64,000 nt of DNA, from NCBI GenBank assembly GCA_964057225.1, contig OZ059899.1:21266001-21330000 (forward strand), read 5' to 3'. Under the pieces are notes generated by a model, which searched no databases, had not been told where the DNA came from, and worked only from the letters and a program-made list of their open reading frames with translations. The stretch comes from Auanema rhodensis. Taxonomy: Eukaryota > Animalia > Nematoda. Made by a program: the position numbers and the translations under genes. Positions within the stretch are counted from its first letter, which is position 1. Each line of letters starts with the position of its first letter. Positions 1 through 64,000 of this stretch are shown here, piece by piece.

Positions 1-3000
1 TTTTCACCCTGAAGAATTAATTTTTTCGTTGAATAACATTGTATATCGTCTTTGCCTTGAAAAAAGGAATCTAAAAACATCTACTTTTTGCTAAATTATT
101 TTGAAATTTTTCGAAAAAATTTTTGTCAAAATGTTTTTGGAAGCAATGTTGAGTGTACATGGAAACGCAACATACACTAAGGCATCATTTTTCAAACGAT
201 CATAACTAATTTTTGTATTAAGCGTTTCTCAATGTAGTATAGTGCATTCGATGCGGATTTTTAAGCTGCGTCGATCTGTGTTATCAGATTTGCGCTAGCT
301 TAAAAATGCACCGAGATATCAACTGATATAAGTTCACACTTATATCCTCGATTTTCACCCTGAAGAATTAATTTTTTCGTTGAATAACATTGTCCATCGT
401 CTTTGCCTTGAAAAAAGGAATCTAAAAACATCTACTTTTTGCTAAATTATTTTGAAATTTTTTGAAAAAATTTTTGTCAAAATGTTTTTGGAAGCAATGT
501 TGAGTGTACATGGAAACTCAACATACACTAATGCATCATTTTTCAAACGATCATAACTAATTTTTGTATTAAGCGTTTCTCAATGTAGTATAGTGCATTC
601 GATGCGGATTTTTAAGCTGCGTCGATCTGTGTTATCATATTTGCGCTAGCTTAAAAATGCACCGAGATATCAACTGATATATGTTCACACTTATATCCTC
701 AATTTTCACCCTGAAGAATTAATTTTTTCGTTGAATAACATTGTCCATCGTCTTTGCCTTGAAAAAAGGAATCTAAAAACATCTACTTTTTGCTAAATTA
801 TTTTGAAATTTTTCGAAAAAATTTTTGTCAAAATGTTTTTGGAAGCAATGTTGAGTGTACATGGAAACTCAACGTACACTAATGCATCATTTTTCAAACG
901 ATCATAACTAATTTTTGTATTAAGCGTTTCTCAATGTAGTATAGTGCATTCGATGCGGATTTTTAAGCTGCGTCGATCTGTGTTATCAGATTTGCGCTAG
1001 CTTAAAAATGCACCGAGATATCAACTGATATAAGTTCACACTTATATCCTCGATTTTCACCCTGAAGAATTAATTTTTTCGTTGAATAACATTGTCCATC
1101 GTCTTTGCCTTGAAAAAAGGAATCTAAAAACATCTACTTTTTGCTAAATTATTTTGAAATGTTTTGAAAAAATTTTTGTCAAAATGTTTTTGGAAGCAAT
1201 GTTGAGTGTACATGGAAACTCAACATACACTAATGCATCATTTTTCAAACGATCATAACTAATTTTTGTATTAAGCGTTTCTCAATGTAGTATAGTGCAT
1301 TCGATGCGGATTTTTAAGCTGCGTCGATCTGTGTTATCAGATTTGCGCTAGCTTAAAAATGCACCGAGATATCAACTGATATAAGTTCACACTTATATCC
1401 TCAATTTTCACCCTGAAGAATTAATTTTTTCGTTGAATAACATTGTCCATCGTCTTTGCCTTGAAAAAAGAAATCTAAAAACATCTACTTTTTGCTAAAT
1501 TATTTTGAAATTTTTCGAAAAAATTTTTGTCAAAATGTTTTTGGAAGCAATGTTGAGTGTACATGGAAACTCAACGTACACTAATGCATCATTTTTCAAA
1601 CGATCATAACTAATTTTTGTATTAAGCGTTTCTCAATGTAGTATAGTGCATTCGATGCGGATTTTTAAGCTGCGTCGATCTGTGTTATCAGATTTGCGCT
1701 AGCTTAAAAATGCACCGAGATATCAACTGATATAAGTTCACACTTATATCCTCGATTTTCACCCTGAAGAATTAATTTTTTCGTTGAATAACATTGTCCA
1801 TCGTCTTTGCCTTGAAAAAAGGAATCTAAAAACATCTACTTTTTGCTAAATTATTTTGAAATTTTTTGAAAAAATTTTTGTCAAAATGTTTTTGGAAGCA
1901 ATGTTGAGTGTACATGGAAACTCAACATACACTAATGCATCATTTTTCAAACGATCATAACTAATTTTTGTATTAAGCGTTTCTCAATGTAGTATAGTGC
2001 ATTCGATGCGGATTTTTAAGCTGCGTCGATCTGTGTTATCATATTTGCGCTAGCTTAAAAATGCACCGAGATATCAACTGATATATGTTCACACTTATAT
2101 CCTCAATTTTCACCCTGAAGAATTAATTTTTTCGTTGAATAACATTGTCCATCGTCTTTGCCTTGAAAAAAGGAATCTAAAAACATCTACTTTTTGCTAA
2201 ATTATTTTGAAATTTTTCGAAAAAATTTTTGTCAAAATGTTTTTGGAAGCAATGTTGAGTGTACATGGAAACTCAACGTACACTAATGCATCATTTTTCA
2301 AACGATCATAACTAATTTTTGTATTAAGCGTTTCTCAATGTAGTATAGTGCATTCGATGCGGATTTTTAAGCTGCGTCGATCTGTGTTATCAGATTTGCG
2401 CTAGCTTAAAAATGCACCGAGATATCAACTGATATAAGTTCACACTTATATCCTCGATTTTCACCCTGAAGAATTAATTTTTTCGTTGAATAACATTGTC
2501 CATCGTCTTTGCCTTGAAAAAAGGAATCTAAAAACATCTACTTTTTGCTAAATTATTTTGAAATGTTTTGAAAAAATTTTTGTCAAAATGTTTTTGGAAG
2601 CAATGTTGAGTGTACATGGAAACTCAACATACACTAATGCATCATTTTTCAAACGATCATAACTAATTTTTGTATTAAGCGTTTCTCAATGTAGTATAGT
2701 GCATTCGATGCGGATTTTTAAGCTGCGTCGATCTGTGTTATCAGATTTGCGCTAGCTTAAAAATGCACCGAGATATCAACTGATATAAGTTCACACTTAT
2801 ATCCTCGATTTTCACCCTGAAGAATTAATTTTTTCGTTGAATAACATTGTCCATCGTCTTTGCCTTGAAAAAAGGAATCTAAAAACATCTACTTTTTGCT
2901 AAATTATTCTGAAATTTTTTGAAAAAATTTTTGTCAAAATGTTTTTGGAAGCAATGTTGAGTGTACATGAAAACTCAACATACACTAATGCATCATTTTT

Positions 3001-6000
3001 CAAACGATCATAACTAATTTTTGTATTAAGCGTTTCTCAATGTAGTATAGTGCATTCGATGCGGATTTTTAAGCTGCGTCGATCTGTGTTATCATATTTG
3101 CGCTAGCTTAAAAATGCACCGAGATATCAACTGATATATGTTCACACTTATATCCTCAATTTTCACCCTGAAGAATTAATTTTTTCGTTGAATAACATTG
3201 TCCATCGTCTTTGCCTTGAAAAAAGGAATCTAAAAACATCTACTTTTTGCTAAATTATTTTGAAATTTTTCGAAAAAATTTTTGTCAAAATGTTTTTGGA
3301 AGCAATGTTGAGTGTACATGGAAACTCAACGTACACTAATGCATCATTTTTCAAACGATCATAACTAATTTTTGTATTAAGCGTTTCTCAATGTAGTATA
3401 GTGCATTCGATGCGGATTTTTAAGCTGCGTCGATCTGTGTTATCAGATTTGCGCTAGCTTAAAAATGCACCGAGATATCAACTGATATAAGTTCACACTT
3501 ATATCCTCGATTTTCACCCTGAAGAATTAATTTTTTCGTTGAATAACATTGTCCATCGTCTTTGCCTTGAAAAAAGGAATCTAAAAACATCTACTTTTTG
3601 CTAAATTATTTTGAAATGTTTTGAAAAAATTTTTGTCAAAATGTTTTTGGAAGCAATGTTGAGTGTACATGGAAACTCAACATACACTAATGCATCATTT
3701 TTCAAACGATCATAACTAATTTTTGTATTAAGCGTTTCTCAATGTAGTATAGTGCATTCGATGCGGATTTTTAAGCTGCGTCGATCTGTGTTATCAGATT
3801 TGCGCTAGCTTAAAAATGCACCGAGATATCAACTGATATAAGTTCACACTTATATCCTCGATTTTCACCCTGAAGAATTAATTTTTTCGTTGAATAACAT
3901 TGTCCATCGTCTTTGCCTTGAAAAAAGGAATCTAAAAACATCTACTTTTTGCTAAATTATTCTGAAATTTTTTGAAAAAATTTTTGTCAAAATGTTTTTG
4001 GAAGCAATGTTGAGTGTACATGAAAACTCAACATACACTAATGCATCATTTTTCAAACGATCATAACTAATTTTTGTATTAAGCGTTTCTCAATGTAGTA
4101 TAGTGCATTCGATGCGGATTTTTAAGCTGCGTCGATCTGTGTTATCATATTTGCGCTAGCTTAAAAATGCACCGAGATATCAACTGATATAAGTTCACAC
4201 TTATATCCTCAATTTTCACCCTGAAGAATTAATTTTTTCGTTGAATAACATTGTCCATCGTCTTTGCCTTGAAAAAAGGAATCTAAAAACATCTACTTTT
4301 TGCTAAATTATTTTGAAATTTTTCGAAAAAATTTTTGTCAAAATGTTTTTGGAAGCAATGTTGAGTGTACATGGAAACTCAACATACACTAAGGCATCAT
4401 TTTTCAAACGATCATAACTAATTTTTGTATTAAGCGTTTCTCAATGTAGTATAGTACATTCGATGCGGATTTTCAAGCTGCGTCGATCTGTGTTATCAGA
4501 TTTGCGCTAGCTTAAAAATGCACCGAGATATCAACTGATATAAGTTCACACTTATATCCTCGATTTTCACCCTGAAGAATTAATTTTTTCGTTGAATAAC
4601 ATTGTCCATCGTCTTTGCCTTGAAAAAAGGAATCTAAAAACATCTACTTTTTGCTAAATTATTTTGAAATTTTTCGAAAAAATGTTTGTCAAAATGTTTT
4701 TGGAAGCAATGTTGAGTGTACATGGAAACGCAACATACACTAATGCATCATTTTTCAAACGATCATAACTAATTTTTGTATTAAGCGTTTCTTAATGTAG
4801 TATAGTGCATTCGATGCGGATTTTTAAGCTGCGTCGATCTGTGTTATCAGATTTGCGCTAGCTTAAAAATGCACCGAGATATCAACTGATATAAGTTCAC
4901 ACTTATATCCTCGATTTTCACCCTGAAGAATTAATTTTTTCGTTGAATAACATTGTCCATCGTCTTTGCCTTGAAAAAAGGAATCTAAAAACATCTACTT
5001 TTCGCTAAATTATTTTGAAATTTTTTGAAAAAATTTTTGTCAAAATGTTTTTGGAAGCAATGTTGAGTGTACATGGAAACTCAACATACACTAATGCATC
5101 ATTTTTCAAACGATCATAACTAATTTTTGTATTAAGCGTTTCTCAATGTAGTATAGTGCATTCGATGCGGATTTTTAAGCTGCGTCGATCTGTGTTATCA
5201 TATTTGCGCTAGCTTAAAAATGCACCGAGATATCAACTGATATAAGTTCACACTTATATCCTCGATTTTCACCCTGAAGAATTAATTTTTTCGTTGAATA
5301 ACATTGTCCATCGTCTTTGCCTTGAAAAAAGGAATCTAAAAACATCTACTTTTTGCTAAATTATTTTGAAATGTTTTGAAAAAATTTTTGTCAAAATGTT
5401 TTTGGAAGCAATGTTGAGTGTACATGGAAACTCAACATACACTAAGGCATCATTTTTCAAACGATCATAACTAATTTTTGTATTAAGCGTTTCTCAATGT
5501 AGTATAGTACATTCGATGCGGATTTTCAAGCTGCGTCGATCTGTGTTATCAGATTTGCGCTAGCTTAAAAATGCACCGAGATATCAACTGATATAAGTTC
5601 ACACTTATATCCTCGATTTTCACCCTGAAGAATTAATTTTTTCGTTGAATAACATTGTCCATCGTCTTTGCCTTGAAAAAAGGAATCTAAAAACATCTAC
5701 TTTTTGCTAAATTATTTTGAAATTTTTTGAAAAAATGTTTGTCAAAATGTTTTTGGAAGCAATGTTGAGTGTACATGGAAACGCAACATACACTAATGCA
5801 TCATTTTTCAAACGATCATAACTAATTTTTGTATTAAGCGTTTCTTAATGTAGTATAGTGCATTCGATGCGGATTTTTAAGCTGCGTCGATCTGTGTTAT
5901 CAGATTTGCGCTAGCTTAAAAATGCACCGAGATATCAACTGATATAAGTTCACACTTATATCCTCGATTTTCACCCTGAAGAATTAATTTTTTCGTTGAA

Positions 6001-9000
6001 TAACATTGTCCATCGTCTTTGCCTTGAAAAAAGGAATCTAAAAACATCTACTTTTCGCTAAATTATTTTGAAATTTTTTGAAAAAATTTTTGTCAAAATG
6101 TTTTTGGAAGCAATGTTGAGTGTACATGGAAACTCAACATACACTAATGCATCATTTTTCAAACGATCATAACTAATTTTTGTATTAAGCGTTTCTCAAT
6201 GTAGTATAGTGCATTCGATGCGGATTTTTAAGCTGCGTCGATCTGTGTTATCATATTTGCGCTAGCTTAAAAATGCACCGAGATATCAACTGATATAAGT
6301 TCACACTTATATCCTCGATTTTCACCCTGAAGAATTAATTTTTTCGTTGAATAACATTGTCCATCGTCTTTGCCTTGAAAAAAGGAATCTAAAAACATCT
6401 ACTTTTTGCTAAATTATTTTGAAATGTTTTGAAAAAATTTTTGTCAAAATGTTTTTGGAAGCAATGTTGAGTGTACATGGAAACTCAACATACACTAATG
6501 CATCATTTTTCAAACGATCATAACTAATTTTTGTATTAAGCGTTTCTCAATGTAGTATAGTGCATTCGATGCGGATTTTTAAGCTGCGTCGATCTGTGTT
6601 ATCAGATTTGCGCTAGCTTAAAAATGCACCGAGATATCAACTGATATAAGTTCACACTTATATCCTCGATTTTCACCCTGAAGAATTAATTTTTTCGTTG
6701 AATAACATTGTCCATCGTCTTTGCCTTGAAAAAAGGAATCTAAAAACATCTACTTTTTGCTAAATTATTCTGAAATTTTTTGAAAAAATTTTTGTCAAAA
6801 TGTTTTTGGAAGCAATGTTGAGTGTACATGAAAACTCAACATACACTAATGCATCATTTTTCAAACGATCATAACTAATTTTTGTATTAAGCGTTTCTCA
6901 ATGTAGTATAGTGCATTCGATGCGGATTTTTAAGCTGCGTCGATCTGTGTTATCATATTTGCGCTAGCTTAAAAATGCACCGAGATATCAACTGATATAA
7001 GTTCACACTTATATCCTCAATTTTCACCCTGAAGAATTAATTTTTTCGTTGAATAACATTGTCCATCGTCTTTGCCTTGAAAAAAGGAATCTAAAAACAT
7101 CTACTTTTTGCTAAATTATTTTGAAATTTTTCGAAAAAATTTTTGTCAAAATGTTTTTGGAAGCAATGTTGAGTGTACATGGAAACTCAACATACACTAA
7201 GGCATCATTTTTCAAACGATCATAACTAATTTTTGTATTAAGCGTTTCTCAATGTAGTATAGTACATTCGATGCGGATTTTCAAGCTGCGTCGATCTGTG
7301 TTATCAGATTTGCGCTAGCTTAAAAATGCACCGAGATATCAACTGATATAAGTTCACACTTATATCCTCGATTTTCACCCTGAAGAATTAATTTTTTCGT
7401 TGAATAACATTGTCCATCGTCTTTGCCTTGAAAAAAGGAATCTAAAAACATCTAATTTTTGCTAAATTATTTTGAAATTTTTCGAAAAAATTTTTGTCAA
7501 AATGTTTTTGGAAGCAATGTTGAGTGTACATGGAAAAGCAACATACACTAATGCATCATTTTTCAAACGATCATAACTAATTTTTGTATTAAGCGTTTCT
7601 CAATGTAGTATAGTGCATTCGATGCGGATTTTTAAGCTGCGTCGATCTGTGTTATCAGATTTGCGCTAGCTTAAAAATGCACCGAGATATCAACTGATAT
7701 AAGTTCACACTTATATCCTCGATTTTCACCCTGAAGAATTAATTTTTTCGTTGAATAACATTGTCCATCGTCTTTGCCTTGAAAAAAGGAATCTAAAAAC
7801 ATCTACTTTTTGCTAAATTATTCTGAAATTTTTCGAAAAAATTTTTGTCAAAATGTTTTTGGAAGCAATGTTGAGTGTACATGAAAACTCAACATACACT
7901 AATGCATCATTTTTCAAACGATCATAACTAATTTTTGTATTAAGCGTTTCTCAATGTAGTATAGTGCATTCGATGCGGATTTTTAAGCTGCGTCGATCTG
8001 TGTTATCATATTTGCGCTAGCTTAAAAATGCACCGAGATATCAACTGATATAAGTTCACACTTATATCCTCAATTTTCACCCTGAAGAATTAATTTTTTC
8101 GTTGAATAACATTGTCCATCGTCTTTGCCTTGAAAAAAGGAATCTAAAAACATCTACTTTTTGCTAAATTATTTTGAAATTTTTCGAAAAAATTTTTGTC
8201 AAAATGTTTTTGGAAGCAATGTTGAGTGTACATGGAAACTCAACATACACTAAGGCATCATTTTTCAAACGATCATAACTAATTTTTGTATTAAGCGTTT
8301 CTCAATGTAGTATAGTACATTCGATGCGGATTTTCAAGCTGCGTCGATCTGTGTTATCAGATTTGCGCTAGCTTAAAAATGCACCGAGATATCAACTGAT
8401 ATAAGTTCACACTTATATCCTCGATTTTCACCCTGAAGAATTAATTTTTTCGTTGAATAACATTGTCCATCGTCTTTGCCTTGAAAAAAGGAATCTAAAA
8501 ACATCTACTTTTTGCTAAATTATTTTGAAATTTTTCGAAAAAATTTTTGTCAAAATGTTTTTGGAAGCAATGTTGAGTGTACATGGAAACGCAACATACA
8601 CTAATACATCATTTTTCAAACGATCATAACTAATTTTTGTATTAAGCGTTTCTCAATGTAGTATAGTGCATTCGATGCGGATTTTTAAGCTGCGTCGATC
8701 TGTGTTATCAGATTTGCGCTAGCTTAAAAATGCACCGAGATATCAACTGATATAAGTTCACACTTATATCCTCGATTTTCACCCTGAAGAATTAATTTTT
8801 TCGTTGAATAACATTGTCCATCGTCTTTGCCTTGAAAAAAGGAATCTAAAAACATCTACTTTTCGCTAAATTATTTTGAAATTTTTTGAAAAAATTTTTG
8901 TCAAAATGTTTTTGGAAGCAATGTTGAGTGTACATGGAAACTCAACATACACTAATGCATCATTTTTCAAACGATCATAACTAATTTTTGTATTAAGCGT

Positions 9001-11583
9001 TTCTCAATGTAGTATAGTGCATTCGATGCGAATTTTTAAGCTGCGTCGATCTGTGTTATCATATTTGCGCTAGCTTAAAAATGCACCGAGATATCAACTG
9101 ATATAAGTTCACACTTATATCCTCAATTTTCACCCTGAAGAATTAATTTTTTCGTTGAATAACATTGTCCATCGTCTTTGCCTTAAAAAAAGGAATCTAA
9201 AAACATCTACTTTTTGCTAAATTATTTTGAAATTTTTCGAAAAAATTTTTGTCAAAATGTTTTTGGAAGCAATGTTGAGTGTACATGGAAACTCAACGTA
9301 CACTAATGCATCATTTTTCAAACGATCATAATTAATTTTTGTATTAAGCGTTTCTCAATGTAGTATAGTGCATTCGATGCGGATTTTTAAGCTGCGTCGA
9401 TCTGTGTTATCAGATTTGCGCTAGCTTAAAAATGCACCGAGATATCAACTGATATAAGTTCACACTTATATCCTCGATTTTCACCCTGAAGAATTAATTT
9501 TTTCGTTGAATAACATTGTCCATCGTCTTTGCCTTAAAAAAAGGAATCTAAAAACATCTACTTTTTGCTAAATTATTCTGAAATTTTTTGAAAAAATTTT
9601 TGTCAAAATGTTTTTGGAAGCAATGTTGAGTGTACATGAAAACTCAACATACACTAATGCATCATTTTTCAAACGATCATAACTAATTTTTGTATTAAGC
9701 GTTTCTCAATGTAGTATAGTGCATTCGATGCGGATTTTTAAGCTGCGTCGATCTGTGTTATCATATTTGCGCTAGCTTAAAAATGCACCGAGATATCAAC
9801 TGATATAAGTTCACACTTATATCCTCAATTTTCACCCTGAAGAATTAATTTTTTCGTTGAATAACATTGTCCATCGTCTTTGCCTTGAAAAAAGGAATCT
9901 AAAAACATCTACTTTTTGCTAAATTATTTTGAAATTTTTCGAAAAAATTTTTGTCAAAATGTTTTTGGAAGCAATGTTGAGTGTACATGGAAACTCAACA
10001 TACACTAAGGCATCATTTTTCAAACGATCATAACTAATTTTTGTATTAAGCGTTTCTCAATGTAGTATAGTACATTCGATGCGGATTTTCAAGCTGCGTC
10101 GATCTGTGTTATCAGATTTGCGCTAGCTTAAAAATGCACCGAGATATCAACTGATATAAGTTCACACTTATATCCTCGATTTTCACCCTGAAGAATTAAT
10201 TTTTTTGTTGAATAACATTGTCCATCGTCTTTGCCTTGAAAAAAGGAATCTAAAAACATCTACTTTTTGCTAAATTATTTTGAAATTTTTCGAAAAAATT
10301 TTTGTCAAAATGTTTTTGGAAGCAATGTTGAGTGTACATGGAAACGCAACATACACTAATGCATCATTTTTCAAACGATCATAACTAATTTTTGTATTAA
10401 GCGTTTCTCAATGTAGTATAGTGCATTCGATGCGGATTTTTAAGCTGCGTCGATCTGTGTTATCAGATTTGCGCTAGCTTAAAAATGCACCGAGATATCA
10501 ACTGATATAAGTTCACACTTATATCCTCGATTTTCACCCTGAAGAATTAATTTTTTCGTTGAATAACATTGTCCATCGTCTTTGCCTTGAAAAAAGAAAT
10601 CTAAAAACATCTACTTTTTGCTAAATTATTCTGAAATTTTTTGAAAAAATTTTTGTCAAAATGTTTTTGGAAGCAATGTTGAGTGTACATGAAAACTCAA
10701 CATACACTAATGCATCATTTTTCAAACGATCATAACTTATTTTTGTATTAAGCGTTTCTCAATGTAGTATAGTGCATTCGATGCGGATTTTTAAGCTGCG
10801 TCGATCTGTGTTATCATATTTGCGCTAGCTTAAAAATGCACCGAGATATCAACTGATATAAGTTCACACTTATATCCTCAATTTTCACCCTGAAGAATTA
10901 ATTTTTTCGTTGAATAACATTGTCCATCGTCTTTGCCTTGAAAAAAGGAATCTAAAAACATCTACTTTTTGCTAAATTATTTTGAAATTTTTCGAAAAAA
11001 TTTTTGTCAAAATGTTTTTGGAAGCAATGTTGAGTGTACATGGAAACTCAACATACACTAAGGCATCATTTTTCAAACGATCATAACTAATTTTTGTATT
11101 AAGCGTTTCTCAATGTAGTATAGTACATTCGATGCGGATTTTCAAGCTGCGTCGATCTGTGTTATCAGATTTGCGCTAGCTTAAAAATGCACCGAGATAT
11201 CAACTGATATAAGTTCACACTTATATCCTCGATTTTCACCCTGAAGAATTAATTTTTTCGTTGAATAACATTGTCCATCGTCTTTGCCTTGAAAAAAGGA
11301 ATCTAAAAACATCTACTTTTTGCTAAATTATTTTGAAATTTTTCGAAAAAATTTTTGTCAAAATGTTTTTGGAAGCAATGTTGAATGTACATGGAAACGC
11401 AACATACACTAATGCATCATTTTTCAAACGATCATAACTAATTTTTGTATTAAGCGTTTCTCAATGTGGTATAGTGCATTCGATGCGGATTTTTAAGCTG
11501 CGTCGATCTGTGTTATCAGATTTGCGCTAGCTTAAAAATGCACCGAGATATCAACTGATATAAGTTCACACTTATATCCTCGA

Positions 11584-14500
11584 TTTTCACCCTGAAGAAT
11601 TAATTTTTTCGTTGAATAACATTGTCCATCGTCTTTGCCTTGAAAAAAGGAATCTAAAAACATCTACTTTTCGCTAAATTATTCTGAAATTTTTTGAAAA
11701 AATTTTTGTCAAAATGTTTTTGGAAGCAATGTTGAGTGTACATGGAAACTCAACATACACTAATGCATCATTTTTCAAACGATCATAACTAATTTTTGTA
11801 TAAAGCGTTTCTCAATGTAGTATAGTGCATTCGATGCGGATTTTTAAGCTGCGTCGATCTGTGTTATCATATTTGCGCTAGCTTAAAAATGCACCGAGAT
11901 ATCAACTGATATAAGTTCACACTTATATCCTCAATTTTCACCCTGAAGAATTAATTTTTTCGTTGAATAACATTGTCCATCGTCTTTGCCTTGAAAAAAG
12001 GAATCTAAAAACATCTACTTTTTGCTAAATTATTTTGAAATTTTTCGAAAAAATTTTTGTCAAAATGTTTTTGGAAGCAATGTTGAGTGTACATGGAAAC
12101 TCAACGTACACTAATGCATCATTTTTCAAACGATCATAACTAATTTTTGTATTAAGCGTTTCTCAATGTAGTATAGTGCATTCGATGCGGATTTTTAAGC
12201 TGCGTCGATCTGTGTTATCAGATTTGCGCTAGCTTAAAAATGCACCGAGATATCAACTGATATAAGTTCACACTTATATCCTCGATTTTCACCCTGAAGA
12301 ATTAATTTTTTCGTTGAATAACATTGTCCATCGTCTTTGCCTTGAAAAAAGGAATCTAAAAACATCTACTTTTCGCTAAATTATTTTGAAATTTTTTGAA
12401 AAAATTTTTGTCAAAATGTTTTTGGAAGCAATGTTGAGTGTACATGGAAACTCAACATACACTAATGCATCATTTTTCAAACGATCATAACTAATTTTTG
12501 TATTAAGCGTTTCTCAATGTAGTATAGTGCATTCGATGCGGATTTTTAAGCTGCGTCGATCTGTGTTATCATATTTGCGCTAGCTTAAAAATGCACCGAG
12601 ATATCAACTGATATAAGTTCACACTTATATCCTCAATTTTCACCCTGAAGAATTAATTTTTTCGTTGAATAACATCGTCCATCGTCTTTGCCTTGAAAAA
12701 AGGAATCTAAAAACATCTACTTTTTGCTAAATTATTTTGAAATTTTTCGAAAAAATTTTTGTCAAAATGTTTTTGGAAGCAATGTTGAGTGTACATGGAA
12801 ACTCAACGTACACTAATGCATCATTTTTCAAACGATCATAACTAATTTTTGTATTAAGCGTTTCTCAATGTAGTATAGTGCATTCGATGCGGATTTTTAA
12901 GCTGCGTCGATCTGTGTTATCAGATTTGCGCTAGCTTAAAAATGCACCGAGATATCAACTGATATAAGTTCACACTTATATCCTCGATTTTCACCCTGAA
13001 GAATTAATTTTTTCGTTGAATAACATTGTCCATCGTCTTTGCCTTGAAAAAAGGAATCTAAAAACATCTACTTTTTGCTAAATTATTTTGAAATTTTTCG
13101 AAAAAATTTTTGTCAAAATGTTTTTGGAAGCAATGTTGAGTGTACATGGAAACGCAACATACACTAAGGCATCATTTTTCAAACGATCATAACTAATTTT
13201 TGTATTAAGCGTTTCTCAATGTAGTATAGTGCATTCGATGCGGATTTTTAAGCTGCGTCGATCTGTGTTATCAGATTTGCGCTAGCTTAAAAATGCACCG
13301 AGATATCAACTGATATAAGTTCACACTTATATCCTCGATTTTCACCCTGAAGAATTAATTTTTTCGTTGAATAACATTGTCCATCGTCTTTGCCTTGAAA
13401 AAAGGAATCTAAAAACATCTACTTTTTGCTAAATTATTTTGAAATTTTTTGAAAAAATTTTTGTCAAAATGTTTTTGGAAGCAATGTTGAGTGTACATGG
13501 AAACTCAACATACACTAATGCATCATTTTTCAAACGATCATAACTAATTTTTGTATTAAGCGTTTCTCAATGTAGTATAGTGCATTCGATGCGGATTTTT
13601 AAGCTGCGTCGATCTGTGTTATCATATTTGCGCTAGCTTAAAAATGCACCGAGATATCAACTGATATATGTTCACACTTATATCCTCAATTTTCACCCTG
13701 AAGAATTAATTTTTTCGTTGAATAACATTGTCCATCGTCTTTGCCTTGAAAAAAGGAATCTAAAAACATCTACTTTTTGCTAAATTATTTTGAAATTTTT
13801 CGAAAAAATTTTTGTCAAAATGTTTTTGGAAGCAATGTTGAGTGTACATGGAAACTCAACGTACACTAATGCATCATTTTTCAAACGATCATAACTAATT
13901 TTTGTATTAAGCGTTTCTCAATGTAGTATAGTGCATTCGATGCGGATTTTTAAGCTGCGTCGATCTGTGTTATCAGATTTGCGCTAGCTTAAAAATGCAC
14001 CGAGATATCAACTGATATAAGTTCACACTTATATCCTCGATTTTCACCCTGAAGAATTAATTTTTTCGTTGAATAACATTGTCCATCGTCTTTGCCTTGA
14101 AAAAAGGAATCTAAAAACATCTACTTTTTGCTAAATTATTTTGAAATGTTTTGAAAAAATTTTTGTCAAAATGTTTTTGGAAGCAATGTTGAGTGTACAT
14201 GGAAACTCAACATACACTAATGCATCATTTTTCAAACGATCATAACTAATTTTTGTATTAAGCGTTTCTCAATGTAGTATAGTGCATTCGATGCGGATTT
14301 TTAAGCTGCGTCGATCTGTGTTATCAGATTTGCGCTAGCTTAAAAATGCACCGAGATATCAACTGATATAAGTTCACACTTATATCCTCGATTTTCACCC
14401 TGAAGAATTAATTTTTTCGTTGAATAACATTGTCCATCGTCTTTGCCTTGAGAAAAGGAATCTAAAAACATCTACTTTTTGCTAAATTATTCTGAAATTT

Positions 14501-17500
14501 TTTGAAAAAATTTTTGTCAAAATGTTTTTGGAAGCAATGTTGAGTGTACATGAAAACTCAACATACACTAATGCATCATTTTTCAAACGATCATAACTAA
14601 TTTTTGTATTAAGCGTTTCTCAATGTAGTATAGTGCATTCGATGCGGATTTTTAAGCTGCGTCGATCTGTGTTATCATATTTGCGCTAGCTTAAAAATGC
14701 ACCGAGATATCAACTGATATAAGTTCACACTTATATCCTCAATTTTCACCCTGAAGAATTAATTTTTTCGTTGAATAACATTGTCCATCGTCTTTGCCTT
14801 GAAAAAAGGAATCTAAAAACATCTACTTTTTGCTAAATTATTTTGAAATTTTTCGAAAAAATTTTTGTCAAAATGTTTTTGGAAGCAATGTTGAGTGTAC
14901 ATGGAAACTCAACATACACTAAGGCATCATTTTTCAAACGATCATAACTAATTTTTGTATTAAGCGTTTCTCAATGTAGTATAGTACATTCGATGCGGAT
15001 TTTCAAGCTGCGTCGATCTGTGTTATCAGATTTGCGCTAGCTTAAAAATGCACCGAGATATCAACTGATATAAGTTCACACTTATATCCTCGATTTTCAC
15101 CCTGAAGAATTAATTTTTTCGTTGAATAACATTGTCCATCGTCTTTGCCTTGAAAAAAGGAATCTAAAAACATCTACTTTTTGCTAAATTATTTTGAAAT
15201 TTTTCGAAAAAATTTTTGTCAAAATGTTTTTGGAAGCAATGTTGAGTGTACATGGAAACGCAACATACACTAAGGCATCATTTTTCAAACGATCATAACT
15301 AATTTTTGTATTAAGCGTTTTTCAATGTAGTATAGTGCATTCGATGCGGATTTTTAAGCTGCGTCGATCTGTGTTATCAGATTTGCGCTAGCTTAAAAAT
15401 GCACCGAGATATCAACTGATATAAGTTCACACTTATATCCTCGATTTTCACCCTGAAGAATTAATTTTTTCGTTGAATAACATTGTCCATCGTCTTTGCC
15501 TTGAAAAAAGGAATCTAAAAACATCTACTTTTCGCTAAATTATTTTGAAATTTTTTGAAAAAATTTTTGTCAAAATGTTTTTGGAAGCAATGTTGAGTGT
15601 ACATGGAAACTCAACATACACTAATGCATCATTTTTCAAACGATCATAACTAATTTTTGTATAAAGCGTTTCTCAATGTAGTATAGTGCATTCGATGCGG
15701 ATTTTTAAGCTGCGTCGATCTGTGTTATCATATTTGCGCTAGCTTAAAAATGCACCGAGATATCAACTGATATAAGTTCACACTTATATCCTCAATTTTC
15801 ACCCTGAAGAATTAATTTTTTCGTTGAATAACATTGTCCATCGTCTTTGCCTTGAAAAAAGGAATCTAAAAACATCTACTTTTTGCTAAATTATTTTGAA
15901 ATTTTTCGAAAAAATTTTTGTCAAAATGTTTTTGGAAGCAATGTTGAGTGTACATGGAAACTCAACGTACACTAATGCATCATTTTTCAAACGATCATAA
16001 CTAATTTTTGTATTAAGCGTTTCTCAATGTAGTATAGTGCATTCGATGCGGATTTTTAAGCTGCGTCGATCTGTGTTATCAGATTTGCGCTAGCTTAAAA
16101 ATGCACCGAGATATCAACTGATATAAGTTCACACTTATATCCTCGATTTTCACCCTGAAGAATTAATTTTTTCGTTGAATAACATTGTCCATCGTCTTTG
16201 CCTTGAAAAAAGGAATCTAAAAACATCTACTTTTCGCTAAATTATTTTGAAATTTTTTGAAAAAATTTTTGTCAAAATGTTTTTGGAAGCAATGTTGAGT
16301 GTACATGGAAACTCAACATACACTAATGCATCATTTTTCAAACGATCATAACTAATTTTTGTATTAAGCGTTTCTCAATGTAGTATAGTGCATTCGATGC
16401 GGATTTTTAAGCTGCGTCGATCTGTGTTATCATATTTGCGCTAGCTTAAAAATGCACCGAGATATCAACTGATATAAGTTCACACTTATATCCTCAATTT
16501 TCACCCTGAAGAATTAATTTTTTCGTTGAATAACATCGTCCATCGTCTTTGCCTTGAAAAAAGGAATCTAAAAACATCTACTTTTTGCTAAATTATTTTG
16601 AAATTTTTCGAAAAAATTTTTGTCAAAATGTTTTTGGAAGCAATGTTGAGTGTACATGGAAACTCAACGTACACTAATGCATCATTTTTCAAACGATCAT
16701 AACTAATTTTTGTATTAAGCGTTTCTCAATGTAGTATAGTGCATTTGATGCGGATTTTTAAGCTGCGTCGATCTGTGTTATCAGATTTGCGCTAGCTTAA
16801 AAATGCACCGAGATATCAACTGATATAAGTTCACACTTATATCCTCGATTTTCACCCTGAAGAATTAATTTTTTCGTTGAATAACATTGTCCATCGTCTT
16901 TGCCTTGAAAAAAGGAATCTAAAAACATCTACTTTTTGCTAAATTATTTTGAAATGTTTTGAAAAAATTTTTGTCAAAATGTTTTTGGAAGCAATGTTGA
17001 GTGTACATGGAAACGCAACATACACTAAGGCATCATTTTTCAAACGATCATAACTAATTTTTGTATTAAGCGTTTCTCAATGTAGTATAGTGCATTCGAT
17101 GCGGATTTTTAAGCTGCGTCGATCTGTGTTATCAGATTTGCGCTAGCTTAAAAATGCACCGAGATATCAACTGATATAAGTTCACACTTATATCCTCGAT
17201 TTTCACCCTGAAGAATTAATTTTTTCGTTGAATAACATTGTCCATCGTCTTTGCCTTGAAAAAAGGAATCTAAAAACATCTACTTTTTGCTAAATTATTT
17301 TGAAATTTTTTGAAAAAATTTTTGTCAAAATGTTTTTGGAAGCAATGTTGAGTGTACATGGAAACTCAACATACACTAATGCATCATTTTTCAAACGATC
17401 ATAACTAATTTTTGTATTAAGCGTTTCTCAATGTAGTATAGTGCATTCGATGCGGATTTTTAAGCTGCGTCGATCTGTGTTATCATATTTGCGCTAGCTT

Positions 17501-19305
17501 AAAAATGCACCGAGATATCAACTGATATATGTTCACACTTATATCCTCAATTTTCACCCTGAAGAATTAATTTTTTCGTTGAATAACATTGTCCATCGTC
17601 TTTGCCTTGAAAAAAGGAATCTAAAAACATCTACTTTTTGCTAAATTATTTTGAAATTTTTCGAAAAAATTTTTGTCAAAATGTTTTTGGAAGCAATGTT
17701 GAGTGTACATGGAAACTCAACGTACACTAATGCATCATTTTTCAAACGATCATAACTAATTTTTGTATTAAGCGTTTCTCAATGTAGTATAGTGCATTTG
17801 ATGCGGATTTTTAAGCTGCGTCGATCTGTGTTATCAGATTTGCGCTAGCTTAAAAATGCACCGAGATATCAACTGATATAAGTTCACACTTATATCCTCG
17901 ATTTTCACCCTGAAGAATTAATTTTTTCGTTGAATAACATTGTCCATCGTCTTTGCCTTGAAAAAAGGAATCTAAAAACATCTACTTTTTGCTAAATTAT
18001 TTTGAAATGTTTTGAAAAAATTTTTGTCAAAATGTTTTTGGAAGCAATGTTGAGTGTACATGGAAACTCAACATACACTAATGCATCATTTTTCAAACGA
18101 TCATAACTAATTTTTGTATTAAGCGTTTCTCAATGTAGTATAGTGCATTCGATGCGGATTTTTAAGCTGCGTCGATCTGTGTTATCAGATTTGCGCTAGC
18201 TTAAAAATGCACCGAGATATCAACTGATATAAGTTCACACTTATATCCTCGATTTTCACCCTGAAGAATTAATTTTTTCGTTGAATAACATTGTCCATCG
18301 TCTTTGCCTTGAGAAAAGGAATCTAAAAACATCTACTTTTTGCTAAATTATTCTGAAATTTTTTGAAAAAATTTTTGTCAAAATGTTTTTGGAAGCAATG
18401 TTGAGTGTACATGAAAACTCAACATACACTAATGCATCATTTTTCAAACGATCATAACTAATTTTTGTATTAAGCGTTTCTCAATGTAGTATAGTGCATT
18501 CGATGCGGATTTTTAAGCTGCGTCGATCTGTGTTATCATATTTGCGCTAGCTTAAAAATGCACCGAGATATCAACTGATATAAGTTCACACTTATATCCT
18601 CAATTTTCACCCTGAAGAATTAATTTTTTCGTTGAATAACATTGTCCATCGTCTTTGCCTTGAAAAAAGGAATCTAAAAACATCTACTTTTTGCTAAATT
18701 ATTTTGAAATTTTTCGAAAAAATTTTTGTCAAAATGTTTTTGGAAGCAATGTTGAGTGTACATGGAAACTCAACATACACTAAGGCATCATTTTTCAAAC
18801 GATCATAACTAATTTTTGTATTAAGCGTTTCTCAATGTAGTATAGTACATTCGATGCGGATTTTCAAGCTGCGTCGATCTGTGTTATCAGATTTGCGCTA
18901 GCTTAAAAATGCACCGAGATATCAACTGATATAAGTTCACACTTATATCCTCGATTTTCACCCTGAAGAATTAATTTTTTCGTTGAATAACATTGTCCAT
19001 CGTCTTTGCCTTGAAAAAAGGAATCTAAAAACATCTACTTTTTGCTAAATTATTTTGAAATTTTTCGAAAAAATTTTTGTCAAAATGTTTTTGGAAGCAA
19101 TGTTGAGTGTACATGGAAACGCAACATACACTAAGGCATCATTTTTCAAACGATCATAACTAATTTTTGTATTAAGCGTTTTTCAATGTAGTATAGTGCA
19201 TTCGATGCGGATTTTTAAGCTGCGTCGATCTGTGTTATCAGATTTGCGCTAGCTTAAAAATGCACCGAGATATCAACTGATATAAGTTCACACTTATATC
19301 CTCGA
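11584..19305 (+). repeat. Tandem duplication of an 11-monomer block (3861 bp x 2)
   Basis: Uncommon SNPs pair at offset 3861: 11802/15663, 12676/16537, 14452/18313, 15321/19182. Boundaries are approximate. Confidence 0.85.
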
Positions 19306-22300
19306 TTTTCACCCTGAAGAATTAATTTTTTCGTTGAATAACATTGTCCATCGTCTTTGCCTTGAAAAAAGGAATCTAAAAACATCTACTTTTTGCTAAA
19401 TTATTTTGAAATTTTTTGAAAAAATTTTTGTCAAAATGTTTTTGGAAGCAATGTTGAGTGTACATGGAAACTCAACGTACACTAATGCATCATTTTTCAA
19501 ACGATCATAACTAATTTTTGTATTAAGCGTTTCTCAATGTAGTATAGTGCATTCGTTGCGGATTTTTAAGCTGCGTCGATCTGTGTTATCATATTTGCGC
19601 TAGCTTAAAAATGCACCGAGATATCAACTGATATAAGTTCACACTTATATCCTCAATTTTCACCCTGAAGAATTAATTTTTTCGTTGAATAACATTGTCC
19701 ATCGTCTTTGCCTTGAAAAAAGGAATCTAAAAACATCTACTTTTTGCTAAATTATTTTGAAATTTTTCGAAAAAATTTTTGTCAAAATGTTTTTGGAAGC
19801 AATGTTGAGTGTACATGGAAACTCAACGTACACTAATGCATCATTTTTCAAACGATCATAACTAATTTTTGTATTAAGCGTTTCTCAATGTAGTATAGTG
19901 CATTCGATGCGGATTTTTAAGCTGCGTCGATCTGTGTTATCAGATTTGCGCTAGCTTAAAAATGCACCGAGATATCAACTGATATAAGTTCACACTTATA
20001 TCCTCGATTTTCACCCTGAAGAATTAATTTTTTCGTTGAATAACATTGTCCATCGTCTTTGCCTTGAAAAAAGGAATCTAAAAACATCTACTTTTCGCTA
20101 AATTATTTTGAAATTTTTTGAAAAAATTTTTGTCAAAATGTTTTTGGAAGCAATGTTGAGTGTACATGGAAACTCAACATACACTAATGCATCATTTTTC
20201 AAACGATCATAACTAATTTTTGTATAAAGCGTTTCTCAATGTAGTATAGTGCATTCGATGCGGATTTTTAAGCTGCGTCGATCTGTGTTATCATATTTGC
20301 GCTAGCTTAAAAATGCACCGAGATATCAACTGATATAAGTTCACACTTATATCCTCAATTTTCACCCTGAAGAATTAATTTTTTCGTTGAATAACATTGT
20401 CCATCGTCTTTGCCTTGAAAAAAGGAATCTAAAAACATCTACTTTTTGCTAAATTATTTTGAAATTTTTCGAAAAAATTTTTGTCAAAATGTTTTTGGAA
20501 GCAATGTTGAGTGTACATGGAAACTCAACGTACACTAATGCATCATTTTTCAAACGATCATAACTAATTTTTGTATTAAGCGTTTCTCAATGTAGTATAG
20601 TGCATTCGATGCGGATTTTTAAGCTGCGTCGATCTGTGTTATCAGATTTGCGCTAGCTTAAAAATGCACCGAGATATCAACTGATATAAGTTCACACTTA
20701 TATCCTCGATTTTCACCCTGAAGAATTAATTTTTTCGTTGAATAACATTGTCCATCGTCTTTGCCTTGAAAAAAGGAATCTAAAAACATCTACTTTTCGC
20801 TAAATTATTTTGAAATTTTTTGAAAAAATTTTTGTCAAAATGTTTTTGGAAGCAATGTTGAGTGTACATGGAAACTCAACATACACTAATGCATCATTTT
20901 TCAAACGATCATAACTAATTTTTGTATTAAGCGTTTCTCAATGTAGTATAGTGCATTCGTTGCGGATTTTTAAGCTGCGTCGATCTGTGTTATCATATTT
21001 GCGCTAGCTTAAAAATGCACCGAGATATCAACTGATATAAGTTCACACTTATATCCTCAATTTTCACCCTGAAGAATTAATTTTTTCGTTGAATAACATT
21101 GTCCATCGTCTTTGCCTTGAAAAAAGGAATCTAAAAACATCTACTTTTTGCTAAATTATTTTGAAATTTTTCGAAAAAATTTTTGTCAAAATGTTTTTGG
21201 AAGCAATGTTGAGTGTACATGGAAACTCAACGTACACTAATGCATCATTTTTCAAACGATCATAACTAATTTTTGTATTAAGCGTTTCTCAATGTAGTAT
21301 AGTGCATTCGATGCGGATTTTTAAGCTGCGTCGATCTGTGTTATCAGATTTGCGCTAGCTTAAAAATGCACCGAGATATCAACTGATATAAGTTCACACT
21401 TATATCCTCGATTTTCACCCTGAAGAATTAATTTTTTCGTTGAATAACATTGTCCATCGTCTTTGCCTTGAAAAAAGGAATCTAAAAACATCTACTTTTC
21501 GCTAAATTATTTTGAAATTTTTTGAAAAAATTTTTGTCAAAATGTTTTTGGAAGCAATGTTGAGTGTACATGGAAACTCAACATACACTAATGCATCATT
21601 TTTCAAACGATCATAACTAATTTTTGTATTAAGCGTTTCTCAATGTAGTATAGTGCATTCGTTGCGGATTTTTAAGCTGCGTCGATCTGTGTTATCATAT
21701 TTGCGCTAGCTTAAAAATGCACCGAGATATCAACTGATATAAGTTCACACTTATATCCTCAATTTTCACCCTGAAGAATTAATTTTTTCGTTGAATAACA
21801 TTGTCCATCGTCTTTGCCTTGAAAAAAGGAATCTAAAAACATCTACTTTTTGCTAAATTATTTTGAAATTTTTCGAAAAAATTTTTGTCAAAATGTTTTT
21901 GGAAGCAATGTTGAGTGTACATGGAAACTCAACGTACACTAATGCATCATTTTTCAAACGATCATAACTAATTTTTGTATTAAGCGTTTCTCAATGTAAT
22001 ATAGTGCATTCGATGCGGATTTTTAAGCTGCGTCGATCTGTGTTATCAGATTTGCGCTAGCTTAAAAATGCACCGAGATATCAACTGATATAAGTTCACA
22101 CTTATATCCTCGATTTTCACCCTGAAGAATTAATTTTTTCGTTGAATAACATTGTCCATCGTCTTTGCCTTGAAAAAAGGAATCTAAAAACATCTACTTT
22201 TCGCTAAATTATTTTGAAATTTTTTTTGAAAAATTTTTGTCAAAATGTTTTTGGAAGCAATGTTGAGTGTACATGGAAACTCAACATACACTAATGCATC

Positions 22301-25300
22301 ATTTTTCAAACGATCATAACTAATTTTTGTATAAAGCGTTTCTCAATGTAGTATAGTGCATTCGATGCGGATTTTTAAGCTGCGTCGATCTGTGTTATCA
22401 TATTTGCGCTAGCTTAAAAATGCACCGAGATATCAACTGATATAAGTTCACACTTATATCCTCAATTTTCACCCTGAAGAATTAATTTTTTCGTTGAATA
22501 ACATTGTCCATCGTCTTTGCCTTGAAAAAAGGAATCTAAAAACATCTACTTTTTGCTAAATTATTTTGAAATTTTTCGAAAAAATTTTTGTCAAAATGTT
22601 TTTGGAAGCAATGTTGAGTGTACATGGAAACTCAACGTACACTAATGCATCATTTTTCAAACGATCATAACTAATTTTTGTATTAAGCGTTTCTCAATGT
22701 AGTATAGTGCATTCGATGCGGATTTTTAAGCTGCGTCGATCTGTGTTATCAGATTTGCGCTAGCTTAAAAATGCACCGAGATATCAACTGATATAAGTTC
22801 ACACTTATATCCTCAATTTTCACCCTGAAGAATTAATTTTTTCGTTGAATAACATTGTCCATCGTCTTTGCCTTGAAAAAAGGAATCTAAAAACATCTAC
22901 TTTTTGCTAAATTATTTTGAAATTTTTCGAAAAAATTTTTGTCAAAATGTTTTTGGAAGCAATGTTGAGTGTACATGGAAACTCAACGTACACTAATGCA
23001 TCATTTTTCAAACGATCATAACTAATTTTTGTATTAAGCGTTTCTTAATGTAGTATAGTGCATTCGATGCGGATTTTTAAGCTGCGTCGATCTGTGTTAT
23101 CAGATTTGCGCTAGCTTAAAAATGCACCGAGATATCAACTGATGTAAGTTCACACTTATATCCTCGATTTTCACCCTGAAGAATTAATTTTTTCGTTGAA
23201 TAACATTGTCCATCGTCTTTGCTTTGAAAAAAGGAATCTAAAAACATCTACTTTTCGCTAAATTATCTTGAAATTTTTTGAAAAAATTTTTGTCAAAATG
23301 TTTTTGGAAGCAATGTTGAGTGTACATGGAAACTCAACATACACTAATGCATCATTTTTCAAACGATCATAACTAATTTTTGTATAAAGCGTTTCTCAAT
23401 GTAGTATAGTGCATTCGATGCGGATTTTTAAGCTGCGTCGATCTGTGTTATCATATTTGCGCTAGCTTAAAAATGCACCGAGATATCAACTGATATAAGT
23501 TCACACTTATATCCTCAATTTTCACCCTGAAGAATTAATTTTTTCGTTGAATAACATTGTCCATCGTCTTTGCCTTGAAAAAAGGAATCTAAAAACATCT
23601 ACTTTTTGCTAAATTATTTTGAAATTTTTCGAAAAAATTTTTGTCAAAATGTTTTTGGAAGCAATGTTGAGTGTACATGGAAACTCAACGTACACTAATG
23701 CATCATTTTTCAAACGATCATAACTAATTTTTGTATTAAGCGTTTCTCAATGTAGTATAGTGCATTCGATGCGGATTTTTAAGCTGCGTCGATCTGTGTT
23801 ATCAGATTTGCGCTAGCTTAAAAATGCACCGAGATATCAACTGATATAAGTTCACACTTATATCCTCGATTTTCACCCTGAAGAATTAATTTTTTCGTGG
23901 AATAACATTGTCCATCGTCTTTGCCTTGAAAAAAGGAATCTAAAAACATCTACTTTTCGCTAAATTATTTTGAAATTTTTTGAAAAAATTTTTGTCAAAA
24001 TGTTTTTGGAAGCAATGTTGAGTGTACATGGAAACTCAACATACACTAATGCATCATTTTTCAAACGATCATAACTAATTTTTGTATTAAGCGTTTCTCA
24101 ATGTAGTATAGTGCATTCGATGCGGATTTTTAAGCTGCGTCGATCTGTGTTATCATATTTGCGCTAGCTTAAAAATGCACCGAGATATCAACTGATATAT
24201 GTTCACACTTATATCCTCAATTTTCACCCTGAAGAATTAATTTTTTCGTTGAATAACATTGTCCATCGTCTTTGCCTTGAAAAAAGGAATCTAAAAACAT
24301 CTACTTTTTGCTAAATTATTTTGAAATGTTTTGAAAAAATTTTTGTCAAAATGTTTTTGGAAGCAATGTTGAGTGTACATGGAAACTCAACATACACTAA
24401 TGCATCATTTTTCAAACGATCATAACTAATTTTTGTATTAGGCGTTTCTCAATGTAGTATAGTGCATTCGATGCGGATTTTTAAGCTGCGTCGATCTGTG
24501 TTATCAGATTTGCGCTAGCTTAAAAATGCACCGAGATATCAACTGATATAAGTTCACACTTATATCCTCGATTTTCACCCTGAAGAATTAATTTTTTCGT
24601 TGAATAACATTGTCCATCGTCTTTGCCTTGAAAAAAGGAATCTAAAAACATCTACTTTTTGCTAAATTATTCTGAAATTTTTTGAAAAAATTTTTGTCAA
24701 AATGTTTTTGGAAGCAATGTTGAGTGTACATGAAAACTCAACATACACTAATGCATCATTTTTCAAACGATCATAACTAATTTTTGTATTAAGCGTTTCT
24801 CAATGTAGTATAGTGCATTCGATGCGGATTTTTAAGCTGCGTCGATCTGTGTTATCATATTTGCGCTAGCTTAAAAATGCACCGAGATATCAACTGATAT
24901 AAGTTCACACTTATATCCTCAATTTTCACACTGAAGAATTAATTTTTTCGTTGAATAACATTGTCCATCGTCTTTGCCTTGAAAAAAGGAATCTAAAAAC
25001 ATCTACTTTTTGCTAAATTATTTTGAAATTTTTCGAAAAAATTTTTGTCAAAATGTTTTTGGAAGCAATGTTGAGTGTACATGGAAACTCAACATACACT
25101 AAGGCATCATTTTTCAAACGATCATAACTAATTTTTGTATTAAGCGTTTCTCAATGTAGTATAGTACATTCGATGCGGATTTTCAAGCTGCGTCGATCTG
25201 TGTTATCAGATTTGCGCTAGCTTAAAAATGCACCGAGATATCAACTGATATAAGTTCACACTTATATCCTCGATTTTCACCCTGAAGAATTAATTTTTTC

Positions 25301-28300
25301 GTTGAATAACATTGTCCATCGTCTTTGCCTTGAAAAAAGGAATCTAAAAACATCTACTTTTTGCTAAATTATTTTGAAATTTTTCGAAAAAATTTTTGTC
25401 AAAATGTTTTTGGAAGCAATGTTGAGTGTACATGGAAACGCAACATACACTAAGGCATCATTTTTCAAACGATCATAACTAATTTTTGTATTAAGCGTTT
25501 TTCAATGTAGTATAGTGCATTCGATGCGGATTTTTAAGCTGCGTCGATCTGTGTTATCAGATTTGCGCTAGCTTAAAAATGCACCGAGATATCAACTGAT
25601 ATAAGTTCACACTTATATCCTCGATTTTCACCCTGAAGAATTAATTTTTTCGTTGAATAACATCGTCCATCGTCTTTGCCTTGAAAAAAGGAATCTAAAA
25701 ACATCTACTTTTTGCTAAATTATTTTGAAATTTTTTGAAAAAATTTTTGTCAAAATGTTTTTGGAAGCAATGTTGAGTGTACATGGAAACTCAACATACA
25801 CTAATGCATCATTTTTCAAACGATCATAACTAATTTTTGCATTAAGCGTTTCTCAATGTAGTATAGTGCATTCGTTGCGGATTTTTAAGCTGCGTCGATC
25901 TGTGTTATCATATTTGCGCTAGCTTAAAAATGCACCGAGATATCAACTGATATAAGTTCACACTTATATCCTCAATTTTCACCCTGAAGAATTAATTTTT
26001 TCGTTGAATAACATTGTCCATCGTCTTTGCCTTGAAAAAAGGAATCTAAAAACATCTACTTTTTGCTAAATTATTTTGAAATTTTTCGAAAAAATTTTTG
26101 TCAAAATGTTTTTGGAAGCAATGTTGAGTGTACATGGAAACTCAACGTACACTAATGCATCATTTTTCAAACGATCATAACTAATTTTTGTATTAAGCGT
26201 TTCTCAATGTAGTATAGTGCATTCGATGCGGATTTTTAAGCTGCGTCGATCTGTGTTATCAGATTTGCGCTAGCTTAAAAATGCACCGAGATATCAACTG
26301 ATATAAGTTCACACTTATATCCTCGATTTTCACCCTGAAGAATTAATTTTTTCGTTGAATAACATTGTCCATCGTCTTTGCCTTGAAAAAAGGAATCTAA
26401 AAACATCTACTTTTTGCTAAATTATTTTGAAATTTTTCGAAAAAATTTTTGTCAAAATGTTTTTGGAAGCAATGTTGAGTGTACATGGAAACGCAACATA
26501 CACTAAGGCATCATTTTTCAAACGATCATAACTAATTTTTGTATTAAGCGTTTCTCAATGTAGTATAGTGCATTCGATGCGGATTTTTAAGCTGCGTCGA
26601 TCTGTGTTATCAGATTTGCACTAGCTTAAAAATGCACCGAGATATCAACTGATATAAGTTCACACTTATATCCTCGATTTTCACCCTGAAGAATTAATTT
26701 TTTCGTTGAATAACATTGTCCATCGTCTTTGCCTTGAAAAAAGGAATCTAAAAACATCTACTTTTTGCTAAATTATTTTGAAATTTTTTGAAAAAATTTT
26801 TGTCAAAATGTTTTTGGAAGCAATGTTGAGTGTACATGGAAACTCAACGTACACTAATGCATCATTTTTCAAACGATCATAACTAATTTTTGTATTAAGC
26901 GTTTCTCAATGTAGTATAGTGCATTCGATGCGGATTTTTAAGCTGCGTCGATCTGTGTTATCAGATTTGCGCTAGCTTAAAAATGCACCGAGATATCAAC
27001 TGATATAAGTTCACACTTATATCCTCGATTTTCACCCTGAAGAATTAATTTTTTCGTTGAATAACATTGTCCATCGTCTTTGCCTTGAAAAAAGGAATCT
27101 AAAAACATCTACTTTTTGCTAAATTATTTTGAAATGTTTTGAAAAAATTTTTGTCAAAATGTTTTTGGAAGCAATGTTGAGTGTACATGGAAACTCAACA
27201 TACACTAATGCATCATTTTTCAAACGATCATAACTAATTTTTGTATTAAGCGTTTCTCAATGTAGTATAGTGCATTCGATGCGGATTTTTAAGCTGCGTC
27301 GATCTGTGTTATCAGATTTGCGCTAGCTTAAAAATGCACCGAGATATCAACTGATATAAGTTCACACTTATATCCTCGATTTTCACCCTGAAGAATTAAT
27401 TTTTTCGTTGAATAACATTGTCCATCGTCTTTGCCTTGAAAAAAGGAATCTAAAAACATCTACTTTTTGCTAAATTATTCTGAAATTTTTTGAAAAAATT
27501 TTTGTCAAAATGTTTTTGGAAGCAATGTTGAGTGTACATGAAAACTCAACATACACTAATGCATCATTTTTCAAACGATCATAACTAATTTTTGTATTAA
27601 GCGTTTCTCAATGTAGTTTAGTGCATTCGATGCGGATTTTTAAGCTGCGTCGATCTGTGTTATCATATTTGCGCTAGCTTAAAAATGCACCGAGATATCA
27701 ACTGATATAAGTTCACACTTATATCCTCAATTTTCACCCTGAAGAATTAATTTTTTCGTTGAATAACATTGTCCATCGTCTTTGCCTTGAAAAAAGGATT
27801 CTAAAAACATCTACTTTTTGCTAAATTATTTTGAAATTTTTCGAAAAAATTTTTGTCAAAATGTTTTTGGAAGCAATGTTGAGTGTACATGGAAACGCAA
27901 CATACACTAAGGCATCATTTTTCAAACGATCATAACTAATTTTTGTATTAAGCGTTTTTCAATGTAGTATAGTGCATTCGATGCGGATTTTTAAGCTGCG
28001 TCGATCTGTGTTATCAGATTTGCGCTAGCTTAAAAATGCACCGAGATATCAACTGATATAAGTTCACACTTATATCCTCGATTTTCACCCTGAAGAATTA
28101 ATTTTTTCGTTGAATAACATTGTCCATCGTCTTTGCCTTGAAAAAAGGAATCTAAAAACATCTACTTTTTGCTAAATTATTTTGAAATTTTTTGAAAAAA
28201 TTTTTGTCAAAATGTTTTTGGAAGCAATGTTGAGTGTACATGGAAACTCAACGTACACTAATGCATCATTTTTCAAACGATCATAACTAATTTTTGTATT

Positions 28301-31300
28301 AAGCGTTTCTCAATGTAGTATAGTGCATTCGATGCGGATTTTTAAGCTGCGTCGATCTGTGTTATCAGATTTGCGCTAGCTTAAAAATGCACCGAGATAT
28401 CAACTGATATAAGTTCACACTTATATCCTCGATTTTCACCCTGAAGAATTAATTTTTTCGTTGAATAACATTGTCCATCGTCTTTGCCTTGAAAAAAGGA
28501 ATCTAAAAACATCTACTTTTTGCTAAATTATTTTGAAATTTTTCGAAAAAATTTTTGTCAAAATGTTTTTGGAAGCAATGTTGAGTGTACATGGAAACGC
28601 AACATACACTAAGGCATCATTTTTCAAACGATCATAACTAATTTTTGTATTAAGCGTTTCTCAATGTAGTATAGTGCATTCGATGCGGATTTTTAAGCTG
28701 CGTCGATCTGTGTTATCAGATTTGCACTAGCTTAAAAATGCACCGAGATATCAACTGATATAAGTTCACACTTATATCCTCGATTTTCACCCTGAAGAAT
28801 TAATTTTTTCGTTGAATAACATTGTCCATCGTCTTTGCCTTGAAAAAAGGAATCTAAAAACATCTACTTTTTGCTAAATTATTTTGAAATTTTTTGAAAA
28901 CATTTTTGTCAAAATGTTTTTGGAAGCAATGTTGAGTGTACATGGAAACTCAACATACACTAATGCATCATTTTTCAAACGATCATAACTAATTTTTGTA
29001 TTAAGCGTTTCTCAATGTAGTATAGTGCATTCGATGCGGATTTTTAAGCTGCGTCGATCTGTGTTATCATATTTGCGCTAGCTTAAAAATGCACCGAGAT
29101 ATCAACTGATATAAGTTCACACTTATATCCTCGATTTTCACCCTGAAGAATTAATTTTTTCGTTGAATAACATTGTTCATCGTCTTTGCCTTGAAAAAAG
29201 GAATCTAAAAACATCTACTTTTTGCTAAATTATTTTGAAATTTTTCGAAAAAATTTTTGTCAAAATGTTTTTGGAAGCAATGTTGAGTGTACATGGAAAC
29301 TCAACATACACTAATGCATCATTTTTCAAACGATCATAACTAATTTTTGTATTAAGCGTTTCTCAATGTAGTATAGTGCATTCGATGCGGATTTTTAAGC
29401 TGCGTCGATCTGTGTTATCATATTTGCGCTAGCTTAAAAATGCACCGAGATATCAACTGATATAAGTTCACACTTATATCCTCAATTTTCACCCTGAAGA
29501 ATTAATTTTTTCGTTGAATAACATTGTCCATCGTCTTTGCCTTGAAAAAAGGAATCTAAAAACATCTACTTTCTGCTAAATTATTTTGAAATTTTTCGAA
29601 AAAATTTTTGTCAAAATGTTTTTGGAAGCAATGTTGAGTGTACATGGAAACTCAACATACACTAAGGCATCATTTTTCAAACGATCATAACTAATTTTTG
29701 TATTAAGCGTTTCTCAATGTAGTATAGTACATTCGATGCGGATTTTCAAGCTGCGTCGATCTGTGTTATCAGTATTGCGCTAGCTTAAAAATGCACCGAG
29801 ATATCAACTGATATAAGTTCACACTTATATCCTCGATTTTCACCCTGAAGAATTAATTTTTTCGTTGAATAACATTGTTCATCGTCTTTGCCTTGAAAAA
29901 AGGAATCTAAAAACATCTACTTTTTGCTGAATTATTTTGAAATTTTTCGAAAAAATTTTTGTCAAAATGTTTTTGGAAGCAATGTTGAGTGTACATGGAA
30001 ACTCAACATACACTAATGCATCATTTTTCAAACGATCATAACTAATTTTTGTATTAAGCGTTTCTCAATGTAGTATAGTGCATTCGATGCGGATTTTTAA
30101 GCTGCGTCGATCTGTGTTATCAGATTTGCGCTAGCTTAAAAATGCACCGAGATATCAACTGATATAAGTTCACACTTATATCCTCGATTTTCACCCTGAA
30201 GAATTAATTTTTTCGTTGAATAACATTGTCCATCGTCTTTGCCTTGAAAAAAGGAATCTAAAAACATCTACTTTTTGCTAAATTATTCTGAAATTTTTTG
30301 AAAAAATTTTTGTCAAAATGTTTTTGGAAGCAATGTTGAGTGTACATGAAAACTCAACATACACTAATGCATCATTTTTCAAACGATCATAACTAATTTT
30401 TGTATTAAGCGTTTCTCAATGTAGTATAGTGCATTCGATGCGGATTTTTAAGCTGCGTCGATCTGTGTTATCATATTTGCGCTAGCTTAAAAATGCACCG
30501 AGATATCAACTGATATAAGTTCACACTTATATCCTCAATTTTCACCCTGAAGAATTAATTTTTTCGTTGAATAACATTGTCCATCGTCTTTGCCTTGAAA
30601 AAAGGAATCTAAAAACATCTACTTTTTGCTAAATTATTTTGAAATTTTTCGAAAAAATTTTTGTCAAAATGTTTTTGGAAGCAATGTTGAGTGTACATGG
30701 AAACTCAACGTACACTAATGCATCATTTTTCAAACGATCATAACTAATTTTTGTATTAAGCGTTTCTCAATGTAGTATAGTGCATTCGATGCGGATTTTT
30801 AAGCTGCGTCGATCTGTGTTATCAGATTTGCGCTAGCTTAAAAATGCACCGAGATATCAACTGATATAAGTTCACACTTATATCCTCGATTTTCACCCTG
30901 AAGAATTAATTTTTTCGTTGAATAACATTGTCCATCGTCTTTGCCTTGAAAAAAGGAATCTAAAAACATCTACTTTTTGCTAAATTATTTTGAAATTTTT
31001 CGAAAAAATTTTTGTCAAAATGTTTTTGGAAGCAATGTTGAGTGTACATGGAAACTCAACATACACTAATGCATCATTTTTCAAACGATCATAACTAATT
31101 TTTGTATTAAGCGTTTCTCAATGTAGTATAGTGCATTCGATGCGGATTTTTAAGCTGCGTCGATCTGTGTTATCAGATTTGCGCTAGCTTAAAAATGCAC
31201 CGAGATATCAACTGATATAAGTTCACACTTATATCCTCGATTTTCACCCTGAAGAATTAATTTTTTCGTTGAATAACATTGTCCATCGTCTTTGCCTTGA

Positions 31301-32293
31301 AAAAAGGAATCTAAAAACATCTACTTTTTGCTAAATTATTTTGAAATTTTTCGAAAAAATTTTTGTCAAAATGTTTTTGGAAGCAATGTTGAGTGTACAT
31401 GGAAACTCAACGTACACTAATGCATCATTTTTCAAACGATCATAACTAATTTTTGTATTAAGCGTTTCTCAATGTAGTATAGTGCATTCGATGCGGATTT
31501 TTAAGCTGCGTCGATCTGTGTTATCAGATTTGCGCTAGCTTAAAAATGCACCGAGATATCAACTGATATAAGTTCACACTTATATCCTCGATTTTCACCC
31601 TGAAGAATTAATTTTTTCGTTGAATAACATTGTCCATCGTCTTTGCCTTGAAAAAAGGAATCTAAAAACATCTACTTTTTGCTAAATTATTTTGAAATTT
31701 TTCGAAAAAATTTTTGTCAAAATGTTTTTGGAAGCAATGTTGAGTGTACATGGAAACTCAACGTACACTAATGCATCATTTTTCAAACGATCATAACTAA
31801 TTTTTGTATTAAGCGTTTCTCAATGTAGTATAATGCATTCGATGCGGATTTTTAAGCTGCGTCGATCTGTGTTATCAGATTTGCGCTAGCTTAAAAATGC
31901 ACCGAGATATCAACTGATATAAGTTCACACTTATATCCTCGATTTTCACCCTGAAGAATTAATTTTTTCGTTGAATAACATTGTCCATCGTCTTTGCCTT
32001 GAAAAAAGGAATCTAAAAACATCTACTTTTTGCTAAATTATTTTGAAATTTTTCGAAAAAATTTTTGTCAAAATGTTTTTGGAAGCAATGTTGAGTGTAC
32101 ATGGAAACTCAACATACACTAATGCATCATTTTTCAAACGATCATAACTAATTTTTGTATTAAGCGTTTCTCAATGTAGTATAGTGCATTCGATGCGGAT
32201 TTTTAAGCTGCGTCGATCTGTGTTATCATATTTGCGCTAGCTTAAAAATGCACCGAGATATCAACTGATATAAGTTCACACTTATATCCTCAA

Positions 32294-35101
32294 TTTTCAC
32301 CCTGAAGAATTAATTTTTTCGTTGAATAACATTGTCCATCGTTTTTGCCTTGAAAAAAGGAATCTAAAAACATCTATTTTTTGCTGAATTATTTTGAAAT
32401 TTTTCGAAAAAATTTTTGTCAAAATGTTTTTGGAAGCAATGTTGAGTGTACATGGAAACTCAACGTACACTAATGCATCATTTTTCAAACGATCATAACT
32501 AATTTTTGTATTAAGCGTTTCTCAATGTAGTATAGTGCATTCGATGCGGATTTTTAAGCTGCGTCGATCTGTGTTATCAGATTTGCGCTAGCTTAAAAAT
32601 GCACCGAGATATCAACTGATATAAGTTCACACTTATATCCTCGATTTTCACCCTGAAGAATTAATTTTTTCGTTGAATAACATTGTCCATCGTCTTTGCC
32701 TTGAAAAAAGGAATCTAAAAACATCTACTTTTTGCTAAATTATTTTGAAATTTTTCGAAAAAATTTTTGTCAAAATGTTTTTGGAAGCAATGTTGAGTGT
32801 ACATGGAAACGCAACATACACTAAGGCATCATTTTTCAAACGATCATAACTAATTTTTGTATTAAGCGTTTCTCAATGTAGTATAGTGCATTCGATGCGG
32901 ATTTTTAAGCTGCGTCGATCTGTGTTATCATATTTGCGCTAGCTTAAAAATGCACCGAGATATCAACTGATATAAGTTCACACTTATATCCTCAATTTTC
33001 ACCCTGAAAAATTAATTTTTTCGTTGAATAACATTGTCCATCGTCTTTGCCTTGAAAAAAGGAATCTAAAAACATCTACTTTCTGCTAAATTATTTTGAA
33101 ATTTTTCGAAAAAATTTTTGTCAAAATGTTTTTGGAAGCAATGTTGAGTGTACATGGAAACTCAACATACACTAAGGCATCATTTTTCAAACGATCATAA
33201 CTAATTTTTGTATTAAGCGTTTCTCAATGTAGCATAGTACATTCGATGCGGATTTTCAAGCTGCGTCGATCTGTGTTATCAGATTTGCGCTAGCTTAAAA
33301 ATGCACCGAGATATCAACTGATATAAGTTCACACTTATATCCTCGATTTTCACCCTGAACAATTATTTTTTTCGTTGAATAACATTGTTCATCGTCTTTG
33401 CCTTGAAAAAAGGAATCTAAAAACATCTACTTTTTGCTAAATTATTTTGAAATTTTTCGAAAAAATTTTTGTCAAAATGTTTTTGGAAGCAATGTTGAGT
33501 GTACATGGAAACTCAACGTACACTAATGCATCATTTTTCAAACGATCATAACTAATTTTTGTATTAAGCGTTTCTCAATGTAGTATAGTGCATTCGATGC
33601 GGATTTTTAAGCTGCGTCGATCTGTGTTATCATATTTGCGCTAGCTTAAAAATGCACCGAGATATCAACTGATATAAGTTCACACTTATATCCTCAATTT
33701 TCACCCTGAAGAATTAATTTTTTCGTTGAATAACATTGTCCATCGTCTTTGCCTTGAAAAAAGGAATCTAAAAACATCTATTTTTTGCTGAATTATTTTG
33801 AAATTTTTCGAAAAAATTTTTGTCAAAATGTTTTTGGAAGCAATGTTGAGTGTACATGGAAACTCAACGTACACTAATGCATCATTTTTCAAACGATCAT
33901 AACTAATTTTTGTATTAAGCGTTTCTCAATGTAGTATAGTGCATTCGATGCGGATTTTTAAGCTGCGTCGATCTGTGTTATCAGATTTGCGCTAGCTTAA
34001 AAATGCACCGAGATATCAACTGATATAAGTTCACACTTATATCCTCGATTTTCACCCTGAAGAATTAATTTTTTCGTTGAATAACATTGTCCATCGTCTT
34101 TGCCTTGAAAAAAGGAATCTAAAAACATCTACTTTTTGCTAAATTATTTTGAAATTTTTCGAAAAAATTTTTGTCAAAATGTTTTTGGAAGCAATGTTGA
34201 GTGTACATGGAAACGCAACATACACTAAGGCATCATTTTTCAAACGATCATAACTAATTTTTGTATTAAGCGTTTCTCAATGTAGTATAGTGCATTCGAT
34301 GCGGATTTTTAAGCTGCGTCGATCTGTGTTATCATATTTGCGCTAGCTTAAAAATGCACCGAGATATCAACTGATATAAGTTCACACTTATATCCTCAAT
34401 TTTCACCCTGAAAAATTAATTTTTTCGTTGAATAACATTGTCCATCGTCTTTGCCTTGAAAAAAGGAATCTAAAAACATCTACTTTCTGCTAAATTATTT
34501 TGAAATTTTTCGAAAAAATTTTTGTCAAAATGTTTTTGGAAGCAATGTTGAGTGTACATGGAAACTCAACATACACTAAGGCATCATTTTTCAAACGATC
34601 ATAACTAATTTTTGTATTAAGCGTTTCTCAATGTAGTATAGTACATTCGATGCGGATTTTCAAGCTGCGTCGATCTGTGTTATCAGATTTGCGCTAGCTT
34701 AAAAATGCACCGAGATATCAACTGATATAAGTTCACACTTATATCCTCGATTTTCACCCTGAACAATTATTTTTTTCGTTGAATAACATTGTTCATCGTC
34801 TTTGCCTTGAAAAAAGGAATCTAAAAACATCTACTTTTTGCTAAATTATTTTGAAATTTTTCGAAAAAATTTTTGTCAAAATGTTTTTGGAAGCAATGTT
34901 GAGTGTACATGGAAACTCAACATACACTAATGCATCATTTTTCAAACGATCATAACTAATTTTTGTATTAAGCGTTTCTCAATGTAGTATAGTGCATTCG
35001 ATGCGGATTTTTAAGCTGCGTCGATCTGTGTTATCATATTTGCGCTAGCTTAAAAATGCACCGAGATATCAACTGATATAAGTTCACACTTATATCCTCA
35101 A
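32294..35101 (+). repeat. Tandem duplication of a 4-monomer block (1404 bp x 2)
   Basis: Rare variants (CTATTTTTTGCTGAA, CTGAAAAATT, CTGAACAATTATT) each recur 1404 bp apart. This also explains the twin 63-aa ORFs at 32297 and 33701. Confidence 0.85.
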
Positions 35102-38037
35102 TTTTCACCCTGAAGAATTAATTTTTTCGTTGAATAACATTGTCCATCGTCTTTGCCTTGAAAAAAGGAATCTAAAAACATCTACTTTTTGCTAAATTAT
35201 TTTGAAATTTTTCGAAAAAATTTTTGTCAAAATGTTTTTGGAAGCAATGTTGAGTGTACATGGAAACTCAACGTACACTAATGCATCATTTTTCAAACGA
35301 TCATAACTAATTTTTGTATTAAGCGTTTCTCAATGTAGTATAGTGCATTCGATGCGGATTTTTAAGCTGCGTCGATCTGTGTTATCAGATTTGCGCTAGC
35401 TTAAAAATGCACCGAGATATCAACTGATATAAGTTCACACTTATATCCTCGATTTTCACCCTGAAGAATTAATTTTTTCGTTGAATAACATTGTCCATCG
35501 TCTTTGCCTTGAAAAAAGGAATCTAAAAACATCTACTTTTTGCTAAATTATTTTGAAATTTTTCGAAAAAATTTTTGTCAAAATGTTTTTGGAAGCAATG
35601 TTGAGTGTACATGGAAACTCAACGTACACTAATGCATCATTTTTCAAACGATCATAACTAATTTTTGTATTAAGCGTTTCTCAATGTAGTATAGTGCATT
35701 CGATGCGGATTTTTAAGCTGCGTCGATCTGTGTTATCAGATTTGCGCTAGCTTAAAAATGCACCGAGATATCAACTGATATAAGTTCACACTTATATCCT
35801 CAATTTTCACCCTGAAGAATTAATTTTTTCGTTGAATAACATTGTCCATCGTCTTTGCCTTGAAAAAAGGAATCTAAAAACATCTACTTTTTTCTAAATT
35901 ATTTTGAAATTTTTCGAAAAAATTTTTGTCAAAATGTTTTTGGAAGCAATGTTGAGTGTACATGGAAACTCAACGTACACTAATGCATCATTTTTCAAAC
36001 GATCATAACTAATTTTTGTATTAAGCGTTTCTCAATGTAGTATAGTGCATTCGATGCGGATTTTTAAGCTGCGTCGATCTGTGTTATCAGATTTGCGCTA
36101 GCTTAAAAATGCACCGAGATATCAACTGATATAAGTTCACACTTATATCCTCGATTTTCACCCTGAAGAATTAATTTTTTCGTTGAATAACATTGTCCAT
36201 CGTCTTTGCCTTGAAAAAAGGAATCTAAAAACATCTACTTTTTGCTAAATTATTTTGAAATTTTTCGAAAAAATTTTTGTCAAAATGTTTTTGGAAGCAA
36301 TGTTGAGTGTACATGGAAACGCAACATACACTAAGGCATCATTTTTCAAACGATCATAACTAATTTTTGTATTAAGCGTTTCTCAATGTAGTATAGTGCA
36401 TTCGATGCGGATTTTTAAGCTGCGTCGATCTGTGTTATCATATTTGCGCTAGCTTAAAAATGCACCGAGATATCAACTAATATAAGTTCACACTTATATC
36501 CTCGATTTTCACCCTGAAGAATTAATTTTTTCGTTGAATAACATTGTCCATCGTCTTTGCCTTGAAAAAAGGAATCTAAAAACATCTACTTTTTGCTAAA
36601 TTATTTTGAAATTTTTCGAAAAAATTTTTGTCAAAATGTTTTTGGAAGCAATGTTGAGTGTACATGGAAACTCAACGTACACTAATGCATCATTTTTCAA
36701 ACGATCATAACTAATTTTTGTATTGAGCGTTTCTCAATGTAGTATAGTGCATTCGATGCGGATTTTTAAGCTGCGTCGATCTGTGTTATCAGATTTGCGC
36801 TAGCTTAAAAATGCACCGAGATATCAACTGATATAAGTTCACACTTATATCCTCGATTTTCACCCTGAAGAATTAATTTTTTCGTTGAATAACATTGTCC
36901 ATCGTCTTTGCCTTGAAGAAAGGAATCTAAAAACATCTACTTTTTGCTAAATTATTTTGGAATTTTTCGAAAAAATTTTTGTCAAAATGTTTTTGGAAGC
37001 AATGTTGAGTGTACATGGAAACTCAACATACACTAAGGCATCATTTTTCAAACGATTATAACTAATTTTTGTATTAAGCGTTTCTCAAAGTAGTATAGTG
37101 CATTCGATGCGGATTTTTAAGCTGCGTCGATCTGTGTTATCATATTTGCGCTAGCTTAAAAATGCACCGAGATATCAACTGATATAAGTTCACACTTATA
37201 TCCTCAATTTTCACCCTGAAGAATTAATTTTTTCGTTGAATAACATTGTCCATCGTCTTTGCCTTGAAAAAAGGAATCTAAAAACATCTACTTTTTGCTA
37301 AATTATTTTGAAATTTTTCGAAAAAATTTTTGTCAAAATGTTTTTGGAAGCAATGTTGAGTGTACATGGAAACTCAATGTACACTAATGCATCATTTTTC
37401 AAACGATCATAACTATTTTTTGTATTAAGCGTTTCTCAATGTAGTATAGTGCATTCGATGCGGATTTTTAAGCTGCGTCGATCTGTGTTATCAGATTTGC
37501 GCTAGCTTAAAAATGCACCGAGATATCAACTGATATAAGTTCACACTTATATCCTCGATTTTCACCCTGAAGAATTAATTTTTTCGTTGAATAACATTGT
37601 CCATCGTCTTTGCCTTGAAAAAAGGAATCTAAAAACATCTACTTTTTGCTAAATTATTTTGAAATTTTTCGAAAAAATTTTTGTCAAAATGTTTTTGGAA
37701 GCAATGTTGAGTGTACATGGAAACTCAACGTACACTAATGCATCATTTTTCAAACGATCATAACTAATTTTTGTATTAAGCGTTTCTCAATGTAGTATAG
37801 TGCATTCGATGCGGATTTTTAAGCTGCGTCGATCTGTGTTATCAGATTTGCGCTAGCTTAAAAATGCACCGAGATATCAACTGATATAAGTTCACACTTA
37901 TATCCTCGATTTTCACCCTGAAGAATTAATTTTTTCGTTGAATCACATTGTCCATCGTCTTTGCCTTGAAAAAAGGAATCTAAAAACATCTACTTTTTGC
38001 TAAATTATTTTGAAATTTTTCGAAAAAATTTTTGTCA

Positions 38038-38041
38038 AAAT
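38038..38041 (+). other. Left copy of 4-bp target-site duplication AAAT
   Basis: The intact monomer reads GTCAAAATGTTTTTGG. Here it reads GTCA-AAAT-[element]-AAAT-GTTTTTGG. Confidence 0.92.
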
Positions 38042-38328
38042 TGTCAAGAATATGGCTATAGATACTAAAATGAATAGTATAAATGAAGATAAATATATAA
38101 TATAATTTATATAAAATATTAAGATAACAATTATTCATCAAAAAATTAAATAAAATGAATAATTTGAATAAAATGACCCATTGATAAAACAATCCATAGT
38201 AATCGCGCTCCATTTAGAGATTGTTGGTAAACAGTGAACTGTTGATAATCAACTACCGTAATCTGATTAAAACAATATTTAGTTGTTTTTGTCCTAAAAT
38301 TATTGTGATAAGGAATTTTTTTATATTT

Positions 38329-38335
38329 TTTTCAG
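38329..38335 (+). promoter_or_regulatory. Candidate nematode-type splice or trans-splice acceptor TTTTCAG in the LTR
   Basis: Exact match to the nematode 3' splice consensus, lying upstream of the poly(A) signal and the PBS. Confidence 0.4.
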
Positions 38336-38385
38336 TTTGGAATTTTCTCTTGAATTTTTTTGTATTTTTTTTTTTGTTTTTTTTT

Positions 38386-38391
38386 AATAAA
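38386..38391 (+). promoter_or_regulatory. Candidate polyadenylation signal AATAAA in the LTR (functional copy expected at 41652-41657)
   Basis: AATAAA about 30 nt from the LTR end, flanked by T-rich tracts. The LTR is AT-rich and has other AATAAA copies, so position is the main support. Confidence 0.55.
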
Positions 38392-38422
38392 TCTTTCTCT
38401 TTTTATTTTTCGTTCTTTGATT

Positions 38423-38437
38423 TGGGGGCCGAACCGG
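38423..38437 (+). promoter_or_regulatory. Primer-binding site TGGGGGCCGAACCGG, probably complementary to the 3' end of tRNA-Pro
   Basis: Begins with TGG (complement of CCA) immediately after the 5' LTR. It resembles the MLV tRNA-Pro PBS (TGGGGGCTCGTCCGG) and, from memory, the nematode tRNA-Pro 3' end (...CCGGTTCGGCCCCCA). Confidence 0.88.
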
Positions 38438-38851
38438 TCTTCACTATTTTATTGTTTGGGTTGAGCTAATTGCTCATATAACCCTGTTTGAAAGCTCGAA
38501 TAGAGTTTGGTGAAAAAGTCACTGCTACCTGAATAGGGTTCTGTTTGTATTCATTCAATTTTGTTTGGTATTTGCCGAATAAAAGTGAAGTTTACAGAAC
38601 AATTATCATTTGACAGTGTTGGTAACAACAGTGTCTCTTGGTATATTGTTGTACGGTTGTTTTTGGTTAAAGTGTTTTCTTTTAAACACTTTTTCTGTTT
38701 TCTTCCGCTGTGAACTACATTCAGAACTTGGGTAGTAGTAACTAATATCAAGTAAATTCCATTTTCTTGATATAAGTGCTTATTTGATTCTTTCAAATAG
38801 CAATAAATTAGTAGAGGAAACTTCTAGTAATTTTTTTCATTGATAGGTGAA

Positions 38852-41251
38852 ATGTCATTTGTGAATGAATTGCTCGATATGGACTTCGAGAGCGCATTTG
38901 AAGAGGTAATGTTGAATTCATTCATCTCTGAAATATTATCGGCTATTGAGCCGTTGAATGATTGTTTACGTAAAGATTTTACGGAAAAAATCAGAAACTC
39001 TGCTGAGAAAAGGAGAGCAGAGCAGAAAGTTGCTAATTTGATAATTTCAATAAAGCAAAATTTAGCTAGTGAATTGCGAAAAGGGCAAAATTGGAGATTT
39101 ATCCAGTCCATTATTACAGCAATGAACAAGAGTGGGCTCAAAAAGCCTTCAGAGTTGGGTAATACTCTGAAGTTAGCTGATAAACGAGCGGAAACAACTA
39201 AATTCATTTGTGAGATTTTCCAACTCAATGAAAGTGAGATAGTGGACGAGATGAGGGCCATTAATAGTACTATGAAAGATTTATGCGATTTTTTCAAATG
39301 TGATAAAAAATCTTTGAAGCATGAAATATTTAATAGTTTTAATTTGCAGAGATCAGCAGCTATCGAGAGCCAAGCGCAATTAGCTATGGCGGATATGATG
39401 ATTGATGACAAAGCAGCAGGTAAAATAGAAGAGGAAAATTCTGAAATTGAATATATTTTACAGTTGCATCGACAGAAGGAGTTGAGAACAACTCAGAAAT
39501 GGTTGACGGATGTTCAACAGGAACAGGAGAAAAAAGAGGGATTAGACTCCAAGGGTGAGTCGTCTTTGCCTTTTAATGGACTCAGCGCGCAGAATGAAGC
39601 GTTTTTGGACATAATGCGAGCGCAATTGCTGCCTGATGTTCCAAGTTTTTCGAGTGGGTCGTTCGAGAAATGGAACCATTTTGTAGAAGGGTTTCACCTG
39701 AAATACCCAAAAAGCACGTTGTCGGCAAGCGGCCGCAGAACGCTGTTTGTAGAAAAATTAAGAGGAGAGGCGAGAGATAGGTATGATGAGTTGCCTGAAA
39801 TAATCAGAAACAGTTCGCTCGACAAAATAATAGAGGAACTGAATAAGCAACATGAGTATTCTAAGAGAGCAAGTAGGTTAGATGCCATAGCTGCTCTTAA
39901 ATCTTTGAAGTTTGACAACAATAGCAATCTAATAAGCTTTTGTAAGAAACTAGAAGAAACTTCTAGGAAGGCTTACCCCGGATTGTCTATGTCAAAGTTA
40001 TCGTTCACAAGAGCTCAAGTCTTGTATGAGGTACTCAGAGAATGTACTTGTGCATTACAAGTACTTGAGACAATAGAGACTAGTGAAGAAGGGGAGGTGT
40101 ATGAGAAGGTGAAAGAGGTCGCTTTACGTTGTGAAAGAAATAAGCGCATTCACTACAATCAGCATAGAAAGGACAGAATACCTGAAGTAAACCTGCCCAG
40201 GCTGAGATTTTTGAAGCAGAATAATACTGCTAGTGGTCAACACATGACCAATCGTGGCAGTTACGTAACTGAAAAGGTTCGTAATTTTCCACAGAGAAAA
40301 GAAGTTATTTGTTACATATGTAACAGAAGTGGTCATATAGCAACACATTGTGCTGAAAGAAAACGACCATCAGACAATTCTAACAGAATTGAACAAGAAC
40401 AGAACAATATGGGTTCTGTTATGAATAAGCAAGCTGTTGCATGGAACAAAACTATCAAAACATGCAACAACAGCTATGATGCAAAATTGATTGGTGAGCA
40501 GAGTTTACTACCTATGTTAATCTGCAGCATGAGAAATAAAAAAGTTCTTATTGACACGGGATCGCAAATATCAGTGATGTCGTCACAAGCTCTAGTTAAT
40601 TTGATGAATGAAGGGGTTGACTTAGATAGAAGTGTAACTCAACTTCCTTGGAATGGAGATAAGTTCATAGCGAATGCCTCGGGTACGCGAATGAATTTTG
40701 TTGGAGCAATAAGCTGTGAAGTTTATTGCTCAGAAAGTAAAAAAACTGCACAAGTATGTTTTTTGGTGAGAAAAAGTAGAGATGATTCTATACTTATTGG
40801 TACGAATGCCCTGAAAGATTTGGGCATATCTTTGAAGTTTTATAGAAAAGAGGCCATAGCCTTACAGAGAGTTTATATACCTGCGAATAAAAGTAGAACG
40901 CTACAAATCTCATGTGACGAGCAGAAAGATAGCTTACTGGTATCCCATAGGAGTGATATACCCACGGGAATATGTAAAGTGGACACCAATAGTTCCACTA
41001 CAGTGATTGTGGCTAACATGACATGCCAGCCAACCACGATAAAGAAAGGAGAGATTGTCGGTAAATGGGAGTCCGAGAATTGGACTGAAAAGCTGACTGC
41101 ACTGAATGAGATGCACAAAACTCATAAGCCTCAACAACAGCTTAAAAAAAACAGCACCATAACTAATTTCTTGTTGAAATTTAAATTTTCTCATGTATGT
41201 TGTAAATGTTTATTTTTATTGTTGTGTTTAATGAAACTGTTAAACTATTGA
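38852..41251 (+). CDS. gag: Gag-protease polyprotein (799 aa from the first ATG; the ORF track starts at TTG 38840): helical N-terminus, capsid-like region, CCHC zinc knuckle, retropepsin
   Basis: Capsid-like LPDVPSFSSGSFEKWNHFVEGF...KLRGEARDRYDELP, CYICNRSGHIATHC knuckle (40310-40351), LIDTGSQISV active site (DTG 40553-40561) and ILIGTNAL second protease motif (ILIG 40790-40801). No YxDD, RNase H, HHCC or DDE motifs. The true start could lie in an upstream exon. Confidence 0.93.
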   Translation: MSFVNELLDMDFESAFEEVMLNSFISEILSAIEPLNDCLRKDFTEKIRNSAEKRRAEQKVANLIISIKQNLASELRKGQNWRFIQSIITAMNKSGLKKPSELGNTLKLADKRAETTKFICEIFQLNESEIVDEMRAINSTMKDLCDFFKCDKKSLKHEIFNSFNLQRSAAIESQAQLAMADMMIDDKAAGKIEEENSEIEYILQLHRQKELRTTQKWLTDVQQEQEKKEGLDSKGESSLPFNGLSAQNEAFLDIMRAQLLPDVPSFSSGSFEKWNHFVEGFHLKYPKSTLSASGRRTLFVEKLRGEARDRYDELPEIIRNSSLDKIIEELNKQHEYSKRASRLDAIAALKSLKFDNNSNLISFCKKLEETSRKAYPGLSMSKLSFTRAQVLYEVLRECTCALQVLETIETSEEGEVYEKVKEVALRCERNKRIHYNQHRKDRIPEVNLPRLRFLKQNNTASGQHMTNRGSYVTEKVRNFPQRKEVICYICNRSGHIATHCAERKRPSDNSNRIEQEQNNMGSVMNKQAVAWNKTIKTCNNSYDAKLIGEQSLLPMLICSMRNKKVLIDTGSQISVMSSQALVNLMNEGVDLDRSVTQLPWNGDKFIANASGTRMNFVGAISCEVYCSESKKTAQVCFLVRKSRDDSILIGTNALKDLGISLKFYRKEAIALQRVYIPANKSRTLQISCDEQKDSLLVSHRSDIPTGICKVDTNSSTTVIVANMTCQPTTIKKGEIVGKWESENWTEKLTALNEMHKTHKPQQQLKKNSTITNFLLKFKFSHVCCKCLFLLLCLMKLLNY

Positions 41252-41294
41252 ATAAATAGTAATAAGAAGAATTTTTTCTCGGGACGAGAAATTT

Positions 41295-41307
41295 GAGAGG
41301 CCGGGGA
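41295..41307 (+). promoter_or_regulatory. Polypurine tract GAGAGGCCGGGGA (plus-strand primer)
   Basis: 11 of 13 bases are purines and the tract abuts the 3' LTR. Confidence 0.85.
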
Positions 41308-41688
41308 TGTCAAGAATATGGCTATAGATACTAAAATGAATAGTATAAATGAAGATAAATATATAATATAATTTATATAAAATATTAAGATAACAATTAT
41401 TCATCAAAAAATTAAATAAAATGAATAATTTGAATAAAATGACCCATTGATAAAACAATCCATAGTAATCGCGCTCCATTTAGAGATTGTTGGTAAACAG
41501 TGAACTGTTGATAATCAACTACCGTAATCTGATTAAAACAATATTTAGTTGTTTTTGTCCTAAAATTATTGTGATAAGGAATTTTTTTATATTTTTTTCA
41601 GTTTGGAATTTTCTCTTGAATTTTTTTGTATTTTTTTTTTTGTTTTTTTTTAATAAATCTTTCTCTTTTTATTTTTCGTTCTTTGATT
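41308..41688 (+). repeat. 3' LTR (381 bp)
   Basis: Starts TGTCAAGAA right after the purine tract, ends CTTTGATT and is followed by the AAAT duplication and satellite. Confidence 0.97.
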
Positions 41689-41692
41689 AAAT
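41689..41692 (+). other. Right copy of target-site duplication AAAT
   Basis: Satellite phase after the element is shifted by exactly 3651 = 3647 + 4. Confidence 0.92.
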
Positions 41693-44600
41693 GTTTTTGG
41701 AAGCAATGTTGAGTGTACATGGAAACTCAACATACACTAAGGCATCATTTTTCAAACGATCATAACTAATTTTTGTATTAAGCGTTTTTCAATGTAGTAC
41801 AGTGCATTCGATGCGGATTTTTAAGCTGCGTCGATCTGTGTTATCAGATTTGCGCTAGCTTAAAAATGCACCGAGATATCAACTGATATAAGTTCACACT
41901 TATATCCTCGATTTTCACCCTGAAGAATTAATTTTTTCGTTGAATAACATTGTCCATCGTCTTTGCCTTGAAAAAAGGAATCTAAAAACATCTACTTTTT
42001 GCTAAATTATTTTGAAATTTTTTGAAAAAATTTTTGTCAAAATGTTTTTGGAAGCAATGTTGAGTGTACATGGAAACTCAACATACACTAATGCATCATT
42101 TTTCAAACGATCATAACTAATTTTTGTATTAAGCGTTTCTCAATGTAGTATAGTGCATTCGATGCGGATTTTTAAGCTGCGTCGATCTGTGTTATCATAT
42201 TTGCGCTAGCTTAAAAATGCACCGAGATATCAACTGATATAAGTTCACACTTATATCCTCAATTTTCACCCTGAAGAATTAATTTTTTCGTTGAATAACA
42301 TTGTCCATCGTCTTTGCCTTGAAAAAAGGAATCTAAAAACATCTACTTTTTGCTAAATTATTTTGAAATTTTTCGAAAAAATTTTTGTCAAAATGTTTTT
42401 GGAAGCAATGTTGAGTGTACATGGAAACTCAACGTACACTAATGCATCATTTTTCAAACGATCATAACTAATTTTTGTATTAAGCGTTTCTCAATGTAGT
42501 ATAGTGCATTCGATGCGGATTTTTAAGCTGCGTCGATCTGTGTTATCAGATTTGCGCTAGCTTAAAAATGCACCGAGATATCAACTGATATAAGTTCACA
42601 CTTATATCCTCGATTTTCACCCTGAAGAATTGATTTTTTCGTTGAATAACATTGTCCATCGTCTTTGCCTTGAAAAAAGGAATCTAAAAACATCTACTTT
42701 TTGCTAAATTATTTTGAAATTTTTCGAAAAAATTTTTGTCAAAATGTTTTTGGAAGCAATGTTGAGTGTACATGGAAACTCAACATACACTAAGGCATCA
42801 TTTTTCAAACGATCATAACTAATTTTTGTATTAAGCGTTTTTCAATGTAGTACAGTGCATTCGATGCGGATTTTTAAGCTGCGTCGATCTGTGTTATCAG
42901 ATTTGCGCTAGCTTAAAAATGCACCGAGATATCAACTGATATAAGTTCAAACTTATATCCTCGATTTTCACCCTGAAGAATTAATTTTTTCGTTGAATAA
43001 CATTGTCCATCGTCTTTGCCTTGAAAAAAGGAATCTAAAAACATCTACTTTTTGCTAAATTATTTTGAAATTTTTTGAAAAAATTTTTGTCAAAATGTTT
43101 TTGGAAGCAATGTTGAGTGTACATGGAAACTCAACATACACTAATGCATCATTTTTCAAACGATCATAACTAATTTTTGTATTAAGCGTTTCTCAATGTA
43201 GTATAGTGCATTCGATGCGGATTTTTAAGCTGCGTCGATCTGTGTTATCATATTTGCGCTAGCTTAAAAATGCACCGAGATATCAACTGATATAAGTTCA
43301 CACTTATATCCTCAATTTTCACCCTGAAGAATTAATTTTTTCGTTGAATAACATTGTCCATCGTCTTTGCCTTGAAAAAAGGAATCTAAAAACATCTACT
43401 TTTTGCTAAATTATTTTGAAATTTTTCGAAAAAATTTTTGTCAAAATGTTTTTGGAAGCAATGTTGAGTGTACATGGAAACTCAACGTACACTAATGCAT
43501 CATTTTTCAAACGATCATAACTAATTTTTGTATTAAGCGTTTCTCAATGTAGTATAGTGCATTCGATGCGGATTTTTAAGCTGCGTCGATCTGTGTTATC
43601 AGATTTGCGCTAGCTTAAAAATGCACCGAGATTTCAACTGATATAAGTTCACACTTATATCCTCGATTTTCACCCTGAAGAATTAATTTTTTCGTTGAAT
43701 AACATTGTCCATCGTCTTTGCCTTGAAAAAAGGAATCTAAAAACATCTACTTTTTGCTAAATTATTTTGAAATTTTTCGAAAAAATTTTTGTCAAAATGT
43801 TTTTGGAAGCAATGTTGAGTGTACATGGAAACGCAACATACACTAAGGCATCATTTTTCAAACGATCATAACTAATTTTTGTATTAAGCGTTTCTCAATG
43901 TAGTATAGTGCATTCGATGCGGATTTTTAAGCTGCGTCGATCTGTGTTATCATATTTGCGCTAGCTTAAAAATGCACCGAGATATCAACTGATATAAGTT
44001 CACACTTATATCCTCAATTTTCACCCTGAAGAATTAATTTTTTCGTTGAGTAACATTGTCCATCGTCTTTGCCTTGAAAAAAGGAATCTAAAAACATCTA
44101 CTTTCTGCTAAATTATTTTGAAATTTTTCGAAAAAATTTTTGTCAAAATGTTTTTGGAAGCAATGTTGAGTGTACATGGAAACTCAACATACACTAAGGC
44201 ATCATTTTTCAAACGATCATAACTAATTTTTGTATTATGCGTTTCTCAATGTAGTATAGTACATTCGATGCGGATTTTCAAGCTGCGTCGATCTGTGTTA
44301 TCAGATTTGCGCTAGCTTAAAAATGCACCGAGATATCAACTGATATAAGTTCACACTTATATCCTCGATTTTCACCCTGAAGAATTAATTTTTTCGTTGA
44401 ATAACATTGTCCATCGTCTTTGCCTTGAAAAAAGGAATCTAAAAACATCTACTTTTTGCTAAATTATTTTGAAATTTTTCGAAAAAATTTTTGTCAAAAT
44501 GTTTTTGGAAGCAATGTTGAGTGTACATGGAAACGCAACATACACTAAGGCATCATTTTTCAAACGATCATAACTAATTTTTGTATTAAGCGTTTCTCAA

Positions 44601-47600
44601 TGTAGTATAGTGCATTCGATGCGGATTTTTAAGCTGCGTCGATCTGTGTTATCATATTTGCGCTAGCTTAAAAATGCACCGAGATATCAACTGATATAAG
44701 TTCACACTTATATCCTCAATTTTCACCCTGAAGAATTAATTTTTTCGTTGAATAACATTGTCCATCGTCTTTGCCTTAAAAAAAGGAATCTAAAAACATC
44801 TACTTTTTGCTAAATTATTTTGAAATTTTTCGAAAAAATTTTTGTCAAAATGTTTTTGGAAGCAATGTTGAGTGTACATGGAAACTCAACGTACACTAAT
44901 GCATCATTTTTCAAACGATCATAACTAATTTTTGTATTAAGCGTTTCTCAATGTAGTATAGTGCATTCGATGCGGATTTTTAAGCTGCGTCGATCTGTGT
45001 TATCAGATTTGCGCTAGCTTAAAAATGCACCGAGATATCAACTGATATAAGTTCACACTTATATCCTCGATTTTCACCCTGAAGAATTAATTTTTTCGTT
45101 GAATAACATTGTCCATCGTCTTTGCCTTAAAAAAAGGAATCTAAAAACATCTACTTTTTGCTAAATTATTTTGAAATTTTTCGAAAAAAGTTTTGTCAAA
45201 ATGTTTTTGGAAGCAATGTTGAGTGTACATGGAAACTCAACGTGCACTAATGCATCATTTTTCAAACGATCATAACTAATTTTTGTATTAAGCGTTTCTC
45301 AATGTAGTATAGTGCATTCGATGCGGATTTTTAAGCTGCGTCGATCTGTGTTATCAGATTTGCGCTAGCTTAAAAATGCACCGAGATATCAACTGATATA
45401 AGTTCACACTTATATCCTCGATTTTCACCCTGAAGAATTAATTTTTTCGTTGAATAACATTGTCCATCGTCTTTGCCTTGAAAAAAGGAATCTAAAAACA
45501 TCTACTTTTTGCTAAATTATTTTGAAATTTTTCGAAAAAATTTTTGTCAAAATGTTTTTGGAAGCAATGTTGAGTGTACATGGAAACTCAACATACACTA
45601 AGGCATCATTTTTCAAACGATCATAACTAATTTTTGTATTAAGCGTTTTTCAATGTAGTACAGTGCATTCGATGCGGATTTTTAAGCTGCGTCGATCTGT
45701 GTTATCAGATTTGCGCTAGCTTAAAAATGCACCGAGATATCAACTGATATAAGTTCACACTTATATCCTCAATTTTCACCCTGAAGAATTAATTTTTTCG
45801 TTGAATAACATTGTCCATCGTCTTTGCCTTGAAAAAAGGAATCTAAAAACATCTACTTTTTGCTAAATTATTTTGAAATTTTTCGAAAAAATTTTTGTCA
45901 AAATGTTTTTGGAAGCAATGTTGAGTGTACATGGAAACTCAACGTACACTAATGCATCATTTTTCAAACGATCATAACTAATTTTTGTATTAAGCGTTTC
46001 TCAATGTAGTATAGTGCATTCGATGCGGATTTTTAAGCTGCGTCGATCTGTGTTATCAGATTTGCGCTAGCTTAAAAATGCACCGAGATATCAACTGATA
46101 TAAGTTCACACTTATATCCTCGATTTTCACCCTGAAGAATTAATTTTTTCGTTGAATAACATTGTCCATCGTCTTTGCCTTGAAAAAAGGAATCTAAAAA
46201 CATCTACTTTTTGCTAAATTATTTTGAAATTTTTCGAAAAAATTTTTGTCAAAATGTTTTTGGAAGCAATGTTGAGTGTACATGGAAACTCAACATACAC
46301 TAAGGCATCATTTTTCAAACGATCATAACTAATTTTTGTATTAAGCGTTTTTCAATGTAGTACAGTGCATTCGATGCGGATTTTTAAGCTGCGTCGATCT
46401 GTGTTATCAGATTTGCGCTAGCTTAAAAATGCACCGAGATATCAACTGATATAAGTTCACACTTATATCCTCGATTTTCACCCTGAAGAATTAATTTTTT
46501 CGTTGAATAACATTGTCCATCGTCTTTGCCTTGAGAAAAGGAATCTAAAAACATCTACTTTTTGCTAAATTATTTTGAAATTTTTTGAAAAAATTTTTGT
46601 CAAAATGTTTTTGGAAGCAATGTTGAGTGTACATGGAAACTCAACATACACTAATGCATCATTTTTCAAACGATCATAACTAATTTTTGTATTAAGCGTT
46701 TCTCAATGTAGTATAGTGCATTCGATGCGGATTTTTAAGCTGCGTCGATCTGTGTTATCATATTTGCGCTAGCTTAAAAATGCACCGAGATATCAACTGA
46801 TATAAGTTCACACTTATATCCTCAATTTTCACCCTGAAGAATTAATTTTTTCGTTGAATAACATTGTCCATCGTCTTTGCCTTGAAAAAAGGAATCTAAA
46901 AACATCTACTTTTTGCTAAATTATTTTGAAATTTTTCGAAAAAATTTTTGTCAAAATGTTTTTGGAAGCAATGTTGAGTGTACATGGAAACTCAACGTAC
47001 ACTAATGCATCATTTTTCAAACGATCATAACTAATTTTTGTATTAAGCGTTTCTCAATGTAGTATAGTGCATTCGATGCGGATTTTTAAGCTGCGTCGAT
47101 CTGTGTTATCATATTTGCGCTAGCTTAAAAATGCACCGAGATATCAACTGATATAAGTTCACACTTATATCCTCAATTTTCACCCTGAAGAATTAATTTT
47201 TTCGTTGAATAACATTGTCCATCGTCTTTGCCTTGAAAAAAGGAATCTAAAAACATCTACTTTTTGCTAAATTATTTTGAAATTTTTTGAAAAAATTTTT
47301 GTCAAAATGTTTTTGGAAGCAATGTTGAGTGTACATGGAAACTCAACATACACTAATGCATCATTTTTCAAACGATCATAACTAATTTTTGTATTAAGCG
47401 TTTCTCAATGTAGTATAGTGCATTCGATGCGGATTTTTAAGCTGCGTCGATCTGTGTTATCATATTTGCGCTAGCTTAAAAATGCACCGAGATATCAACT
47501 GATATAAGTTCACACTTATATCCTCAATTTTCACCCTGAAGAATTAATTTTTTCGTTGAATAACATTGTCCATCGTCTTTGCCTTGAAAAAAGGAATCTA

Positions 47601-50600
47601 AAAACATCTACTTTTTGCTAAATTATTTTGAAATTTTTCGAAAAAATTTTTGTCAAAATGTTTTTGGAAGCAATGTTGAGTGTACATGGAAACTCAACGT
47701 ACACTAATGCATCATTTTTCAAACGATCATAACTAATTTTTGTATTAAGCGTTTCTCAATGTAGTATAGTGCATTCGATGCGGATTTTTAAGCTGCGTCG
47801 ATCTGTGTTATCAGATTTGCGCTAGCTTAAAAATGCACCGAGATATCAACTGATATAAGTTCACACTTATATCCTCGATTTTCACCCTGAAGAATTAATT
47901 TTTTCGTTGAATAACATTGTCCATCGTCTTTGCCTTGAAAAAAGGAATCTAAAAACATCTACTTTTTGCTAAATTATTTTGAAATTTTTCGAAAAAATTT
48001 TTGTCAAAATGTTTTTGGAAGCAATGTTGAGTGTACATGGAAACGCAACATACACTAAGGCATCATTTTTCAAACGATCATAACTAATTTTTGTATTAAG
48101 CGTTTCTCAATGTAGTATAGTGCATTCGATGCGGATTTTTAAGCTGCGTCGATCTGTGTTATCATATTTGCGCTAGCTTAAAAATGCACCGAGATATCAA
48201 CTGATATAAGTTCACACTTATATCCTCAATTTTCACCCTGAAGAATTAATTTTTTCGTTGAATAACATTGTCCATCGTCTTTGCCTTGAAAAAAGGAATC
48301 TAAAAACATCTACTTTCTGCTAAATTATCTTGAAATTTTTCGAAAAAATTTTTGTCAAAATGTTTTTGGAAGCAATGTTGAGTGTACATGGAAACTCAAC
48401 ATACACTAAGACATCATTTTTCAAACGATCATAACTAATTTTTGTATTAAGCGTTTCTCAATGTAGTATAGTGCATTCGATGCGGATTTTTAAGCTGCGT
48501 CGATCTGTGTTATCATATTTGCGCTAGCTTAAAAATGCACCGAGATATCAACTGATATAAGTTCACACTTATATCCTCAATTTTCACCCTGAAGAATTAA
48601 TTTTTTCGTTGAATAACATTGTCCATCGTCTTTGCCTTAAAAAAAGGAATCCAAAAACATCTACTTTTTGCTAAATTATTTTGAAATTTTTCGAAAAAAT
48701 TTTTGTCAAAATGTTTTTGGAAGCAATGTTGAGTGTACATGGAAACGCAACATACACTAAGGCATCATTTTTCAAACGATCATAACTAATTTTTGTATTA
48801 AGCGTTTCTCAATGTAGTATAGTGCATTCGATGCGAATTTTTAAGCTGCGTCGATCTGTGTTATCATATTTGCGCTAGCTTAAAAATGCACCGAGATATC
48901 AACTGATATAAGTTCACACTTATATCCTCAATTTTCACCCTGAAGAATTAATTTTTTCGTTGAATAACATTGTCCATCGTCTTTGCCTTGAAAAAAGGAA
49001 TCTAAAAACATCTACTTTCTGCTAAATTATTTTGAAATTTTTCGAAAAAATTTTTGTCAAAATGTTTTTGGAAGCAATGTTGAGTGTACATGGAAACTCA
49101 ACATACACTAAGACATCATTTTTCAAACGATCATAACTAATTTTTGTATTAAGCGTTTCTCAATGTAGTATAGTACATTCGATGCGGATTTTCAAGCTGC
49201 GTCGATCTGTGTTATCAGATTTGCGCTAGCTTAAAAATGCACCGAGATATCAACTGATATAAGTTCACACTTATATCCTCGATTTTCACCCTGAACAATT
49301 AATTTTTTCGTTGAATAACATTGTTCATCGTCTTTGCCTTGAAAAAAGGAATCTAAAAACATCTACTTTTTGCTAAATTATTTTGAAATTTTTCGAAAAA
49401 ATTTTTGTCAAAATGTTTTTGGAAGCAATGTTGAGTGTACATGGAAACTCAACATACACTAATGCATCATTTTTCAAACGATCATAACTAATTTTTGTAT
49501 TAAGCGTTTCTCAATGTAGTATAGTGCATTCGATGCGGATTTGTAAGCTGCGTCGATCTGTGTTATCATATTTGCGCTAGCTTAAAAATGCACCGAGATA
49601 TCAACTGATATAAGTTCACACTTATATCCTCAATTTTCACCCTGAAGAATTAATTTTTTCGTTGAATAACATTGTCCATCGTCTTTGCCTTGAAAAAAGG
49701 AATCTAAAAACATCTACTTTTTGCTAAATTATTTTGAAATTTTTCGAAAAAATTTTTGTCAAAATGTTTTTGGAAGCAATGTTGAGTGTACATGGAAACT
49801 CAACGTACACTAATGCATCATTTTTCAAACGATCATAACTAATTTTTGTATTAAGCGTTTCTCAATGTAGTATAGTGCATTCGATGCGGATTTTTAAGCT
49901 GCGTCGATCTGTGTTATCAGATTTGCGCTAGCTTAAAAATGCACCGAGATATCAACTGATATAAGTTCACACTTATATCCTCGATTTTCACCCTGAAGAA
50001 TTAATTTTTTCGTTGAATAACATTGTCCATCGTCTTTGCCTTGAAAAAAGGAATCTAAAAACATCTACTTTTTGCTAAATTATTTTGAAATTTTTCGAAA
50101 AAATTTTTGTCAAAATGTTTTTGGAAGCAATGTTGAGTGTACATGGAAACTCAACATACACTAAGGCATCATTTTTCAAACGATTATAACTAATTTTTGT
50201 ATTAAGCGTTTCTCAAAGTAGTATAGTGCATTCGATGCGGATTTTTAAGCTGCGTCGATCTGTGTTATCATATTTGCGCTAGCTTAAAAATGCACCGAGA
50301 TATCAACTGATATAAGTTCACACTTATATCCTCAATTTTCACCCTGAAGAATTAATTTTTTCGTTGAATAACATTGTCCATCGTCTTTGCCTTGAAAAAA
50401 GGAATCTAAAAACATCTACTTTTTGCTAAATTATTTTGAAATTTTTCGAAAAAATTTTTGTCAAAATGTTTTTGGAAGCAATGTTGAGTGTACATGGAAA
50501 CTCAACGTACACTAATGCATCATTTTTCAAACGATCATAACTAATTTTTGTATTAAGCGTTTCTCAATGTAGTATAGTGCATTCGATGCGGATTTTTAAG

Positions 50601-53600
50601 CTGCGTCGATCTGTGTTATCAGATTTGCGCTAGCTTAAAAATGCACCGAGATATCAACTGATATAAGTTCACACTTATATCCTCGATTTTCACCCTGAAG
50701 AATTAATTTTTTCGTTGAATAACATTGTCCATCGTCTTTGCCTTGAAAAAAGGAATCTAAAAACATCTACTTTTTGCTAAATTATTTTGAAATTTTTCGA
50801 AAAAATTTTTGTCAAAATGTTTTTGGAAGCAATGTTGAGTGTACATGGAAACTCAACGTACACTAATGCATCATTTTTCAAACGATCATAACTAATTTTT
50901 GTATTAAGCGTTTCTCAATGTAGTATAGTGCATTCGATGCGGATTTTTAAGCTGCGTCGATCTGTGTTATCAGATTTGCGCTAGCTTAAAAATGCACCGA
51001 GATATCAACTGATATAAGTTCACACTTATATCCTCGATTTTCACCCTGAAGAATTAATTTTTTCGTTGAATCACATTGTCCATCGTCTTTGCCTTGAAAA
51101 AAGGAATCTAAAAACATCTACTTTTTGCTAAATTATTTTGAAATTTTTCGAAAAAATTTTTGTCAAAATGTTTTTGGAAGCAATGTTGAGTGTACATGGA
51201 AACTCAACATACACTAAGGCATCATTTTTCAAACGATCATAACTAATTTTTGTATTAAGCGTTTTTCAATGTAGTACAGTGCATTCGATGCGGATTTTTA
51301 AGCTGCGTCGATCTGTGTTATCAGATTTGCGCTAGCTTAAAAATGCACCGAGATATCAACTGATATAAGTTCACACTTATATCCTCGATTTTCACCCTGA
51401 AGAATTAATTTTTTCGTTGAATAACATTGTCCATCGTCTTTGCCTTGAAAAAAGGAATCTAAAAACATCTACTTTTTGCTAAATTATTTTGAAATTTTTT
51501 GAAAAAATTTTTGTCAAAATGTTTTTGGAAGCAATGTTGAGTGTACATGGAAACTCAACATACACTAATGCATCATTTTTCAAACGATCATAACTAATTT
51601 TTGTATTAAGCGTTTCTCAATGTAGTATAGTGCATTCGATGCGGATTTTTAAGCTGCGTCGATCTGTGTTATCATATTTGCGCTAGCTTAAAAATGCACC
51701 GAGATATCAACTGATATAAGTTCACACTTATATCCTCAATTTTCACCCTGAAGAATTAATTTTTTCGTTGAATAACATTGTCCATCGTCTTTGCCTTGAA
51801 AAAAGGAATCTAAAAACATCTACTTTTTGCTAAATTATTTTGAAATTTTTCGAAAAAATTTTTGTCAAAATGTTTTTGGAAGCAATGTTGAGTGTACATG
51901 GAAACTCAACGTACACTAATGCATCATTTTTCAAACGATCATAACTAATTTTTGTATTAAGCGTTTTTCAATGTAGTATAGTGCATTCGATGCGGATTTT
52001 TAAGCTGCGTCGATCTGTGTTATCAGATTTGCGCTAGCTTAAAAATGCACCGAGATATCAACTGATATAAGTTCACACTTATATCCTCGATTTTCACCCT
52101 GAAGAATTAATTTTTTCGTTGAATAACATTGTCCATCGTCTTTGCCTTGAAAAAAGGAATCTAAAAACATCTACTTTTTGCTAAATTATTTTGAAATTTT
52201 TTGAAAAAATTTTTGTCAAAATGTTTTTGGAAGCAATGTTGAGTGTACATGGAAACTCAACATACACTAATGCATCATTTTTCAAACGATCATAACTAAT
52301 TTTTGTATTAAGCGTTTCTCAATGTAGTATAGTGCATTCGATGCGGATTTTTAAGCTGCGTCGATCTGTGTTATCATATTTGCGCTAGCTTAAAAATGCA
52401 CCGAGATATCAACTGATATAAGTTCACACTTATATCCTCAATTTTCACCCTGAAGAATTAATTTTTTCGTTGAATAACATTGTCAATCGTCTTTGCCTTG
52501 AAAAAAGGAATCTAAAAACATCTACTTTTTGCTAAATTATTTTGAAATTTTTCGAAAAAATTTTTGTCAAAATGTTTTTGGAAGCAATGTTGAGTGTACA
52601 TGGAAACTCAACGTACACTAATGCATCATTTTTCAACCGATCATAACTAATTTTTGTATTAAGCGTTTCTCAATGTAGTATAGTGCATTCGATGCGGATT
52701 TTTAAGCTGCGTCGATCTGTGTTATCAGATTTGCGCTAGCTTAAAAATGCACCGAGATATCAACTGATATAAGTTCACACTTATATCCTCAATTTTCACC
52801 CTGAAGAATTAATTTTTTCGTTGAATAACATTGTCAATCGTCTTTGCCTTGAAAAAAGGAATCTAAAAACATCTACTTTTTGCTAAATTATTTTGAAATT
52901 TTTCGAAAAAATTTTTGTCAAAATGTTTTTGGAAGCAATGTTGAGTGTACATGGAAACTCAACGTACACTAATACATCATTTTTCAAACGATCATAACTA
53001 ATTTTTGTATTAAGCGTTTCTCAATGTAGTATAGTGCATTCGATGCGGATTTTTAAGCTGCGTCGATCTGTGTTATCAGATTTGCGCTAGCTTAAAAATG
53101 CACCGAGATTTCAACTGATATAAGTTCACACTTATATCCTCGATTTTCACCCTGAAGAATTAATTTTTTCGTTGAATAACATTGTCCATCGTCTTTGCCT
53201 TGAAAAAAGGAATCTAAAAACATCTACTTTTTGCTAAATTATTTTGAAATTTTTCGAAAAAATTTTTGTCAAAATGTTTTTGGAAGCAATGTTGAGTGTA
53301 CATGGAAACGCAACATACACTAAGGCATCATTTTTCAAACGATCATAACTAATTTTTGTATTAAGCGTCTCTCAATGTAGTATAGTGCATTCGATGCGGA
53401 TTTTTAAGCTGCGTCGATCTGTGTTATCATATTTGCGCTAGCTTAAAAATGCACCGAGATATCAACTGATATAAGTTCACACTTATATCCTCAATTTTCA
53501 CCCTGAAGAATATTTTTTTCGTTGAATAACATTGTCCATCGTCTTTGCCTTGAAAAAAGGAATCTAAAAACATCTACTTTCTGCTAAATTATTTTGAAAT

Positions 53601-56600
53601 TTTTCGAAAAAATTTTTGTCAAAATGTTTTTGGAAGCAATGTTGAGTGTACATGGAAACTCAACATACACTAAGGCATCATTTTTCAAACGATCATAACT
53701 AATTTTTGTATTAAGCGTTTCTCAATGTAGTATAGTACATTCGATGCGGATTTTCAAGCTGCGTCGATCTGTGTTATCAGATTTGCGCTAGCTTAAAAAT
53801 GCACCGAGATATCAACTGATATAAGTTCACACTTATATCCTCGATTTTCACCCTGAAGAATTAATTTTTTCGTTGAATAACATTGTTCATCGTTTTTGCC
53901 TTGAAAAAAGGAATCTAAAAACATCTACTTTTTGCTAAATTATTTTGAAATTTTTCGAAAAAATTTTTGTCAAAATGTTTTTGGAAGCAATGTTGAGTGT
54001 ACATGGAAACACAACATACACTAATGCATCATTTTTCAAACGATCATAACTAATTTTTGTAATAAGCGTTTCTCAATGTAGTATAGTGCATTCGATGCGG
54101 ATTTTTAAGCTGCGTCGATCTGTGTTATCAGATTTGCGCTAGCTTAAAAATGCACCGAGATATCAACTGATATAAGTTCACACTTATATCCTCAATTTTC
54201 ACCCTGAAGAATTAATTTTTTCGTTGAATAACATTGTCCATCGTCTTTGCCTTGAAAAAAGGAATCTAAAAACATCTACTTTTTGCTAAATTATTTTGAA
54301 ATTTTTCGAAAAAATTTTTGTCAAAATGTTTTTGGAAGCAATGTTGAGTGTACATGGAAACTCAACGTACACTAATGCATCATTTTTCAAACGATCATAA
54401 CTAATTTTTGTATTAAGCGTTTCTCAATGTAGTATAGTGCATTCGATGCGGATTTTTAAGCTGCGTCGATCTGTGTTATCAGATTTGCGCTAGCTTAAAA
54501 ATGCACCGAGATATCAACTGATATAAGTTCACACTTATATCCTCAATTTTCACCCTGAAGAATTAATTTTTTCGTTGAATAACATTGTCCATCGTCTTTG
54601 CCTTGAAAAAAGGAATCTAAAAACATCTACTTTTTGCTAAATTATTTTGAAATTTTTCGAAAAAATTTTTGTCAAAATGTTTTTGGAAGCAATGTTGAGT
54701 GTACATGGAAACTCAACGTACACTAATGCATCATTTTTCAAACGATCATAACTAATTTTTGTATTAAGCGTTTCTCAATGTAGTATAGTGCATTCGATGC
54801 GGATTTTTAAGCTGCGTCGATCTGTGTTATCAGATTTGCGCTAGCTTAAAAATGCACCGAGATATCAACTGATATAAGTTCACACTTATATCCTCGATTT
54901 TCACCCTGAAGAATTAATTTTTTCGTTGAATAACATTGTCCATCGTCTTTGCCTTAAAAAAAGGAATCTAAAAACATCTACTTTTTGCTAAATTATTTTG
55001 AAATTTTTCGAAAAAATTTTTGTCAAAATGTTTTTGGAAGCAATGTTGAGTGTACATGGAAACTCAACATACACTAAGCCATCATTTTTCAAACGATCAT
55101 AACTAATTTTTGTATTAAGCGTTTCTCAATGTAGTATAGTGCATTCGATGCGGATTTTTAAGCTGCGTCGATCTGTGTTATCAGATTTGCGCTAGCTTAA
55201 AAATGCACCGAGATATCAACTGATATAAGTTCACACTTATATCCTCGATTTTCACCCTGAAGAATTAATTTTTTCGTTGAATAACATTGTTCATCGTCTT
55301 TGCCTTGAAAAAAGGAATCTAAAAACATCTACTTTTTGCTAAATTATTTTGAAATTTTTCGAAAAAATTTTTGTCAAAATGTTTTTGGAAGCAATGTTGA
55401 GTGTACATGGAAACACAACATACACTAATGCATCATTTTTCAAACGATCATAACTAATTTTTGTAATAAGCGTTTCTCAATGTAGTATAGTGCATTCGAT
55501 GCGGATTTTTAAGCTGCGTCGATCTGTGTTATCAGATTTGCGCTAGCTTAAAAATGCACCGAGATATCAACTGATATAAGTTCACACTTATATCCTCAAT
55601 TTTCACCCTGAAGAATTAATTTTTTCGTTGAATAACATTGTCCATCGTCTTTGCCTTGAAAAAAGGAATCTAAAAACATCTACTTTTTGCTAAATTATTT
55701 TGAAATTTTTCGAAAAAATTTTTGTCAAAATGTTTTTGGAAGCAATGTTGAGTGTACATGGAAACTCAACATACACTAAGCCATCATTTTTCAAACGATC
55801 ATAACTAATTTTTGTATTAAGCGTTTCTCAATGTAGTATAGTGCATTCAATGCGGATTTTTAAGCTGCGTCGATCTGTGTTATCAGATTTGCGCTAGCTT
55901 AAAAATGCACCGAGATATCAACTGATATAAGTTCACACTTATATCCTCGATTTTCACCCTGAAGAATTAATTTTTTCGTTGAATAACATTGTCCATCGTC
56001 TTTGCCTTGAAAAAAGGAATCTAAAAACATCTACTTTTTGCTAAATTATTTTGAAATTTTTCGAAAAAATTTTTGTCAAAATGTTTTTGGAAGCAATGTT
56101 GAGTGTACATGGAAACTCAACATACACTAAGGCATCATTTTTCAAACGATCATAACTAATTTTTGTATTAAGCGTTTTTCAATGTAGTACAGTGCATTCG
56201 ATGCGGATTTTTAAGCTGCGTCGATCTGTGTTATCATATTTGCGCTAGCTTAAAAATGCACCGAGATATCAACTGATATAAGTTCACACTTATATCCTCA
56301 ATTTTCACCCTGAAGAATTAATTTTTTCGTTGAATAACATTGTCCATTGTCTTTGCCTTGAAAAAAGGAATCTAAAAACATCTACTTTTTGCTAAATTAT
56401 TTTGAAATTTTTCGAAAAAATTTTTGTCAAAATGTTTTTGGAAGCAATGTTGAGTGTACATGGAAACTCAACATACACTAAGGCATCATTTTTCAAACGA
56501 TCATAACTAATTTTTGTATTAAGCGTTTCTCAATGTAGTATAGTACATTCGATGCGGATTTTCAAGCTGCGTCGATCTGTGTTATCAGATTTGCGCTAGC

Positions 56601-57741
56601 TTAAAAATGCACCGAGATTTCAACTGATATAAGTTCACACTTATATCCTCGATTTTCACCCTGAAGAATTAATTTTTTCGTTGAATAACATTGTCCATCG
56701 TCTTTGCCTTGAAAAAAGGAATCTAAAAACATCTACTTTTTGCTAAATTATTTTGAAATTTTTTGAAAAAATTTTTGTCAAAATGTTTTTGGAAGCAATG
56801 TTGAGTGTACATGGAAACTCAACGTACACTAATGCATCATTTTTCAAACGATCATAACTAATTTTTGTATTAAGCGTTTCTCAATGTAGTATAGTGCATT
56901 CGATGCGGATTTTTAAGCTGCGTCGATCTGTGTTATCAGATTTGCGCTAGCTTAAAAATGCACCGAGATATCAACTGATATAAGTTCACACTTATATCCT
57001 CGATTTTCACCCTGAAGAATTAATTTTTTCGTTGAATAACATTGTCCATCGTCTTTGCCTTGAAAAAAGGAATCTAAAAACATCTACTTTTTGCTAAATT
57101 ATTTTGAAATTTTTCGAAAAAATTTTTGTCAAAATGTTTTTGGAAGCAATGTTGAGTGTACATGGAAACTCAACATACACTAAGGCATCATTTTTCAAAC
57201 GATCATAACTAATTTTTGTATTAAGCGTTTTTCAATGTAGTACAGTGCATTCGATGCGGATTTTTAAGCTGCGTCGATCTGTGTTATCATATTTGCGCTA
57301 GCTTAAAAATGCACCGAGATATCAACTGATATAAGTTCACACTTATATCCTCAATTTTCACCCTGAAGAATTAATTTTTTCGTTGAATAACATTGTCCAT
57401 TGTCTTTGCCTTGAAAAAAGGAATCTAAAAACATCTACTTTTTGCTAAATTATTTTGAAATTTTTCGAAAAAATTTTTGTCAAAATGTTTTTGGAAGCAA
57501 TGTTGAGTGTACATGGAAACTCAACATACACTAAGGCATCATTTTTCAAACGATCATAACTAATTTTTGTATTAAGCGTTTCTCAATGTAGTATAGTACA
57601 TTCGATGCGGATTTTCAAGCTGCGTCGATCTGTGTTATCAGATTTGCGCTAGCTTAAAAATGCACCGAGATATCAACTGATATAAGTTCACACTTATATC
57701 CTCGATTTTCACCCTGAAGAATTAATTTTTTCGTTGAATAA
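41689..57741 (+). repeat. 351-bp satellite array, + orientation, right of the retroelement
   Basis: Resumes in register (AAAT GTTTTTGGAAGC) after the 3' LTR. Monomer starts run from 41912 to 57706, with a 1-bp deletion near 53512. It ends 36 bp into a monomer at the inversion junction. Confidence 0.99.
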
Positions 57742-60700
57742 GATAACACAGATCGACGCAGCTTAAAAATCCGCATCGAATGCACTATACTCATTGAGAA
57801 ACGCTTAATACAAAAATTAGTTATGATCGTTTGAAAAATGATGCCTTAGTGTATGTTGAGTTTCCATGTACACTCAACATTGCTTCCAAAAACATTTTGA
57901 CAAAAATTTTTTCAAAAAATTTCAAAATAATTTAGCAAAAAGTAGATGTTTTTAGATTCCTTTTTTCAAGGCAAAGACGATGGACAATGTTATTCAAAGA
58001 AAAAATTAATTCTTCAGGGTGAAAATCGAGGATATAAGTGTGAACTTATATCAGTTGATATCTCGGTGCATTTTTAAGCTAGCGCAAATCTAATAATACA
58101 GATCTACGCAGCTTAAAAATCCGCATCGAATGCACTATACTACATTGAGAAACGCTTAATACAAAAATTAGTTATGATCGTTTGAAAAATGATGCCTTAG
58201 TGTATGTTGAGTTTCCATGTACACTCAACATTGCTTCCAAAAACATTTTGACAAAAATTTTTTTCGAAAAAATTCAAAATAATTTAGCAAAAAGTAGATG
58301 TTTTTAGATTCCTTTTTTCAAGGCAAAGACGATGGACAATGTTATTCAACGAAAAAATTAATTCTTCAGGGTGAAAATCGAGGATATATGTGTGAACTTA
58401 TATCAGTTGATATCTCGGTGCATTTTTAAGCTAGCGCAAATCTGATAACACAGATCGACGCAGCTTAAAAATCCGCATCGAATGCACTATACTCATTGAG
58501 AAACGCTTGATACAAAAATTAGTTATGATCGTTTGAAAAATGATGCATTAGTGTATGTTGAGTTTCCATGTACACTCAACATTGCTTCCAAAAACATTTT
58601 GACAAAAATTTTTTCAAAAAATTTCAAAATAATTTAGCAAAAAGTAGATGTTTTTAGATTCCTTTTTTCAAGGCAAAGACGATGGACAATGTTATTCAAC
58701 GAAAAAATTAATTCTTCAGGGTGAAAATCGAGGATATAAGTGTGAACTTATATCAGTTGATATCTCGGTGCATTTTTAAGCTAGCGCAAATCTAATAATA
58801 CAGATCGACGCAGCTTAAAAATCCGCATCGAATGCACTATACTACATTGAGAAACGCTTAATACAAAAATTAGTTATGATCGTTTGAAAAATGATGCCTT
58901 AGTGTATGTTGAGTTTCCATGTACACTCAACATTGCTTCCAAAAACATTTTGACAAAAATTTTTTCAAAAAATTTCAAAATAATTTAGCAAAAAGTAGAT
59001 GTTTTTAGATACCTTTTTTCAAGGCAAAGACGATGGACAATGTTATTCAAAGAAAAAATTAATTCTTCAGGGTGAAAATCGAGGATATAAGTGTGAACTT
59101 ATATCAGTTGATATCTCGGTGCATTTTTAAGCTAGCGCAAATCTGATAACACAGATCGACGCAGCTTAAAAATCCGCATCGAATGCACTATACTCATTGA
59201 GAAACGCTTGATACAAAAATTAGTTATGATCGTTTGAAAAATGATGCATTAGTGTATGTTGAGTTTCCATGTACACTCAACATTGCTTCCAAAAACATTT
59301 TGACAAAAATTTTTTCAAAAAATTTCAAAATAATTTAGCAAAAAGTAGATGTTTTTAGATTCCTTTTTTCAAGGCAAAGACGATGGACAATGTTATTCAA
59401 CGAAAAAATTAATTCTTCAGGGTGAAAATCGAGGATATAAGTGTGAACTTATATCAGTTGATATCTCGGTGCATTTTTAAGCTAGCGCAAATCTAATAAT
59501 ACAGATCTACGCAGCTTAAAAATCCGCATCGAATGCACTATACTACATTGAGAAACGCTTAATACAAAAATTAGTTATGATCGTTTGAAAAATGATGCAT
59601 TAGTGTATGTTGAGTTTCCATGTACACTCAACATTGCTTCCAAAAACATTTTGACAAAAATTTTTTCAAAAAATTTCAAAATAATTTAGCAAAAAGTAGA
59701 TGTTTTTAGATTCCTTTTTTCAAGGCAAAGACGATGGACAATGTTATTCAACGAAAAAATTAATTCTTCAGGGTGAAAATCGAGGATATAAGTGTGAACT
59801 TATATCAGTTGATATCTCGGTGCATTTTTAAGCTAGCGCAAATCTAATAATACAGATCTACGCAGCTTAAAAATCCGCATCGAATGCACTATACTACATT
59901 GAGAAACGCTTAATACAAAAATTAGTTATGATCGTTTGAAAAATGATGCCTTAGTGTATGTTGAGTTTCCATGTACACTCAACATTGCTTCCAAAAACAT
60001 TTTGACAAAAATTTTTTTCGAAAAAATTCAAAATAATTTAGCAAAAAGTAGATGTTTTTAGATTCCTTTTTTCAAGGCAAAGACGATGGACAATGTTATT
60101 CAACGAAAAAATTAATTCTTCAGGGTGAAAATCGAGGATATAAGTGTGAACTTATATCAGTTGATATCTCGGTGCATTTTTAAGCTAGCGCAAATCTGAT
60201 AACACAGATCGACGCAGCTTAAAAATCCGCATCGAATGCACTATACTCATTGAGAAACGCTTGATACAAAAATTAGTTATGATCGTTTGAAAAATGATGC
60301 CTTAGTGTATGTTGAGTTTCCATGTACACTCAACATTGCTTCCAAAAACATTTTGACAAAAATTTTTTCGAAAAATTTCAAAATAATTTAGCAAAAAGTA
60401 GATGTTTTTAGATTTCTTTTTTCAAGGCAAAGACGATGGACAATGTTATTCAACGAAAAAATTAATTCTTCAGGGTGAAAATCGAGGATATAAGTGTGAA
60501 CTTATATCAGTTGATATCTCGGTGCATTTTTAAGCTAGCGCAAATCTAATAATACAGATCTACGCAGCTTAAAAATCCGCATCGAATGCACTATACTACA
60601 TTGAGAAACGCTTAATACAAAAATTAGTTATGATCGTTTGAAAAATGATGCCTTAGTGTATGTTGAGTTTCCATGTACACTCAACATTGCTTCCAAAAAC

Positions 60701-63700
60701 ATTTTGACAAAAATTTTTTTCGAAAAAATTCAAAATAATTTAGCAAAAAGTAGATGTTTTTAGATTCCTTTTTTCAAGGCAAAGACGATGGACAATGTTA
60801 TTCAACGAAAAAATTAATTCTTCAGGGTGAAAATCGAGGATATAAGTGTGAACTTATATCAGTTGATATCTCGGTGCATTTTTAAGCTAGCGCAAATCTG
60901 ATAACACAGATCGACGCAGCTTAAAAATCCGCATCGAATGCACTATACTCATTGAGAAACGCTTGATACAAAAATTAGTTATGATCGTTTGAAAAATGAT
61001 GCCTTAGTGTATGTTGAGTTTCCATGTACACTCAACATTGCTTCCAAAAACATTTTGACAAAAATTTTTTCGAAAAATTTCAAAATAATTTAGCAAAAAG
61101 TAGATGTTTTTAGATTTCTTTTTTCAAGGCAAAGACGATGGACAATGTTATTCAACGAAAAAATTAATTCTTCAGGGTGAAAATTGAGGATATAAGTGTG
61201 AACTTAGATCAGTTGATATCTCGGTGCATTTTTAAGCTAGCGCAAATATGATAACACAGATCGACGCAGCTTAAAAATCTGCATCGAATGCACTATACTA
61301 CATTGAGAAACGCTTAATTCAAAAATTAGTTATGATCGTTTGAAAAATGATGCCTTAGTGTATGTTGAGTTTCCATGTACACTCAACATTGCTTCCAAAA
61401 ACATTTTGACAAAAATTTTTTCGAAAAATTTCAAAATAATTTAGCAAAAAGTAGATGTTTTAAGATTTTTTTTTTCAAGGCAAAGACGATGGACAATGTT
61501 ATTCAACGAAAAAATTAATTCTTCAGGGTGAAAATCGAGGATATAAGTGTGAACATATATCAGTTGATATCTCGGTGCATTTTTAAGCTAGCGCAAATCT
61601 AATAATACAGATCGACGCAGCTTAAAAATCCGCATCGAATGCACTATACTACATTGAGAAACGCTTAATACAAAAATTAGTTATGATCGTTTGAAAAATG
61701 ATGCCTTAGTGTATGTTGAGTTTCCATGTACACTCAACATTGCTTCCAAAAACATTTTGACAAAAATTTTTTTCGAAAAAATTCAAAATAATTTAGCAAA
61801 AAGTAGATGTTTTTAGATTCCTTTTTTCAAGGCAAAGACGATGGACAATGTTATTCAACGAAAAAATTAATTCTTCAGGGTGAAAATCGAGGATATAAGT
61901 GTGAACTTATATCAGTTGATATCTCGGTGCATTTTTAAGCTAGCGCAAATCTGATAACACAGATCGACGCAGCTTAAAAATCCGCATCGAATGCACTATA
62001 CTCATTGAGAAACGCTTGATACAAAAATTAGTTATGATCGTTTGAAAAATGATGCCTTAGTGTATGTTGAGTTTCCATGTACACTCAACATTGCTTCCAA
62101 AAACATTTTGACAAAAATTTTTTCGAAAAATTTCAAAATAATTTAGCAAAAAGTAGATGTTTTTAGATTTCTTTTTTCAAGGCAAAGACGATGGACAATG
62201 TTATTCAACGAAAAAATTAATTCTTCAGGGTGAAAATTGAGGATATAAGTGTGAACTTAGATCAGTTGATATCTCGGTGCATTTTTAAGCTAGCGCAAAT
62301 ATGATAACACAGATCGACGCAGCTTAAAAATCTGCATCGAATGCACTATACTACATTGAGAAACGCTTAATTCAAAAATTAGTTATGATCGTTTGAAAAA
62401 TGATGCCTTAGTGTATGTTGAGTTTCCATGTACACTCAACATTGCTTCCAAAAACATTTTGACAAAAATTTTTTCGAAAAATTTCAAAATAATTTAGCAA
62501 AAAGTAGATGTTTTAAGATTTTTTTTTTCAAGGCAAAGACGATGGACAATGTTATTCAACGAAAAAATTAATTCTTCAGGGTGAAAATCGAGGATATAAG
62601 TGTGAACTTATATCAGTTGATATCTCGGTGCATTTTTAAGCTAGCGCAAATCTGATAACACAGATCGACGCAGCTTAAAAATTCGCATCGAATGCACTAT
62701 ACTACATTGAGAAACGCTTAATACAAAAATTAGTTATGATCGTTTGAAAAATGATGCATTAGTGTATGTTGAGTTTCCATGTACACTCAACATTGCTTCC
62801 AAAAACATTTTGACAAAAATTTTTTCAAAAAATTTCAAAATAATTTAGCAAAAAGTAGATGTTTTTAGATTCCTTCTTTCAAGGCAAAGACGATGGACAA
62901 TGTTATTCAACGAAAAAATTAATTCTTCAGGGTGAAAATCGAGGATATAAGTGTGAACATATATCAGTTGATATCTCGGTGCATTTTTAAGCTAGCGCAA
63001 ATCTAATAATACAGATCGACGCAGCTTAAAAATCCGCATCGAATGCACTATACTACATTGAGAAACGCTTAATACAAAAATTAGTTATGATCGTTTGAAA
63101 AATGATGCCTTAGTGTATGTTGAGTTTCCATGTACACTCAACATTGCTTCCAAAAACATTTTGACAAAAATTTTTTTCGAAAAAATTCAAAATAATTTAG
63201 CAAAAAGTAGATGTTTTTAGATTCCTTTTTTCAAGGCAAAGACGATGGACATTGTTATTCAACGAAAAAATTAATTCTTCAGGGTGAAAATCGAGGATAT
63301 AAGTGTGAACTTATATCAGTTGATATCTCGGTGCATTTTTAAGCTAGCGCAAATCTGATAACACAGATCGACGCAGCTTAAAAATCCGCATCGAATGCAC
63401 TATACTCATTGAGAAACGCTTGATACAAAAATTAGTTATGATCGTTTGAAAAATGATGCATTAGTGTATGTTGAGTTTCCATGTACACTCAACATTGCTT
63501 CCAAAAACATTTTGACAAAAATTTTTTCAAAAAATTTCAAGATAATTCAGCAAAAAGTAGATGTTTTTAGATTCCTTTTTTCAAGGCAAAGACGATGGAC
63601 AATGTTATTCAACGAAAAAATTAATTCTTCAGGGTGAAAATCGAGGATATAAGTGTGAACTTATATCAGTTGATATCTCGGTGCATTTTTAAGCTAGCGC

Positions 63701-64000
63701 AAATCTAATAATACAGATCGACGCAGCTTAAAAATCCGCATCGAATGCACTATACTATATTGAGAAACGCTTAATAAAAAAATTAGTTATGATCGTTTGA
63801 AAAATGATGCCTTAGTGTATGTTGAGTTTCCATGTACACTCAACATTGCTTCCAAAAACATTTTGACAAAAATTTTTTCGAAAAATTTCAAAATAATTTA
63901 GCAAAAAGTAGATGTTTTTAGATTCCTTTTTTCAAGGCAAAGACGATGGACTTTGTTATTCAACGAAAAATTAATTCTTCAGGGTGAAAATCGAGGATAT
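57742..64000 (-). repeat. Same satellite family in inverted orientation (about 18 monomers of 350-352 bp, distinct variant set)
   Basis: From 57742 the sequence GATAACACAGATCGACGCAGC is the reverse complement of the monomer, starting at monomer position 285. It continues to the window end. Confidence 0.99.

What the first reader, a model, noticed from the sequence alone, without database searches (positions are those of the whole stretch)
38042..41688. Freshly inserted Gag-protease-only LTR element with no RT, RNase H or integrase: a candidate animal counterpart of plant TR-GAG elements
Seen: all cis signals are intact (apparently identical LTRs, PBS, PPT, clean TSD), and an uninterrupted ORF of about 800 codons ends only 56 bp before the 3' LTR, so pol beyond the protease is absent. 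Established: LTRs are identical at integration, and small gag-only non-autonomous LTR elements (TR-GAG) are described mainly in plants. Inference: the element builds and matures its own capsid but borrows RT and IN from an autonomous helper, like a defective or satellite retroelement. The alternative is a one-off deletion in this copy.
Basis: partly seen in the sequence, partly recalled or inferred. Interest (0 to 1): 0.85.

Follow-up and report, generated by a model that had tools for sequence, protein, structure and literature searches.

The report
Pol-deleted nematode-type gypsy retrotransposon copy
A very young 3.6-kb LTR retrotransposon copy sits in a satellite array and keeps its capsid and protease genes but has lost reverse transcriptase and integrase; this is an ordinary kind of defective element unless more copies with the same deletion turn up.

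Summary
Window 38042-41688 is a 3647-bp LTR element with two identical 381-bp LTRs, a 4-bp target-site duplication (AAAT) in a 351-bp satellite monomer, a tRNA primer-binding site, a polypurine tract and one 799-codon ORF.

No RT, RNase H or integrase remnant exists in any frame.

All named relatives (23-33% identity) come from strongylid nematodes. In the relatives examined, the same Gag-PR-barrel module runs on, usually in one ORF, into RT-RH-IN of Ty3/gypsy type. Eight of nine related loci are full-size or carry pol.

Homology ends at about codon 758-761, in the PR-RT linker. The last 38 codons are AT-rich with no homologue, as expected of a deletion scar.

So this is a fresh, non-autonomous deletion derivative of a single-ORF nematode gypsy element that depends on a helper. 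I could not test whether it is a one-off or a propagating Gag-PR family, because the source genome is in none of the collections. It is a new member of a known kind, of modest interest.

The parts
38038..38041 (+). left copy of the 4-bp target-site duplication (AAAT)
   Evidence: The empty site GTCA-AAAT-GTTTTTGG is seen in intact satellite monomers. Monomer spacing of 4002 = 351 + 3647 + 4.
38042..38422 (+). 5' LTR, 381 bp, 20.5% GC, starts TGT and ends GATT; AATAAA at 38386-38391
   Evidence: 100% identical to 41308-41688; sequence read; GC.
38423..38439 (+). primer-binding site TGGGGGCCGAACCGGTC, directly abutting the LTR
   Evidence: The same TGGGGGCC(G/A)A(G/A)CC motif follows the 5' LTR of four strongylid relatives.
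38440..38851 (+). untranslated leader; a packaging-signal role is presumed, not shown
   Evidence: No ORF and no Rfam match. The function is an inference from LTR-element biology.
38852..41251 (+). single ORF of 799 codons plus stop: Gag, protease and a dUTPase-like domain
38852..39586 (+). N-terminal Gag region (aa 1-245) upstream of the capsid-like domain
   Evidence: Collinear with the N-terminus of the Haemonchus placei polyprotein from aa 13. Cer1 GAG has a comparable long helical N-terminal region (PMC10309623); the link to Cer1 is a resemblance only.
39587..40174 (+). capsid-like all-helical domain (aa 246-441)
   Evidence: AF2 model residues 22-217 have pLDDT above 90. Weak Pfam DUF1759 match (E 1e-4, below cut-off) and a Copia VLP capsid match at E 0.009. 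Foldseek against BFVD gives retroviral Gag and Gag-Pol polyproteins as top hits.
40307..40354 (+). single CCHC zinc knuckle (aa 486-501), the nucleocapsid
   Evidence: Pfam zf-CCHC match. The motif C-x2-C-x4-H-x4-C is read. HIV nucleocapsid hits appear.
40505..40813 (+). retropepsin-type aspartic protease (aa 552-654); D568-T569-G570 at 40553-40561; LIGTNAL motif present
   Evidence: Pfam gag-asp_proteas match, weak. Foldseek against PDB hits HIV, EIAV, FIV and Ddi1 proteases at E 4e-5. D, G and the G-x-N motif are invariant in a 31-sequence alignment. DNA read.
40847..41071 (+). short dUTPase-like beta-barrel domain (aa 666-740), conserved between PR and RT in all relatives
   Evidence: AF2 model of the domain alone has pLDDT 87. 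All of the top 50 PDB matches are trimeric dUTPases, at E about 4e-3 and TM about 0.5. Conserved across 33 sequences. No Pfam dUTPase hit, so catalytic competence is doubtful.
41125..41150 (+). zone that contains the 5' deletion breakpoint (end of homology, aa 758-761; start of the composition break)
   Evidence: Alignments with full-length relatives. GC drops from 38.5% to 22.8% at 41135.
41135..41248 (+). 38-codon AT-rich tail with no homologue, read through to a chance stop
   Evidence: No match to any part of the relatives' pol.
41295..41307 (+). polypurine tract (GAGAGGCCGGGGA) abutting the 3' LTR
   Evidence: G-rich tracts occupy the same place in relatives.
41308..41688 (+). 3' LTR, 381 bp
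41689..41692 (+). right copy of the target-site duplication (AAAT)

Best explanation
This is a very recently integrated, non-autonomous copy of a nematode-type Ty3/gypsy LTR retrotransposon of the single-ORF gag-pol kind, whose best-studied representative is C. elegans Cer1.

An internal deletion of roughly 3.5-4.5 kb runs from the PR-RT linker to within about 170 nt of the 3' LTR. It removed all of RT, RNase H and integrase. It left the LTRs, PBS, PPT and leader, and an intact ORF with five parts: N-terminal Gag region, capsid, nucleocapsid knuckle, protease and dUTPase-like barrel.

The transcript would run from the 5' LTR to the AATAAA in the 3' LTR. It can be translated into a self-cleaving Gag-PR polyprotein. 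It can be copied and inserted only if RT/RH and IN come from an autonomous relative in the same cell.

The deletion most probably arose by template switching during reverse transcription, either in the cycle that produced this copy or in an ancestor.

Shown: the anatomy, the absence of pol, homology to full-length elements, and the position of the breakpoint zone. Inferred: the mechanism of the deletion, the dependence on a helper, and expression.
For: Integration hallmarks: identical LTRs, a clean 4-bp TSD, PBS and PPT. Relatives also show 4-bp TSDs, TGT LTR starts, the same PBS motif and G-rich PPTs.

Homologues: an exhaustive HMMER search gives 367 homologues, the best at 33% identity. All 20 query proteins whose source names an organism come from Strongylida.

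Full-length relatives carry the same Gag-PR-barrel module followed by RVT_1, RT_RNaseH, Integrase_H2C2 and rve:
- P0066, 2191 aa, one ORF.
- H. placei contig, period 7627 bp, RT starting at aa 920.
- C. nassatus, 6772-bp element with a 1923-aa ORF.

Eight of nine related loci are full-size or contain pol.

The window ORF aligns with H. placei over aa 13-761 and stops matching in the linker. The tail is compositionally foreign. No pol remnant is present. Folds are confirmed for capsid-like, PR and barrel domains.
Against: - The parent element and the source genome were not available, so the deletion is inferred from relatives at only 23-33% identity, not from a direct parent-derivative alignment.
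- The excision is unusually tidy: all of pol is gone and every cis signal and the whole Gag-PR ORF are kept. That could reflect selection in a propagating lineage rather than a random event.
- The LTR 3' end is ...GATT, not ...CA. This is unexplained, although a C. nassatus relative ends ...GACT.
Confidence: 0.85

Rival explanations
1. One reading: the copy belongs to an established, multi-copy Gag-PR-only non-autonomous family. Such a family would package its own RNA in its own capsids and parasitise the RT and IN of an autonomous partner, as an animal analogue of plant TR-GAG. This nests inside the best explanation; it concerns whether the deletion is inherited and propagating.
For: The copy is fresh (0 differences in 381 bp of LTR) and every cis signal and the 761 homologous codons are intact. 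The deletion removes pol almost exactly and nothing else. TR-GAG-type elements are documented to transpose with help in plants (PMC8704663).
Against: - Only one copy is seen.
- Intactness follows from youth alone.
- The ORF ends in a 38-codon tail with no homologue rather than a tidy terminus.
- No LTR-bounded Gag-PR-only element was found among the nine related loci sampled.
- The finding was selected for looking clean, which is an ascertainment bias.
Confidence: 0.35
2. A full-length element inserted here and lost pol afterwards by a genomic deletion (illegitimate recombination or replication slippage) at this locus.
For: Nothing in the sequence excludes it. The locus is in a satellite array, where rearrangements are common; there is an orientation flip at 57741/57742.
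Against: The LTRs are still identical and the Gag-PR ORF has no stop, so little time has passed. The 95% upper bound is about 1-4 million generations at 1-3e-9 per site. Satellite spacing around the insert is exact. No direct repeats that could have mediated a deletion are seen inside the element.
Confidence: 0.1
3. The copy is a retro-copy of a spliced subgenomic RNA in which pol was removed as an intron. Drosophila copia makes Gag from a spliced RNA (from my own knowledge), and Cer1 makes cerv mRNA by splicing.
For: Cer1 genomic RNA carries functional splice sites and produces a spliced mRNA that joins gag-region exons to the 3' end (PMC10309623). The junction zone contains exon-end-like CAG triplets. 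The excision of pol is tidy.
Against: Relatives show no splice-donor-like motif at a conserved position in the PR-RT linker: positions are scattered and one relative has none. The Cer1 splice removes most of gag, unlike here. Without the parent sequence no donor or acceptor can be shown.
Confidence: 0.08
4. Assembly artefact: a longer element was collapsed or mis-joined in a repetitive region.
For: The surroundings are 64 kb of near-identical satellite, which is hard to assemble.
Against: Collapse does not remove unique internal sequence such as pol. The two element-satellite junctions restore one intact monomer with a TSD to the base.
Confidence: 0.03

Closest known systems
Single-ORF Ty3/gypsy elements of strongylid nematodes (unnamed; e.g. 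Haemonchus placei UZAF01000374.1, Cylicocyclus nassatus CATQJL010000001.1 89.06-89.08 Mb, Ancylostoma duodenale KAL6739142.1)
   Same: - Collinear N-terminal Gag region, capsid, CCHC knuckle, PR and dUTPase-like barrel, at 23-33% identity.
- The same PBS motif TGGGGGCC(G/A)A(G/A)CC, 4-bp TSDs, LTRs starting TGT and a G-rich PPT.
   Different: Those elements continue, generally in the same ORF, into RT, RNase H and integrase, and are 6.8-13 kb long. The window copy stops in the PR-RT linker and is 3.6 kb. The window copy is much more AT-rich, and its LTR ends GATT.
Cer1 of Caenorhabditis elegans (Ty3/gypsy; PMC10309623, PMC3315495)
   Same: Nematode host (inferred for the window). In Cer1 and in the window's relatives, gag and pol are in one ORF without a stop. 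A long region precedes the capsid-like domain in GAG.
   Different: Direct sequence similarity to Cer1 was not tested here. Cer1 is autonomous (2272-aa polyprotein) and has the extra spliced cerv gene, of which nothing is seen in the window element.
TR-GAG elements of plants (terminal-repeat retrotransposons with a GAG domain; described in PMC8704663 and its reference 35)
   Same: Small LTR-bounded element with PBS and PPT and one ORF retaining the structural protein. RT and IN are absent. Presumed to be mobilised by a related autonomous element.
   Different: - TR-GAG encode GAG only; this ORF also has PR and a dUTPase-like domain.
- TR-GAG are multi-copy families found across plant species; here there is one copy of unknown copy number, in a probable nematode.
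- All TR-GAG papers retrieved concern plants.
Internally deleted, trans-mobilised LTR elements of animals (mouse IAP I-delta-1 and ETn/MusD, from my own knowledge; 'non-autonomous' LTR copies catalogued in clade V nematodes, bioRxiv 10.1101/2025.09.22.674508; deleted copies in Culex, PMC3286476)
   Same: A deletion derivative of an autonomous LTR element that keeps its cis signals and part of the coding region. In clade V nematodes, copies lacking one or more domains are treated as a routine annotation class.
   Different: The particular retained set (complete Gag-PR-barrel, no pol at all) combined with evident youth is a neat example. No evidence of amplification exists for it.

Membership tests
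LTR retrotransposon (structural definition) | Two direct long terminal repeats flanked by a short target-site duplication | tested here: met
   381-bp LTRs at 100% identity; 4-bp AAAT TSD verified against the empty site in neighbouring monomers.
LTR retrotransposon (structural definition) | tRNA primer-binding site after the 5' LTR and a polypurine tract before the 3' LTR | tested here: met
   TGG-initiated 17-nt PBS at 38423 and purine-rich tract at 41295-41307. The PBS motif is shared with relatives. The cognate tRNA was not identified: no tRNA gene is in the window or the loci. tRNA-Pro is only a recollection.
LTR retrotransposon (structural definition) | LTR termini 5'-TG...CA-3' | tested here: not met
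   The LTR starts TGT but ends GATT. A C. nassatus relative ends GACT, while A. ceylanicum and N. brasiliensis relatives end ACA.
Ty3/gypsy (Metaviridae) | pol domain order PR-RT-RH-IN and RT phylogeny | not testable with these tools
   This copy has no RT or IN. Assignment rests on Gag-PR homology to elements whose pol has RVT_1, RT_RNaseH, Integrase_H2C2 and rve in that order.
Ty3/gypsy (Metaviridae) | Gag with a capsid-like domain and CCHC knuckle, followed by a retropepsin | tested here: met
Bel-Pao (Belpaoviridae) | Gag of the DUF1759 family, Peptidase_A17 protease and Bel-Pao-type pol | tested here: not met
   DUF1759 scores 22.8 bits against a cut-off of 25.4. There is no Peptidase_A17 or DUF1758 hit. 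Relatives' pol is gypsy-type with Integrase_H2C2.
TR-GAG | LTR-bounded, with PBS and PPT, and no RT, RH or IN | tested here: met
TR-GAG | Single ORF encoding GAG only | tested here: not met
   The ORF also encodes an apparently intact protease and a dUTPase-like domain.
TR-GAG | A multi-copy family with a conserved structure, distinct from sporadic deletions | not testable with these tools
   The source genome is absent from all collections. There is no exact protein on record, the best homologue is 33% identical, and the LTR/PBS and satellite k-mers give 0 hits.
TR-GAG | Plant host | tested here: not met
   All named homologues are from nematodes.
Cer1 clade | Sequence relatedness to the C. 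elegans Cer1 polyprotein | not tested
   No Cer1 sequence was available by reference. Only architectural resemblance, taken from PMC10309623.
trimeric dUTPase | Beta-barrel fold | tested here: inconclusive
   All top 50 PDB matches are dUTPases, but at E about 4e-3 and TM about 0.5. The domain is about 75 aa against about 130 aa for the matched chains.
trimeric dUTPase | Conserved catalytic motifs detectable by sequence | tested here: not met
   No Pfam dUTPase match at E up to 1. Motif-by-motif inspection was not done rigorously.

The most novel reading that the evidence does not exclude
The copy represents an actively propagating Gag-PR-(dUTPase-like)-only LTR family in a nematode. Such a family would be a capsid-making satellite retroelement that hijacks the RT and IN of an autonomous Cer1-like helper, and would be the first animal counterpart of plant TR-GAG elements. 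It would also show a niche in satellite heterochromatin.
Probability: 0.3. Interest if true: 0.55.

Novelty: new member of a known kind. Interest (0 to 1): 0.3.

Why it matters
As it stands, this is a clean textbook example of a defective LTR element. It also marks recent retrotransposition into a satellite array of an AT-rich, probably nematode, genome.

It would matter more if the same 3.6-kb structure recurs with different target-site duplications. It would then be an animal case of a capsid-encoding parasite of an autonomous retrotransposon. That would be useful for asking how Gag chooses RNA in cis or in trans, and how defective elements compete with their helpers.

A secondary point concerns the conserved dUTPase-like barrel between PR and RT in this nematode gypsy lineage. 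I did not find it described in the papers I read, and it deserves a proper look.

Tried and rejected
Searches for the source genome or other copies:
- Exact-protein look-up: nothing.
- Word-based protein search: nothing at E up to 1e-3, apparently swamped by low-complexity words.
- LTR/PBS 23-mer in metagenome, prokaryote-genome and viral collections: 0 hits.
- Satellite 21-mer, present in 135 monomers of the window: 0 hits in the metagenome and genome collections.
- Literature search for a 351-bp nematode satellite: nothing relevant.
- The species therefore remains unknown.

Other checks that led nowhere:
- Rfam scan of the element: no match.
- Bel-Pao assignment, suggested by a weak DUF1759 hit: rejected because relatives carry gypsy-type pol.
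- Pol remnants in other frames: none.
- Repeats inside the element that might have mediated the deletion: none of note.
- Spliced-RNA origin: no conserved donor in relatives.
- tRNA genes in the fetched loci, to identify the primer: none.
- Domesticated host gene: rejected for the window copy because of the identical LTRs and TSD.

The alignment tool prints consensus lines automatically. I did not use, save or carry them forward.
Full report
**Setting.** The whole 64-kb window is a tandem array of a 351-bp, 31% GC satellite. It lies in one orientation from 1 to 57741 and inverted from 57742 to the end. The only non-satellite sequence is the flagged block, which stands out by GC skew and composition.

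**Observation.** The block is a 3647-bp LTR element at 38042-41688.
- Its two 381-bp LTRs are identical at every position.
- Satellite monomers on either side are 4002 bp apart rather than 351, which is exactly element plus 4 bp.
- Intact neighbouring monomers show the empty site GTCA-AAAT-GTTTTTGG, and AAAT is duplicated at both ends of the insert.
- A TGG-initiated 17-nt primer-binding site follows the 5' LTR directly, and a purine-rich tract abuts the 3' LTR.
- Each LTR has an AATAAA 31 nt before its end.
- One ORF runs from the ATG at 38852 to a stop at 41249-41251, giving 799 codons. The other forward frames hold 72 and 96 stops. A stop-free run of this length has a chance probability of about 1e-30 at this composition.

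**What the ORF encodes.**
- Pfam gives only weak hits: a retrotransposon gag family (DUF1759, below cut-off), one CCHC knuckle and gag-asp_proteas.
- PDB sequence search gives the Copia VLP capsid and retroviral-like aspartic proteases, also weakly.
- An AlphaFold2 model of residues 225-765, built on 30 homologues, has a mean pLDDT of 82. It shows an all-helical capsid-like domain, a disordered linker around the knuckle, a beta-rich protease and a further beta domain.
- Foldseek matches the model to HIV, EIAV, FIV and Ddi1 proteases in the PDB. In BFVD it matches retroviral Gag and Gag-Pol polyproteins over 500-650 columns.
- D568-T569-G570 and the downstream G-x-N motif are invariant across 31 sequences.
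- The extra domain (aa 666-740) was modelled alone at pLDDT 87. It matches only trimeric dUTPases among the top 50 PDB hits, at modest scores (E about 4e-3, TM about 0.5).
- That domain is about half the size of a dUTPase and has no Pfam dUTPase signal, so I call it dUTPase-like and probably non-catalytic (inference).
- It is conserved in position and sequence in every relative. 'Gag-protease only' should therefore read 'Gag-protease-barrel'.

**Relatives.**
- The exhaustive profile-free HMMER search of 1.84 billion representatives found 367 homologues, the best only 33% identical.
- All 20 query proteins whose source names an organism come from strongylid nematodes: Cooperia, Ostertagia, Haemonchus, Ancylostoma, Nippostrongylus and Cylicocyclus.
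- The host of the window is therefore probably a nematode. Neither it nor a close relative is in the protein collection.
- Full-length relatives show what the module belongs to:
  - P0066 is a 2191-aa single ORF with zf-CCHC, RVT_1, RT_RNaseH, Integrase_H2C2 and rve.
  - The H. placei contig is a circular permutation of a 7.6-kb unit whose gag ORF runs straight into RT at residue 920, then into RH and IN.
  - The C. nassatus element is 6772 bp, with 465-bp LTRs 99.6% identical (two differences next to the LTR end) and a 1923-aa ORF.
- This is the Ty3/gypsy arrangement. The lack of a stop between gag and pol is as described for Cer1 of C. elegans (PMC10309623).
- Of nine related loci examined, eight are full-size or carry pol.
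- Cis features agree as well: the PBS motif TGGGGGCC(G/A)A(G/A)CC in four relatives, 4-bp TSDs, LTRs beginning TGT and G-rich PPTs.

**Where pol went.**
- tblastn with the relatives' polyproteins finds Gag-PR in frame 1 and nothing else in the element.
- The window ORF is collinear with the H. placei polyprotein from residue 13 to 761. It follows all relatives through the barrel domain to the conserved D-M-L motif, which reads E-M-H here at aa 755-757.
- About 45 codons before the point where relatives begin the RT, the similarity stops.
- From nt 41135 the GC content falls from 38.5% to 22.8%.
- The reading frame continues for 38 codons rich in Phe, Leu, Lys and Cys and ends 56 bp before the LTR.
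- In the C. nassatus element the pol ORF stops 35 nt before the 3' LTR. The window's tail is therefore most simply the extreme 3' end of the parent's internal region read out of context.
- This is the signature of an internal deletion of roughly 3.5-4.5 kb, not of a native Gag-PR gene.

**How it most likely works.**
- Shown: all cis signals and an intact Gag-PR-barrel ORF are present.
- Inferred from general LTR-element biology: transcription from the 5' LTR, translation of a Gag-PR polyprotein able to assemble and mature particles, and packaging of its own RNA through the leader.
- Also inferred: complete dependence on RT/RH and IN from an autonomous relative in the same cell.
- The identical LTRs bound the age at roughly 1-4 million generations at 1-3e-9 substitutions per site, as a 95% limit.
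- The deletion may have arisen in the very reverse-transcription cycle that made this copy, in an ancestor (which would make it a family), or after integration.
- The data at hand cannot separate these three routes. I rate a propagating family at about one in three.
  - For a family: the tidy excision and the full preservation of function.
  - Against it: the single copy, the scar-like tail, the ascertainment bias, and the absence of LTR-bounded Gag-PR-only relatives among the nine loci sampled.
- A spliced-RNA origin was considered but has no support from relatives.

**Comparison with known systems.**
- TR-GAG, as used in the plant literature, means two LTRs and a single ORF for GAG only, with a related autonomous partner (PMC8704663). 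Every TR-GAG paper retrieved concerns plants.
- The window element works like a TR-GAG in being helper-dependent while making its own structural protein.
- It fails the 'GAG only' criterion, and the 'family' criterion is untestable here.
- Internally deleted LTR copies are routine in animals. In clade V nematodes they are an annotation class (bioRxiv 10.1101/2025.09.22.674508). They were noted in Culex (PMC3286476). From my own knowledge, mouse IAP I-delta-1 and ETn are deletion derivatives that out-transpose their parents.
- The finding is therefore a new member of a known kind.

**Limits.**
- The source species is unidentified and its genome unreachable with these tools.
- The parent element was never seen.
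- The identity of the primer tRNA is only a recollection (possibly tRNA-Pro) and was not tested.
A mobilisation experiment is referred.

Noticed in passing
window 57643-57742: The 351-bp satellite array switches orientation at 57741/57742. The two arms face each other across about 99 bp of unpaired monomer sequence, so the window holds a very large inverted repeat of satellite DNA.
   Followed up: partly
window 40847-41071 (ORF aa 666-740), and the same position in L001-L009: A compact beta-barrel domain lies between protease and RT and is conserved in this whole nematode gypsy lineage. Its predicted fold matches only trimeric dUTPases, at modest scores. It has no Pfam dUTPase signal and is about half the size, so it may be a degenerate dUTPase.
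   Followed up: partly
L007:10001-12616 (Nippostrongylus brasiliensis UYSL01019848.1, protein P0013 / VDL70575.1): An intact 871-codon single-exon Gag-PR-barrel ORF with a D-T-G protease and an Arg/Ser-rich C-terminal tail. It sits between host genes, with no pol and no LTR pair anywhere in 22.6 kb. It may be a domesticated or stranded gag-pro gene.
   Followed up: partly
window 38419-38422 and 41685-41688; L003 LTR ends: The LTRs end in ...GATT rather than the near-universal ...CA. The C. nassatus relative ends ...GACT, while the A. ceylanicum and N. brasiliensis relatives end ...ACA. Integration with a normal 4-bp TSD evidently still occurred.
   Followed up: no
L002 (Haemonchus placei UZAF01000374.1), 1-667 versus 7628-8294: The 8.3-kb contig is a circular permutation of one element (period 7627 bp, ends 100% identical over the 300 nt compared). 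This suggests a tandem or collapsed assembly, or a circular form. The annotated 'partial' 826-aa protein is only the start of a polyprotein of about 2200 aa.
   Followed up: partly
window 1-57741: A 21-mer of the satellite is exact in 135 of about 172 monomers, and the missing ones fall irregularly. This hints at variant monomers interspersed in the array; no higher-order period was looked for.
   Followed up: no
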